Of a stretch of 64,000 bases of DNA, positions 1 to 64,000 are shown piece after piece (within the stretch, counting starts at the first letter, position 1; each line of letters starts with the position of its first letter). The stretch comes from Anthoceros angustus (Eukaryota > Plantae > Anthocerotophyta). The notes under the pieces were generated by a model. That model was not told where the DNA came from and searched no databases. It saw nothing but the letters and a program-made list of their open reading frames with translations. Location of the stretch: contig VJWM01000108.1 of the NCBI GenBank assembly GCA_010909165.1, positions 186,001-250,000 of the forward strand. Reading direction: 5' to 3'. The translations under genes were made by a program, and so were the position numbers.

Positions 1-3
1 AGG

Positions 4-900
4 TTGAGGTCCATGTGGACTAACCTTGCTCCCTTGGAACATTTGAAGTGTGCGAGGTCGTTCACCAAGCGACCTAATCATGTTGTCAAGGATGTGCTAG
101 CATCGGAAGGCATGCCCAACAAGTCATCAAGGCGACAAGCCGCACTTCCTGTGAACACGCTGGACACCCCATGGCGGCTTGGCCAACCTTTGTGTCCAAG
201 TCCAAGTCTTACGCCTTCAGGAACCATGGCCCTGGCGTTGTGGTGGACAGACATGGCGAGGCCTTGGGAGAGCCAACAGCCACAGAGAGGGAGTTGGCCA
301 TGGGATTTGCTGCCGGAGCCACGAAGACACCGGGAGTGACCGAGAAGGAACGGTGTCGATTGCTTGGGCAAGCATTTGACATGAACATGATGACCTGGTT
401 GTTTAGCGCTGGAGTCGCTACCAACTTCAAACCAAGAAGGCGGGGTTGAAGCAGCGGGTTCGGTGGGTGAAGGACATTCCAACACTCGCATCTCAACAGG
501 AGAAGGCGAGTTTGGAGGGCAAGGAGAGTGAGCACATAGAGGAAGCGTGCAAGCCATCTGAGCCACAGCCACATGAGTGGTTAACAAGCACCGAGTTGAA
601 GTGCAATCAATGGCGTCAGCTAAAAGAGTTGTCGGAGGCATCGCGACATGTGTTTGCTTTCACTCTTGTGGAGATGGGGAAGCACACCAAAGGGAAATTC
701 CACATAGAACTAATCAAGGATGAACCAAGTGTTCGCAGGAGGCACAGCTCGAAGGCAAGAAAATGACGAGCAACCGGGGAGAGTAGTCCACATAGCAGGC
801 CCATGAGGATGTCAAGACAAGCCTCCACTCATGGACAAGGTTCATAACCTCGACGACATTCCGAAGGAGATTGGTTTTGTGCACAATGCGCTACATGAGG
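4..900 (+). mobile_element. Degenerate Ty3/gypsy pol remnant (protease-RT linker region)
   Basis: ORF 446-766 contains VFAFTLVEMGKHTKGKFHIELIKDEP..RRRH, which resembles the gypsy segment just before RT. Upstream frames are broken. Boundaries approximate. Confidence 0.45.
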
Positions 901-1020
901 TGCGTACGTGTGTAGTCCTACTAATGATAATGTTTTGACTTAGAGTCTCACATTATCGGGGGATTGGTTGCACCTATATATCTGCGTATTAGATTTGTTT
1001 GCTTGGTTGTTGGTCGAGTG

Positions 1021-1300
1021 CTTATATGAATTCAAGTGCTTACCTCGTGCGGCTGTCGCGTGTGATACTAATCTGCACTTGGGTTTAGTGTTTGATTAGC
1101 ATTAATTAATCTAATTACTTATCTTTAAGTAAGTAATTAGTGTTAATTAATCTAAGGTGCTTATGAATTCAAGTGCTTACCTCGTCGACGGTCATCTGTG
1201 ATACTAATCTGCACTTGGGTTTAGTGTTTGATTAGCATTAATTAATCTAATTACTTATCTTTAAGTAAGTAATTAGTGTTAATTAATCTAATGTGCTTAT
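1021..1300. repeat. AT-rich tandem duplication, 137-bp period, two copies (possibly LTR-derived)
   Basis: GAATTCAAGTGCTTACCTCGT occurs at 1028 and 1165 with near-identical downstream sequence. The segment ~970-1050 recurs at ~1665-1748. Confidence 0.9.
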
Positions 1301-1750
1301 GTTAATTAAGCATTGATTAGTGTTAATTAAACATGGTTAGTAATAGCTAAGTAGATAAGCTCAAGTAATATGCTTTGGCATATTCCTTGCATATTATAGT
1401 GTATTCTTAGGATATTTAGGATATCGATGCCAATAGGATATCTTAGGAATATGCCGATGCCAAGGGCTAGTATATATAGACCTTCCAATGAGGACAAGCT
1501 CAAATCATAGCTTGTCCTCTAGATATGCAATGCAAGGGTGTTCGAGGAGGCCAAAGCTATGACTCCGAGAGCAATGTGTGAGGAATTTGCGGGTTGTTCT
1601 CGTGGGGAGAGTGTGTTTGTGCCACGATGTGCGAGCTACTCCCTCCTATTGTTACAAGCTGCATATATATATCTGCGTATTAGATTTGTTTGGTTGGTTG
1701 TTGGTCGAGGAAGTGCTTATATGAATTCAAGTACTTACCTCGTGCGACAG

Positions 1751-1926
1751 AGTCGTCTGCAAGTGATAGAAAGTGACCTTATCTCTAGGCCGAAGGATGT
1801 GAGAATCGTCTACAAGTGACAGAAAGTGACCTTATCTCGAGGCCCAAGGATGTGAGAATCGTCTGCAAGCGATGAAAAGTGACCTTATCTCGAGGCCCAA
1901 GGATGTGAGAGTCGTCTGGAAGTGAC
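1751..1926. repeat. 53-bp tandem repeat (~3.3 copies) made from the RT catalytic DD motif
   Basis: Units start at 1751, 1804, 1857 and 1910. On the minus strand the units encode SL(A/V/P)DDSHI(L)G. Confidence 0.9.
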
Positions 1927-2305
1927 CAAAAGACGTAGTCGCAAGCAGTGGAAGCTGGCCTGGATAGGGCCTTGTAGTGGGCGATACCAAATAGAGCGTC
2001 GCCCGGAGAGTCGCCTTGCCGAGTACCAGTGGCCGATTCCAAGTCAGAAACGGCAAATCCCAAAGAGGCGTTCTTATACTGGTAGTAAAGGTTAGAAGAC
2101 CTCCGGTAGAAGCAGCAGACAAAAGGAATAAATTAGGCTTCCGTACTGAGCTCTTTTTGAAGATGATGCTCCTAGAAATAGTATTGAAAGCGTTCTCAAC
2201 ATCACATGTAATACCACCCACTCCGGATGGGTATCACAGCATGCTTGTAAGTCGAGCACCACATACTCGCAACCCCCTAATGGCGAGCCGAATTGCACAT
2301 GGCAA
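1751..2305 (-). mobile_element. CRE-like non-LTR retrotransposon reverse transcriptase fragment
   Basis: Frameshifted minus-strand motifs QFGSPLGGCEYVV..HPEWVVL, DVENAFNTISRSIIF, SATGTRQGDSPG..LF.IAHY.AL and SL(A/P)DDSHILGP follow the motif order of CRE-clade RTs. Confidence 0.75.
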
Positions 2306-2759
2306 GTTTACAAGGCGTCATCAATCCCACACTTGTCCGCATATGGCAAAGCGTCATAATTCCCACACTTGTCCCCATTTCATTGTCTACGAGATTTTCC
2401 AAAAGGACTTGCTTACGGCTGTTAAACATTAGGCTGCAGCACTTGCTTATGGCTGTTAGTCATTAGGGTGACCCTGTAGGCTGTCATTTGACTCCGGCAT
2501 GCGTCTTGGGTTGCGACAAGCAGGTCTGCCTCACGGGTTTTAGTGGACTGTGGTGGTCTGGACTGGGTCCAAGGTCTGGACTGGGGTCTGGTCCGATGTG
2601 TTGAGAGAGCCCAGCTTTCCGAGTTCAATTCTGGTGTCTCAGTGATACATACCTCTTGCATGAATCTTGTATAAGGATCTTGCTATCTGTCAGCTCTGGA
2701 GCCACTCCACAAAAGCCCGGTTTTGCAGCTTTAGGAGGAATCCAACGTATCAGTTGTAG

Positions 2760-3060
2760 CAGAAGCCTAGCTTTGGTAGTGATGAAACAAATGCACGTAG
2801 CTAAATTTCGTTATCCAGCAGCCCTCTTTTCACAATCTGGGAGTGCAGCTGCCTGCTCCTTTCTGTAAGGCACCAGTGCTTCGACAGGCCGTGCATCCTT
2901 CAGTTCACCACGTTTTGCATACGTATGCTCCAGGCAGGTGCCCGTCAGAGTGCCATCCAACAGTCTTTTTTTGACAATCTGTGAGTGCAGCTGCCTGCCC
3001 TTCTGAGGGCATTAGAGCTTCCACAGGCCGTCTGAAGGCAAGCAAGAAGTAGCACGGTCA
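2760..3060 (-). pseudogene. PLS-class PPR relic
   Basis: Minus strand reads ALQKG..RQLHSQIVKRGLLDN, like the PPR motifs at 12 kb, with frameshifts. Confidence 0.55.
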
Positions 3061-3762
3061 CGACAAATGAGGCCCAATTCTGTCCGGAAAACAGAGATGC
3101 AGGTTGTCCACCCGTCCACCCAGATTGACAATCAGTCTTTGGCTCCTCCTCGTTCACCTTGACATGTGCATAACTTGCCTGGCTATCGCCCTCCAGCTGT
3201 TTGTCAACAGCCGCAAGAGCCAGATCTTTAGTAATGTGCTCAAGTTTCTCTTTGAGCCCTTGAGAAACAATATGGGATGGGCACATGTCTGCACGTTGCA
3301 ATGCCTTTGGCGGAATAGCTCTGCAATGCTCAGGCTATCTGTCTTGTGAAGGTACCCAACCCTGCCAGCTTCATCAGCAACATTTTTAGACCCTGCCCAC
3401 CAGTCCTAGCTCGCACTCTTCTCTTTACAGCACACACTGCTGTTGACACCAAACTGCTACGCACACTTCTCTGAGTCAAATTCCATCTATTTAACATACT
3501 AGGTGCTTGCAGCAGCTGCCCGTAATCCACAGTCAGATTCCACCGTCTACGTGATCACATCCTTCCTCGCCACACACACATCCGGCACCGTATGAACCTG
3601 AAGAACCCGCACGGTTTCAAGTTGGGAAGAAGAGGCGCGGCTCGTGGCCCGAACACGTTTGGTTCTGAAATAATATGCGAAAGAACTTTCTTTACACTGA
3701 AGAAATTTGCTTCTTTAGACATGTTACAGAGTCATCTGGACGTTTAAAGCCAAAAACCTAAC

Positions 3763-4755
3763 CTAATGAATTTTCAAGTTAGTCAGGACGTTGTTGTTAA
3801 CAGGGTCCGCCAAGTGATCGAGCAGATTCTGGAAAGGTCCTACTCCAGTGAAGATGGCCTGGATGAAGTATCCCAACACGGCGAGCATAGCCAGCCGGCC
3901 GTTCTTCACCTCCTTGGTCTTGAGGTCCTTGAGCGATTTCTCGTCTTTGCCGAAGCCAAGGAAGTTGAAGATGGGGCCACCAGGGTACGCCGGGTTTCCA
4001 GAACCTCCCAGAGCTTTCTCGAAGCCCAAGAAGTACTGCTTCCCCATGGAACCGGGCTTGTAGTAGTCCTGCGCCCTGCGGTGCTCCGCGAATCCCATCA
4101 ACGCGATCTCCAGCACGAAGAGCGTGTAGGAGTCGGCCCAGTAGTTGTAGGTTCCCAAGGGCGGGATGACGCCGGACTTGAACCACACGACGGCGGTCTC
4201 GGCCGGGATGAGCCCCAGCTTCCCTAGAATCTCAGGCGCAATGGCGCCCGCAGCTCCGAGCATGGCGAATCTGCCGTTGATGATCTCGGCGTACACCAGC
4301 CAGTTGGGGTCGATGAGCCCCCGGCGCCCTCGGGGTCCATCAGGCCCAGGGGTCGAAGCCGTAGTCTCCCGCCAGGGTGCCATCGAGTGGGACAGGCTCT
4401 GCGCGGACGCGAAGTAGAGCTGCCTGTTGGACTGCGCGGCCAAACCACAGAGAAACCCCGGACGGCGCGCGGTCAGTCATAGCGGGGGCCAGGAAACAGA
4501 ATGCAGTGCTGAAGATGGAGGAACGGGAATGCTGGTGGGACGGAGGCTCACCCGGGGGGCCGGCTTGTCGGAGGAGGCGCGGACGATGACGGAGGAGCGG
4601 GCAGGGGCGGAGGAGGAGGAGGCCGGGGAGATCCGGAGGGCGCGGCCTCCCAGAAGCAGCTGGTGGCGGCTGGACTCGGGCGCGCTGGAGGCCACCGCGG
4701 CTGTGGCTGCGGCTGCGGGGGACACCAGGGCGCGGGCGGCGATGGTGGCAGCCAT
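3763..4755 (-). CDS. LHCA3: Photosystem I light-harvesting chlorophyll a/b protein Lhca3; exons 4755-4552 and 4431-3763
   Basis: Ala/Ser-rich transit peptide, GT-AG intron 4551-4432, then SNRQLYFAS..., [37 protein letters not shown] and the C-terminus [15 protein letters not shown]. Three single-base deletions at ~4315-4390 are probably assembly errors. Confidence 0.97.
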
Positions 4756-5084
4756 AGTCGCTGTAGAATGTGCTGCTGCTGCTGCGGGTGCTGATGCTGC
4801 CTCCTGCTCTGGTGTGCAATGTGTTTGTGCGCGCGCAAGGAGGTGGGGAAGGTGGCAAGCCTGTTGCTACACTTAGGCCTGGAGAGAGAGCCGATAAGCG
4901 AGCAGCCAATGGCGTGGCGTTGGAAGCATCAGGCGACCCAATGGGGCGTCCTTCCTTTTTGGCTCAGATATAGCTTCCGGATAAACAATTCAATACAGTC
5001 TCCCGTCCACAAACACCGATAACCGGCCACCCATTTTCCATAGAAGAAGAAGAAGCGTATTATAGTCCACTTGATGGAATTTTC

Positions 5085-5540
5085 GTGTCATGGGACTTGG
5101 TACTTAGCAACTTGTACCATGGTGTGCCTAAGCTGCTTGCACCAAGGGCATTTTCCCTGCATGGGACTTGGTATTTGGCAACTTGTACCAGGGTGTGCCT
5201 AAGCTGCTTGCACCAAGGGCATTTTCCGGGTATGGGACTTGGTGTGCTTGAGCGCCAAGAGCATTTTCCTGTCGTCGGACTTGTACCGTGGTGTGCCTAA
5301 GCTGCTTGCACCAAGCGCATTTTCCTGTCATGGGACTTGGTACCTACTTAGCAACTCGTATCATGGTGTGCCAAAGCTGTTGGCACCATGGACATTTCCC
5401 TTACATACCATGGAGGGCGTTTTCCAGGCATGGGACGGATTTGTACCATGGTGTTGGTGTGCCTTACCTACTTGCACCAAGGGCATTTTCTATCATGGGA
5501 CTTGTACCATGGTCTGCCTAAGCTACTTGCACCCAGGGCA
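5085..5540. repeat. Degenerate ~71-bp minisatellite, possibly derived from short PPR motifs
   Basis: The unit CATGGGACTT(GG)..GTACCATGGTGTGCCTAAGCTGCTTGCACCAAGGGCATTTTCC recurs. The minus strand reads MP..AA*AHHG with KS..DRKMP-like junctions. Confidence 0.8.
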
Positions 5541-7859
5541 TCCACTCCCTCCAGACACCCTATCTAAGTACCCATCTCAGCTCGGGATGCATAATAACGG
5601 CGTTCTTATAAATGTGTGTGCATTTGGACACGCCATGCATAATGGCGTTCTTATAAATGTGTGTCCATTTGGACACGCCATAACCCACGCCTTTATCCCG
5701 GACTACCGCACCAAACCGGCATTAGTGGATAAGAAGGTGGAGTAAATGGGAGCAGGATGTTCTTCAAGGAGGAGGAACGAAGGAAATTGCTCAATGCACT
5801 GATGATCATTAACATCGTCTCATAGGACCACCTTTTTGGTTGCTGATGACGCCGCTCTGCCCAAGCTGCCTTAGCGTACGAACTGTATGAGGCACAGTTA
5901 ATATCAGCACCTCGCCGGGAAGCCCTGGAAAAGCGTAGGGCAAGGAAGGACAGATTTAACCACAAGAGTTGAAAACCTAGCATATCCTTGCAGCCCTGAC
6001 ACTGGAAGTGAGCACCATGTAGCCTGTCATCTTTCCCTTTGGGTGCATGCATGTCTGAGCAGTTTGAAGGAAACTGGATTGTCTGCGTGGGCTGCAGGTA
6101 GATGCAATGCTCGATGCTGCAGTCCAAGCTTTCTTGGACGCACTATGTTTCTCCATGCTTTAACATTTACGAGTAGGCTATGTTGGAATCTGGTGTGCTG
6201 AGATGAGAGAGCATCCCAATCTGCTGGGAACAAGTTGTGTGTGAAGAAGTATAGGGGCTGCAAAGGTATGTTGATGCGCCAACGATGCTATTGTTTGTCA
6301 TCTGAAATCAAGTGACAGGTAGCCCATCAACTTACCCTTTGGATGCATACGTTTCTAAGAGATTTCCAGCCTTTCAGAGATTTACGTGGCTTCTATCTGT
6401 GTTCTCTCCCGCAATGTCCTCGTGGCGGTACAAGGGCCCGCAGGTTTTTCACAATGAACATTGGGTTTCTCTCCAGCGCATTCTCCAGTGTACCAGACCC
6501 TCCAGTTTCTCACTGTGCCAGCACCATGATATTCCTCTCAGCTGCAGACTGGTTGCTCGTGTGCCTAATGCTTCAATTGTCCCTTGCCTCTTGGGTGCCA
6601 TGTGCTCTGTGCAATGAGCTGGGTCCGGAATGTTGGTTAGAGACGATTGCATTAACGGACTTGGGTGTGTGGCTTTTGCGGAGACAGAGTTGCTCGAATT
6701 CGTTGTGCCGACAGGTGCCTAAGCTCTGAAAATGGAGGTGCTTAACCATTTGGAAGTTTGTGGTTGGCAGGAAGACGGCATCGAGGATCATATTGAAGTG
6801 GAAGGAGGCTGGACAAGGGGAGAGCTTTGTCAGCCATCTTTCAGCTTGTCTTCTGTTTTCCATCTTCATGGAAATCAACATAAAGCTGGACGGCAGACTG
6901 CTTGTGTACCTGATGCTTCAAGTGTGCAATGCCTCTTGTGTGCCATGTGCTTTGTGCAATCAGCTGGCTCTGCTATGTTGATTATAGACGAAAATCCAAC
7001 GTGCTAAGCGTTGCCTGGGGACGTCGTGCTCGATAGCTTTGAGCCGGTGGAAGGGACTGGAGGCGGTGGTTGTTCATGATGACGTGGCATTGCGGGCCCA
7101 TACTCACCAGTCATGTTCCTCACCCAGTCCCAGTCCTCCAGTCACTTGATGATCGTCCGTGCCAGCAATTTTGGGCGTTCGAGCAAACGAAGTATCATTG
7201 ACTTCCAAGAATTTGGGGAAGCGAGGATGAGACGCAGTACCTTTAAATCCCGAGCTCCACAAGCAGGTGACAAGAATTTGCAAGTTTGGAGTAGTTCTCA
7301 TAAAAAGATATATTTTGAAGAAGGGCCTTCCGCAGTTTCTTGCACTGGCAACATTCCCAGTGCTATGGATGCCTGACAAAGACTTGTCCTGCAGATCAGA
7401 GCCCATTAAGAAAATCTAGCCGATTGCAGCCTTCCTCCATCCAGGAGACCGCCGATAAGACATCCCACCTGCTGGCCACGAGTGTTGTCCACCAGTGGGG
7501 GCACAAAGTCGTCACTCATTTGCATGTCTATCTAGAGAAGCTGGGTGCTTAGTTTCTGAGTGCACAGGCTGATTGGATCATCCCTGATCAGGTGGTTGTG
7601 ACCTCCAATCAATTGGTAGTGCTTCCTCATCTCCCTCGACAACATTATGTAGAAATGCTCCACACTCCTGATCTGACAATGCTTCAAGGGGGGTGGCCTT
7701 ACCTGCTGTACCGCATTCGGCTGAAAGGTCACTGACGACACCTTTCGTTTTTTGTCTCCCACTGACGGTGACAAATTCAGATGTGGTACACATCCTTCTT
7801 TCCTCATTTTGGAAGGTAAATGCTTCACCCTTATTTGACTCTCCTCCCCAACACAAAAA

Positions 7860-9010
7860 CTGGGCATCCCTGTTTATGTTCCACATCAACACATGTCCTG
7901 CATCATCTGTTTTGTTTAGCTTCACTGCATTTTAAGCATGGTGCCCCACCATCTACATTGCTCCACTTGCGGCAAGCACCCCACAGAGAGTGCCGAAGTG
8001 CAGCACCGGGCACTTTAGGGCATTATCATTACTAGAGCTAGCGCCTCATCCTGTTGTCCTGACCAACCTGGGAGGTCCACCATTCATGTGTAGTGGTCCT
8101 ACGTGGGACTGATGCCATAATGTCTGCTCATACCCTCGAAGTACTTTCTTCCCTTGTTCACTATACCCACATGACTGCACATAGTCTGTATGCTAAGGAA
8201 TGTGATGCCGTCTGGCTGCATACCATCCTCTCTCATTTCCCGGTCCAAGTCAAAGACTGCTTCACGGGCTCCTTGACAATGCAGGCTGCAATCAGTGTAT
8301 TCCAGGCAAGAACATCTCTATTGGGCAACACATCAAACACGTGTTGTGCATCAACAGTACTCCTTTACTTCCCAGACATGTTCATCACTGGAGCTGCTGG
8401 GAATAAACACGTCAGCTTGAGGCCCTTGTTCTACAATCTGTGCATGTAGCTGCCTTCCTAGAGACAAAGCTTCGTGCACATTTGCACATACTAGTAGCAC
8501 GCGCAGAAAAATGTCACAGAATCAGGTGAAGTAGTGCCAAGGGTTCTTCTCGCATCCATAGTACTGTACACTGCTAAGAATACCCTGCAATCATGGCAGC
8601 CGATGTCACCGCATCTTTTCGACCAAGTCCATTTAATACTTTCCGGAGCATCTTCCATGCTGCCACAGTTGGCATACATTTCACCAAACCGCCGGCGACA
8701 AACACATCAGCTTGGTGTCCCATTTCTCTGATTTGCACATGCAGATGCTTCCCCTTCTCCAACGCTAAGAAGCCCACACTACAATCGCACATACCTGCAG
8801 GAGCGACACAAATTTATGTCATAGAATCGGGTCTAGCATTGCCTTCTTCTTCCATAGCATGCTGAAGATGAAGGGCTGCCTGCCCCATGCCCTTCTGAGC
8901 GTACCCTGCTATCGTTGCAGTCCACGTGACCACTTCTTTGTGACCAAGCCCATCAACACTTGCTGAGCGTGTTCCAAGCTGCCACACTTTGCATTCATGT
9001 TCACCAAGCA
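7860..9010 (-). pseudogene. PLS-E class PPR pseudogene
   Basis: Fragments ALEKGKHLHVQIREMG, MYANCGSMEDA, VFDVLPNRDVLAWNTLIAA, MREDGMQPDGITF, CSHVG...GRKYFEGM, DHY..MVDL, and the E motif ACRKWSNV..VKLNKTDDAGHVLMWNI. Multiple stops as well as frameshifts. Confidence 0.8.
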
Positions 9011-9535
9011 GTTACCCCGTTTTCACCTCAAAGCATGGATGGACGCGCGCACCCAGAGATACATCCTTCTTCACCACACATTGCTTCAGGAGGACGTTCA
9101 AGTGAGATTGGCGTGAGACCTCATCTTCCACCTAGGGCTTCGTCCCTGAGGGTTTGTTCATTTTCCGTGAGTCCAAACCGAACCATCTGAGGAGGGAGCA
9201 ATTTGCCTTGCGAAGCTCGCTATCTGCTTGCTGACCTGCAGCGCGCGAGCGGTCGGAGTCTCATCAGAGTCTCCCAGCGCCTTCCCCGTCTTGGACAGTG
9301 GCCCGTCCCGCGAAGAAAAATTACTTCCCCTTCGTGTCCGGGATGAGCAGTTACAGTTACGTTTCGTTCTCAGTTCACGGGACTTTGATACCAGCTGTTC
9401 ACCACGCCATGAAGCATCGCTGTGAGAGGAGCAAGTAGGTCTAACATCTCCACCAGCGGCACTTACCCCAGATCTGGCCATGATTGACAGATTGAGCTCT
9501 GAGGTGTGCTGGCCTAGAGGATCGAGTATAGCACT

Positions 9536-11815
9536 ATGCCAAGGAGACATCGAACTCCCGGGCCGGGAGCGTACAATGCAGATGACAAGATCACCTGCAC
9601 ATCTCCCCCAGCCTATTCTCTCGCCCAGAGATTGGCCAGCAAATCCGACAGCTTTCAGCCAGGACCAGGGGCATACAGTCCTGGCAAGGTGATAGAGGCC
9701 CTGCTTTCACTATCTCAACCAGGCATATATCAGGCACATCAGAAAGCGGGCCAGGGCCTGGAGCATATGATGCGACTGTCGTATACACTCGAGAACAGCC
9801 GCCTGCCTACTCCATAGCCAGTAAGTATCACGGTAAAGGATTCGATAATATCCCGGGTCCTGGGGCTTACAAAGTTCCTGACCATCGGAATGGCCAGCAT
9901 ACTCAATAAGTGCAAGACATCACCAAGCAGCGTCAAGCATCACTCCAGGGCCAGGAGCCTATGAAGCTGTAGAAGCTACTGGATGCCCGGCCTACTCCAT
10001 CGCAGGCAGAACCAAGCAACACCTCCCTGAAACTGCTCCAGGGCCTGGTGCATACACTCCTCGCAACAAATCCTTTGCACCAGCGTACAGTCTTAGCCAA
10101 AGGTTCAGGACCCAAAATCGAGAAGATATCCCTGGGCCGGGAGCATACGAAATTCGCAACCCCACGGGAGTTGGTATTAGTCTTGCTGCCAAAGGACGAT
10201 GTGCAAACAGTGATCAGTTCCCTGGTCCCGGTGCCTATGAATTGGATCGTTCAAGTAAGGGCCCGGCTTTCACAATTGCTGGTAAGGCGGGCAAGGGACT
10301 GGAAAGTGACGGTCCGGGACCTGGTGCTTACAATCTGCCTAATTGTAACTATTCTCCACACCACACAATTGCGGGGAAAGCACGGCCAGGAGGTGCAGAA
10401 CAAACACCCGGGCCTGGCACATATGCCAGCAATGGCAGTCTAGGCGGACCAGCCTTCAGCATGGCCGGGAGGAGGAAAGCTCCAGATTGTGAGAAAACAC
10501 CAGGGCCTGGAGCTTACAGTCAAAATTTCAGATGCATTAGCACCAGACCTCCCAAATACTCACTAGCAGTGCGGTGTTCTTCCGATCATGCCAATGAAAA
10601 TCCAGGGCCGGGAGCATATGACCCGATGTTCTCTTCTTCAAGCCCTGCGTACAGCATCAGCGGAGCAGGGTTAATGCACAAGCCAGACATCACACCAGGC
10701 CCAGGGCCTATTCAGCACAGTTGGATAACAAGAAACCAGCTTACACTATGGGACAGAGAGCTCCTGAGAGGCTCTCGGATACCCTTCCAGGTCCAGGCGC
10801 CTATAACTTGAATTCAAGGAGAGCGGGCCCAGCTTTTACCATAGCTATGAGACAGGGCAGGAGCCTAGGAGACAATTTCCCAGGCCCAGGGACTTACGAT
10901 GCGGAAGTCGCAAACAGAACGCCAGCTTATTCCATGGCTGGACGAGAAAAACATGCCTTCGCTAGCGTCAATCCTGGACCTGGAGCATACCGGTTGGTTG
11001 ACAGAATTGGAGGCCCAGCCTACACTTTAGGCCAAAGGTTGAGAAACCCGAATGAGCACAAGACTCCTGGCCCAGGAGCCTACAATGCGGAAATTGATCC
11101 AGTTTTGAGGAGGCCACCTGAGTTCTCAATGGGCGTGAAGAGCAGATTAGACCATGCTGGTGATAATCCAGGGCCTGGCGCATATGATCCCCGTGCTCTT
11201 TCCTCAGCCCCAGCCTACAGCATTACTGGATCTGGTCCTCCTCAGAAGACAAATGACACCCCTGGCCCTGGAGCCTACACTGCCAAATGGTGGGACAAGA
11301 AACCTGCCTACACTATGGGCAGCAAGCCAGGGCCAGGAAATTCTGATCTTGTCCTGGGCCAGGCACGTATGAACTGAACGTCAAAACCGACAGCCCTGCA
11401 TTCACTATTGCAGGAGAGCTACGCGGGTGCGAAAACGACACTCCTGGCCCGGTGCCTACAGTGCAGTGAACCCCTTCCCACCCCAGGTTGCAGCATTGCA
11501 AGAAGGTATGAGCTCTCGCCCGTGGAGAAGACACCAGGGCCATCAGAATACACTCCTAGTGTGCAGTTAACGAGGAACCACCCTCCTGCCTTCAGCATCG
11601 CTCGAAGATATATAGCAAACAAGCCGGAGAAGACGCCGGGCCCCGGAGCTTATTACCACAAAACTCAGTTCTCCACTGACAGAGGATTCAGCTTGGGCCT
11701 CAAACTGCATGATTCTCACAGGGAAGACTTTCCGGGGCCGGGTTCCTACACGTTTTATGAAACAAATCCAGGCCCGGCTTATACCATAGCCAGCAAAGCT
11801 CCGGATGATTGGTAG
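9536..11815 (+). CDS. SHIPPO-repeat (ODF3/CIMAP1/STPG-like) sperm-tail protein with 24 PGP(G/S)xY repeats, apparently intronless
   Basis: Joining ORFs 9536, 10242, 10721, 11408 and the intervening frames gives 24 (T/N/F)PGPG(A/T)Y...P(A)(Y/F)(S/T)(I/M/L) units about 31-32 aa apart. About six single-base slips must be corrected. The true start codon is uncertain. Confidence 0.85.
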
Positions 11816-11906
11816 GCGTCATTAGACTTCCAGGCTTATTTGCAACAAGTTTGTAGACAGATTTCTAGATAACCCAAAGGCCAACGAGCTCAAATTGTAC
11901 TGAACC

Positions 11907-13340
11907 CTATGGCATCTTTTCAGCCTCATCTAATGGCCTGCACGCCAAGAAATCAAACATGCAACTGTAATGGTCAACAGTACGATTGATGCCATGCTGT
12001 TCAGCCATGGAATCAAAATGCTTACGACCCTCATGGACCAGTTCCTCGTGACTGCATGCTACTGGAAAGCAACTAAAAATAGCACCATCAAGCAGAATAC
12101 CGGCAACCGACATCTCCTCGAACCAAGCTAGTGCTCTGTGACCATCATCACAAGTACCACACTCAGAAATCAGGCCGGTCCGCGTCACCACATCCTTTGT
12201 GTTCATGTTGTCAAATGCCTGGCGTGCGTCTTCCACTTCACTACATTTTGCATACATGTCCATCAGGCAGTTGCCCACCACTATGTTATCCAGCAGTCCT
12301 CTTTCAACACTCCGGAAGTGCAAATGCCTTCCCTTCTGCAAGGCAGCAGAGCTTGCACAGGCCTTCAGAAGGCAAGCAAGAGGAACATGGTTAGCCAAAA
12401 TCAGGCACTCCTACTCCATTTGTCCATTCAGAACAAGCACCTCTTGGCCAAGCGCTTGCTCGGCATGCCTGGCTTTGAGAGTGGTCCATGTTACCACATC
12501 CTTGGTGTTCATGCTGTCAAAAACCTGGCGTGCATCTTCCAGTTCACCACATTTTTCATACATGTCCACCAGGCACTTGCAATGGCCCAACAGTGCGTTA
12601 TCAAGCAGTCCTCTTTCAACAATCTGTGCGTGCAGCTGCCTGCCCTTCTGTGAGGCAGCGGAGCTTGCACAGGCTTCAGAAGGCAAGCAAACATAACATG
12701 GTTAGCCAAACTGAGGCCTTCTTGCTCCATCCGTCCATGCACAACAAGCGCCTCTTGGCTGGGTCCTTGCTCTGCAAACCCAGCAATCAGGCCGTTCCAT
12801 GCCACCACATTCTTCGTGATTATGGTTTCAGAAACCTGGCGTGCATGTTTCAGGTCACCACATTTTGCTTACCCAGTTATCAGGGCATTCCATGTCAGCA
12901 CATCTTTTGCGGCCATGCAGTCAAAAACCTGGTGTGCATCTTTCAATTTGAAACATTTTGCATACAAGTCTACTTGGCAGGTGCCCAACAATCAGTGAGT
13001 TCGGCTGCCTGCCCTTCTGCAAAACACCAGTGCTTGCACAGCCTTGAGAAGGCAAGCCAAAAGTAAAATGATTAGCCAAATTCAGCCCCCTGCTGCTCCA
13101 TTTGTCCATACAGAACAAGAGCCTCGAGTCCGAGCCCTTGCTCCGCATACCCGGCTATCAGTTCCATGTCACCACATTCCTTCTGTTCATGCTGTCAAAA
13201 GTCTGGCGTGCATGTTTCAATTTGCCACATTTTGCATACATGTCCACCAGGCACCTAGGTGCCAACAACCAAGTTCAGAGGAATGTATTTTTCTGCCAGA
13301 TCCCAAGGCGGCGTCAAATGCACAAGCTTGAAGGGCAGCT
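11907..13340 (-). pseudogene. PLS-class PPR gene or pseudogene (heavily frameshifted)
   Basis: ACLLKACASSAALQKGRHLH..VERGLLDNIVVGNCLMDMYAKC..VEDARQAFDNMNTKDVVT, ACSHEELVHEGRKHFDSM and DHYSCMFD. The P-L-S-like blocks repeat roughly every 300 bp. Confidence 0.85.
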
Positions 13341-13439
13341 ACAAAGACGTGGGCATTTGCCTTCACTCATGACCTAAGCATATCACGGTACAGCTGTATG
13401 GCCCGTGCTTAGTATCAACCCTGGCTAAGACACGTTGAT

Positions 13440-13995
13440 TAACCACAGGACCTCGCCGGACCCCTCACGCCGGGAGTAAGGCAAACGGGAGCTCTTCCTA
13501 TCGAGTCCGTTGTCCACCACATGGTAGGATCCAGAGAAAACTATTGCCACACGTGATCCTGCTCCTGCCGACCACCATCGCTGAAAAAACCCGTCCCCAT
13601 CCACACAGTTTCTCGGAAGTGGAAGTGCTGTGCTCCTTACACTGCTACATCCGGAACCCATTTCCGCTCCTGCAAGCCCGCAAGGCTCAAGCCTATCCGG
13701 AGAGCTCGACTTGAATGCAAAAGCACCGTGACCCATTTGCATTTCCTAGGGGAGCTCTTGTCATCTCCTCCGTCGTCCCACCACCTGGTAGAGTCCAACA
13801 AAATTGCTGTCACAAGACCTCCTGCTCCTGACCAAGACCATCACTGGGAATCCCGTCCCCACCCACAAAGTTTCTCAGAGGTGGAAGTGCTGGGCTCGTT
13901 ACCCTGCTGCACCTGAAGCCCATCCCCGATCATGCAACCCTGCGAGGTTCAGGCTTATCCGGGCTCCTCCGACAGGGAAGGAGAGGCACCATGGC
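13440..13995 (-). pseudogene. Two tandem degenerate F-box-like gene fragments (~263-bp offset)
   Basis: Diverged direct repeat (GGGAGCTCTT at ~13487 and ~13750). The minus strand resembles LPD..L...LA.L....VA.VRS.C..F....DGDGFFQRWWS. Confidence 0.45.
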
Positions 13996-14803
13996 CCATA
14001 GGCGTATCCAAGGAAACAAGCTGGTCATCAACCCAAGCAGACTAAAACATGCTGCTTAGCCATAGGACCTCGCCAGAACTCTTAGTTCTTCTTGTTCTTT
14101 GATATGAATACAAAACTTATGTAAGTAGTTCATTTATTTGATAATGAGCACTCAAGATAATTAAGAGTCATCAAATTGAGAGAAATTTATCAAGTAATGT
14201 TCCCAATAGAACCCTTATACCTATAGAAATTCTTAATCATGCTTTGATATATGAGGTCTTAGTATAACACGTGGATAATACCTTTAATATAAGTTCTTGA
14301 TAAATATGTATAGAGTGAGAGTATATTAGGCACACATTCTCAAACTCCAAGCTCCCCATCTTTGGCTTCTTGGTCTTGACCTATATGCTATTAGAGAAGA
14401 AGGCAATGTATTCGTTAAAGATTCATGTATCTATTATTCCAATAAGTAGACAATAAATAGATAGAAAACCAAAGGTTAAATATGTAGAAAATCATATGCC
14501 TAGTAGGTCAAATGAACATACTCATTTATATGTTATATAAGTCAACTCTTGCATAGTGCTTAGGTACACAACTATCCTTGAACACTTTGCTCATTTCTAT
14601 AAGTTTTATATTTTTTTATAACACAATATAAAGAGGATACACGAAATATGATTCCTCAATGGGATTGTATTCAAATATTTCTTATTGAAGGATACCTTCA
14701 TCTTCTAACAACATCTACGTGTGCTTATGTAATGGCGACCACCGCCTCTTGCTCTTGATTCTCTTTGTTGTCTTTTTTAGGTTGGTTTGATTGAAGCATA
14801 ACC

Positions 14804-16228
14804 ATGCCTAACAAGGCGAAGTCTAAGAGGGCGAGTGATGTCAAAAGAAGGGAGAGTAGGAATGAGGTAGTGGAGCATAATGAAGGCATGACCGAGCTGC
14901 GATACATGAGGATGTCCATTGCGAGAGAGGAAGAGGTATGCATGTTTGAGGTGCCAAGGGGTGTGGCGGACGGCATGCTACGAAATTTGGGGCCATTCCA
15001 TGAGACAATGGAACTTGCCAACAGTCATCCTAAGCTCGTGTCGGCCGAGTTACGTGCAGCATTCAAGGTGGTGGTAGCACATTGTTGCTTCCATACAGCT
15101 AACAAAAGAAGGAAGGACAGGTTGGCCAACATGCAGACATTGCTCCAAAACGTCCAAGAGATTGAGCTCTTCCTCGTGGCTCTGGTTGCCGATATGTACA
15201 AGATTGAGGACCTAAAGAAAGAGGCAATCCAGGTTGTGAAAGATCAGACATCACCCCAGAGGATTAGGGAGGTGATGAACTTGCCGCCTCCTACCAGCGA
15301 GGAGGAGGTGTGGCTGCCCATCCCGAATCCGACGATGAGCAAAATGATCATCCAATACAACATGTGGTTGTTGCGGAGGCTGAAGGCCATGCCGGATGAG
15401 CGAGACGTGGATGCCCTTGCTGCGTATGTGGAGGGCACTAGCGATACCCCTCCCGCTGCTAACAGGGTTCAATCTAGCGGGCCAACTAGTGCCGAGCAGA
15501 CAAGCCAGGGCTGCCATGGGTATGAAGATAAGGGGAAGGCCATGGCTTCCACTGGTATCCAAGGGGCTGGGCAGTCTGCACTTGGATCCGCTGCCGGGTC
15601 TTGCAAGGGGCCCAAATCGTCAAACGATAATGTCCGCTCTAGCTCTAGCTCTAGCTCTAGCAGCAATTGCAGCTATAACAACGTTCCTCTCGCCATGCTA
15701 GATGAGCGAGACAAGGATGCCCCAGCCGAGTATGTGGAGAGCACTAGCGATATTGCTCCCGCTGCTAACAGTGGTCAGTCTAGCAGGCCAGCTAGTTCCG
15801 AGCAGACAAGCCAGGGCTGCCGTGGGTATAAAGATAAGGGGAAGGGCAAGGCTTCCACCGGCAGCCAAGGGACCAAGTCTGCAACCAGATCCAGTGCCGA
15901 GTCTTGCAAGAGGCCCGATGCATCAAACGATAATGCTGGCTCCATTTCTAGCTCTAGCTTCAACAGCAGTTCTAGCTATAGTAACATTTTTCTGGACCCA
16001 GCTCTTCTACAACTTCTTCGCCAGCAGCGCAAGAAAGATTGTGAAAGTGATAATATTGAGGTATCGGTGGATGAGGAGGAAGTTAGACGAGCAATTGCTT
16101 GCATGATGGTTGGTGATGAGGAGTACTTCGATAACTATGGCATGACGGATGTGGAGAACGCTGCTCTAGATAAGGAAGTAGCTGACGCTGAGGAAAAAAT
16201 CCGTGCTGGATCGCGTTTTGGTCTTTGA
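14804..16228 (+). CDS. Divergent SKP1-like protein, intronless, with a long Ser-rich duplicated C-terminal extension (474 aa)
   Basis: Uninterrupted ORF. MFEVPRGVA, KVVVAHCCFH, ELFLVALVAD..IEDL, QVVKDQTSPQRIREVMNLPPPTSEEE match the SKP1 POZ and C-terminal consensus in order. Confidence 0.7.
   Translation: MPNKAKSKRASDVKRRESRNEVVEHNEGMTELRYMRMSIAREEEVCMFEVPRGVADGMLRNLGPFHETMELANSHPKLVSAELRAAFKVVVAHCCFHTANKRRKDRLANMQTLLQNVQEIELFLVALVADMYKIEDLKKEAIQVVKDQTSPQRIREVMNLPPPTSEEEVWLPIPNPTMSKMIIQYNMWLLRRLKAMPDERDVDALAAYVEGTSDTPPAANRVQSSGPTSAEQTSQGCHGYEDKGKAMASTGIQGAGQSALGSAAGSCKGPKSSNDNVRSSSSSSSSSNCSYNNVPLAMLDERDKDAPAEYVESTSDIAPAANSGQSSRPASSEQTSQGCRGYKDKGKGKASTGSQGTKSATRSSAESCKRPDASNDNAGSISSSSFNSSSSYSNIFLDPALLQLLRQQRKKDCESDNIEVSVDEEEVRRAIACMMVGDEEYFDNYGMTDVENAALDKEVADAEEKIRAGSRFGL
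15393..15990 (+). repeat. In-frame 306-bp (102-aa) internal duplication in the SKP1-like tail
   Basis: GATGAGCGAGAC...GCCGAGCAGACAAGCCAGGGCTGCC...TCAAACGATAAT recurs 306 bp apart (DERD.DA..YVE.TSD..PAAN...EQTSQGC.GY.DKGK). Confidence 0.92.
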
Positions 16229-16327
16229 GCTAGATAGAGTAGGTGGAGCCTACTCTGTGGTATCTTACATATCTTTAATTAATTTGAATTTTGAATTTTG
16301 AATTTTGAAGTGTAATTTTGACATTCT

Positions 16328-16680
16328 ATATTATATATTATATATTATATATTATATATTATATATTATATATTATATATTATATTATATATTATATATT
16401 ATATATATATTATATATTATATATTATATATTATATATTATATATTATATATTATATATTATATATTATATATTATATATTATATATTATATATTATATA
16501 TTATATATTATATATTATATATTATATATTATATATTATATATTATATATTATGTATTATGTATAATATTTTATATTTTAAATGCTAGAACTTATATGTT
16601 ATATTTTATACATTATACGTTATATTTTATATATTATATTTTATATTATATTATATTATATTATATTATATTATACATTT
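16328..16680. repeat. (TTATATA)n, equivalent to (AATATAT)n, heptamer microsatellite
   Basis: The 7-bp period is directly visible and produces the spurious YILYIIY ORFs. Confidence 0.97.
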
Positions 16681-17144
16681 TACATTTTACACTCGAATTC
16701 GTTGCTAAGTGCAAGTAAGCTTATCCACGACTCTAGTATATTTGTCGGTAGGGTACGAGGAGGCGGGGCGGGGCGGTGGCGTGGGCGATCTTGAGGCGGA
16801 GGCGGGGCGGGAGGCAGGCAGGGCAGCGATGTAGGGCTACCAGCCCGGCGGCAGCTGGCGTGGTCGCCCTCGGCCGCCGTGTGGCCAGAGCACCCTCTGC
16901 CTGGCCGGGCGGCGGCGGCCTAGGGCTAGGCGCGCATGGGTCTGACCTTGATGGCCTAGCTGAGCCATTGCAGAATGAACAGCTAAGATTAGGGTTCACA
17001 CTATGTAACGTTTCGACTTACCGTTTCGTTATTAGAGTTTCTTCGTGAAGAATCCTGAGTTTGTCGGTGATTGTTAGTCCCCTAGTCTCTCTGTCCTTTT
17101 GTGCAGTATCTTCTGCACACTACACAACAGGAAGATTAGTAAGC

Positions 17145-18553
17145 ATGACTAACGTCCCACCTCCTCCTCCTGGAACCTATACCCCAACCTTCACATCCGA
17201 GTTAAAGGAAAAGGATAGGTTTAATGGTCATAAGTATGAACTCTGGAGAGTGAGGATGAAGTCCACACTGCTAGCCAGAGGTGTTTGGGGTATAGTGGAT
17301 GGGTCCATCCCTCAACCTGACCCCTCTAATAGCAAAGGAGAGAAGGACAGATGGGCTCATGCCAATAGCGTTTCCATGGCACTCCTGGTAGGTGGCCTTG
17401 CAGAAGACATGATTCCTACAATTTAATTCCTCACTAAAGCAAGTGAGATATGGAAATAGCTATCTAATCAATATGAAGTAAGGAATGTCCTTACCTTATG
17501 TGCACTCAGGCAAGAATTCTATGGACTGAAACCGAGGGAAGGAGATAAAGTACTTGCTCACACCAGCAAGCTCAGACATCTTCGAGGACAACTCGCAGCT
17601 GTTGGCACTGTGATGGATGAAGTAGACGTCATTGCACAGTTGCTCAGTAGTCTTCCCCCCAGTTATCAGAATTTTGTATCTGCACATAATGTCCCTATCC
17701 GGCAAGCCCAGGCTGCTAGTAAGACTTCAACTCTCACCTTAGACGAGGTGATTGGCGCCCTGTTCCAAGAAGAGCAGAGCAGGCTTATGTCAGGGTCTGG
17801 ATCTAAGTCCAAAGCTGACAGAGTGCTCACTGTTTTCCGTGGAAGACAAGGTCAGAGGGGCAAACCTAAGATAGCACCTCACAATCAAGGCTCACGACAT
17901 GATGCAGGGCCCTCTAATTCCAATTTGAACAAGCGAAAAGGTACTTGTAATTGATGTGGCATACCTGGTCATTGGGCTCGGGATTGTCGAAAGAAAAAGG
18001 CTGGTGAGCCTCAGAAGCCTACCAGATCTGCATCCACAGCAACTGTCAAAGATAAAACTGGCGATTCAAGTAAGCCCGTTGTAAAAATCCTCACAGTATG
18101 CTTGTCCACATCCACTGGAAACAAGACAGCCTGGTACCTGGACTCAGGTGCCACTTCACACATCTGTCGGGATGAATCCCTCTTCACTTCCCTCGAGTAT
18201 TCAACTTATGTTGACAGAGTGTACTTAGGAGATGAACAGAAAGATGCAAGCTTGCAGATCCAAGGACAAGGATGGTGCACTTTTCGTTTGAGTGATGGGA
18301 CAATTCTCACCCTGACAGTTGTTTTGTTTGTGCCACACATGGCAAAGAACCTGTTGTCTTTGAGCAGACTTCTCAAACTCAAGACTTTTGAGCTCACCTC
18401 TCGGGATGATTGTTGTTGTTTCTCTAGGAAGACTTCTCCAGCCATCTGCGTCTTCCAGGCCATTCAAGAACATGATTTGTATCGTCTTACTCTTACTTGT
18501 GTGCCTGGTCACTAGAACAAGGCATATTCAACAAGTGTCGGCAACCTTACGGC
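17145..18553 (+). mobile_element. Ty1/copia gag-protease remnant (copy A)
   Basis: KEKDRFNGHKYELWRVRM gag start, zinc knuckle CN*CGIPGHWARDC, protease WYLDSGATSHIC and VLFVPHMAKNLLS. Contains in-frame stops and ends at a CACTA terminus. Confidence 0.92.
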
Positions 18554-18670
18554 CACTACAAGAAAATGAGGGTTTTTACAACGGTTTTTACAACAGGTAT
18601 TACAACGCGGCGTTGTAAAATGGCGCAACAACGTTGTTGTAAACTGAGAGCTTCATGACATTGTAAAATT
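18554..18670 (+). mobile_element. CACTA (En/Spm) terminus with subterminal repeats; truncated
   Basis: CACTACAAGAAAA at 18554, followed by direct and inverted TTTACAAC/GTTGTAAA repeats. Confidence 0.85.
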
Positions 18671-18679
18671 GCTGACATG

Positions 18680-21600
18680 GCCAGTTCCAGTGCCATGTCA
18701 TTAAAATCATTGAGAGCAGGGTCTGATTTTTGCCCTCCGAAACCCCGTTTTGCTGTGGGGTATAGGGTACGCTAAGGTGCCTCTCAATACCTCGCTCCCG
18801 CAAGAAGTCATCAAAGGTGTTATTCACAAATTCTGTTCCATTGTCGCTTCTCAGGATTTTCAGCAAGTGACCTGTCTGTCTCTCAGCAACCAGGAGCCAA
18901 TCTCAGAAGTAGGAGAATATGTCACTCTTAAGGTGCATAGGAAAAGTCCATGAGTACCTACTAAAATCATCCGTAAGGGTGAGGTAGTAGCGTGCTCCCC
19001 CTAGTGACGGTTCGTGGATCTTTCTAGAGATGTTTGCATGAACCAATTCCAAGGTGGTGGTTACCCTGTGAGCGTGCTTGGAGAAGGGGAGTTCTTTCTG
19101 CTTCGCCAACACACAAGATTCGCACACAGGGAGGTGCCAAAAACACTTGGGTAGAGGCTCCGTATACAGGTTTTGTGACGCCATGGGTGTAAGCTTGTTT
19201 TTGTTAATGTGTCCCAACCTCGCATGCCACAGAGATGCCAGGCTGTCAGAGGATGACGGCGGCGGTCCGGCCGTGAAGGCAGACGGCTTGCTCCCGTCGG
19301 CAAATGAAAGCCTGTACAGGCCGTCTTGAGGCACGGCGGTGAAGAGGCACAAGTCAGGATTTGTGGTCCTGAAGAAACAGCATGACCCCCTTCAAGCGAG
19401 CATCTCGAGATCGCTTTGCTTCAGCAGCTGAGTCATGGAGACCAGGTTCTTGCCCATCTGCGGGACGAGGAGCACAGGCTCCAAGGTAAGCACCGAACCA
19501 TCCCGAAGGGGAAATTCAAGTGCCTTGTCCCATGATAGGCAGACTAGATCTACTCTGTTCATCACCGAGTAACACCCTTTCCCTAAGAGGACGGGTATCC
19601 AGCTTGGTGAATAGAGTACGATCGTTGCATATGTGGGCGGTGGCTCCACTGTCCAGATACCATCTCGAATCCTGGTGCAACTGGGTGTTGAGGCAAACCG
19701 TAAGTATCTTTACGGTTTTTGTCTCCACCGCGCTGGCTTTCCCTTGAACTGCGACACTGGCTGCCTGTCTCGGGCCAGCCTTCTGTGGCTTTCCGGCCTT
19801 CTTCTTGGCGAGTCCGTGCCTGGCTGGCTCCGCACCAGTGCGATTTCCGGCCGGTGAGGAGGAGAGGTTGATTCACCTTTAGGGGTGAAGTTTGCCCTGC
19901 CCTTCTGAGTCTTCCCGGGCTTGAAACGGGTGGATAGCGCCCTGTCTGCTTTGGGCTTGGACCCTCCTGCAGAGTTAAGACGGCTCTGCTCCTGCTGATA
20001 CAGAGCGCCTACGATGTCCTCCACTGTCAAGGTGGGAGTTGTGCCTGACTTACCGTGGGTAGATACCAACATCAGGCTGGTAACAAAGTTTTGGTAAGAG
20101 GCTGGTAAGCTCATCAACAGTTGTGCAGCGGCATCGGTCTCCGACATGGTGGAGCCAAGGGAGGCGAGCTGCCCTCGCAGCTGTCTGAACTTCGAGGTAT
20201 GGGCAGAAATCGTATCTGTCTCCTTCATCCTTAAGGAGTTGAATTCCTGCCTTACACTATACAAGGTTAGAGCGTTGTTAACATTGTACGTGTTTGATAG
20301 CTGATCCCAGATTGCAGAGGCCTCCGTGAGGAACTCCACGCTGGGCACCAGATTCGAATCAAGTCCGCTGATGAGGAGAGCGATTGCGATCCCGTTCAAG
20401 TAGTCCCATCTCTCAACAACAGCGGTTGGCGGGGGTGGAGTGGCAGAAGGGTCGGGCTTCGGAAGGGTGCCATCGACGATCTTCCAAACGCCTCGACCTA
20501 TCAAGATGGACTTCATGCGCACGCGCCACACCGGGAAGTGCTGGCCGTTGAACCGATCTTTTTCCTTCATATGATCGGTGTAGACGGGGCCTGCACCTGT
20601 GAAGGTGGACGAAGTGCTGCTCGCCATAGCTGTTGCGGAGTCTAACGACAGTGAGTTAAACTGTTGTATCAGGTGGTCCACAAAGGAATTGTAGGTTGTG
20701 GTCATAAACTCAGGTGCTCAGGACCACTCAGTGTCCGACTAGTCAAGATCTTGCAAGCTATCCACCTCCGATTTTGCTATACGACGAAGGCGAAAGACTA
20801 GGTCCACCAAGCATTGAGTTGTGCGATCAAGCTGATCCCACAGGAGAGAAGTTTGATCCACAAAAGCCGAAGATTCCGGTTGTAGGATGGGCGAAGCTGG
20901 CTCGATCTTCACTTGCGCAGATACTAGTGGTGGGACAAAACTCCCAGGGTCCAAATGCTGGTGTGAAACGATGCCAGGGAGAACCGGTTCGGAACCGGTG
21001 CCGAAAACCGCGTTCACACCGGTTGGGATGGCCCGAAGGGGTTCACCGCCGAAACGAGAACTTAAGTTGTCGTTTCGCATGCGGGGCAGCGATGCGCCGT
21101 TAACGCGCCCGTATGTTGGCCTCGCTGTGGCAGGCATATCGCAGCTCCATCAGCAGCGCTCTTGATTGACGCTGCGTGTCGCGAAACCGCGATCGGCTGC
21201 CCGTCTTGGCCTCTGGATGATGCGCCTCCCCCTGTTGTGGAAGAGCTTTAGATCTGCCAAAATTCAGACCAGAATTTGATGAGATTTGGTCGCCGTCCTG
21301 CAATCTCGTATACCCCCTCAAATCTTCCTCAAATCTTCCTCAAATCTCGACAGGTTTCGCTCGAATCTGGCCTCACTAGGAGGAGTCCTAGTAGCAAAAG
21401 GCAGATTGTGTAGAAGATCCTGAGAATTTGAAGTGGGAAGAGGTAGGAGGCTGCGAGATGCTCCGGGGACCAAATTGTCTTCTGAAAATCCGTGGATGAA
21501 GCAATCTTCTCTTGGGCTTGAGGTAGGTGAGCATATGCAATCACAGGGGCCGCGTGGAGACCCCTGTGATGCGGTTGCCCAGCAGCTACCTCTGAGAATC

Positions 21601-22583
21601 AGCCGCAAGAGATTAGTGTCCAAGGTTACTGCTGCTCGTTGCACCCATCTTGGTGCGGAGCTGTGACCATAGAGAGTGGATCAGGGGTGAGCTCCTGAGC
21701 GGGCTGGCCTGGGCACACGTGCCTTAGGGTGGCGAGGGCGCGGGGTGCTGGATCGGCGGGTTCTCGCCATGATTCCCTGATGAATTTGCTGGAAGGTGCC
21801 TCGCAAAGCTGAAGCGCGGAGGGAGAAGGGAAGGGAGGGGCACGGTGCCTCTCCCGTGGCCTTTTAATCCCATTGAGGCTCTCTAACCGTTGATATGTGC
21901 AAAAACTATGCAAATTTTGAACGCTCCGAAGGAAAGGAGAGAGGATAGCCCGTGCTCAGTCTGAACTCCAGAGTTAAGCGCCTGGCTTAGGATCAGGACC
22001 CGGATGGGTGATCTACCCCAAGACACCATTTTAATAGAAAAAGTTTTGATAACATTTTCTAAGCTTAGGCACTATGTTTCCTAGACATTCTAGGACAAAC
22101 AATCTTCTTTTAGCTTAGATTTTCCCTATTCTAGATCGATAGGTCTTGACTAGCATTTGCAAAAGAACTTTTCGCAATTCAAGCGAAAAAAAACTATCAT
22201 GATCTGATGCATGATTTCTTTTGCAGAGCCGGAAAAGCTAGTCGAGAAGATATATCAGCAAGCGAGTAAAGTTATCAAACTTTAGATATCGCTTGCACAA
22301 TCTCAACGACATGTTTCTAGCCATGATCAGAAGGCCATGTGAGCCGAGGCTCTAATACCATGATAAATTCCTAGCAGTAGGATTGTGTAGCATGCATCTA
22401 ACCCATGATGCTACGCAAGATATGTTCTTCGTTAATTAGTACAACAAAAGGTACACAAGGTATGTTTTAAGGTGGTGCAGGGTGTCCGTTCATGAAGGGG
22501 CACACCCTTTCATAATGACCTAACCCTCTAGATGGTAACTAGATTACAGGCAGGGTTACGGGCAGATTAACCATTCCGTAACA
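18680..22583 (-). mobile_element. Ty1/copia element (copy B): 5' LTR, PBS, long leader, gag, PR and INT; RT missing
   Basis: LTR TG..CA 22361-22583. PBS TGGTATTAGAGC (22349-22360, iMet type). gag ORF 20705-19710, then WYLDSGATAHIC, LWHARLGH, CESCVLAKQ, TDDFSRY, ILRSDNGTEF and PYTPQQNGVSE. Confidence 0.9.
22361..22583 (-). repeat. 5' LTR of copia copy B (223 bp)
   Basis: TG...CA termini directly adjacent to the PBS. The other side abuts the EPATYREAIEG linker of an older copia. Confidence 0.75.
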
Positions 22584-24130
22584 CCCTTCAATAGCTTCTC
22601 TATAGGTGGCGGGTTCACCTAATGAGTCTACAACGTGGCGGTGGAAAAAATGGTTCCTCTACAACAGCCAACATACGAAGGCTCTTTCCACTCGACCTTG
22701 GAGGCGGTGTCGGTAGAGCAGTGGGACTTGAGGAGGCTCTTCATTGGCTTCAGTAACTTTCTTCCTGTGCAGGTTCAAGTACAATAGTGTCATCAGTCAC
22801 CTCTGGAAGAGCAGGGTGATCATCGTCAGCTGCAACAATGGAAGTTGGAGCTACAGAGGTCATTGGAGCTGAAGGGTTATTAGCCCCCTCTGAAGCCAAA
22901 GAGGAGTCATCCTCAAAAACAGTCTCAGAAGAATCATCAAATGCAAATTCGAGAGGTGGGTCCGGAACACCAGATATAGATGCAACAGGCATAGTTGCTC
23001 CAGGAGTGAGCTTGAGCAGCATGGTGACGAAGCAAAATATCTTTCGTTAAAAACCACAGTGCGTGAGATGGTCACCTGACGTGTAGAGGGATCAAATAAC
23101 TTGTAACCCTTCACATCGTCGGAGTAGCCCACAAAAATCCTGCGAATAGCCTTCAAGTCCATCTTATGACGAGTAGCTACAGGTACATAAGCATAAGCTG
23201 GTGATCCGAATATACGCAAGTGCCCAATGCGGGGCTTGTGTCCTGTCCATCTCTCATAAGGAGTAGTCAAACCAAGCTCCTTAGAAGGTAGTCGGTTGAG
23301 AACATAGTTAGCAGCCATCAACGCTTCAGCCCAATATCCACGAGAGAATAGCAAAAGTAAGAGATGCCAAAGTAGCCTCCTGGAGTGTCCGGTTTTTCCT
23401 CTCAGCAAAAGAGTTCTGAGCAGGAGTATACGGCACGGTGAGCTGGTGATGGATCCCTTCCGAATAGCAAAAGTTCTGAAAAGCATGGCTGATGTACTCG
23501 CCACCATTGTCACTGCGTAAAATTTTAACCTTGTGACCTGTCTGCCGGGTTGCAAAATGCACATAGGTTTGAAAACACATATTAAGAGCCTCGCTTTTAT
23601 GTCTTAACACATAAACAATACAATAGCGGCTCCATTCATCTATGAATGTAATAAAATAAACAGCTCCTCCAAATGAGTTGGTGGACATAGGGCCACAAAT
23701 GTCACTATGAATAGTATCCAAAAGGCGAGGCCCTTGTTGAGTGGAGATCCGTATATGGCTTAGAAAAGGCTTTACTAAGGCGGCGTCCTGAAGGGGTGAC
23801 TAGAAGGAGATAGGTAAGTGGATCTCAAAACTATCACCCTTTGTTAGGATGCTAGCTGAAAATTAACATGGGCTGAGCGACAATGCCAAAGTTGCATTGG
23901 CTTGGCCTCAATGGCATTGACAAATTGAGTGGGTTGTGGTTGCACTATTGATTTGACATCTAACAAGTACAAATCATGAAAAGGGGTGCCTATGAAAAGG
24001 TCCTGACTTGATGGAACATGCGTTACAGTGCAACCAGAGTGATCAAAGCAGATTCGGCAAGAGTGTTCTTGTGACAACTTAATCACTGACATCAAATTTT
24101 TGGTCATAGATGGGACAATGTGGAACACCG
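22584..24130 (-). mobile_element. Older Ty1/copia pol fragment (copy C; GAG-pre-integrase and integrase)
   Basis: IHSDICGPM, FIDEWSRY, ILRSDNGGEY, VPYTPAQNSFAERKNRTL, YWAEA..ANYVLNRLP, HLRIFGS, FVGYS...KGYKLFD, VVFNE, then EPATYREA. Confidence 0.92.
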
Positions 24131-25079
24131 AATTTTGGGTCCACGGTTAGAAGAGAGGCAGATGCCTCCTAATTCTGTTCATATTAGTTAGGTTTCATTT
24201 TTCTTTTTTTTCTTTTTCTCATCAAGAGATTACTGACGGGAAGACAGCAACGAGAAGTTGCCAGTTGAGAAGCGGGCGGACAAGACGGCAGTCCCCCGAC
24301 TGGACGGACGGAATGAAGAAAAACCGGACCTAAGGACAGGTCCAACGGCTAGTCAGGACAGGAGGGCCGGACAGGGGGGTCGGAAAGTTTACGCGCGAGG
24401 AGATAGGTTCGCTGAAGTCCGAACCTGGGGTGCCGAGGGTTGGTACCACGCCTAGGGGCGGCGGCGCCTGGCTGAACATGCAGCAGAGTAAACTTCTACT
24501 CGGTGAAGGGCCAGCATAAGGAGATTTTCGCTGGTTTGGAGCAGGCCGAGAGGCGACAGGCAGCACGCAAGATGAAGGAGAGGCGCAACAGCAGCAAGAA
24601 GGGAGCGCATGCAAGACATATATAGCAAAATTGTCCTTGGCGCTCGGAGGAGGAAAATCGGACACTGTCGTGGGCCTTTGGCGAGTTTGGACGGTGAAGG
24701 CAGGCAGGCGGTTTAGGCTGCGGATGGCGCGGGACCCCTTGTGCATGTCCTTCGGATTTTTCTTACTCGGCCTTTGGCAAATTGGAGAACAGCTGAAATT
24801 TCTTTCCTTGGCCTTTGGTGGTTGAGGAATTGCTAACGTTTGCTAACGGAAAAAAGAGTCCTTAGCCTTCGGACAGTGAGGGTTTTGTCCTTGGCCTTTG
24901 GGGTTTGGAAAATCCCCCATCACACTATATAAGGAAGTAGTCGGACAGCGATCAGTTCATTTGAGGTGGTAGGAATGGCTGGAGGACGAAGCGACAGGAG
25001 CTGTCTGCCAAAAAATGGGTCTGAAGAAACACTTAGCCGAATTTTGGAGGAGAATCGGTAATCGTGGCCACCGAGGAAA

Positions 25080-25682
25080 ATGATGCATCGCATCTTTGGT
25101 CGTCGGAAGCAACGCTTCCAGGCTGACTATGCTTGGCAACAGGGGATACTGGAAGCATGGAAGAGAGATGCAGCCGAGAATGTTACCTTACAGCTCCGTT
25201 TGAGTGAGGTGACACTCGAGAGGGATGCTTTGCGTAGCAAGTCAGCCTCAGGAGAATGGCCTGAGGAATTTGATGAGATTTGTTTGAAGGGCCAGGAGAT
25301 GCAGGTCCACCTACATGCCAGGGTCAACAAGCTCGCCAAGGAGATGCGCTCCTTGTTGACAAGGAAGTTGCCGGGTCCCCATGATGACGACAGGGAGATT
25401 TTGGAGGAATTGCGACCCTCAGCTTCGGAGATTCAAGACTTGGAGAGTGAAATGGATGCAGAAGGCTCAGTTTGGGAGGAGCCAGCGGAGGAGGAGGTTT
25501 CCAGCCAGCCGGTAGGGTTGGTGGGGGTGTCTGGCGGCGGGACAGGATTTGCACCAACACCCAACCGCCTTGAAGTAATTGCGGCGGCGGCAGTACAGAT
25601 TACTCTGAGAGGCGGTGCCTGCAAGAGCGCCACAAGAGGCGGCGTTCGGCCGTCAGCCCCGGCATCGGCGAGGCGGGCGTGA
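25080..25682 (+). other. Orphan 200-aa ORF (coiled-coil then acidic), probably a TE accessory ORF
   Basis: Open frame with heptad-like LQLRLSEVTLERDAL and LHARVNKLAKEMRSLL, and TATATAA at 24926. No recognised domain. Confidence 0.35.
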
Positions 25683-26352
25683 AGGCTCTGTCAGCGGCGG
25701 GAGAGAGAGAAGAGAGATGCAGTCCCAGCGAAGAGGAGGAAGGCGGTGGCGGGGCGTATACCAGCGCCAAAGTAGGAAAATAGTTGGTAGGGGAGTGAAG
25801 GGGTCATCAAGACCCATGGGGGGTTAGTGGGATTGTTAGGAAGGTAGGTTAAGAACCTTTTAAGAGGCCACCTACTTAAAAACCGTAAGCAAACCCCACC
25901 TACCCCCCCAGACTTAATTAATGCTAGGGTTTGGGGGAGTTCCTATAAGAGGGGGAGGAACTCGCATAATGAAATGTCATGCCTTGCTCTCCTGACCTGT
26001 GTGTGCTTGTTTGCTATGCAAGCGTGTGTGCCGACCGTGTGAGGGTGCATGGTGTCTGGTAGGGTCTTGAGGTGCGGTGACCAGGACAAGGGCTAGGCCC
26101 AAGCCTTTCTTTGTTGAGGTAGTAGCTGGGGAGTGTTCGAGCGGTGAGGGAGCGGCGTTGTGGTTGCAGCGACGGTGCGTCAGGCTGGTGAAGGGAGGTC
26201 CCTAGTAAATTCCAGCGCGCGAGAGGTCGGCTGTAGCCAAATGTCTGGCCTAGGACCGTGAGGGCATTGCCCTATGATCTGAGGCAGCTGGTGGGGGGCC
26301 AGGAGGGCGCCCAGGGTTGATAATTAGCTAGGAAGAGTGGAAGAGGTAGATT

Positions 26353-26502
26353 AGAGAAGAGAGGAGAAGAGAGGAGAGAAGAGAGAAAAGAGAGAAGAGA
26401 GAAGAGAGAAGAGAGAAGAGAGAAGAGAGAAGAGAGAAGAGAGAAGAGAGAAGAGAGAAGAGAGAAGAGAGAAGAGAGAAGAGAGAAGAGAGAAGAGAGA
26501 AG
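26353..26502. repeat. (AAGAGAG)n heptamer microsatellite, left half
   Basis: 7-bp period, continuing after the LTR at 40122. Confidence 0.96.
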
Positions 26503-26664
26503 TGACAATATTGCTTAGAGAGAACAACAAACTTGAATAATAAAATAATTATGGTAATGATTACAAAGAGTTGGTCTTAAATACTAAACCCTAAGTAATG
26601 TATTTAACCCTAGTTTAAGTAACCCAGTGACCGTGGTTACTATAATAAACTATGGAGTTTAACA
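26503..26664 (-). repeat. 3' LTR of copia copy D
   Basis: TGACAATATTG...GAGTTTAACA, adjacent to the PPT. Confidence 0.95.
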
Positions 26665-26809
26665 CACCCCCTTAACCACGACGCTGGTTACACTAAGGAC
26701 GTAGACGAAAAAACGAAGATGGCCGAAGTAGGAAACGAGCTGAGTGTTGAACGATTATGTGTGCAATAAGCTTCATCCGTCCAGCACCCGGCGCCTCCAC
26801 CTGCAACTC

Positions 26810-28172
26810 AAGGCAAGTAGGAAGAATACTCTACCAGGCCCATTGCCTCCATGTGGAAGACATGCTTGTTTGTCGGTAAGCTCTTTGTAAGCACATCAGC
26901 GGTGTTCAACTCTGTTGATATATACTCGATCTTGATCACCTTGCGCTCCACAGAATGTCAAACAAAATGATGGTGAATTTCTATGTGTTTGGTGCGCGCG
27001 TGAAACCGAGGATTCCCTACCAACGCTATAGTTGACATGTTGTCACAGAAAATGGTTGTAGGAATAGCCTGTGGAAAATTCAAACCAGCGAGGAAAGTCC
27101 GCTCCCATTCGGCCTCCTTGGCTGAATCCGTAAGAGCCTTATATTCGGCCTCGGTGGATGAGAGAGCAATGGATGTCTGCTTCTTCGAACTCCAATTAAC
27201 AGCTGTACCAGATAGGAGGAAGTAGTATGCAGAGATGCTCTTACGTTGATCCGGTCAGTTGCCCAATCCGCATCAGCATATCCCGCCAAGGTGAGGTCAT
27301 TGTCTTGCCCTTGAAAGCAGAGTCCAAAAGTAGAAGTCCCTTTTAGATATCTTAAAATCCGTTTAATAGCCATCCAGTGTTCTTGGCCAGGATTCTCCAG
27401 ATATTGTGAAACTGCACTCACGGAATGCTGGATGTCAGGTCGTGTCCAGCAGCTGATATAGTTGAGGCAGCCCACAGCATGCCGATAGGGAATCTGGCTC
27501 ATGGCTTCTCGATCATCATCATCCTGAGGACACTGAAGAGTAGAAAGCTTAACACCAACACATCCAGGAGTACTAACTGGCTTAGCATCCTGAAGATTAA
27601 AACGCCGAAGTGTCTCTTCGATGTACTTGGTTTGATGAAGAACCAAAGTACGCGTTTCCCTGTTTCTAAGAAGCTGTATGCCTAGAACAAAAGTGAGAGG
27701 GCCAATATCTTTCATATCATACTGTTTATGAAGCATGCCCTTAACCCAATCGAACAGCTCTCGATTATTTGACGCCAGGATGGCATCATCTACATAAAGA
27801 GCTAAAATAACCAGGTAACCACCCTTTGTGTAGACGTACACATTAGCATCTGCTGGGTTCTGCAGGAAACCTATAGAGCGAAGATACTTGTCTATGCATT
27901 TGTACCACTCATGGGCACTCTGTTTGAGCCCGTACAGGGTCTTCTTAAGCTTACATACCCAATCTGGGTGCTCAGGATCCACGAAACCCTCGGGCTGATC
28001 CATATAAATGTCTTCCTCCAACTCGCCATAGAGGAAAGCTGTGGAGACATCCATTTGTTCAGATCCCAATCCCTAGCAGCCAAGGCTAACAGCATCCGGA
28101 TAGATTGAGTCTTCACAACCGGGCTAAAAGTTTCGTTAAAATCAACACCTGCTACTTGAGAAAATCCACGAG
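26810..28172 (-). mobile_element. Copia RT-RNase H of copy D
   Basis: RGFSQVAGVDFNETFSPVV, QMDVSTAFLYG, LKKTLYGLKQS, LYVDDAIL, YADADWA, SSKKQ..IALSSTEAEY and ADVLTK. Confidence 0.95.
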
Positions 28173-28430
28173 CACTACAAGAATCGCAGGTGTTTTACAA
28201 CGCATTTTACAACGTAATTTACAACCTCACGTTGTAAAAGCAGGCATTACGTTGTAAACCCGGCTTAACTAGGTTGTAAAAATCCGACGTGGCGGGCAAG
28301 GTTGCCGTCCAGACGCGTGGCGCCACGTCACCTAACCGGACGGGTAAGGTGTCCGGGTGGCGTTTCCGTCATTTACAACGTTCGGCTCGTTTACAACCTA
28401 AATGACAACGCCATTTACAACGTGGTTGCT
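28173..28430 (+). mobile_element. Second CACTA terminus with subterminal TTTACAAC repeats, inserted in the copia RT
   Basis: CACTACAAGAATC at 28173 interrupts the (V)ARGFSQ codons. Many TTTACAAC/GTTGTAAA motifs follow. Confidence 0.88.
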
Positions 28431-28449
28431 ACTTCCTTCAAAGGAGCTG

Positions 28450-29410
28450 GGTCGGGCGGGACCTCTCGTACCGGTGCGGGCATCATGACCTCCTTCTTTT
28501 CCACCCTCCGTCTGACTACGGGCTTCTTCTTCTTTATTTTCCCGCGGGGTTCTTCTTCTTCCATGACCTCCTCAGATTCTTCCTCGGAGTCCTCTTCCTC
28601 TTCTTCCGACGCTGCCTCGGTCTCATCATCCTCCTCGTCCGAGGGTTCCTCATCTTCGGAGTCCGACCCCCGTTTCTTCTTTTTCTTCTTTCCTCCTGGA
28701 GAGTCCTCGGCCGTCGTTGGTGCATCGATTCTTCATAGTTCTCCGCCCGGACCGCCTTGCTCACATCTTTCTGAGCGGCCGTGCATGTAGCCATGGGCTT
28801 GGATAAGCCAGTGCGAATACGTCTGCATGCATGGTAGTGTGAGTGGGTGTCTTGGTCCAGCAGTTCGATGTCGATCCCAACTTCTCCGTCTTCCTCGCTT
28901 GATTCTCGAGTTTGGACAAGACATAGCCTTCTTGATCGATTAGCGGAATCTTTCTAAGAAGGCATCCTTCAATCTTGAAGGTTGCGGTGCGTTACGGCGG
29001 TCGGTATTTCCTCCGATACCAGGCAGCTGTACGGGACCCCTTGGAGCAATTTGAATGATTGCGTCCAAGACCTTCTCAGTTGAAGTTTGCGAGACACAAA
29101 ATCCTCCACGAAGGTTTGACGTCTCTCTCCTTCTTACCTCCAAAGAGAATCGCTTGCTTGGTCGGCGTTATGCCATCGCCGCGATTGGTAAGGGATGAGG
29201 AACCGCCCACCGCTGACTTGGTCTGCGTCCTCCTCTCGATCAAACAACTCCACCACACTTACATTGGCTGGTGTCCTCGCCCCGAGCTCGTCGTCTCTCA
29301 CGTGCTGCGCTCGGGCGCTCAGGCGATCTGGCGTCCGACTCTCTCGGTAACTCTTCCTTAACTACCTCCGTCCTCCACGCATCCGCAGCTGGAGCGATTT
29401 CATTCCCAAG
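28450..29410 (-). mobile_element. Ty3/gypsy gag (frameshifted) downstream of the PBS
   Basis: LFGGKKERDVKP, SRLKDAFLERFR and LSKLEN resemble the retrotransposon gag domain. It starts just after the TGGCGC PBS at ~29410-29415. Confidence 0.65.
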
Positions 29411-29418
29411 CGCCAAAA

Positions 29419-30132
29419 TGTGCGCGACTTTCGTGATAGCGGTAGCGCGCACAATCCGTGTCGTTGTAGGAAGAAGTCCGTTCCCAAAGGGAATGATAGG
29501 CTCCGTTTACGCGTTTGGTGATTCCTACCGTCCTTAGCGCTCGTTCGGCCTCAACACACATACTCTAACTACTCACAGCGTTCACCGTCTGAGGCCGGTA
29601 TGGCCAAGCGTTTAAGGACCGTTCGGCGTCCGTATCGTTCACATCCGTCACTCACACATCCAGTCCTTTCCTCTCTCCCCTCACGCTACACTCCTCGGTC
29701 TTAGAAAAAGCCGGGTTACGATCAGGACCTCCTCGTCGTTCATGCGGGCCTCTCGTCCAGCTCTGCCGCCCTCCGGAGTTCCTCGGCTCACGTTCGGTCC
29801 GTTCGGTCTTGGGGCGCGGCTCCGGGCGAGCAGTCACCGATCACCCACTGCACACACCACAACGCGTTGGGTCGTCACGGGACCACAGTCAATCTCCCGG
29901 GGATGCGTGCACCTTTCGGTGACTCGGGACTCACGTTAGCAGAAGACACACAAAGGTGCGCAGCAGCATCAACACCAAGAGAAGATGATTTATTGAGGCC
30001 TTAGCCCTCTTATACTCGAAGGTGGCGCCTTTATTACACCTCTATTACGGTGAGGCCATTTCGGGGTACCTAACCGACCGCCTACTACCACCTATTCACC
30101 TATCGCCGTCGGTGGTGTGGGATAGCCCCTCA
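29419..30132 (-). repeat. Gypsy LTR copy 1 (~714 bp)
   Basis: TG...CA termini, purine tract AAGAAGGAA immediately upstream on the minus strand, PBS immediately downstream. Matches 31831-32526 apart from small indels. Confidence 0.8.
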
Positions 30133-31830
30133 TTCCTTCTTGGCACCGGCCCAAAGCCGAGCTCCGGGGTCACAAGCACCCAATCGGATGATCGCGGAGG
30201 CCCTTCCTCTTCAGTGCAGCCGAGGCTGCGCCACCGTGGCGGCGACAGCAGCGATCTCACCAAGTCCTCCTCGTCCTCCCTCTTCTCTCTCGGCGGGCCC
30301 TGCATGGGCCCTCAAGGTTGGATCTGCTGGGGTTGGTGGTGGCTCTCCCCACTCCCAGTTTGGACCTCGGGACCTGTCTCGACTCAGGGTCCGGACCTCT
30401 AGGTCCGGTCTTCCTCGAGTCCGGACCTCGGGACCCCTTCCTCGGGTCCGGACCTCGGGGCCGGACTCGTCTCGTCACAGATCCCTAGTCGGACTTCCTT
30501 GAGGCGGACCTCGATCGGCCTTTCCTCAGTCCGGACAAAGTCAGGACCCTCGCTCTGGGCATGCCTCCTCGCCGGGCTAGCCAGGTTCATCCAGAGCCCT
30601 CCCTTGGTTCCCGAATGCCGGTTGCCCCTTTCCTTCAAGATCCTCCTCGTCCTTCCATGCGAGGTCTTGAGGCTTACCTCGGTGTGGCGCCCTTCCTCCT
30701 CCGGTTCCTCCCGCTGCTCTCCTTGCTGCTGCCGTCGTCAAGCAGCGCTCCTAGGACTCCAGCGGTTGTCTTGTCCCGGGTCCGTCCTCCTCGCTCCTCC
30801 TTCCATCCAGAGTCCACCCTCCTGCTGGGGTGGCGCGGGACCTCCAGGCCTTGAGGAGCTCTGCGTGGTAGGCGGTCGGAATCGACTTTGAATCGCCTCC
30901 TCCACATGAGCCGGGCACCGGTACTCCCTCCTCAGGTGCTCGTGGCAGGCGGATCGCCCACTTTCTTTGTCTCGTGGCCAAGCTTACCACCGAGGCGGGC
31001 GGACTCCCTTGAGGCCGTCAAGGCTGCCTCCGTTACCTCTTGCAACCTTGCTGCTCGGCGTTCTCCTCCTCCGTTGTTGCTTGACTCCGATTTCTGCGGG
31101 CCATGGGTGAGCTCCTACCTTCACCTGGCCGGACGAGCGGCATGCCTTTCCTCAGTGCCTTCCTCCCTTCTTCTATTCTTTCCGGAGGTCCTCCACTTCC
31201 TTCTCCAGGCGGGCGGTATCCCGTCAGGCTCACGGCTTCCGCGTCTGCTGCGCAACCTTGGCGTCGAACTCCTTGCCGCGCTGTTCTCCTCCGTCTTCAA
31301 GCGGGCTGGGCGTTCCACCTCTCGCTCGAAGTCTTGGATTCTCTCGTTGAGAACCCCTGCTGCTCCGTCGTCTTGGGTTGCAACTCCAAAGTGTCCTTGT
31401 TGTCCTCCGGCTCCTGCGCCCTTCTACCTCCTGCGGTGCACCACAGGGTCCCCAATCTCCCGGGTGCTGGCCTCCGCCTCCTCACGGCTCGGCGTGCTTG
31501 CTCCACTTGCTCGGCCTTGGATTGTGGCTCTCGGCCGCCTCTCTCCACCGGCCCGATCACGCCGATAGTGATCGCGATCGGCCTTCCGTGGCCTCCGCCT
31601 CCTTGGCCACCTTCACCGAGCCTCTCCTCCTCGCGGGCCTCTCCGTCCGGCTCAGACGCCTCCCGAGTTCCTCCGGGTCCGTCCTCCTCGCCTCGAGCTC
31701 GTCGTCTCTCACGTGCTGCGCTCGGGCGCTCAGGCGATCTGGCGTCCGACTCTCGGTAACTCTTCCTTAACTACCTCCGTCCTCCACGCATCCACGCTGC
31801 GGGCGATTTCATTCCCGACAGGCGCCAAAA

Positions 31831-32526
31831 TGTGGCGCGACTTTCGTGATGGCCGGTAGCATCCGTGTCGTTGTAGGAAGAAGTCCGTTCCCAAGGGAAT
31901 GATAGGCTCCGTTTACCGCGTTTCAGGTGATTCCTACCGTCCTTAGCGCTCGTTCAGCCTCAACACACACACATACTCCTAACTACTCACAGCGTTCACC
32001 GTACAGGCCCGGTATGGCCAAACGTTTAAGGACCCGTTCGCGTCCGTATCGTTCACATCCGTCCCTCACACATCCAGTCCTTTCCTCTCTCCCCTCACGC
32101 TACACTCCTCAGTCTTAGAAAAGGCCGGGTTACGATCCGGACCTCCTCCGTTCGCGGGCCTCTCGTCCGGGCTCTGCGCCCTCCGGAGTTCCTCGGCTCA
32201 CGTTCGGTCCGTTCGGTGCGCGGCTCCGGGCGAGCCGTCAGTCACCCTTCACACCACAACGCGTTAGGTCCGTCACGGGACCACAGTCAATCTCCCGGGC
32301 CGTGCACCTTTCGGTGACTCGGGACTCACGTTAGCAAGAAGACACACAAAGGTGCGCAGCGGCATCAACACCAAGAGATGATTTATTGAGGCCTTGGCCC
32401 TCTTATACTCGCCGAAGGTCGGTGCCTTTATTACACCTCTATTACGGTGAGGCCCATTTCGGGGTACCTAACCGCCTACTACCACCTATTCACCTATCGC
32501 CGTCGGTGGTGGGTGGGATAGCCTCA
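31831..32526 (-). repeat. Gypsy LTR copy 2 (~696 bp)
   Basis: Same termini and PPT as copy 1. The PBS TGGCGCCTGTCGGGAAT resembles the tRNA-Asp-type PBS of Athila-like elements. Confidence 0.8.
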
Positions 32527-35500
32527 TTCCTTCTTGGCACCGGCCCAAAGCCACATTGCAGGCGCAATCGGATGATCCAGGACCCTTCCTCTTCAGTGCA
32601 GCCGGTGCGCCACGGCGGCGGCGACAGCGATCACCACCAAGTCCTCCTCGTCCTCCCTCTTCTCTCTCGGCGGGCCCCTGCGCGATGGGCCCTCAAGGGT
32701 TGGATCTGCTGGGGTTGGTGATGGCTCTCCCCACTCCCGAGTTTGGACCTCGGGACCTGTCTACTCGAGTCCGGACCTCTAGGTCAGTCTTCCTCGGGGT
32801 GGGGCCTCCTGGACCCAACCCTTCCACAGGGTCGGACCTCGGGGCCGGACTCGTCACTGAGTCTGGATCCCTAAGTCCGGACTTCCTTGAGGCGGACCTC
32901 GGGGTCGGCCTTTCCTCAGTCGGACAAAGTCAGGACCCTCGACTCTGGGCATGCCTCCTCGCGGGCTAGCCAGGTTCATCCAGAGCCCTCCTTGGTTCCC
33001 GAATGCCGGTTGCCCCTTTCCTTCAAGATCCTCCTCGTCCTTCCATGCGAGTCAGACTTACCTCGGTGTGGCGACCCTTCCTCCTCCCGGTTCCTCCCGC
33101 TGCTCTCCTTCGCCGCTGCTGCTGCCGTCGTCAAACAGCGCTCCTAGGACTCCCGCGGTTGTGCTGTCCCCGGGTCCGTCCTCCCTCGCTCCTCCTTCCG
33201 TCCCTTCTGGAAGTCCACCCTCCTGCCTAGGGTGGCGCAGGACCTCCAGAGCCTTGAGGAGCTCTGCGTGGTAGTAGGCGAAGTCGGAATCGACTTGCTG
33301 AATCGCCTCCTCCACATGAGCCCGGAGCACCCGGTACTCCCTCCTCCAGAGGTGCTCGTGGCAGGCGGATCGCCCCTGGCTTTGTCTCGTGGCCAAGCTC
33401 ACCGGTATGGGCGGGCGGACTCCCTTGAGGCCGTCAAGGCTGCCTCAGTTACCTCTTGCAACCTTGGCTGCTTTCGGCGTTCTCCTCCTCCGTTGTTGCT
33501 TGACTCACTTGGTTGCGGGCCATGGAGGTGAGCTCCTCCTTCACCTGGCCGGACGAGCTGTACCTTTCCTCCGGTGCCTTCCTCCCTTCTTCTATTCTTT
33601 CCGGAGGTCCTCCACTTCCTTCTCCAGGCGGTATCCCGTCAGGCTCACGGCTTCCGCCACGTCCTGCGCTGCAACGGCGTCGAACTCCTTGCCGCCTGTT
33701 CTCCTCCGTCTTCAAGCGGGCTGGGCGTTCCACCTCTCGCTCGAAGTCTTGGATTCTCGTTGAGAACCCCTGCTCCGTCGTCTTGGGTTGCAACTCCAAA
33801 GGTGTCCTTGTTGTCCTCCGCCTCCTCCTTCCTCCTTCTTACCTCCTGCGGTGCACCACAGGGTCCCCAATCTCCCGGGTGCTGGCCTCAGCGCCTCCTC
33901 ACGGCTCGGCGTGCTTGCTCCATGACCACTTGCTCGGCCTTGATTGGCGGCTCTCGGCCGCCTCTCTCCACCGGTTCCGATCACGCGATAGTGATCGCGA
34001 TCGGCCTTCCGTGGCCTCCGCCTCCTTGGCCACCTTCACCGAGCCTCTCGGCAGCTCTGGTCGGTCAGCCTCGCGAGATCCGCGCCCGTTCGCTTGCGCC
34101 GGGCGTCCTCTTCTGCGCTCGCCCCTCTGCTGAGGTCCTCCGCCCGCTTGGGCCTCCTTGGCTGCTTGTTCCTCGGTGAAGGAATTTAGTCCGGTCCTTG
34201 CGGATGGACGGACCTCCCTCTCCGCCTCCGGCGTTTTCCTTCCTCAATCCTGCCGAGCTTGGCCTTCCTTCTCGCCTCCTGGGCTCCCTCCATGCTCTGG
34301 AGGAGCACCATGCGCCTCGGGTGGCTTCCACCTCCACAGGCCTTCTCGGCCATCCCTTGAGACCCAGGCATACCGTCCATGGTAGCAGGACCACCGTGTT
34401 TCCTCCACGGCGGCTGGTGAGGCTCCCACAAAGTCCGTTGCGGGGCGGCATCTCCGTCCGTCAGGACCTCCATACCTTGATCCGGAGCAAGTCGGTGGGT
34501 TCTCGGACAATCGGGACCCTTAGGTCACGAGTCTTTGACTCGCTTCCCCTCCTTGGCCCTTTTGGCGCGAGCTCCTTCTCGCCCTTTTCTCACAGGGCTC
34601 GGCGGAGGTGATGGAGTCAGGAGCACGCCCTTTGCCCCTTCACATCGGCGGGACCCGGCTCTGGATCTTTGCGCGGTGTCCTCCTCCACAGGCGGCGTCC
34701 CTTCGCCCTCCTTCCTTCCTCCGCTTCTTGCCACTCCGTCGGCGGGGAAGAATCTTGCCGGCCCAGGGTGCAGCGTTGGTAGCCGTGGTCTTGCGTTCTT
34801 GGCTCTCTCACAGTCGGCGGGGCTCCTCGGTAGGAGTGATGGCGGTGGCGCTTGGGGCAGGCTTCTGTGGTGGTGATTACGGTTGGGGCACGGAAGGAGG
34901 AGGCGGGGTGCTTCCCATACTTCCACAGGTGGTGAGGGGTCCGTTCAGGGCGTATGGAGTCAGGAATCCTCGTCATCCTCCTCCGTCCGTTTGGTTTTGT
35001 CGGCCTCCTCCCTCGGCCCTTGCCGCTCCACTTGGGAGGGCCTCCGGTCCTTCCGGGCGCTCGCTCAAGCTCTCCTTCCGAGGAGTTGAAATGCCCCATA
35101 CATGGATCGGTATGGGGCGGAATGGCGGGGCTTCGCCCCGAGCTTGCGAGCTTCACAGCTAAGCCGGCGAAGATAATCCTTCCCAGTCCGCCCTCTTCCC
35201 CGGCTGCGCGTGCGGGAACACTAATAGATTATCACCAAGGTGATCCACCTTGGTGAGTAGGTTCCGATGGGCGATGATCCGGGCCACCGCCTCGGCCATC
35301 AGCAGGTCGGATATCGACCATTGGTGGTCGTTCGTCGAGCCTTAGCATTGTGCTGGACCTATCTTCCCTTCGCCTTGAGGGGCTCGGCACCCTCCCCTCT
35401 TCCTCCTTGGGGCGGTTGTAGGCCGCCTTGGGACCTCAAGGTCCATCGCCTTGGGTCCTCGGAGGTTCTTGGACCGCACCTCCTTGTTGACCCTTGTCCG

Positions 35501-36259
35501 GGCAAACTCCGGACGGTGTTGTTGTCAAAGGTCGGACCATTTGGAACACGTCCAAATGCCACTCCTGCACCAATTCCCGCTTCACGGGCGAGCCCAAAGT
35601 CCGGATAGCGCGGGTCACAATGTTCGCTCCACAAGGTTCCATGGCTCCCAAACTTCGCGGGCTTTTGGGTGCCATCGCCTTCTTCTCCCTTGGTTCTTTG
35701 CCGCTTGTCGAAGGCTGGCAGCGCGTTGAGCCTCCTTCGCGTTCGCTTCTCGAGCCTCAGCGGTGAGCGCGCGTCAGTGTCCCGAGATACCGCGAGAGCG
35801 GTGCGGGGCGCAAATCGGTGTCTCGAGGCGCGGTAAATGACCTTCTTCGCGACCACGCCGGAGTAACCGGGCGGGCGCCTCTTCCACATCCGTGGCGCCA
35901 GTGCATGGCTTACTGCGGCGCTACGGCTGCCCGCGTACTGCGGCCTTGCGCGCGCGTGAATACACCGCTATAACGGCCTCAGCAGAGTTACAGTCTGACC
36001 CGCATGCCGTCCTCCACTCAGTCGTCCACGTGGCGTCGCCCGTCAGTCTACGCTCCAACTTCTAAGTTACCTTCACGGCGTACTTATCACCTTTGGTCAC
36101 AGGTGGGTCGGTCTTACCCGTCGCACCGCCGTAGGTCTAAATCGTTCCTCACTCGGTCGAGTATACTCCGGAGTGCCGTCCGGAGTGCTAACCGGGCTTA
36201 TTTCCTCCTTTTTCGCCTCGTTCTATCCTTCGCTCCCACACAAAAACAAAATCCTACCT

Positions 36260-37435
36260 AATTTCTAACCCCCCAGGGAAGTCCGTAGTCCACAAGGGCT
36301 CCAACTACATCCGCAAAGCTAATCATCACTGGCTGACCGGCTGCTGCAGCTCTACCAGCATCACGAAGTGTGGCACCATAGCTAGTGACAAAAGGTGATG
36401 GTGGGAAGGGTCAGTCAAGTACTCGATCAGCTCTGGGAAACAGAGTGATCAAGGTGGCTCTAAGTTGCTGAATTTTCCAACAAAAGCAGCAACTTTATCA
36501 CCATCACGCATGCGAAGAGTAAAGCGACTCACTTCTAATAGGGACAAGTACATTCTTCACATCGTATGTTTGTGCAAGTCAGGTCCGGATGTCCTCGGCC
36601 TTGGTAAGGAAAGCGACGTCTGGCACTAACACTTCATCAAGCCCACTAATGATGAGGGCTCGGGCTACGTTGTTGTCATTCTCCCATCTCTCCTCATCAA
36701 TTTGTGGAGGAGTAGCTGCAGGTGGCTGGATCTGTCCACTAACAACACCCCACACATGCCGTGCATCTAGTGCAGCACGCATGCGAACACTCCAGACGGG
36801 ATATTTAGTCCCGTTAAACCGATCCCGCTCCTTGAACTCAATTGTGTAAGAAGGCTGATAGGCTATTGGCGATTACTGTCTGAGGTTGTGAGCCACCTAA
36901 ACCAGTCTTTGTATTGCGAGGATCCTTGCACGACCCGGTTCCTTGTCCAAGCCCGGTTCCATATCCACTCACGGGATTCCCAAATCCAGCTCCAAACGTC
37001 GGCAGTGGGTTGGCGAATCCAGCTCCTGTTGTAGGCGGTGGATTCCCAAGTCCACCGTAGCTTGGCGGTGGGTTGTATGTCTATGCTTGAGGGAAACCTG
37101 GGTAGGTTGAACCTGATGCTTGTGCTGAAGAAAATCCTGCTCCAGCCCCGGTGAAGGTAAAGTTCGATCCTGTGCCTCCTATTGACCCTGTTGAGAAAGG
37201 TCCAGGTGCAAAATTAGGAAAATTGCCTGCTGGGATCCATCCTGATGTTGATGTCGTTCGGTTTCCTTGTGACAGGAAAGAGCCAAATGATGTCTGACCA
37301 AAAGCGGTCTGTGTAGGAGAACCAAAGGCCGATCCGGCAACTCGGGCGGCGCGCATCAAGTAGCATGGCCTCACACAGTCGGGAGGCGGCTAATGTCCTC
37401 GTCATCCGAACCTTGGCTGCACAATTTCCGACCAT
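36260..37435 (-). mobile_element. Gag of copia copy D with a Gly/Phe-rich N-terminal extension
   Basis: MVGN..AFGSPTQTAFGQTSFGS...TFGAGFGNP, then YTIEFKERDRFNGTKYPVWSVRMRAALDARHVW. Contains stops and frameshifts. Confidence 0.8.
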
Positions 37436-38900
37436 GATGTGTTCACGGGCTGCCGAGGCAGTATGAAATGGTGTAAAGTGTGTAAAAGGAATTTCGAGGC
37501 GCTCGGTATTTGAGGCGTGCAAGAAAATCGGTGATCCTCCACTCCGTCGGCGATCACAGGCTATACAGCGGATCACAGGCGTCTAGGCGGCCGATCTGGA
37601 TCATGGCGCTGATCCTGATCACGGTGGCGGATCTGGATGCGTGCACACGATCCAATGATGCTGGTGATCTTGGGCGCACTACGTGGGGTGATCGAGAACC
37701 CTATGTGGTGCGGTGTGGCTACGGGCCATGTTCACCTGGCCGGATGCAAGCGGCACCCCTGGCCAGCTTGGCGGGAAGCCGTGCACCCCGCCTCGCCTGC
37801 CGTCGGCAGATCCCGCCATGATGAAACCCGGATCAATCCACATGCGGCCGTGAGGCGTGGCTACCGTGCTCGATCGATGGGGAGGGTCATGCCGTGAGAC
37901 CTTGGCGCCGTGGGCGAAATCGCGTGATCCGGCCGTCTGCGCGATCAGGCCGTGAGGGCGTGCGCTGCGGGCTGATCTGCCGTGAGGCCGTGAGGGCGTG
38001 CGCTGCTAATCTTGATCTAGATGCCCGTACGGTGTGTGCGGGAATGTAATGAAAAATAAGGAAAATTGCTGGGATCCATCCTGATGTTGATGTCGTTCGG
38101 TTTCCTTGTGACAGGAAAGAGCCAAATGATGTCTGACCAAAAGCGGTCTGTGTAGGAGAACCAGGCGTCGATCCAGCAACTCCGGAGGCGGCGCCCGCAT
38201 CCGTAGCATGGCCTCCTGCCTGAAATTCGGGAGCAGCGCTAATGTCCTCGTCATCCGAACCTTGGCTGCCTGAATTTCCAGCCATGATGTGTTCACGGGC
38301 TGCACGAGACAGAAGTATGAAATGGTGTAAAGTGTGTAAAAGGAATTTCCAGGCGCTCGGTATTTGAGGCGTGCAAGAAAATCGGTGATCCTCCACTCCG
38401 CGTGATCACAGGCTATACAGCGGATCACAGGCGTCTAGGCGGCCGATCTGGATCATGGCGCTGATCCTGATCACGGTGGCGGATCTGGATGCGTGCACAC
38501 GATCCAATGATGCTGGTGATCTTGGGCGCACTACGTGGGGATCGAGAACCCTATGTGGTGCGGTGTGGCTACGGCATGTTCACCTGGCCGGATGCAAGCG
38601 GCACCCCCGCTTAGCGCGGGCTCGAGCCTTCAAACTGGAAGGTGCACCCCGCCTCGCCTGCCGTCTGGCGGATCCCGCCATGATGAAACCCGGATCAATC
38701 CACATGCGGCGTGAGGCGTGGCTACCGTGCTTTCGATCGATGGGGAGGGTCATGCCGTGAGACCTTGGCGCCGTGGGCGAAATCGCAGCGGCCGATCCGC
38801 GTCTGCGATCCTGCCGTGAGGCCGTGAGGGCGTGCGCCTGCGGCTAATCTTGATCTAGATGCCCAGCCCTGGTGTGTGCGTACGGGAATGTAATGAAAAA
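37215..38900. repeat. ~845-bp tandem duplication of the copia D leader and gag start
   Basis: GGATCCATCCTGATGTTGATGTCGTTCGGTTTCC at ~37232 and ~38072; CTAATCTTGATCTAGATGCCC at ~38006 and ~38844. Confidence 0.9.
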
Positions 38901-39959
38901 ATAAGCTTGGTCCTTTTGCAAATTGGCAGATCCTGACTTAATCCTGCATGCAATCCCGTTCCTAAGTGTGCATAAAATAACCCTGGTGCAAAGATCAAAG
39001 CCTGGCCTGGTGCACAAATCAGACCCTGTCCGGATCCTCTCGATGCGAAATTGATATTCACGGGTGCGGATCGAACCACGCCTCAAGCAAGTTGGGCGGA
39101 ATCACATTCGGCGGTCACGGGGAAGGTGAAAGGGTGGCCAATGGTTGTGGTTGAGAAGCGTCGGCATGTCTTGGGTTGAGCTTTCGGCTTTGCTCATGGG
39201 GTAAAAATTAATCAATTAATTAATTAATTAAACCCTCGTGCTGACCTCATCTGCACGATGTTGCCGTGCCGCTTCAACTTAATTGCCGTCCTTTCGGTTT
39301 CTAGCTCACGACTCTTCGAATCTCCCGTCCCTTTTTGCAAATTTGTAAAATTTGTTGGGTAGGGAGGCCGGGCAATGCCCGCTAAATTCACAAGATCGTA
39401 TGGCGATGCCCATTAACTATGGGGCCATCGCTCAATTCCAGATTCGCTCTGAATTGCCTTGCCAGGGCATCAAGTTGCTGATTAATGCCGTTGATTTCCG
39501 AAAAATTTGTCCCGTAAGTGCCTGATTGCGAGTTGTGTGTCGAAACAGCATCACTTGCAAGTCTCCTAAGGTAACAACGGGTTCATCATAAACCTCACTA
39601 AGCAAAAATCGCCGCGAGGCTTCCTGTGCTTGATTGCCTTGGGCTGAGGGTTGCTCCACGATGTTGTGAATTCCTTCTATCCTGTGATACCTAAACTGTT
39701 CGTATGGCGGGGTAATGTGGAGATGTAGAAGGCGATTGGCGGAACATGTGGTGGCGAGTTACATTTAATGAAGATGATCGTGATAGTTGGCTTGTGCGCC
39801 CTAGACGATCCCTCTCTCTGATATATCTATCAGTGATGAAATTAAAGAAACTCTCATTTGCGGGCACTGGTTCCTATTGCAGAGCATTTTCCAGTGAAAT
39901 GTCTGCATGTCTCTCTTAGCAGTGCAGCGGAAGATAGATGATACCTTGCTTTGATACCA

Positions 39960-40121
39960 TGACAATATTGCTTAGAGAGAACAACAAACTTGAATAATAA
40001 AATAATGATGGTAATGATTACAAAGAGTTGGTCTTAAATACTAAACCCTAAGTAATGTATTTAACCCTAGTTTAAGTAATCTAGTGACCGTGGTTACTAT
40101 AATAAACTATGGAGTTTAACA
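39960..40121 (-). repeat. 5' LTR of copia copy D
   Basis: 159/162 identical to 26503-26664 and adjacent to the PBS. Confidence 0.95.
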
Positions 40122-40320
40122 AGAAGAGAGAAGAGAGAAGAGAGAAGAGAGAAGAGAGAAGAGAGAAGAGAGAAGAGAGAAGAGAGAAGAGAAAGAGAGC
40201 GAGAGAGAAAGCAAGAGAGGACGAGAGAGGACGAGAGAGGAGCTAGAGAGGATAGGGAGCAAGAGAGGAGAAGGAAGGAGCAAGAGAGAAAAGAGAAAAA
40301 GACAAAAAGAGAAGAGAGGA
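40122..40320. repeat. (AAGAGAG)n microsatellite, right half, decaying into GA-rich sequence
   Basis: 7-bp period to ~40195, then an irregular GA tract. Confidence 0.93.
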
Positions 40321-41629
40321 GGAAGAAAAGTGTGAGAGCAATCTAGAAAAGAGGAGGAGGGCGGACGCGTCGGCGGATGGAGCCACGCGCCAGGCCGGCG
40401 GCGGATGAAACCACGCGCCAGGCCGGCGGCGGATGGAGATGGAGCCACGCGGCCGGGCGCGGATGGAGGAGCTGTGCCGGCGGCGATCGCGTGTGGGAGT
40501 GGGACTGGAGCGCGCAAGTCCGCTTGAGGAAGGCTGTATACGGGAGGAACAACTAGTTCCATCGGTGGCGGCATCTCGACGTCAAGTGGAAGTAGCAGAT
40601 AAGGCTGAGGCTCGGGAGGCAGGGCTGCGGAGGGGAGGAGCGGGAGGCGATGCTGTGCGAGCTGACGGCATTGGAGGCCACCGGATGTATAGCGGACTTG
40701 GTAGTATGGAAGGGCTGCAATCATGTTTTTGTTGAAGGTCTTGGGCATGATGTGGGGATTTTCGTTGTACAACGAAAATCCCCACATCATGTCCATACAT
40801 ATGCACGATGTTTAGTGCACCCAACTGTAATCAGAGGTTTGCCGCCTGCTCTGAAGGCCCTGCCTGTGAAGGTTGAAGGCGGCTTTCATGTTACTGTTGG
40901 CCATCCCCTCTTCCTGTTTCGAGCCGGATCGTGCTTCTTCTTGTTTGAAAGAGGATCGTGCTTCTCAATGTTTCCAGCATCGTGGGTTCCCTAAGAAATA
41001 CATGGTCGCAAAGTCCCTAGCTGCGAAGACGGGGACACGGCCGTGGGCCTGTGCATGGTTGGCAAACCCTGGCCGTGCCGGCGGCCGCGGCCGTCATTGC
41101 ATGCGAAGCCCATGCCAGCGGCTGAGTCGGGTTTGACAACCAGATGGAGCGGCCGGTGCAGCGGCCAGGTTAGGGTTTGGCGGCCATTGGATACCATCCA
41201 AGAAAACTTAATGGCACAAGGTAGGGCGCAAACATCCGAAGACTTAGTATCCCGTCTCTTTGTTTTCAAAGGTGGAAGCACTGAAAATTTTTCAAGGACA
41301 CCCGTTTCGAGGACATAGTGTGTGTCCCCTTTGGTGCTTGGCCGCTCTTGGTTAGGGCGCCAAAGCGAACATCTGACCTTCTGCTGTGAAAAAAGAATCC
41401 GTACTGGAATGTAGGATATATTCCTCAAGATCCCTACGCCTTGCATGGGTTTCGCGAGAAAAAAAATGGCCCATCCCCTCTGTCCTCTTTGGTATGCCAT
41501 AGCCTTCCAGCCCCAGTTGCCAAAATTAAATTACGGATGAAGGAAGCAAAATAAATGACTGAAGAAACACCCTGTCTTTACAATTCTTGGTCCTGTGATC
41601 ACATGCATGCAGAACATGGGGTGATAACT

Positions 41630-41770
41630 TGCTGTCAAAAACCCGGCGTGCATCTTTCAGTTCACCACATTTTGCATACATGTCCACCAGGCAGGCAGGT
41701 GACCAACCAATGTGTCATCCAGCAGTTCTAGTTCGACAATCCGTGTGTGCAACTGTCTGCCCCTCCCGCC
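41630..41770 (-). pseudogene. Short PPR relic
   Basis: Minus strand: [42 protein letters not shown]-like, closely similar to 12500-12640. Confidence 0.75.
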
Positions 41771-41834
41771 CGTGAGGCGCCTCCTCACGGTTGATGAGGA
41801 GGTACCTCATCAACCGTACTCACTGCCATACAAG

Positions 41835-42510
41835 CAATGCTGATTAGGGTTGTTCGGGTGGGGGCCCGCACGCTGTCGGCCCCCGATCCAAAATTGCAAC
41901 AATTTTCTCTTTCCGGCCCCGTGCAGGACTACTGACTTGCACGGCAGACCTATCTGAAAGATCACTAGGTTATAATCCCACAGGTTGCTCCGTCTGTTGA
42001 GCGGCCCAATGTGGGGTAATTGTTCGCTCTCCACTCCTCACTGTTCCGGCCGGTGTACACAGTTACATTGTGCCTGTTGGACAGAACAAGTGGCTCATGT
42101 CCGAGCCTTTGGCGGGCATACCAGCAAATCAGGGCATTTCAGATCACCACATCCTTTGTGTTCAGTTGGCTTTCTTCAACAGCCCCTCAGGGCTATCCTC
42201 TACAGCTGGATGAGGGAGAGGCACCTCGTCAGCCGTGTTTCACTGGCGAACATGCAGTGCTGATAGGGGTTGATCGGGTAGGGGCCCTCATGAGTCGGCC
42301 CCAGTTCCAAAATTGTTTCTAATACTTAAGATTATGTCGCCCGTGCAGATTATCAAATATGCACGATAGAACTGTATAGGAAGAGCACCGGCTGATAATC
42401 CCACAGGTTGTTCCGTCAACTGAGCGGCCCAATGTGGGGTAGTTGTTCGCTCTCCACTCTTCAATGTTCCGGCCGGTGGAGACATTTACATTGTGCCTGT
42501 TGTTTTAGCA
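41835..42510. repeat. Diverged ~420-bp tandem duplication of unknown origin
   Basis: ATAATCCCACAGGTTG..GAGCGGCCCAATGTGGGGTA.TTGTTCGCTCTCCACTC occurs at ~41972 and ~42396. Confidence 0.8.
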
Positions 42511-43622
42511 TGCCTTGTTTTGGCGAGCAGAGGCAGGCGGATATGAGAAGAGCGTGCGGATTGAACACTTTCCCCAAGAAGCTGGCCAGAGGTCTGTCTC
42601 AACACTTGCCGTATGCTCGACATCCACTGCTTCGTCCTGTGTAGGACAACGTTCCTGTCCGTTTTTGGAGACCTTGTGGAGTCTTGTCGGCTGCCCAAAG
42701 ACAAAATGAGGAACAACCAAGAGCCGAGCATGCAGTGTAGAGACATACCAGCCATCGGCAGGAGATTGAATGAAGCAGATCTAGAGCCTTGATGTACCAA
42801 TTCAGATGCCATGACCTCTGCGTATCCTCTCTACGCTCTCTTGAAGTTCAGGCGAGTACTTCAATTCCTCTTCAATTACAGCAGCAAAGGAAGTTTTCAT
42901 TGTGGCCGCATGTTGGTGGGGATTGGTGGGGATTGATGGTTCCTTGGGAGGAATTCGAGAAACATCTTGTGGAAGCTGCAGCTCACAAAATCAGTGTGCC
43001 CTTGGAAGAGAACGGATAAGGGGGTTCAGGCACCACATCAATGTAAGGTAAGCCCGCACTGCTCGACCTGCATTGTGCTTAAACCCTATGGACAGCCGTG
43101 TCACACCTAGGCTTTATGTACTTCAAACGCAAAACGTGTTCAAGTCTCGGCTACTGCATGAGGCGGTGGCATGCCAACAACGTTTGGTCATTTTGCACAG
43201 ATTCATAATCCGTTGAGACAGGCGCATGTGGAGCACAAGCAGCCCAGCCCACCCAGGTAGCCCGGTGTCTTGGCGCCGCGCCAGATGCCTGCAGGCCACT
43301 TGTGGTACGGAATCCGAAGCACATGTGGAGATGGGCAAGCCTCCGCAGGAACCAGGGGCATGCAGTACTGCTTACTACTCGCAAGACTCGCTTGCATGCA
43401 TATGCGATCTTCTTAAAACACTCCACCGGAGTCCGACTCTGTTTAAGACTGGAATGGGTGCGCCAAACTGACACTGTTTCCGATCGACTGGGACTGCATG
43501 TTGCTTAGCCTGCCAGTACAAATGCCCCTCGCCCCTGCTGCTTCTTTCATCCGGCATTCCCATTCCAGCTTGTTTTTTCTGCCACCGGTTTGGATTGGAC
43601 AATCTAAAGCCACATTGTCGCC

Positions 43623-45389
43623 ATGGGTCGCTCTTTGGCGAATTTGGTGTTGGGCCTGCTCTTGGTTGCCTCCGTGGCCAGTGCCGTCCGTGAGGAGCTT
43701 CGTCTGGGCGAGCCGCAGGAGATCCTCCGGAGTGATGGAGGAAGTATAGAGGAGTGGGATGTCCGGGCTCTGAGGGACGCCAATGTCGCAGGAGCCAGGA
43801 TCACTCTCCGGCAGCGTGGCCTGTTCCTGCCCAAGTACTCTGATTCAGCGTGCATCGGATACGTTGAGGAAGGTATAACCAGTGTGAACGCAACTTGGGT
43901 CTTGATCTGCTCTGGATGAAGCTCCTGCAGCGTTCGTTGGCGTTGATGAATCCAATCCTCAACAAGCTGCGCATTACTTGTTTCCTCAATGTTGCTTGCA
44001 TCTGTGTCGGGTGGCGCAGGAGAAGGCATTGTGGGGATTCTGACTGGCTACTCCTTGGCTGAATCCTCTCGAGTGAGGCGCGTGAGGCGAGGTGATGTCG
44101 TCGCCTTCCCCCGAGGATTTGCCGGATGGTGGTACAACAGTGGCGATGGCGAGCTCCGCATCCTGGCCATCGCAGACACATCGGCATCACAGAACGGTGA
44201 ACACACTGTAAGTCGGTCCAGTTCCACCGTGTGCAGAGAATTCTGCTGTGCCTGAACTCCAGCAGGATTTTCAACACTCCTTTGATTGCTACCGCAGGCG
44301 TTCCATCTGATTGGCGGAGGAAGCGGCGAAAGCAGGAGGGAGAGGCGCCGGGAGCGACGTGAGTGGGAAGGTGAGGAACGTGGGCAGGAGCGATTCAGAG
44401 GCATCCTCCACGGCTTCAGCAGGGGACTCCTGGCCGACGCGTGGGACGTGGACGAGAGCAGAGTGGACGAGCTCCGGGAGAGCCAGAGGGGCGCTGGCAT
44501 CGTGTTGGCTGAACGCGAGATCAGGCTGCCCGAATTGGCCAACAGAGAAGAGGGCCGCAGCTTCTCCCGATCTGCCGAGCGGGCCGACCCCGACCTTCGC
44601 GAGTACGTTGCTGACGGAGAATTCGTGTACAACGTTCGAGAAGGATCCGCTGATGTGCGCGTCCGCGATGCTGGCTTCTACAACAGCGTCAACAGGTTCA
44701 AGCTGCCCATCCTGGAGGCCGTCGACCTGGGCCTCACATACGGCCGCATCGAGAGCGTACATCTCTTGAGACGCCCATCTCTTGGAACACCCATTTTCTT
44801 GGGATCTGCTTTGTCCAATGACACAGTCTGCTGGTCTGACAGATCCGTTTTTGTGGCCTGATTCGAATGCAGAACGCGATCGTGGCTCCCCAGTGGTCAC
44901 CCACGGGACACGAGATCGTGCACATCCTGAGGGGAAGTGCTGATCTTCAGATCGTGGGCAGCAGCGGCGAGCAGCTCGTCGACAGGGAAGTGAGGGAAGG
45001 TGACGCATATGTGGTACCTCGTTTCTATGCCCACGGTCTCCAGGCTGGTGACGAAGGCTTGGAATGGATCAGCTTTTACACCACCGACCAGTGAGTCTCC
45101 GATGCACGTTGCAAGTTGCAAGCTCTCATCTATTGTTGAGATTGCAAGGTGCGACTACACAGCCCATTTCAGAGCTGCTGTATAATCTGTGGGTTCTGGC
45201 CTTTGCAGGCCTCTTGTAGAAGCTCTTGCAGGCAGCACCTCCGTGCTGAGGAGGCTTCCGGAGGAAGTGGCAGCAGCAGCTTTCAACATTGATGTCGAGC
45301 AGGTCCGAGAAGCCAAGGAAACTCGGAGGGAGCTCGAGACTCTGTTGCTGCCAGCTGCAGGCCGCCGCCGTGAGAGGAGGCACGCCTGA
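43623..45389 (+). CDS. 11S/legumin-like bicupin storage protein with signal peptide; exons 43623-43872, 44020-44207, 44298-44756, 44873-45090, 45209-45389
   Basis: Four GT-AG introns join in frame. Cupin motifs GLFLPKYSDS, RRVRRGDVVAFPRGFAGWWYNSG, GILHGFSRGLLADAWDV, LPILEAVDL, NAIVAPQWS, VREGDAYVVPRFY, LAGSTSVLRRLPEEVAAAAFNI. Confidence 0.92.
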
Positions 45390-46181
45390 CTAGAGCTCAG
45401 TTTCGACCTCACCCAGGGATAACCTGGTTCAATATATGCATGTAGCGCTCCAGTGATAAGAAGCCCCGAGCGATCTGGGATTGTTCTGTCAAGGTTTTGA
45501 TGTTGTCGGACCAGTGCATCTCACTCTAATGCCAAGGACACTGCAGTTAGCCACCCTTGTATGTTGACACAAGGATTCCAGACATCCTGCTGAGAATGTG
45601 TTGTAGCAGACTCGTTACATCCAGGCTCACATAGGGCTCCTGACCACTAGGCAGAGAGTCCCATTCTGCTATCAGCCTTAGATTACAAATTGGAAATACT
45701 TCACACACAATTGCCAAGAGGCCAACGACCTCAATATGACAACATATGGTGTCAACACTCTAGTAGGAATCGTCGTGTACGGTACCGCCTTCCAAATTCT
45801 CCCATGCTATCAAAGGCTCAACGGCTCCTACAAGGCTTCCGGTGTGTCAGCTGGCTCTCAGGAACCAGGTCCCATGACGGAAATACTATCCAACGCGAGA
45901 TGGTGTGTCCATGTACACCACCTACCTGACTACCAGGACACACCACCGACTACTTGAACACCATGATCAGCCTTTCGTGTTCAGCCGATGCCCCGTGCTC
46001 TTGCCGCCCAAGACAAACGTAGTTGTCCGAGACCACATCTCCTACGGCAGTGAGAGGGAGGAGCAGGGCATACTGATGAGAATGCACCTGCAGTGAGAGG
46101 AGGAGCAGCGCATAATGTTGCTCAATCAGATGCAAGGCAAAGCATTAGCTTCCTTTTACCCTTCCTCTAACCTGTTACCTG

Positions 46182-47444
46182 CTACCCTGACCTTGACCCA
46201 GCTGCCCTGACCTTGATCCACCCGCCAACTTGCAACCAAGGATCAAGGCAGTGAAGGCTTTTTCTCACAAAATCCTTGTAGGGCAAGGAGGGAAGCCAGC
46301 GCCAAGCTGGAGCTGCAGGCGTGTGTTGCAAATCAAAAGCCACGATCCTGTCAACCTTGTCCTGCATGATAAACACTTGATCCTCCCCTGCCACAGCCTT
46401 GTTGTCCAGGAAAGATCTGTCGCTGCGAGACCGGCCTTGCCCTCGGAAATGACTGAACATGGGAGCGGGCATGGCGTCCACCTCCCTCCAGGTCATGCAC
46501 GCGAAGTCCATTTCCCAGATCTGCAGACAGAATTCGTGAGGGATATCCGGCACCACGGCCACGCAAAGCAGCCGGTCCCGCACGTTGACGAGGTTGCAGC
46601 AGAAGACGTGCAAGACGTCGGGAGGCTTGCACACGGCCAACCAGCTCCACCTGGGGCTGGCCCCCTCCAGATCGTAGACCAGCAGGTTGGTGTCCGGGGT
46701 AAGGCAGTAGAGCACGGTGCCAACAAACACTCCCTGCTGCTCGGCCAGGAAAAAGTGGAAGTCCCCGCACTCGGGGATGGCGCAGCTTGTCACACTCCAG
46801 CTCCCGAGTGCGGAGTCGAACACAAACGTCTGGACGACATCGGCAAGATGCAGCCGCTGATCGTTCAGGGCCACCAGCTTGAAGCAGCCTGCCACGGCGT
46901 CCACCATCAGGCCCCGCACATGCCAGATCCGCATGTCTGAGTCCGGGAACGGCGGCAGGCAGGCCCAGGAGCGCAACACCGGGTTGCCCATGTGCGGGAA
47001 CACCATCTCCATCCCACCGGATTGCTCATGGTTTTGCTGCAAGCACAAACTCCCCACCAGGACGCCCCCGCCAGCGGACGCCGGTGTGAGCTCCAGAATT
47101 CCCGAAGTCACATCCGGTAGCTGAGATCGCAGCCATGGCGGGAGGTGGACCTGGTACCAGCGGTCGGAGGCGGGGTCGTAGGCGCAGGAGGCTAGGGCAA
47201 TCCCATCCCCGGGCTCGCAGAAGCCGGCCACGAACAGCATCCATTCCCGAGCTCCCGCTTGGGATTCCAGCCGCTCCTGCAACAAGCGCGGCGACTCCAC
47301 GGCCGCGTCCCATGCTTTGCACACTGCGCGCGACCGCACCAGGCTCACCAACGGCAGCCGGGCTTGGATCTTGGCTACCATTTCATCCGGCAGCTTCTTG
47401 CTGCAGGAAACCAGCTCCTCCGCATCCGTTGGGGACCCTAGCAT
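46182..47444 (-). CDS. F-box protein with kelch/beta-propeller-like C-terminus, intronless (420 aa)
   Basis: F-box LPDEMVAKIQARLPLVSLVRSRAVCKAW, followed by AYDPASDRW, VGNP..RSW..LPP, VFDSALGSW, LLVYDL and WREVDAMP. Confidence 0.93.
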   Translation of the reverse strand: MLGSPTDAEELVSCSKKLPDEMVAKIQARLPLVSLVRSRAVCKAWDAAVESPRLLQERLESQAGAREWMLFVAGFCEPGDGIALASCAYDPASDRWYQVHLPPWLRSQLPDVTSGILELTPASAGGGVLVGSLCLQQNHEQSGGMEMVFPHMGNPVLRSWACLPPFPDSDMRIWHVRGLMVDAVAGCFKLVALNDQRLHLADVVQTFVFDSALGSWSVTSCAIPECGDFHFFLAEQQGVFVGTVLYCLTPDTNLLVYDLEGASPRWSWLAVCKPPDVLHVFCCNLVNVRDRLLCVAVVPDIPHEFCLQIWEMDFACMTWREVDAMPAPMFSHFRGQGRSRSDRSFLDNKAVAGEDQVFIMQDKVDRIVAFDLQHTPAAPAWRWLPSLPYKDFVRKSLHCLDPWLQVGGWIKVRAAGSRSG

Positions 47445-47605
47445 TGCAATTTGCGGCTAAGGGGCTTCAAATGCAGGGTGGCTAAAGAGCTTCACATGCA
47501 GGGTTGCAAACGGGGGAACTTGCAACTTGCAACCACATTGCCAGCTTCAGCTTTGTATCTGACTGTAAGGAAGTGGGTTGTGGCATTTGCACGCCCCTTG
47601 TGTTC

Positions 47606-47915
47606 GAGCTCTGGCAAGCAGGACCTCCGTGAGGAAGGTCCCGGAGGAAGTGGCAGCAGCAGCTACAGACATCGATGTGAGCAGGTCCGAGAAGCTAGGG
47701 CAACTCGGAGGGAGTGTGAGGCTCTTATGCTGCCGGCTGCAGGCACCGTGAGAGGAGGAGTGCCTGAAATTCCTGATTCGAGCTTAGTTTCAATTTTCGA
47801 GGTCTGACCCAGGGATAACCTTGGATCTACATTTGTATGTAGTGCTGCAGTAATAATAAACCCCCAGCGATCTGGGATTGTTTTGCCAAGGTTTTGCTTG
47901 TGCTGTACCAGCACT
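47606..47915 (+). pseudogene. Degenerate copy of the last exon and 3' UTR of the legumin-like gene
   Basis: Similar to 45221-45525: CCGGAGGAAGTGGCAGCAGCAGCT, GAGCAGGTCCGAGAAGC, ACCCAGGGATAACC and AGCGATCTGGGATTGTT are shared. Contains frameshifts. Confidence 0.88.
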
Positions 47916-48989
47916 CTTGTTTTGGGGTGCGTCGTCACCTCACCTTCGGCATCCATAGCTGCTGCTGCTTCAAGATGTGTGCACCAGAGCTTGTGAGTTG
48001 TGCTGTGCACACCTACAAAGGCAACGCAAAGGAGCGCATTACCTTGCTTCTGGCTGAAGTGTCTGTTGTCCCGGAGCCCAGATGGCTTTGGGAGATGATT
48101 TCTGAGCTATAGTGGGTAGAGCGCATTATCCAGCACATCCAGGTACTGATCCGAGTGATGAGCATTTTTTAAGTTGACCGTGTTCTCTATTTCCTGTTAT
48201 GTCAGCAGGAGAGGCTTTCTGAGGCCGTTGGAGCTCTAGAATCTCTGCCGCAGACAGACTCTGCCATTTCTCAGGTGTCTGTTTTACTTTGCGCTGAAAC
48301 TATGTACAAAAAAGAAGGATTTGGTTGTGGGCAATGAGTTCACAATTCGCTTCTACGCCACTTCCCAGAGTAGGAGAAATTATGTCTCTCGGTATCAGTA
48401 TTTGCCAAGTAGTTTTGCTGATTGTATCTTTAGCTGATGCCAATTGTTCAGGTAGACCTTGCGCAACCAGTAAGTCATTTCCTGGATGCTGTTATGAAGG
48501 ACTTGAAGAATGGCCAGGTCTTTTCTGCCATTTCAGAGGGTTTGTGCTGTCAATATTTTCTTCTTCCCCTGTGGTCCCCCTGTCCTGCTCCAAGTACTGC
48601 TCAAATTTGGTGCGAGCTCCCTTACCCTTCCCCGCCTCACCCACAATAGGGTCCCTCTTCCGACCACCCTGCCTTGAACCATCTGCAACAACCCGCCTCC
48701 CTCTTTGTCCTGCAACCTGCTCCCTGTATCCATACAGAACCAGAACCGCTTGGCCAAGTTATTGCTGTGCACTCACTTTGAACAACAGCAGAAAATAGCT
48801 GAAGGTTAGGAAAGGCAAGCTTAGGGATGAAAATGACGGGCTTGTGGGAATTGGGAAGGACGAGGAAGGGTCAGAGCGTATCCGAGCGTAGTGGAAGTAA
48901 GAAAAAGAAACTGAATGGTTTGGATGGCTCTGATGTTGAAGAAGTGATGCTGCAGAGTGGAGCTGATGGGTCGGAGGAGATGGGCACCC

Positions 48990-49515
48990 TGATGCCCTCG
49001 AGGATGACGAAATGGCTTCAGCTGAGCTCGGGGAGGATGCGAGTGATGAGGAGGTGCCGGGGGAGGTTGGTGTAGTGGTTGAAGCAGGGTGGTGTTCGGA
49101 TGGAGCAGAGTCAGCATTGACTGCGAAGTACGTCCCACCACACCGCGACAGCCTGCAGAGAAAAAAAATGACCGAAACAATCGGTTGCAGAATCGTGTAA
49201 GAGGTGGGTTCCTGGTAGGACAGTGGCAATTTCCTTTAAGCTCGCTGAACGGGTGTTGGTAATTTTGTGGTGAAGGGCTGCTGAATCGCCTGACCGAATA
49301 TATTGTGGAGCCCATTGTTTCAGAGCTGGCATCCATGTTCCAGGTGCCCATGATTTCTTCAATGCAGCTAGTGATTCACCCGAACTTGACTGCGCAAAAT
49401 TTTGTCTAACTGAGCCAAACAAGAGCTGCATTGTAGGTGCATGGTGGGCGTGTTATTGGGGACTCCATAATCAAGGAGGTTGTGGAGGCATGTTGTAGTG
49501 GTCCCCGTCGTCACA
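48990..49515 (+). pseudogene. 5' fragment of a NOM1/Sgd1-like MIF4G nucleolar protein gene, truncated
   Basis: Acidic stretch, then KYVPPH..RLQNRVR, intron, GLLNRLTEYIVEPIVSELASMFQ, intron, VHGGRVIGDSIIKEVVEACCSGPR, the motif order expected for NOM1. It then runs into TE sequence. Confidence 0.65.
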
Positions 49516-49519
49516 CTCT

Positions 49520-51430
49520 GCGTCTGAAGTGAAGAAACGGGAACAACATCAGGAAATGGACAGCCTTGCTTTGAGGAGACTCTCCCTCCTGCTCATTTCC
49601 ATGTGGCTTAGCTTTTTACGTACCAATTGGTCGATTCTTCGGTAAGCCATCTTCGCAGTCTCGCCTAACTTCATCTTGAAGTGTGTCAGCTCGGAGATCT
49701 TCTCATCCGTGCTTGCAGGAAACTGCAGCCAGAAGATGTCTAACATCTCTTCGATGGGATCGTGCCCACTGGGTGACACTGCTCTGTCTGCAGTGGTTCC
49801 TTCGGAGCTCGAACTACTACTCACTAGTCCTCCAGATGTGCCGCTCAACAACCTCGCCTTGTGCTCTCGATAGCACGCCAATGCAGGATCCCTACTTTTT
49901 CTCCCCGAATGCCTCTTTTGTTTAACCATGAGACATCGAGGTGTGGAAATATTGTCAATAAAATTCAAGTTTTGATGAAGGGGAATGGTTTTGAGTGTAC
50001 TCTGCGTGGTATTTTTAGCACCCGTTTCCTACAAACCCTCAAATTCAACGTTTCAAACCTAACAAGATCGACCAATGTAGGACAACATACGTTGAGCCAC
50101 ATACTAGTAGTACAAAGGAATAGCCCAAGTGTGCTAGCTTTGAAACCTGCACAAAGTACGGAAAACGAAGTAGGAGCACCTTCTCGCTTGATCTGGATTC
50201 AATGCGCATTTTTCTCATACATTAGTTGCCTTAGCAGACATGCTTGTTTAAAATGGCGGGACTTGCTCCCGCCACACATGGAAAGAGTAGGTTCTGACTC
50301 TTTGAAGTTGAATGGAATCCAACAAAGTTTTGATAACACTATTCTTTTCGATGTCTTCCGGGTTGTATTAATTCAACATAGATGGATGAGATTCAGAAGG
50401 TTTGAGACGGGGTAAGCAAGTTGTGTGAAGCTGAGGAATTTTGACCATTGTGTGGGACATATATAGTAAATGCGCAGCCTATGAAAGGGCCTTTGACAAC
50501 CTGGAGTATGTAAGAGTTGGAAGCGGTGAAAGGGTCCCTTGACAGCCTGAACTATATTATTAATAATTGGAAGCGATATGAGGGCATCTTCAAAGGTAGC
50601 TCGTGCGACAAGATTTTCTCCAACATTGACGTTGGAGACAATGCTGTCAGTGATAAAACTATTCATTCAACTATTGTAAAAAAAAACTAGTTTTTACTTC
50701 TTATGACAACAAAGTGGTCTATCCCTATCAAAAGCCATAAGGGCTTATGACGAAGTTGTTGCATATATTTTTTACTAAAGATAACTTCATCATTACTGGT
50801 AGAATATTAATTATCATTAACAAGGCCCACATGTATGTAAGAAATTACCTTGGATTTAAATTAACAAGCTAAGAGCTTAGTGTTAGAGAGGATTTGCTTA
50901 GGGCTTAAGAAAGCTTGTCTCCTTAAGGGTTACTTGGAAGAGAAGTACGCCTCCCTATATAAGGGATGAGGATAGCCTTAGAGATTCATTCCACTTTTTC
51001 TTAGCACTCCAGTAACTGTCCTGAGAGAAAGGAGGTTGGTTCCTTGAGGAAGGCCTTTGGTGCCTAGAGGCTTCGCGAGTCTAGAGTGTGAGCGAGAGAT
51101 TTGAGAAGGAGATCATGGTAAGAGACCACTTAGTAGAGAGCTTTGAGAGATTTGAGAAGGAGATCATGGGAAGAGACCACTTAGTAGAGAGCTTTGAGAA
51201 GGAGATCGTGTGAAGAGAGCTTTAAAAAAAAATGTCTTATCTAATCAGAAGCATTTAGTACATGCTGCATATCCTTGCTCATGTTTGCACAAGAGTAGAC
51301 CGATCCGATATATGTATGTGACCGACCTAATTAGCTTGAAAAAAGGTTTACCTAGGACATATGTATTAGGTAACCTACCTACATACATAGGAGAAAGGAA
51401 GGCACTTTATTGTACATATAAGTAAACTAC
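49520..51430 (-). mobile_element. Decayed LTR retrotransposon (gag-like segment plus AT-rich LTR-like tract)
   Basis: DPIEEMLDIFWLQFPASTDEKISELTHFKMKLGETAKMAYRRIDQL is gag-like. The AT-rich 50.7-51.4 kb tract has CCCTATATAAGG and a short internal tandem duplication (~51095-51205). Confidence 0.5.
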
Positions 51431-51754
51431 CTAGCGATGGGGTGGGAAAGAGGGGCATTTCAAAACGCTTGTTTCTCGTCGTCCGAGTGACTAGAACAGC
51501 AGTCTAGAACAGACGTAATCGCGAGGCGCCAAAAGAGTTTAGGAAGTCTTATGTGGTTGCAGGGGAGCGGGGAAGAGCCGCAGGAGGTGGCATCACTCCC
51601 ATCCCGGCGTCGATGGGCGCCGTGGGGCCGGCGTGCCAGGCCTGCCGCTGCTGCTCCTGCTCCTGTCGTCTCGGTGGCCGCCTGCGGCATCAGCACCAGG
51701 AGCCGCTCGGAACTCACGCCTCGTAGCTGCAAGCAGGAAAGCCACCCTTAGGCG

Positions 51755-54700
51755 ATGGTAGGCAATGTGGCAATAGCGGGGGGGCATGCCCTAGGCCCCG
51801 ATGCCACTCACGTCCCGCAGGTGCACTTGCGCTGGCAAGAAGATGTCTCGGCCCCGGCGCCGGGACTGCGCTGGCGCCGAGGCTCCCCTCCGCAGGGGCT
51901 TAAGAATCTAGGCAACACTTGCTACCTCAACAGCGTGCTGCAGTGCCTCACCTACACTCCTCCACTGGCCAACTACTGCCTTCTCAGCTCCCATTCTAGT
52001 CTCTGTGAGTGGCTGTTGCGTGCTCTCTTCTGCCGGCTCTCGTGCTAGGTTTGGGGGAGAGCGCGGATGGGTGACCATTGTTTGTGCATGCATGCGCAGG
52101 TGCAACGGTCAATCCGCAGGAGGTGCAGAATCAATGCCCCTTCTGCTACTTGGAGAAAAGGATTGCCCGCTCCCTCACGCATGACTTAAGCGTGGATGCG
52201 CCGGTGAAGATTAGTAACCGGCTGCGCTTGTTTGCTACCCAATTTAGGAGTGGGCGGCAGGAGGACGCGCACGAGTTTCTGCGCTGCGCGATTGAGGCCT
52301 GCAATAATTCTTGCATCCAGGTCTTGAAGAAAGTTCTGGCGCTGGCTCCTGGTAGAATTGTTGCCAAGCAACGAGACGGGGGTGGAGTTAAGGAGGAGCC
52401 TCACACGGTTGTGAAGGAGATTTTTGGGGGTGTGCTTCAGAGCCAGGTCAAGTGCTTGTCTTGTGAGGCGGAGTCGAACAAGAGAGATGAGATCATGGAT
52501 CTGAGCTTGGATCTTGGGCGTTTGAGTTCACTCAAAGAGGCGCTTTGTAGCTTTTTCCAGCCTGAAGTACTTGATGCGGACAACAAGTACCGCTGCTGCA
52601 AGTAAGGGGCACGTCCTGGTGCCTTGCAGGTGCCAGAAATTTGCCTTTTTTTTGCTGATTTCCTTACCTCCCGCTTCTTCCAACATATTGCTCTTCTACT
52701 TGCAGCTGCAAAAGTCTTTCGGCAGCTCGGAAGCAAATGTCTGTCTTCAAAGCTCCGAACGTACTTGTCATCCAGTTCAAGGTTCGAACCTCATTCCCGC
52801 TCTGGTGCCGGATGAGTGACGTGCATCGATGGCCGGGACTGAATTGTTTTTGTCAATGCAGAGGTTCGAAAACTTTTTGGGGGGAAAAATTGATCGGCAT
52901 ATACAGTTTGATGAACGGCTTGGCCTGGCAGGGCACATGTGCAAGGCTAGCAAGGTGCCTGAACCTGATTTGCAATGGATTGCTGGTATCTGCCGAGTGA
53001 GTGTAGAATGAGAGGAGTCTGAAGGATGTTGAAAATGAGACCATGTAATACATTCATGTAATACCAGGTGACGACGTGTTTTCCAGGATGCCCGACCGGA
53101 GTACTCACTCTATGGTGTCATCGTGCATTCTGGGGGCACTCAGGATTCTGGTCACTACTATGCGTACGTCAAGGTGGGCGCCTTTATTCCCTTTGTGTGG
53201 TTCCATGTCTGAAGTGTGTTGGCATGTTATGGCTTCTTCTGTCCGGATGCTGTGAGCTTTCTATTACTCAAGCTTGATCTGCTCTGGTACTCCAGGATAT
53301 AGGAGGAGAGTGGTATTGTTGTGATGACTCAAGTGTCACAACCACAAGTATCCAAAATGTGCTGTCAGAGAGGGCGTATGTGCTCTTCTATGCGAGGATG
53401 AATGCTGGGGTCAAGAAAGTGCCAGCAGTTGCGCCAACCTGTGGTGCTGTTCTGTCTTCGCCACCCTCCGTGCAAGATATACGTGTTGCTCAGTCAGACA
53501 ATCGCTTGGAGCAGGGGATGTCGCTGTCCTCTGTGAAACCTAAGGTTTCTGTTAACAATGGGGGTGTCAGTGTGGTCTCATCTGTGGGAAAGCCCCAGGT
53601 TCTGCTCTCACGGTCAGATAATGTGGAAGGAAGAGAATCATCTGGCAAGGCTTTGTCACCAATGATGACAGACAGCCAGACTGGAAATGGAGGTGGCGTT
53701 ATTTTTGAGAATGGGGACAGGCAGTCTGCCCTCAATGGCTGTCTGAGTACAGAGAAAGATAGTATGGAATCCTCTGCTGTCACCAACGGCACCCCCCACG
53801 ACTTTCCCTCGAGAAGCATAGCAAATGGTCTGCTTGATCTGGCAGCAATGGCTACTTCACCGTCTGTGAACACATCATCTTCCTCATCTACTCAGTCTCT
53901 GATCACTGGTAATCCTGCATCAGCATGCTCTCGCTCCAGTAGTGGCGAAAACAAAATCAAAGTTGACTGGAGAGTAAAGCAGAAGCGCAGTGTGCACGTT
54001 ACTGGCTGTGAAGCTCTGCAGACGCTTACAAAGCATTCAAGGCTCGACAGCAATCTGCAACCTCAGGGCACAGTGTCAGGGATGACTGGCACCCTCTCGA
54101 CTTTGACGGAGGTCGACAAAGGATCAAATGGAGAGAACGAGAGGGAAGCAACAGGTCTTGATGGGCTTAAGCGGAGGTATAGAATTTTGTTGAAAATTTT
54201 GTGCATGAGATATGTGAAGCACTTTGCACGGGTATTAACATTGGAATAAACTTGCAGGCTTGAAGATGAGGGTCGACAGAATTTGATCCAATCAGAGTGG
54301 GTGGAAGCTTTGAGGAGCAATTTGAGGGCAGCAAAGAAGCATCGACTAGCGGGCCAAAGTTGTAGGACTGCGGAAGAGAAGTTGAGGATGAGGTGAGGGC
54401 CGGGATCAGAGCAGCATTTGATTTGTGGTAGTCGCTCGCTTACATCTCACTTGGCTTACTGGGTTGCTCCAGATACGGGTTCAGTCAAATTCAGTGTGGT
54501 TGCTGGGTAGTGTTGGTCAAAGGCACTCGTCATCATCCCCACAGAATTCTTGGTCAAGTCGCATAAGTAAGCATCTTGTCCAATAGCTTGGTGAGTAGAC
54601 AGACATGCCTATCTCACTCTAACACTTGTGTTGGCTTTTTGCAGGAAGCAAATAGTTGATGACGTTCAGGAGAAGATGATGGGGACAGTCCCCAGAGCTC

Positions 54701-54756
54701 TGAAGGAGAGGCTGGTGGGAGACTTGCAGGCGTTTTTCCGCTGCCAATCTGGCTAG
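51755..54756 (+). CDS. UBP25: Ubiquitin-specific protease, UBP25-like; exons 51755-51757, 51821-52004, 52100-52601, 52706-52781, 52862-52954, 53087-53173, 53296-54176, 54258-54392, 54645-54756
   Basis: Cys box [55 protein letters not shown], His box GVIVHSG...SGHYYAYVK and WYCCDDS. All introns are GT-AG and join in frame. Confidence 0.95.
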
Positions 54757-55577
54757 GGTGGATGCCGTGGTTGTTTGAATGTCGGGTGCAGGTTCCGACT
54801 ACCCTGTAGTTTTTCTTATAGTGTGTGAAGTACTCCTTGCAGTGACATGGACTGATTGTGACTGTGGGCTGGGCAGGCAGTACAACATCCGTTATTGGGT
54901 TCACACAAGCATATCCAAGTATCTGTGGTGCTTCCAAATCAATCGTGGCAAGCTTGATCCTAAACTGGTCGGTTCTCTCTTTTAACTTTATGCCTACGCA
55001 TACTAAAATGCCCTCACCTACAGCATACATTTTGTCCGGCACAGTTTGGTAGTTGAGTGTCCGCCGTTGGGGTTGATCACACAGAGGTCCTCGTTATCTA
55101 TTTTTCAAGTCTTTAAAGGAAGGGCATTGGACTATGAACCGGCATCCCTCTTCTTCATTGTAGCTGGTGGACGCCCTGGGTCTTGGACAAACGTTTGGAA
55201 GCGGTGGCGTTGGTCTGATGGGTAATGGTGCACGGTTTGCTTGGCTACTTGCAGCTGGCGATGTAATTTGGGTCGGAATCGTGGAGAGGAATGGCTGCTC
55301 CGCAGTTTTGCAACCTTAGAATGCAGTGGGAGGTGGCGGACAGCTAATGCATTCCACTTTTCGAACCAGGCTATGTGTTGTTTACAATGCGAGTTCTTTG
55401 CTGCATCTTTCAGCATACATGAACCAAAGTGTTTAAACTTTTTGGGAGCATTTGTATTTGCAATTTCCGCTTGGACATACAGAAGGGCTTAGCAGCACGC
55501 ACCGCAGACTCCCAGTGTTAGCGAGCGATTACAGTGCAGGACGCACGCTTTCTGCAGGGCTAGCGATCAGTTCACGA

Positions 55578-56976
<1,399 letters not shown>

Positions 56977-57108
56977 GTCCCTCTCCTTCTCTTCGTCTTT
57001 GAGCTTTCGCTAGGACTTTCCCTTTCCCTTTCCCTTCGCCTCAGCCTGTGACTGTGGCTTCGCCTCAGGTGCTCTTCATGTTGTGGAGATGGAAGGAATT
57101 TGTGCAAC

Positions 57109-57114
57109 TTTATA
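57109..57114 (-). promoter_or_regulatory. Candidate TATA box of the AKR gene
   Basis: CCTATAAAG on the minus strand ~135 bp upstream of the ATG, upstream of a pyrimidine-rich 5' UTR. Confidence 0.45.
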
Positions 57115-60100
57115 GGCAGCTATTCTGGCCTCCGCGGCAAGAAGGTGCTACTTGCCACTTCCCTGGAATATAATATATTGTGGCTGTTTGCAGGGAAGCT
57201 TCGCGAGCTGCTGCGTCACAGTCTCGTCCCGAGGTTCCTCATCGGGGTAGCATATAGAAGAAGGAGGACAATCTGCAAAGATTGTCTGCCAGTAAAGTAC
57301 GGTAGGTTGGTGTGGTAGGTTTGGTTTCACGCTTGTTCGTTTTACTCGCATACAGGGGCCTAAGTTCAGGGATTACCTTAATGAGGGGAGATCCGGTTTC
57401 CTGAAACACTACAAAGTTCTGGTTTCCTAAAACACTACAAAGTCCTTAGAAAACCAAATCTCATGTAAGGCAAAAGCAGAGTTAAGAGGAACGAGGGAGC
57501 CAGAAATGGAGAAGCGCGTAGGGAAACAAGAAAGGCACAAGACCAAGGTTGGCTGCCATGTGTGTGAAAAGTTATTATAAAGAAGATCCCAAAATGACTA
57601 TACTGAAGGGCAAAGAAAACAGATGAAACTAATTCTAAAGCTGAGAGGCACCTAGGACAAGCGGAAAGATAGGACGAACTAGATGTTCGACGGTAACACA
57701 CGATATACTCGATGGTAACACAGTATGCCATAGAGCTCGAAAAGTTTGTATCCATGGACAGAGACTAAAACTGGTTAAAGCTTGAATGAAAGCTTGGTTT
57801 CACACTTTGAGCTCTATCAGTGATCTTTAGTAACATCAGTGCCTCGTCACGTTTGTTCCGACTCCACTTGGCTTGACCGGCCGCACCCTCATCAAACGTT
57901 TTGGGTCCGCTTGAGCCTGGAACTGTGCAGTATAAACTACTGTCACAGTAGTACAACCGCTTACAGTGTTGAAGGACCAGTCCAGTGGAGTGAAGTCTCT
58001 CGCCATTTCTGTACGTATACTGACTGATGATGTGGATGGGCCGTTGTACGCTTTGGATTGTGTGTTGTGATGCCTGCATGTTCCATTCGAGAATTGAAAG
58101 TATGTAGTCTTTTCTGAACTTCTTGGGAACCTCGGACGAGGTGCGGTGGGCATATGGGAGGAGAAAGCATGTGCAAACGTTTTCCTGGTCCTGATTATGG
58201 CACATCGATAACTGCAGGTTCACGAGTTTTTCTAACGATAAGTTTCTCATGGACTCGGGCATTCTGCAATCGTGGAGGAAGGAACACAGTTTGGACAGTC
58301 TTAATCATTCACTATCTGGGGGCTTTGTAGATGAGCAGACTTTGCCACCGTGCTGGCCTTGGGTGTGAAAACCAGTGGGCTGATGGTCTGTCTGCCGGGG
58401 AGGAGATGCTATCCAGACGGCTGCTCTCGGAGGGGCCCTGTTCCCTTACCCCAACTGCCCTTCATTTATGTCAGTGCCCGAGTTTCGAAGAGCTGATCGT
58501 CCTTCATCTGTGCCTACAGTCTTCCTCAAGCTTGTTTGTCAGCTCGATTCGGCTCTGACTTTGTGACCTGTTTAAGGCAGATCGCCCAAGGATACCTCCT
58601 CAGCTCGGTTTGTACAGGATCGCACAAGGGAGCTGGACAGTGGGCCACGTGGCCGCACCTCAATGTTCGAGAGAAGTTAGAATTCTGGGGAATGGGCGCT
58701 TCCGACTGTCTGGCCGTATCAGGTATGCCATACCTGATAACGTTTCCGTGAAGTGTTCGTGTGGAACTGCTTGCTCTCAGCAAACTCCTGCTCGGAGAGC
58801 TTCATCGATCTCCACAATTCACGCATTGATTGTCCTGCAGACTGACAATCGGATTCTGCTTACACGGGCGTATTAATGAGATGTTGAAGGCATCTACCCT
58901 TTTCACTGTAGATGCGTATCACTCACTTGCTACTCTGTCATGCACACAGGGAATGGAGATGCACATTCAACATACAGCACAGTTTCTCAACGTGACACGT
59001 ACGAGGCTTTCGCAGATTCCACACAATACAAGGTCACAGAAGGTCACTGATCAGTCAGGCAACGATGGGCAATCCGAACAGCAGCTAGCTCCAGAGGGAG
59101 CACACTGAAGGGATCATCCTGTTACACGGATTGTCACAACAACAAGGGTTAGCCAAGAGCACATCAACAGCGAGCTGCAAGAGCCTGGACGAAAACAAAA
59201 GGTCACACAAGCAAAAGCCTTGATGATGGAAGTGGAGCAGTACACAGAAAGACCTCGCCTTGGGGGCTTAGCAGATTTGAGCCAGCTTTATACTCTAGCC
59301 GGACCAGCAAGCTGCCTCCCCATGTCCTAACGTCCCATCCTACGTTCGTCTTCGAAGACGAACGTAGGATGGGACGGCCACGTCTTAAAGGCCCTTGCAT
59401 TGTAGAGGAATTCCTCACAAAATATCCCGATTGTACCGGCGCCATGCCTAAACAAGGAAACACCTTCAAACTTGAACCCGCGGCAGAATGCGGAAGAAGC
59501 GTACGTCGTTTCTCAACAGTACTGTGAAACAACGGTTTTTGAGATACGGACTTCGCTGGCCTCCTATAGCCCTCAAGAGATGAGTGACTAGATTCCCCTC
59601 CTGGTAAGGCTGAGGTCCAGATACCTCAGGCAACGGCTTACGACTTTGAGACAGCTCCCGCGACTTTGTGAACATACTATCGAGGCAGTAACTGGACACA
59701 ATGACAGAACACTAACCACGCCCTTGTCCCTGATGCAGAATGAGGAAAAATGGGGATCCCCCACATGCTCTGCCTGTACACAAGGGGCTTATCACTGTCA
59801 GCACAACTTTTTGACGTACACATACACAAAAGTCATCACGGATGACATCTGGCATTTCCCATACACACATATCTGAAACGATACACAACTGCGGGGACTA
59901 TGGACAGATACTGAGGAAGGCTGTAGGCAGCCACACTTGACAAACAATTGATGGTCCATACAGACGAAATACGAGGTGAATGATGCTTCCCGCTTAAACA
60001 ATAGTGAGGATTCCTCCTCCTCTTATACATCGCCCAACCAACCTCGGCTGTGCATTCAAACTGGCGGAGGCATACCTCCGCCACACACTTCCCTATCCTG

Positions 60101-60248
60101 ATTCCGGTTATACGCTCCCTTACCTAAGTACGAATGAATCTGTTCGTGGCTGCCTACGGACCTGGGCCTCACTGCCTGACAGTACTTACCAACCAAACAC
60201 CCCTGATGGCTATGCACTGGTATAAGCCCCTCCCATCGAATCCTCGCC

Positions 60249-61591
60249 TTAAACGGGAGTGCTGAGACCCAGTTCGAAGGCACCTGGAAGAACGTAAGCA
60301 TACGCACGTCTGAAAGCATAGGGAACAGGGGTCCAAGGCCCCCGCTTCCACACCCTCTTGGATTTTTGCCACTGCGAATGCCACTTCATCGTACTGGCAT
60401 TGTAGGTAGCCATGTAGGTATCCGAGAAATACATAGCCATTATGCAGAGCACAGGTCCATGTGCCGAGCACCAACGGAAACCAACATACCCGTGCATCGT
60501 TGGAAGCGTTGTCTCCAACACCATCGTCTTCTGTGCAGGGTCATACTTCTTTATGACAATAAGAGGTTGCACACCGCGCACGGCCTCAGCCACAACCATG
60601 ATACAAGAATTGCATGCCACCAACTTTTTCGGTGCATGGAAATTCGCCTCCACCTCGCAAAGGCATTCCCAAGTCATGGCTTCAACATGAAAGCTTACCA
60701 AAAAATAACGCATTTGCAGGCCCCAAACTTGCGCCAGGCTAAAAACCTGGCCATCACTGAACACGCATTTGAAACATAAGCGGGACAGCGTGAGATCTAT
60801 ACCCTCCGCCGCCTCCTGACACCGGCTCGGTAACAGGGTCCAAGACGAAGAGCTTGATCGATAACGGACCATCCTGGCAGGACCCGCCGCAAGACTCCCC
60901 AATCTAGCCTGTCGTCTTAGCATACCGATCAGGGTGTACGACTGCCCATCTTCATCAACCTCCAGAAATACATCCTCCAAGTAGCAACTATAATACCCAA
61001 CCAGCTGCTTGTCATCGTTAATCAGCGGCAGCAAAGAGGCAACACTCTGAGCCCCGTCACAGGATTAGTGACCCAATACTCGTCCTGAACCTTGCCCCTG
61101 ACGGCCCAACGCAGGATCCGGAACAGCAATCCTTTGTGAGTCGCCAGACGAAAGCCACAGGAACTAAAGCGAGTATACAAAGTTGGCAGCTTATGCCACT
61201 TGTGCTGTTCCATGTCCTTGCCCACGCCGGGCAGCCGTGACTTATCTGAGAAAGTGGCCGGAAAGCATACCTTCGGGCATGCTGCCAACGTCCGGCTGCA
61301 GAGCTTGCTGAAGGACGGGGAGGAGACTATATTGTGCCACTCGTGACACACCAATCCTGCCCGGATGGCGTCGTCTCTAGGCAAGAACGCCAAGATCCTT
61401 TCCACCAGCTCCGGGCGCAACACCATCTCCATCAGCTCCGGGCGCACCACCCTCTCCACCAGCTCCGGGCGCACCACCCTCTCCACCAGCTCCGGGCGCA
61501 CCACCCTCTCCACCAGCTCCGGGCGCCCCACCCTCTCCACCAGCTCCGGGCTCACCACCCTCTCCACCAGCTCCGCGCGCACATCTTCCAT
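60249..61591 (-). CDS. F-box protein with an amplified N-terminal F-box helix; one frameshift at ~61035 (probable assembly error)
   Basis: PELVERILAFLPRDDAIRAGLVCHEWHNIVSSPSF, then LATHKGLL, YWVTNPVTG, VRYRSSSSSW, LVACNSCIMVVA and KYDPAQK. ORFs 61022-61591 and 60249-61034 join with a one-base shift. Confidence 0.8.
61388..61576 (-). repeat. 27-bp coding tandem repeat x7 (PELVERVVR)
   Basis: CCAGCTCCGGGCGCACCACCCTCTCCA units are directly visible. Confidence 0.96.
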
Positions 61592-63479
61592 GCTCCCGAA
61601 TTCTTAGTATTGGCTTCTGCTCAAAGCCCCAGATAAAACATCGCACATAGTTCCTCCGAAGGTCCGCTACGTTGTTTTTAGGGCATGAGCAATGGCACTC
61701 TGCACAAGTCAAAATGGGATGTACATCCTTCATATACTTCATCCTTCATTTTGAAAAGGAATGGTTTCAGTCTTGCTTAGCGCATAGCTTCAGGATGGGT
61801 CTCATCCCTACCCTGTGTATGGCACTGCGACCATGTCCGCCGATACATGCACGAGGTCGACTGAACCGGCTGCGATTCCATGCCTTGATTCGTTTCTGAT
61901 GGCCTGCATCTTTTGTGCCTGCTCCCACATCCGGGCACCCGTGTACAGACATATTGGACGTCCACACATATGCTGCAGCATCGGTCTTGTCTATAGTTTG
62001 AGTGCTTGGTCAGTTAAGCAAGGCGTCGCACCTCCGACCTTACGTCGTTGATGGGGAGCTTCAAATTTGAAGCGTTTGTTTTAGCTTTTGTTGTATATCT
62101 TGTATAGGATATGGGCTAGGGGTAGGGCAGGGGGCTTCCCACTCTTTCCAGCTATGGTAATATGCATGCCGTCGTCCACTGCGGGATGTTCGTCTTCACC
62201 TGTGATGAGGAAGCAGAAGCATGTGCAGGCAAAGGTTGTTCTTAACTGTAACGATTCGAGATGTCACGATGCGTTCAATTTTGGAACCACATTCTTCCCT
62301 GTTCCTTGGACCAGTCCTCTAGATGTTGTCACTTTTCACCTTAAACAGCAGGCCTAGGCTAATGATACTCTCCACGCTTGAAATTGGCTCTTGACCACGC
62401 TTTCACGAGGGTGATAGCATGCGTAGGTGCATAATCTGAAGCTGGCAAGTGTACATCTCCAGCCTTGTACGTGTTGTATTCTGTAGCATTTTGCATGTTG
62501 TTGACGACTCCACGTCCTCACATGTTTGTCCCCCTTCCCAGGACATTTTGGGGCAGCATACATTTTGAACCAAGCCCCGTCCTCCTGACCTTTCCAGCCT
62601 CACCCAATTGACGTATCTGCTGGAACCCTGATCTCCTGAGAACTTGCAGGAACGTGCGCGATACGTTTCTATTCTTCGGCCTCGCATCATCCAACAGCAA
62701 TTTGACAAACAGAATGTCCTGTGAGTAAATGTTGTGGCACTACATGTAGTGGTGTGACCATTCCACGTGGATTTTCTGAACTTTGCCTGGTCAGTAAGGA
62801 CTGGAACCAACAGACAGTTTGTGAGCATTCCATGCTCAACTCAGGCAGCTGTACAGCAACCAGCGCACAGGACGGATTCCTAACTCTTGGAGGGCATTGA
62901 GAACCTGTTTGACTATTGTCTTTGCTGCACTTCTTGGGGACCTCAGACGAGGTGCTATGGACATATCAAAGGGGCAAAAGTTTTAGGAAAGGATGAAACC
63001 AAAGAGAAAGCTTTCTTTGATTCTTTCACATTCGCAGGCAAGTTCGAATCAGCATGTGCTACGCACTCCACCTGCTGGTTGTGGCTGTGTCCACCATCGC
63101 AATCACAGTGCCGTTGTCGGCCAGAAGAGATTTGATTTGTAGGCCCTGATCCCAGCTGGAGACGAGGCGCGCGTGTTTGGAGTCGGCGTCTTCGGTTCCC
63201 TCTTTTGCAATCCAGTAGAAACCTAAACTCGCATTGTTGGCTGAGCTATTGTAGCAGGTAGGAACGGAAACAGCCTGTGCATTGGCTTCTGCAAGCTGGA
63301 AGGTGGGATGATCTGGTATGCCAAGACCAGAATAACCCAACATGCGCAGTTCATCCTGGATATGTCGGTCAAATGGGACCCAAAATGCATTGAGATTGAA
63401 GGGAGACGGTCCTTTAGTCATCATCTGATGCGGACAATTCTATCTACGGGATACTTCTTGAGTCCAGAAGCATCGTCTT

Positions 63480-64000
63480 CAAAGGATAAGCAGCAACGGA
63501 ATCAGGCTGCCAAGCCGACCAGTACCTTAAAAGTCTTGGTTTCGTCCAGAATCCCGCTGATGCAAATGTCTACCTCTAGCAGAAAGGATCACACTTCATA
63601 GTGCTCGCCCTGTACGTAGATGATGCGATCTTAGTCTCAAATGATGATCAGCTTCTAGAATATGTTGAAAGCATGTTACGTCAGGGGTTTGACATGAAGG
63701 ATATAGGAGAACTTACCTTTGTTCTAGGTGTTCACACTCGTCACATGGACACAGCTATGTTTTTTTTCAATCGCCTCCTCAGCTTGCGCGTTCCATCGGC
63801 TTGAAGCACGAAGGCTGCTTATCTGAAGCTTGGGGCCTGCTTACAGTCAATCCCTAACCATGCAAGGTTAAGGGGGTGTGTCAGGAGATTGTTAACCTAG
63901 CCTAGTTAGGTGTCTGATGTGAAACGACGTACACACACACTTCTGCTCATAACGTTTTCCTAAACCCTGAACCAAACATTCTCTTCTGAACTCGCTCTTG
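63480..64000 (+). mobile_element. Internally deleted copia: RT fragment, PPT and start of a 3' LTR
   Basis: LALYVDDAILVSNDDQLLEYVESML...FDMKDIGELTFVLG is close to the copy D RT. PPT AAGGGGGTG (63870-63878, same as copy D) is followed by TGTCAGG. Confidence 0.8.

Follow-up and report, generated by a model that had tools for sequence, protein, structure and literature searches.

In Tetrahymena, the filamentous proteins STPG1A and STPG2 have been traced within the inter-protofilament wedge (Kubo et al. 2023, PMC10105768). The P-G-P-G-x-Y sequence of these proteins is a microtubule-binding motif that repeats every 8 nm; in STPG1A, linkers of about 40 residues serve as 8-nm spacers, successive motifs sit on successive tubulins and the chain spans the 48-nm repeat, and two 12-motif ODF3L proteins are proposed to bind 12 tubulins, or 96 nm (PMC10105768). 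ODF3A is among the proteins identified in a mouse sperm doublet-microtubule structure cited in PMC10663601. Two SHIPPO-repeat proteins of Giardia are found at axonemes and also at the ventral disc and the median body (bioRxiv 10.1101/361105).

We identified a plant relative of these proteins in a window of 64,000 nucleotides (the whole stretch of DNA analyzed) from the hornwort Anthoceros angustus. The locus is a functional, intron-free SHIPPO gene, intact despite a broken assembly, and its coding region divides as follows:

9536 to 11815, plus strand: SHIPPO-repeat gene, whole coding region (three-frame translation, motif map, PF07004 matches and frame-restoring insertions).
9557 to 10220, plus strand: units 1-7, in which the six-unit register is weak.
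10221 to 10786, plus strand: units 8-13, first copy of a duplicated six-unit block (gap-free alignment to 10787-11352).
10787 to 11352, plus strand: units 14-19, the later copy of that block, 566 nt past the earlier one.
11353 to 11812, plus strand: units 20-24; unit 20 retains PAFTI, and units 21-22 are similar to each other (SIARRY).

The single exon runs from an ATG at 9536-9538 to a stop codon at 11813-11815, and three-frame translation of 9400-11950 places an in-frame stop 6 codons upstream of the ATG. The corrected sequence encodes a protein of ~762 aa (80 kDa, pI 9.3) containing 13% proline and 12% glycine and also rich in alanine; a 7-residue basic N-terminus is the only part outside the repeats. 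No second SHIPPO-like ORF was found within the 64-kb window. An 83-nt stretch at the junction of units 13 and 14 (10728-10810) recurs with unrelated flanks in a contig of two related organisms (data sets X13 and X5), where this second copy has ~92% identity and a 2-3x higher contig depth; it may belong to a paralogous SHIPPO gene or be a chance repeat match.

All six uninterrupted pieces of the translation match PF07004 (SHIPPO-rpt, sperm-tail PG-rich repeat), with E-values down to 3e-31 and top scores of 105.6 and 106.8 bits, where the gathering score is 20. The protein also matches solved CIMAP1A/ODF3 chains (8otz_A1, E = 4.8e-13; 8iyj_Y0; 8snb; bovine, mouse and sea-urchin) and the chain 9y6s_4F, annotated as 'Sperm-tail PG-rich repeat'. 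With PF07004 on every piece and matches to solved ODF3 chains, the SHIPPO/ODF3-family assignment made in the preliminary description of this DNA is confirmed, and the hornwort protein is a relative of the ODF3/CIMAP1 and STPG proteins. It shares the PF07004 repeat and the unit PGPGxY ... P-x-[YF]-[ST]-[ILMF] with animal ODF3/CIMAP1A-D (SHIPPO1), but the animal proteins are ~250-280 aa long with an estimated ~6 units 36-40 aa apart, as against 24 units at 30-34 aa in the hornwort. The PGPGxY motif is likewise common to the Tetrahymena STPG and ODF3L proteins. STPG1A, however, has 5 motifs ~40 aa apart and a luminal domain, whereas the hornwort protein has shorter spacers and no extra domain. 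The 12-unit count of ODF3L is that of the fern and lycophyte orthologues; the hornwort protein carries twice as many motifs, and its 24 units place it outside the ODF3L type of 12 PGPGxY units in ~400-440 aa.

The 24 units start at positions 9557, 9659, 9751, 9853, 9945, 10038, 10131, 10221, 10314, 10407, 10500 and 10602 (units 1-12) and 10695, 10787, 10880, 10973, 11066, 11168, 11261, 11353, 11443, 11534, 11636 and 11732 (units 13-24). The motifs are spaced 30-34 aa apart, 23 of them reading PGPG[AST]Y and one PGPSEY, and the motif map places P-x-[YF]-[ST]-[ILMF] 8-11 residues past PGPGxY. Unit 23 lacks this second proline motif, as does unit 11 in those fern and lycophyte orthologues that have 12 units.

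To compare the units all against all, we scored every pair with BLOSUM after removing the invariant PGPGxY and determined significance by permuting unit order. Pairs six units apart have a mean score of 22.4 compared with 12.4 overall (z = 4.1, p = 2e-4, 24 units), while the remaining lags between 1 and 9 do not rise above background, and 13 of the 24 units find their best partner within their own mod-6 class. The six-unit register claimed in the preliminary description is therefore real, and all the shared residues on which it was based are where it had placed them. PAFTI is exclusive to units 2, 8, 14 and 20 (chance of falling in one mod-6 class, 5.6e-4); AY(T/D)P...PAYS is present in units 6, 12 and 18, an RPP spacer in units 11 and 17, DH..N-PGPGAYDP at the 11/12 and 17/18 junctions and KKPAYTMG in units 13 and 19; and the DNA offset, put at ~565 nt, measures 566 nt. 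GPA(Y/F) does occur in units 4, 10 and 16, but it is found in 2, 8, 14 and 24 as well and is not specific to that class.

The signal is concentrated in one part of the protein. Same-class pairs inside units 8-20 average 41.8, whereas the 28 remaining same-class pairs average 12.1 and different-class pairs 11.5. Units 8-13 paired with units 14-19 score 43, 20, 38, 52, 59 and 48; among units 1-7 just three pairs surpass the background mean of 12.4, 2/8 most of all (38) and 6/12 (23) and 4/10 (18) to a lesser degree, and the pairs 1/7, 7/13, 3/9, 15/21 and 17/23 score at or under background. The description of the protein as a "4 x 6" super-repeat thus holds for two clear blocks in units 8-20, together with PAFTI in units 2 and 20, but is overstated for the whole, since the fit is poor in the first and last blocks. 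The duplicated core is extended by PAFTI in units 2 and 20, together with the weaker 6/12 and 4/10 similarity.

The two blocks align over 188 codons without gaps at 48% amino-acid identity, with an identity at third codon positions of only 36%. These saturated third positions, set against the protein identity, indicate an ancient tandem duplication whose unit-specific residues have been maintained since. DNA-level identities between units show no lag-6 signal and Tandem Repeats Finder detects no array, so the duplication must be old. The register in the hornwort gene is essentially the product of this one old duplication of a 566-nt, six-unit block, plus the PAFTI units 2, 8, 14 and 20.

Searching exhaustively and without a profile, we obtained for a 270-aa piece of the protein 1892 relatives, none above 43% identity, with Stentor, Hexamita, Diplonema, Monosiga, Tetraselmis and Trichomonas among those named. 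Our plant sample consists of lycophytes, ferns and Ginkgo. The homologues of Diphasiastrum complanatum (410 aa) and Ceratopteris richardii (436 aa) have 12 units each, that of Adiantum 11 (403 aa; an N-truncated model starting inside unit 1), that of Selaginella moellendorffii 10 (353 aa) and that of Ginkgo at least 15 (589 aa). The expectation that orthologue counts would be multiples of six is borne out by the 12 units of Diphasiastrum and Ceratopteris but fails for the 10 of Selaginella. The fern and lycophyte ODF3-like proteins have retained an arrangement of 12 units that differ by position, unit 11 for instance being proline-less and carrying ISMGIRF, and the Selaginella protein has lost two units.

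In the fern and lycophyte orthologues, as in the hornwort protein, a short basic N-terminus leads directly into the first PGPGAY, and on the diagonal the hornwort protein has 7 of 12 units alike with the 12-unit lycophyte and fern proteins. BLAST HSPs between the hornwort protein and those of Diphasiastrum, the ferns and Selaginella score nearly equally at unit offsets 0, 2, 10 and 12 (196-207 bits). Profile scoring of the 24 units on the 12-unit orthologues gives similar values at offsets 12, 2, 0 and 8, dominated by an odd/even alternation. As even offsets are favored in all hornwort comparisons, odd and even units represent two distinct types. Taken from these alignments, the hornwort protein looks like a doubled 12-unit ancestor, reached via either 2 x 12 or 12 + 6 + 6 units.

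Periodicity of this kind extends across the family. Self-identity of long SHIPPO relatives peaks at residue offsets of ~95-102 aa and 190-210 aa. In Stentor, Hexamita, Trichomonas and uncultured eukaryotes, long SHIPPO proteins are near-perfect tandem six-unit arrays (30-48 units): Stentor OMJ68979.1 has 36 units (lag-6 z = 12), a metagenomic SHIPPO protein 30 (lag-6 z = 12), Trichomonas TVAG_436770 30 in the old gene model and 48 in the new (blocks of 197 aa) and the Hexamita SHIPPO 1-like protein ~41 (lag-6 z = 14). Other long SHIPPO proteins are built of two-unit blocks (P0008 family, P0006) or three-unit blocks (P0017, P0037, P0052).

After removal of sequences at least 60% identical, 83 proteins with at least 14 units remained, of which 47 show a significant lag. 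Lag 6 is best in 22 of these 47, lag 2 in 8, lag 3 in 7, lag 1 in 6, lag 4 in 2, lag 5 in 1 and lag 8 in 1. The period seen most often in long SHIPPO proteins from ciliates, diplomonads and parabasalids is the six-unit super-repeat. Among proteins of 12-13 units, the mode of the family, lag 6 is best in 53 of 104 (mean z 1.53 +/- 0.16) and lag 3 comes next, and the modal 12-unit class can likewise be read as 2 x 6. Both sets of counts come from related proteins rather than independent events and from matches picked with repeat-rich queries. Unit totals in the family range from ~10 to at least 48. Judged from these periodicities, the six-unit block appears to be a building module of the whole family.

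The long protist proteins (Stentor OMJ68979.1, Trichomonas XP_001581839.2 and Hexamita) resemble the hornwort protein in their tandem six-unit super-repeats of 189-209 aa. They differ in unit totals (36, 48 and ~41 as against 24) and in block-offset identity (up to ~57-62% as against 25% in the hornwort). In a test of cyclic order, several protist SHIPPO proteins map onto each other in block register (z 3.3-4.2), whereas hornwort unit classes compared with Stentor, Hexamita, Trichomonas and the metagenomic protein give z 0.8-2.2, without a consistent mapping, leaving common descent of the blocks unproven.

The reading we favor, with a probability of roughly 0.65, is that an intact SHIPPO gene encodes an extended, 24-unit microtubule-associated protein of the sperm flagellum whose register arose by an old block duplication. 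The basic, Pro/Gly-rich chain of 24 SHIPPO units is probably extended. By analogy with STPG1A, each PGPGxY would most likely dock on successive tubulin dimers in the groove between protofilaments of sperm flagellar microtubules, with the ~25-residue linkers acting as spacers, and the resulting long filament would stabilize or decorate the doublets. At one unit per 8 nm it would cover ~192 nm. Tandem duplication of the 566-nt six-unit block would have expanded a 12-unit ancestor of the type kept in a lycophyte and in ferns. For the hornwort protein, we infer binding to microtubules, the 8-nm step, expression in sperm and any function. The assignment of one repeat to one tubulin dimer, proposed in the preliminary description, has a published precedent in Tetrahymena STPG1A (PMC10105768) and hence is not a new idea. 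Hornwort units are 30-34 aa long compared with the ~40-aa spacing of STPG1A, and an 8-nm step needs a near-straight chain at ~2.5 A per residue; alternatively, the step may be 4 nm, for 96 nm in total.

A bolder reading, which we regard as possible but rather doubtful, is that SHIPPO proteins throughout the eukaryotes consist of six-unit modules joined end to end, with a sub-period of three units. If one unit corresponds to one dimer, the module would measure 48 nm and its sub-period 24 nm; differences among the six unit types would be preserved because each meets a different environment in the 48-nm repeat of the doublet, and the hornwort protein would be a four-module, 192-nm member and the 12-unit proteins 96-nm members. 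The six-unit pattern is equally compatible with a 24/48-nm structural constraint and with inheritance from an ODF3-sized ancestor that had six units.

Less probable, and in our judgment unlikely, is that the protein acts as a ruler or register reader, with six units equal to one 48-nm repeat and each unit type recognizing a different site inside it, so as to set or read the longitudinal register of the doublet. Consistent with this are the predominance of lag 6, both among the 47 periodic non-redundant proteins with at least 14 units (where periods 4, 5 and 8 total 4) and in the 12-13-unit class, the unit totals of Stentor (36), Trichomonas (48), the metagenomic protein (30) and the hornwort (24), the unit-specific residues kept in both hornwort blocks despite saturated synonymous sites, and the 8-nm-per-motif precedent (PMC10105768). 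Against it, total length is free to vary by multiples of the module, from 12 to 48 units, and Selaginella has 10, so that no single length is measured; homologues of 10, 12, at least 15, 24, 30, 36 and 48 units share no fixed length equal to one axonemal repeat. Hornwort units outside 8-20 show no class coherence, the hornwort classes have no consistent cyclic order relative to the protist proteins, and six-unit periodicity could be mere inheritance from a six-unit ancestor.

The established 96-nm axonemal ruler is CCDC39/CCDC40, whose two chains form a coiled-coil heterodimer with a fixed length of 96 nm, specifying where dyneins, spokes and the N-DRC dock. The hornwort protein resembles it, by analogy only, as an elongated protein along the doublet with a length related to the axonemal repeat, but is a Pro/Gly-rich repeat chain from a family in which unit number varies widely. 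Because of this variation the ruler role is unsupported, and the register-setting function suggested earlier gives way to a signal that reflects one old duplication.

Somewhat more doubtful still is decoration of non-axonemal spermatid microtubules (the spline or multilayered structure), instead of or besides the axoneme. The motif binds the generic tubulin lattice (PMC10105768), and the two Giardia proteins at the ventral disc and median body (bioRxiv 10.1101/361105) give this idea a parallel; apart from them, however, the solved or proteomic examples we retrieved are ciliary or flagellar, and the proposed spline or multilayered-structure role of the hornwort protein finds no support.

As assembled, the SHIPPO ORF is not open: it occupies three frames, with the frame dropping by one six times or more. 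To examine these breaks, we aligned Logan contigs from four public runs to 9400-11900; X1 and X2 come from the same sample as the assembly, and X13 and X5 represent two related organisms at ~93-95% identity. The bases missing from the assembly are:

After 9685 (A), 9893 (C), 10703 (G), 11355 (G), 11412 (G), 11431 (A), 11450 (G) and 11476 (C), plus strand: one-base assembly deletions, each with an extra base in the contigs.
Near 11412 to 11418, plus strand: at least one further missing base, read as X in the corrected translation.

All eight listed deletions lie in homopolymer runs, and each extra base, present in same-sample contigs (X1 and/or X2) and in relatives X13 and X5, lengthens an existing homopolymer. 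With these insertions and the one X near 11412-11418, the frame is open for 762 residues with no internal stop. X1 has some of the assembly's deletions and may be the error-prone data set behind it. Gene length is unchanged in relatives X13 and X5, and the 30 listed substitutions relative to them divide into 15 synonymous and 15 non-synonymous (a rough dN/dS of ~0.3 from an incomplete list), those at motif prolines being silent. We judged two short contig joints, from 10643 to 10744 and from 10643 to 10897, to be repeat-induced artefacts of the assembly graph and rejected splicing as their origin.

The SHIPPO gene is intact because contigs from the same sample and from ~95%-identical relatives restore its frame. 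A decaying pseudogene, with real frameshifts and the repeat pattern as a fossil, is highly improbable: the frame does change at least six times as assembled and the adjacent PPR-like ORFs are fragmented too, but all eight listed breaks are one-base homopolymer deletions that have no counterpart in same-sample contigs and three other data sets, correctly framed pieces contain zero in-frame stops, and the relatives keep the length and change motif prolines only silently.

The PPR-like ORFs, at 8491-8865 and 11907-13148 on the minus strand, lie on either side of the SHIPPO gene and are split across several frames, probably by the same assembly cause. The assembly undercalls homopolymers, lacking nine or more single bases over 2.3 kb when compared with same-sample contigs, and probably does so genome-wide. 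Broken genes in this assembly need a read check before any is called a pseudogene.

For the single gene the gain is modest: a plant member, doubled in length, of a conserved family of flagellar microtubule-binding proteins, at a locus where the assembly frameshifts are artefacts. The outcome for the family is more useful, a six-unit rhythm that recurs in the common 12-unit class and in long SHIPPO proteins from ciliates, metamonads and plants. The 8 nm per unit was already known, and the family-wide six-unit rhythm was added by this analysis. As 8 nm per motif has been published for STPG1A, a 48-nm module is plausible, and the six-unit rhythm combined with that step predicts one. Such a module, if true, would explain how unstructured repeat proteins keep register with the axonemal lattice.
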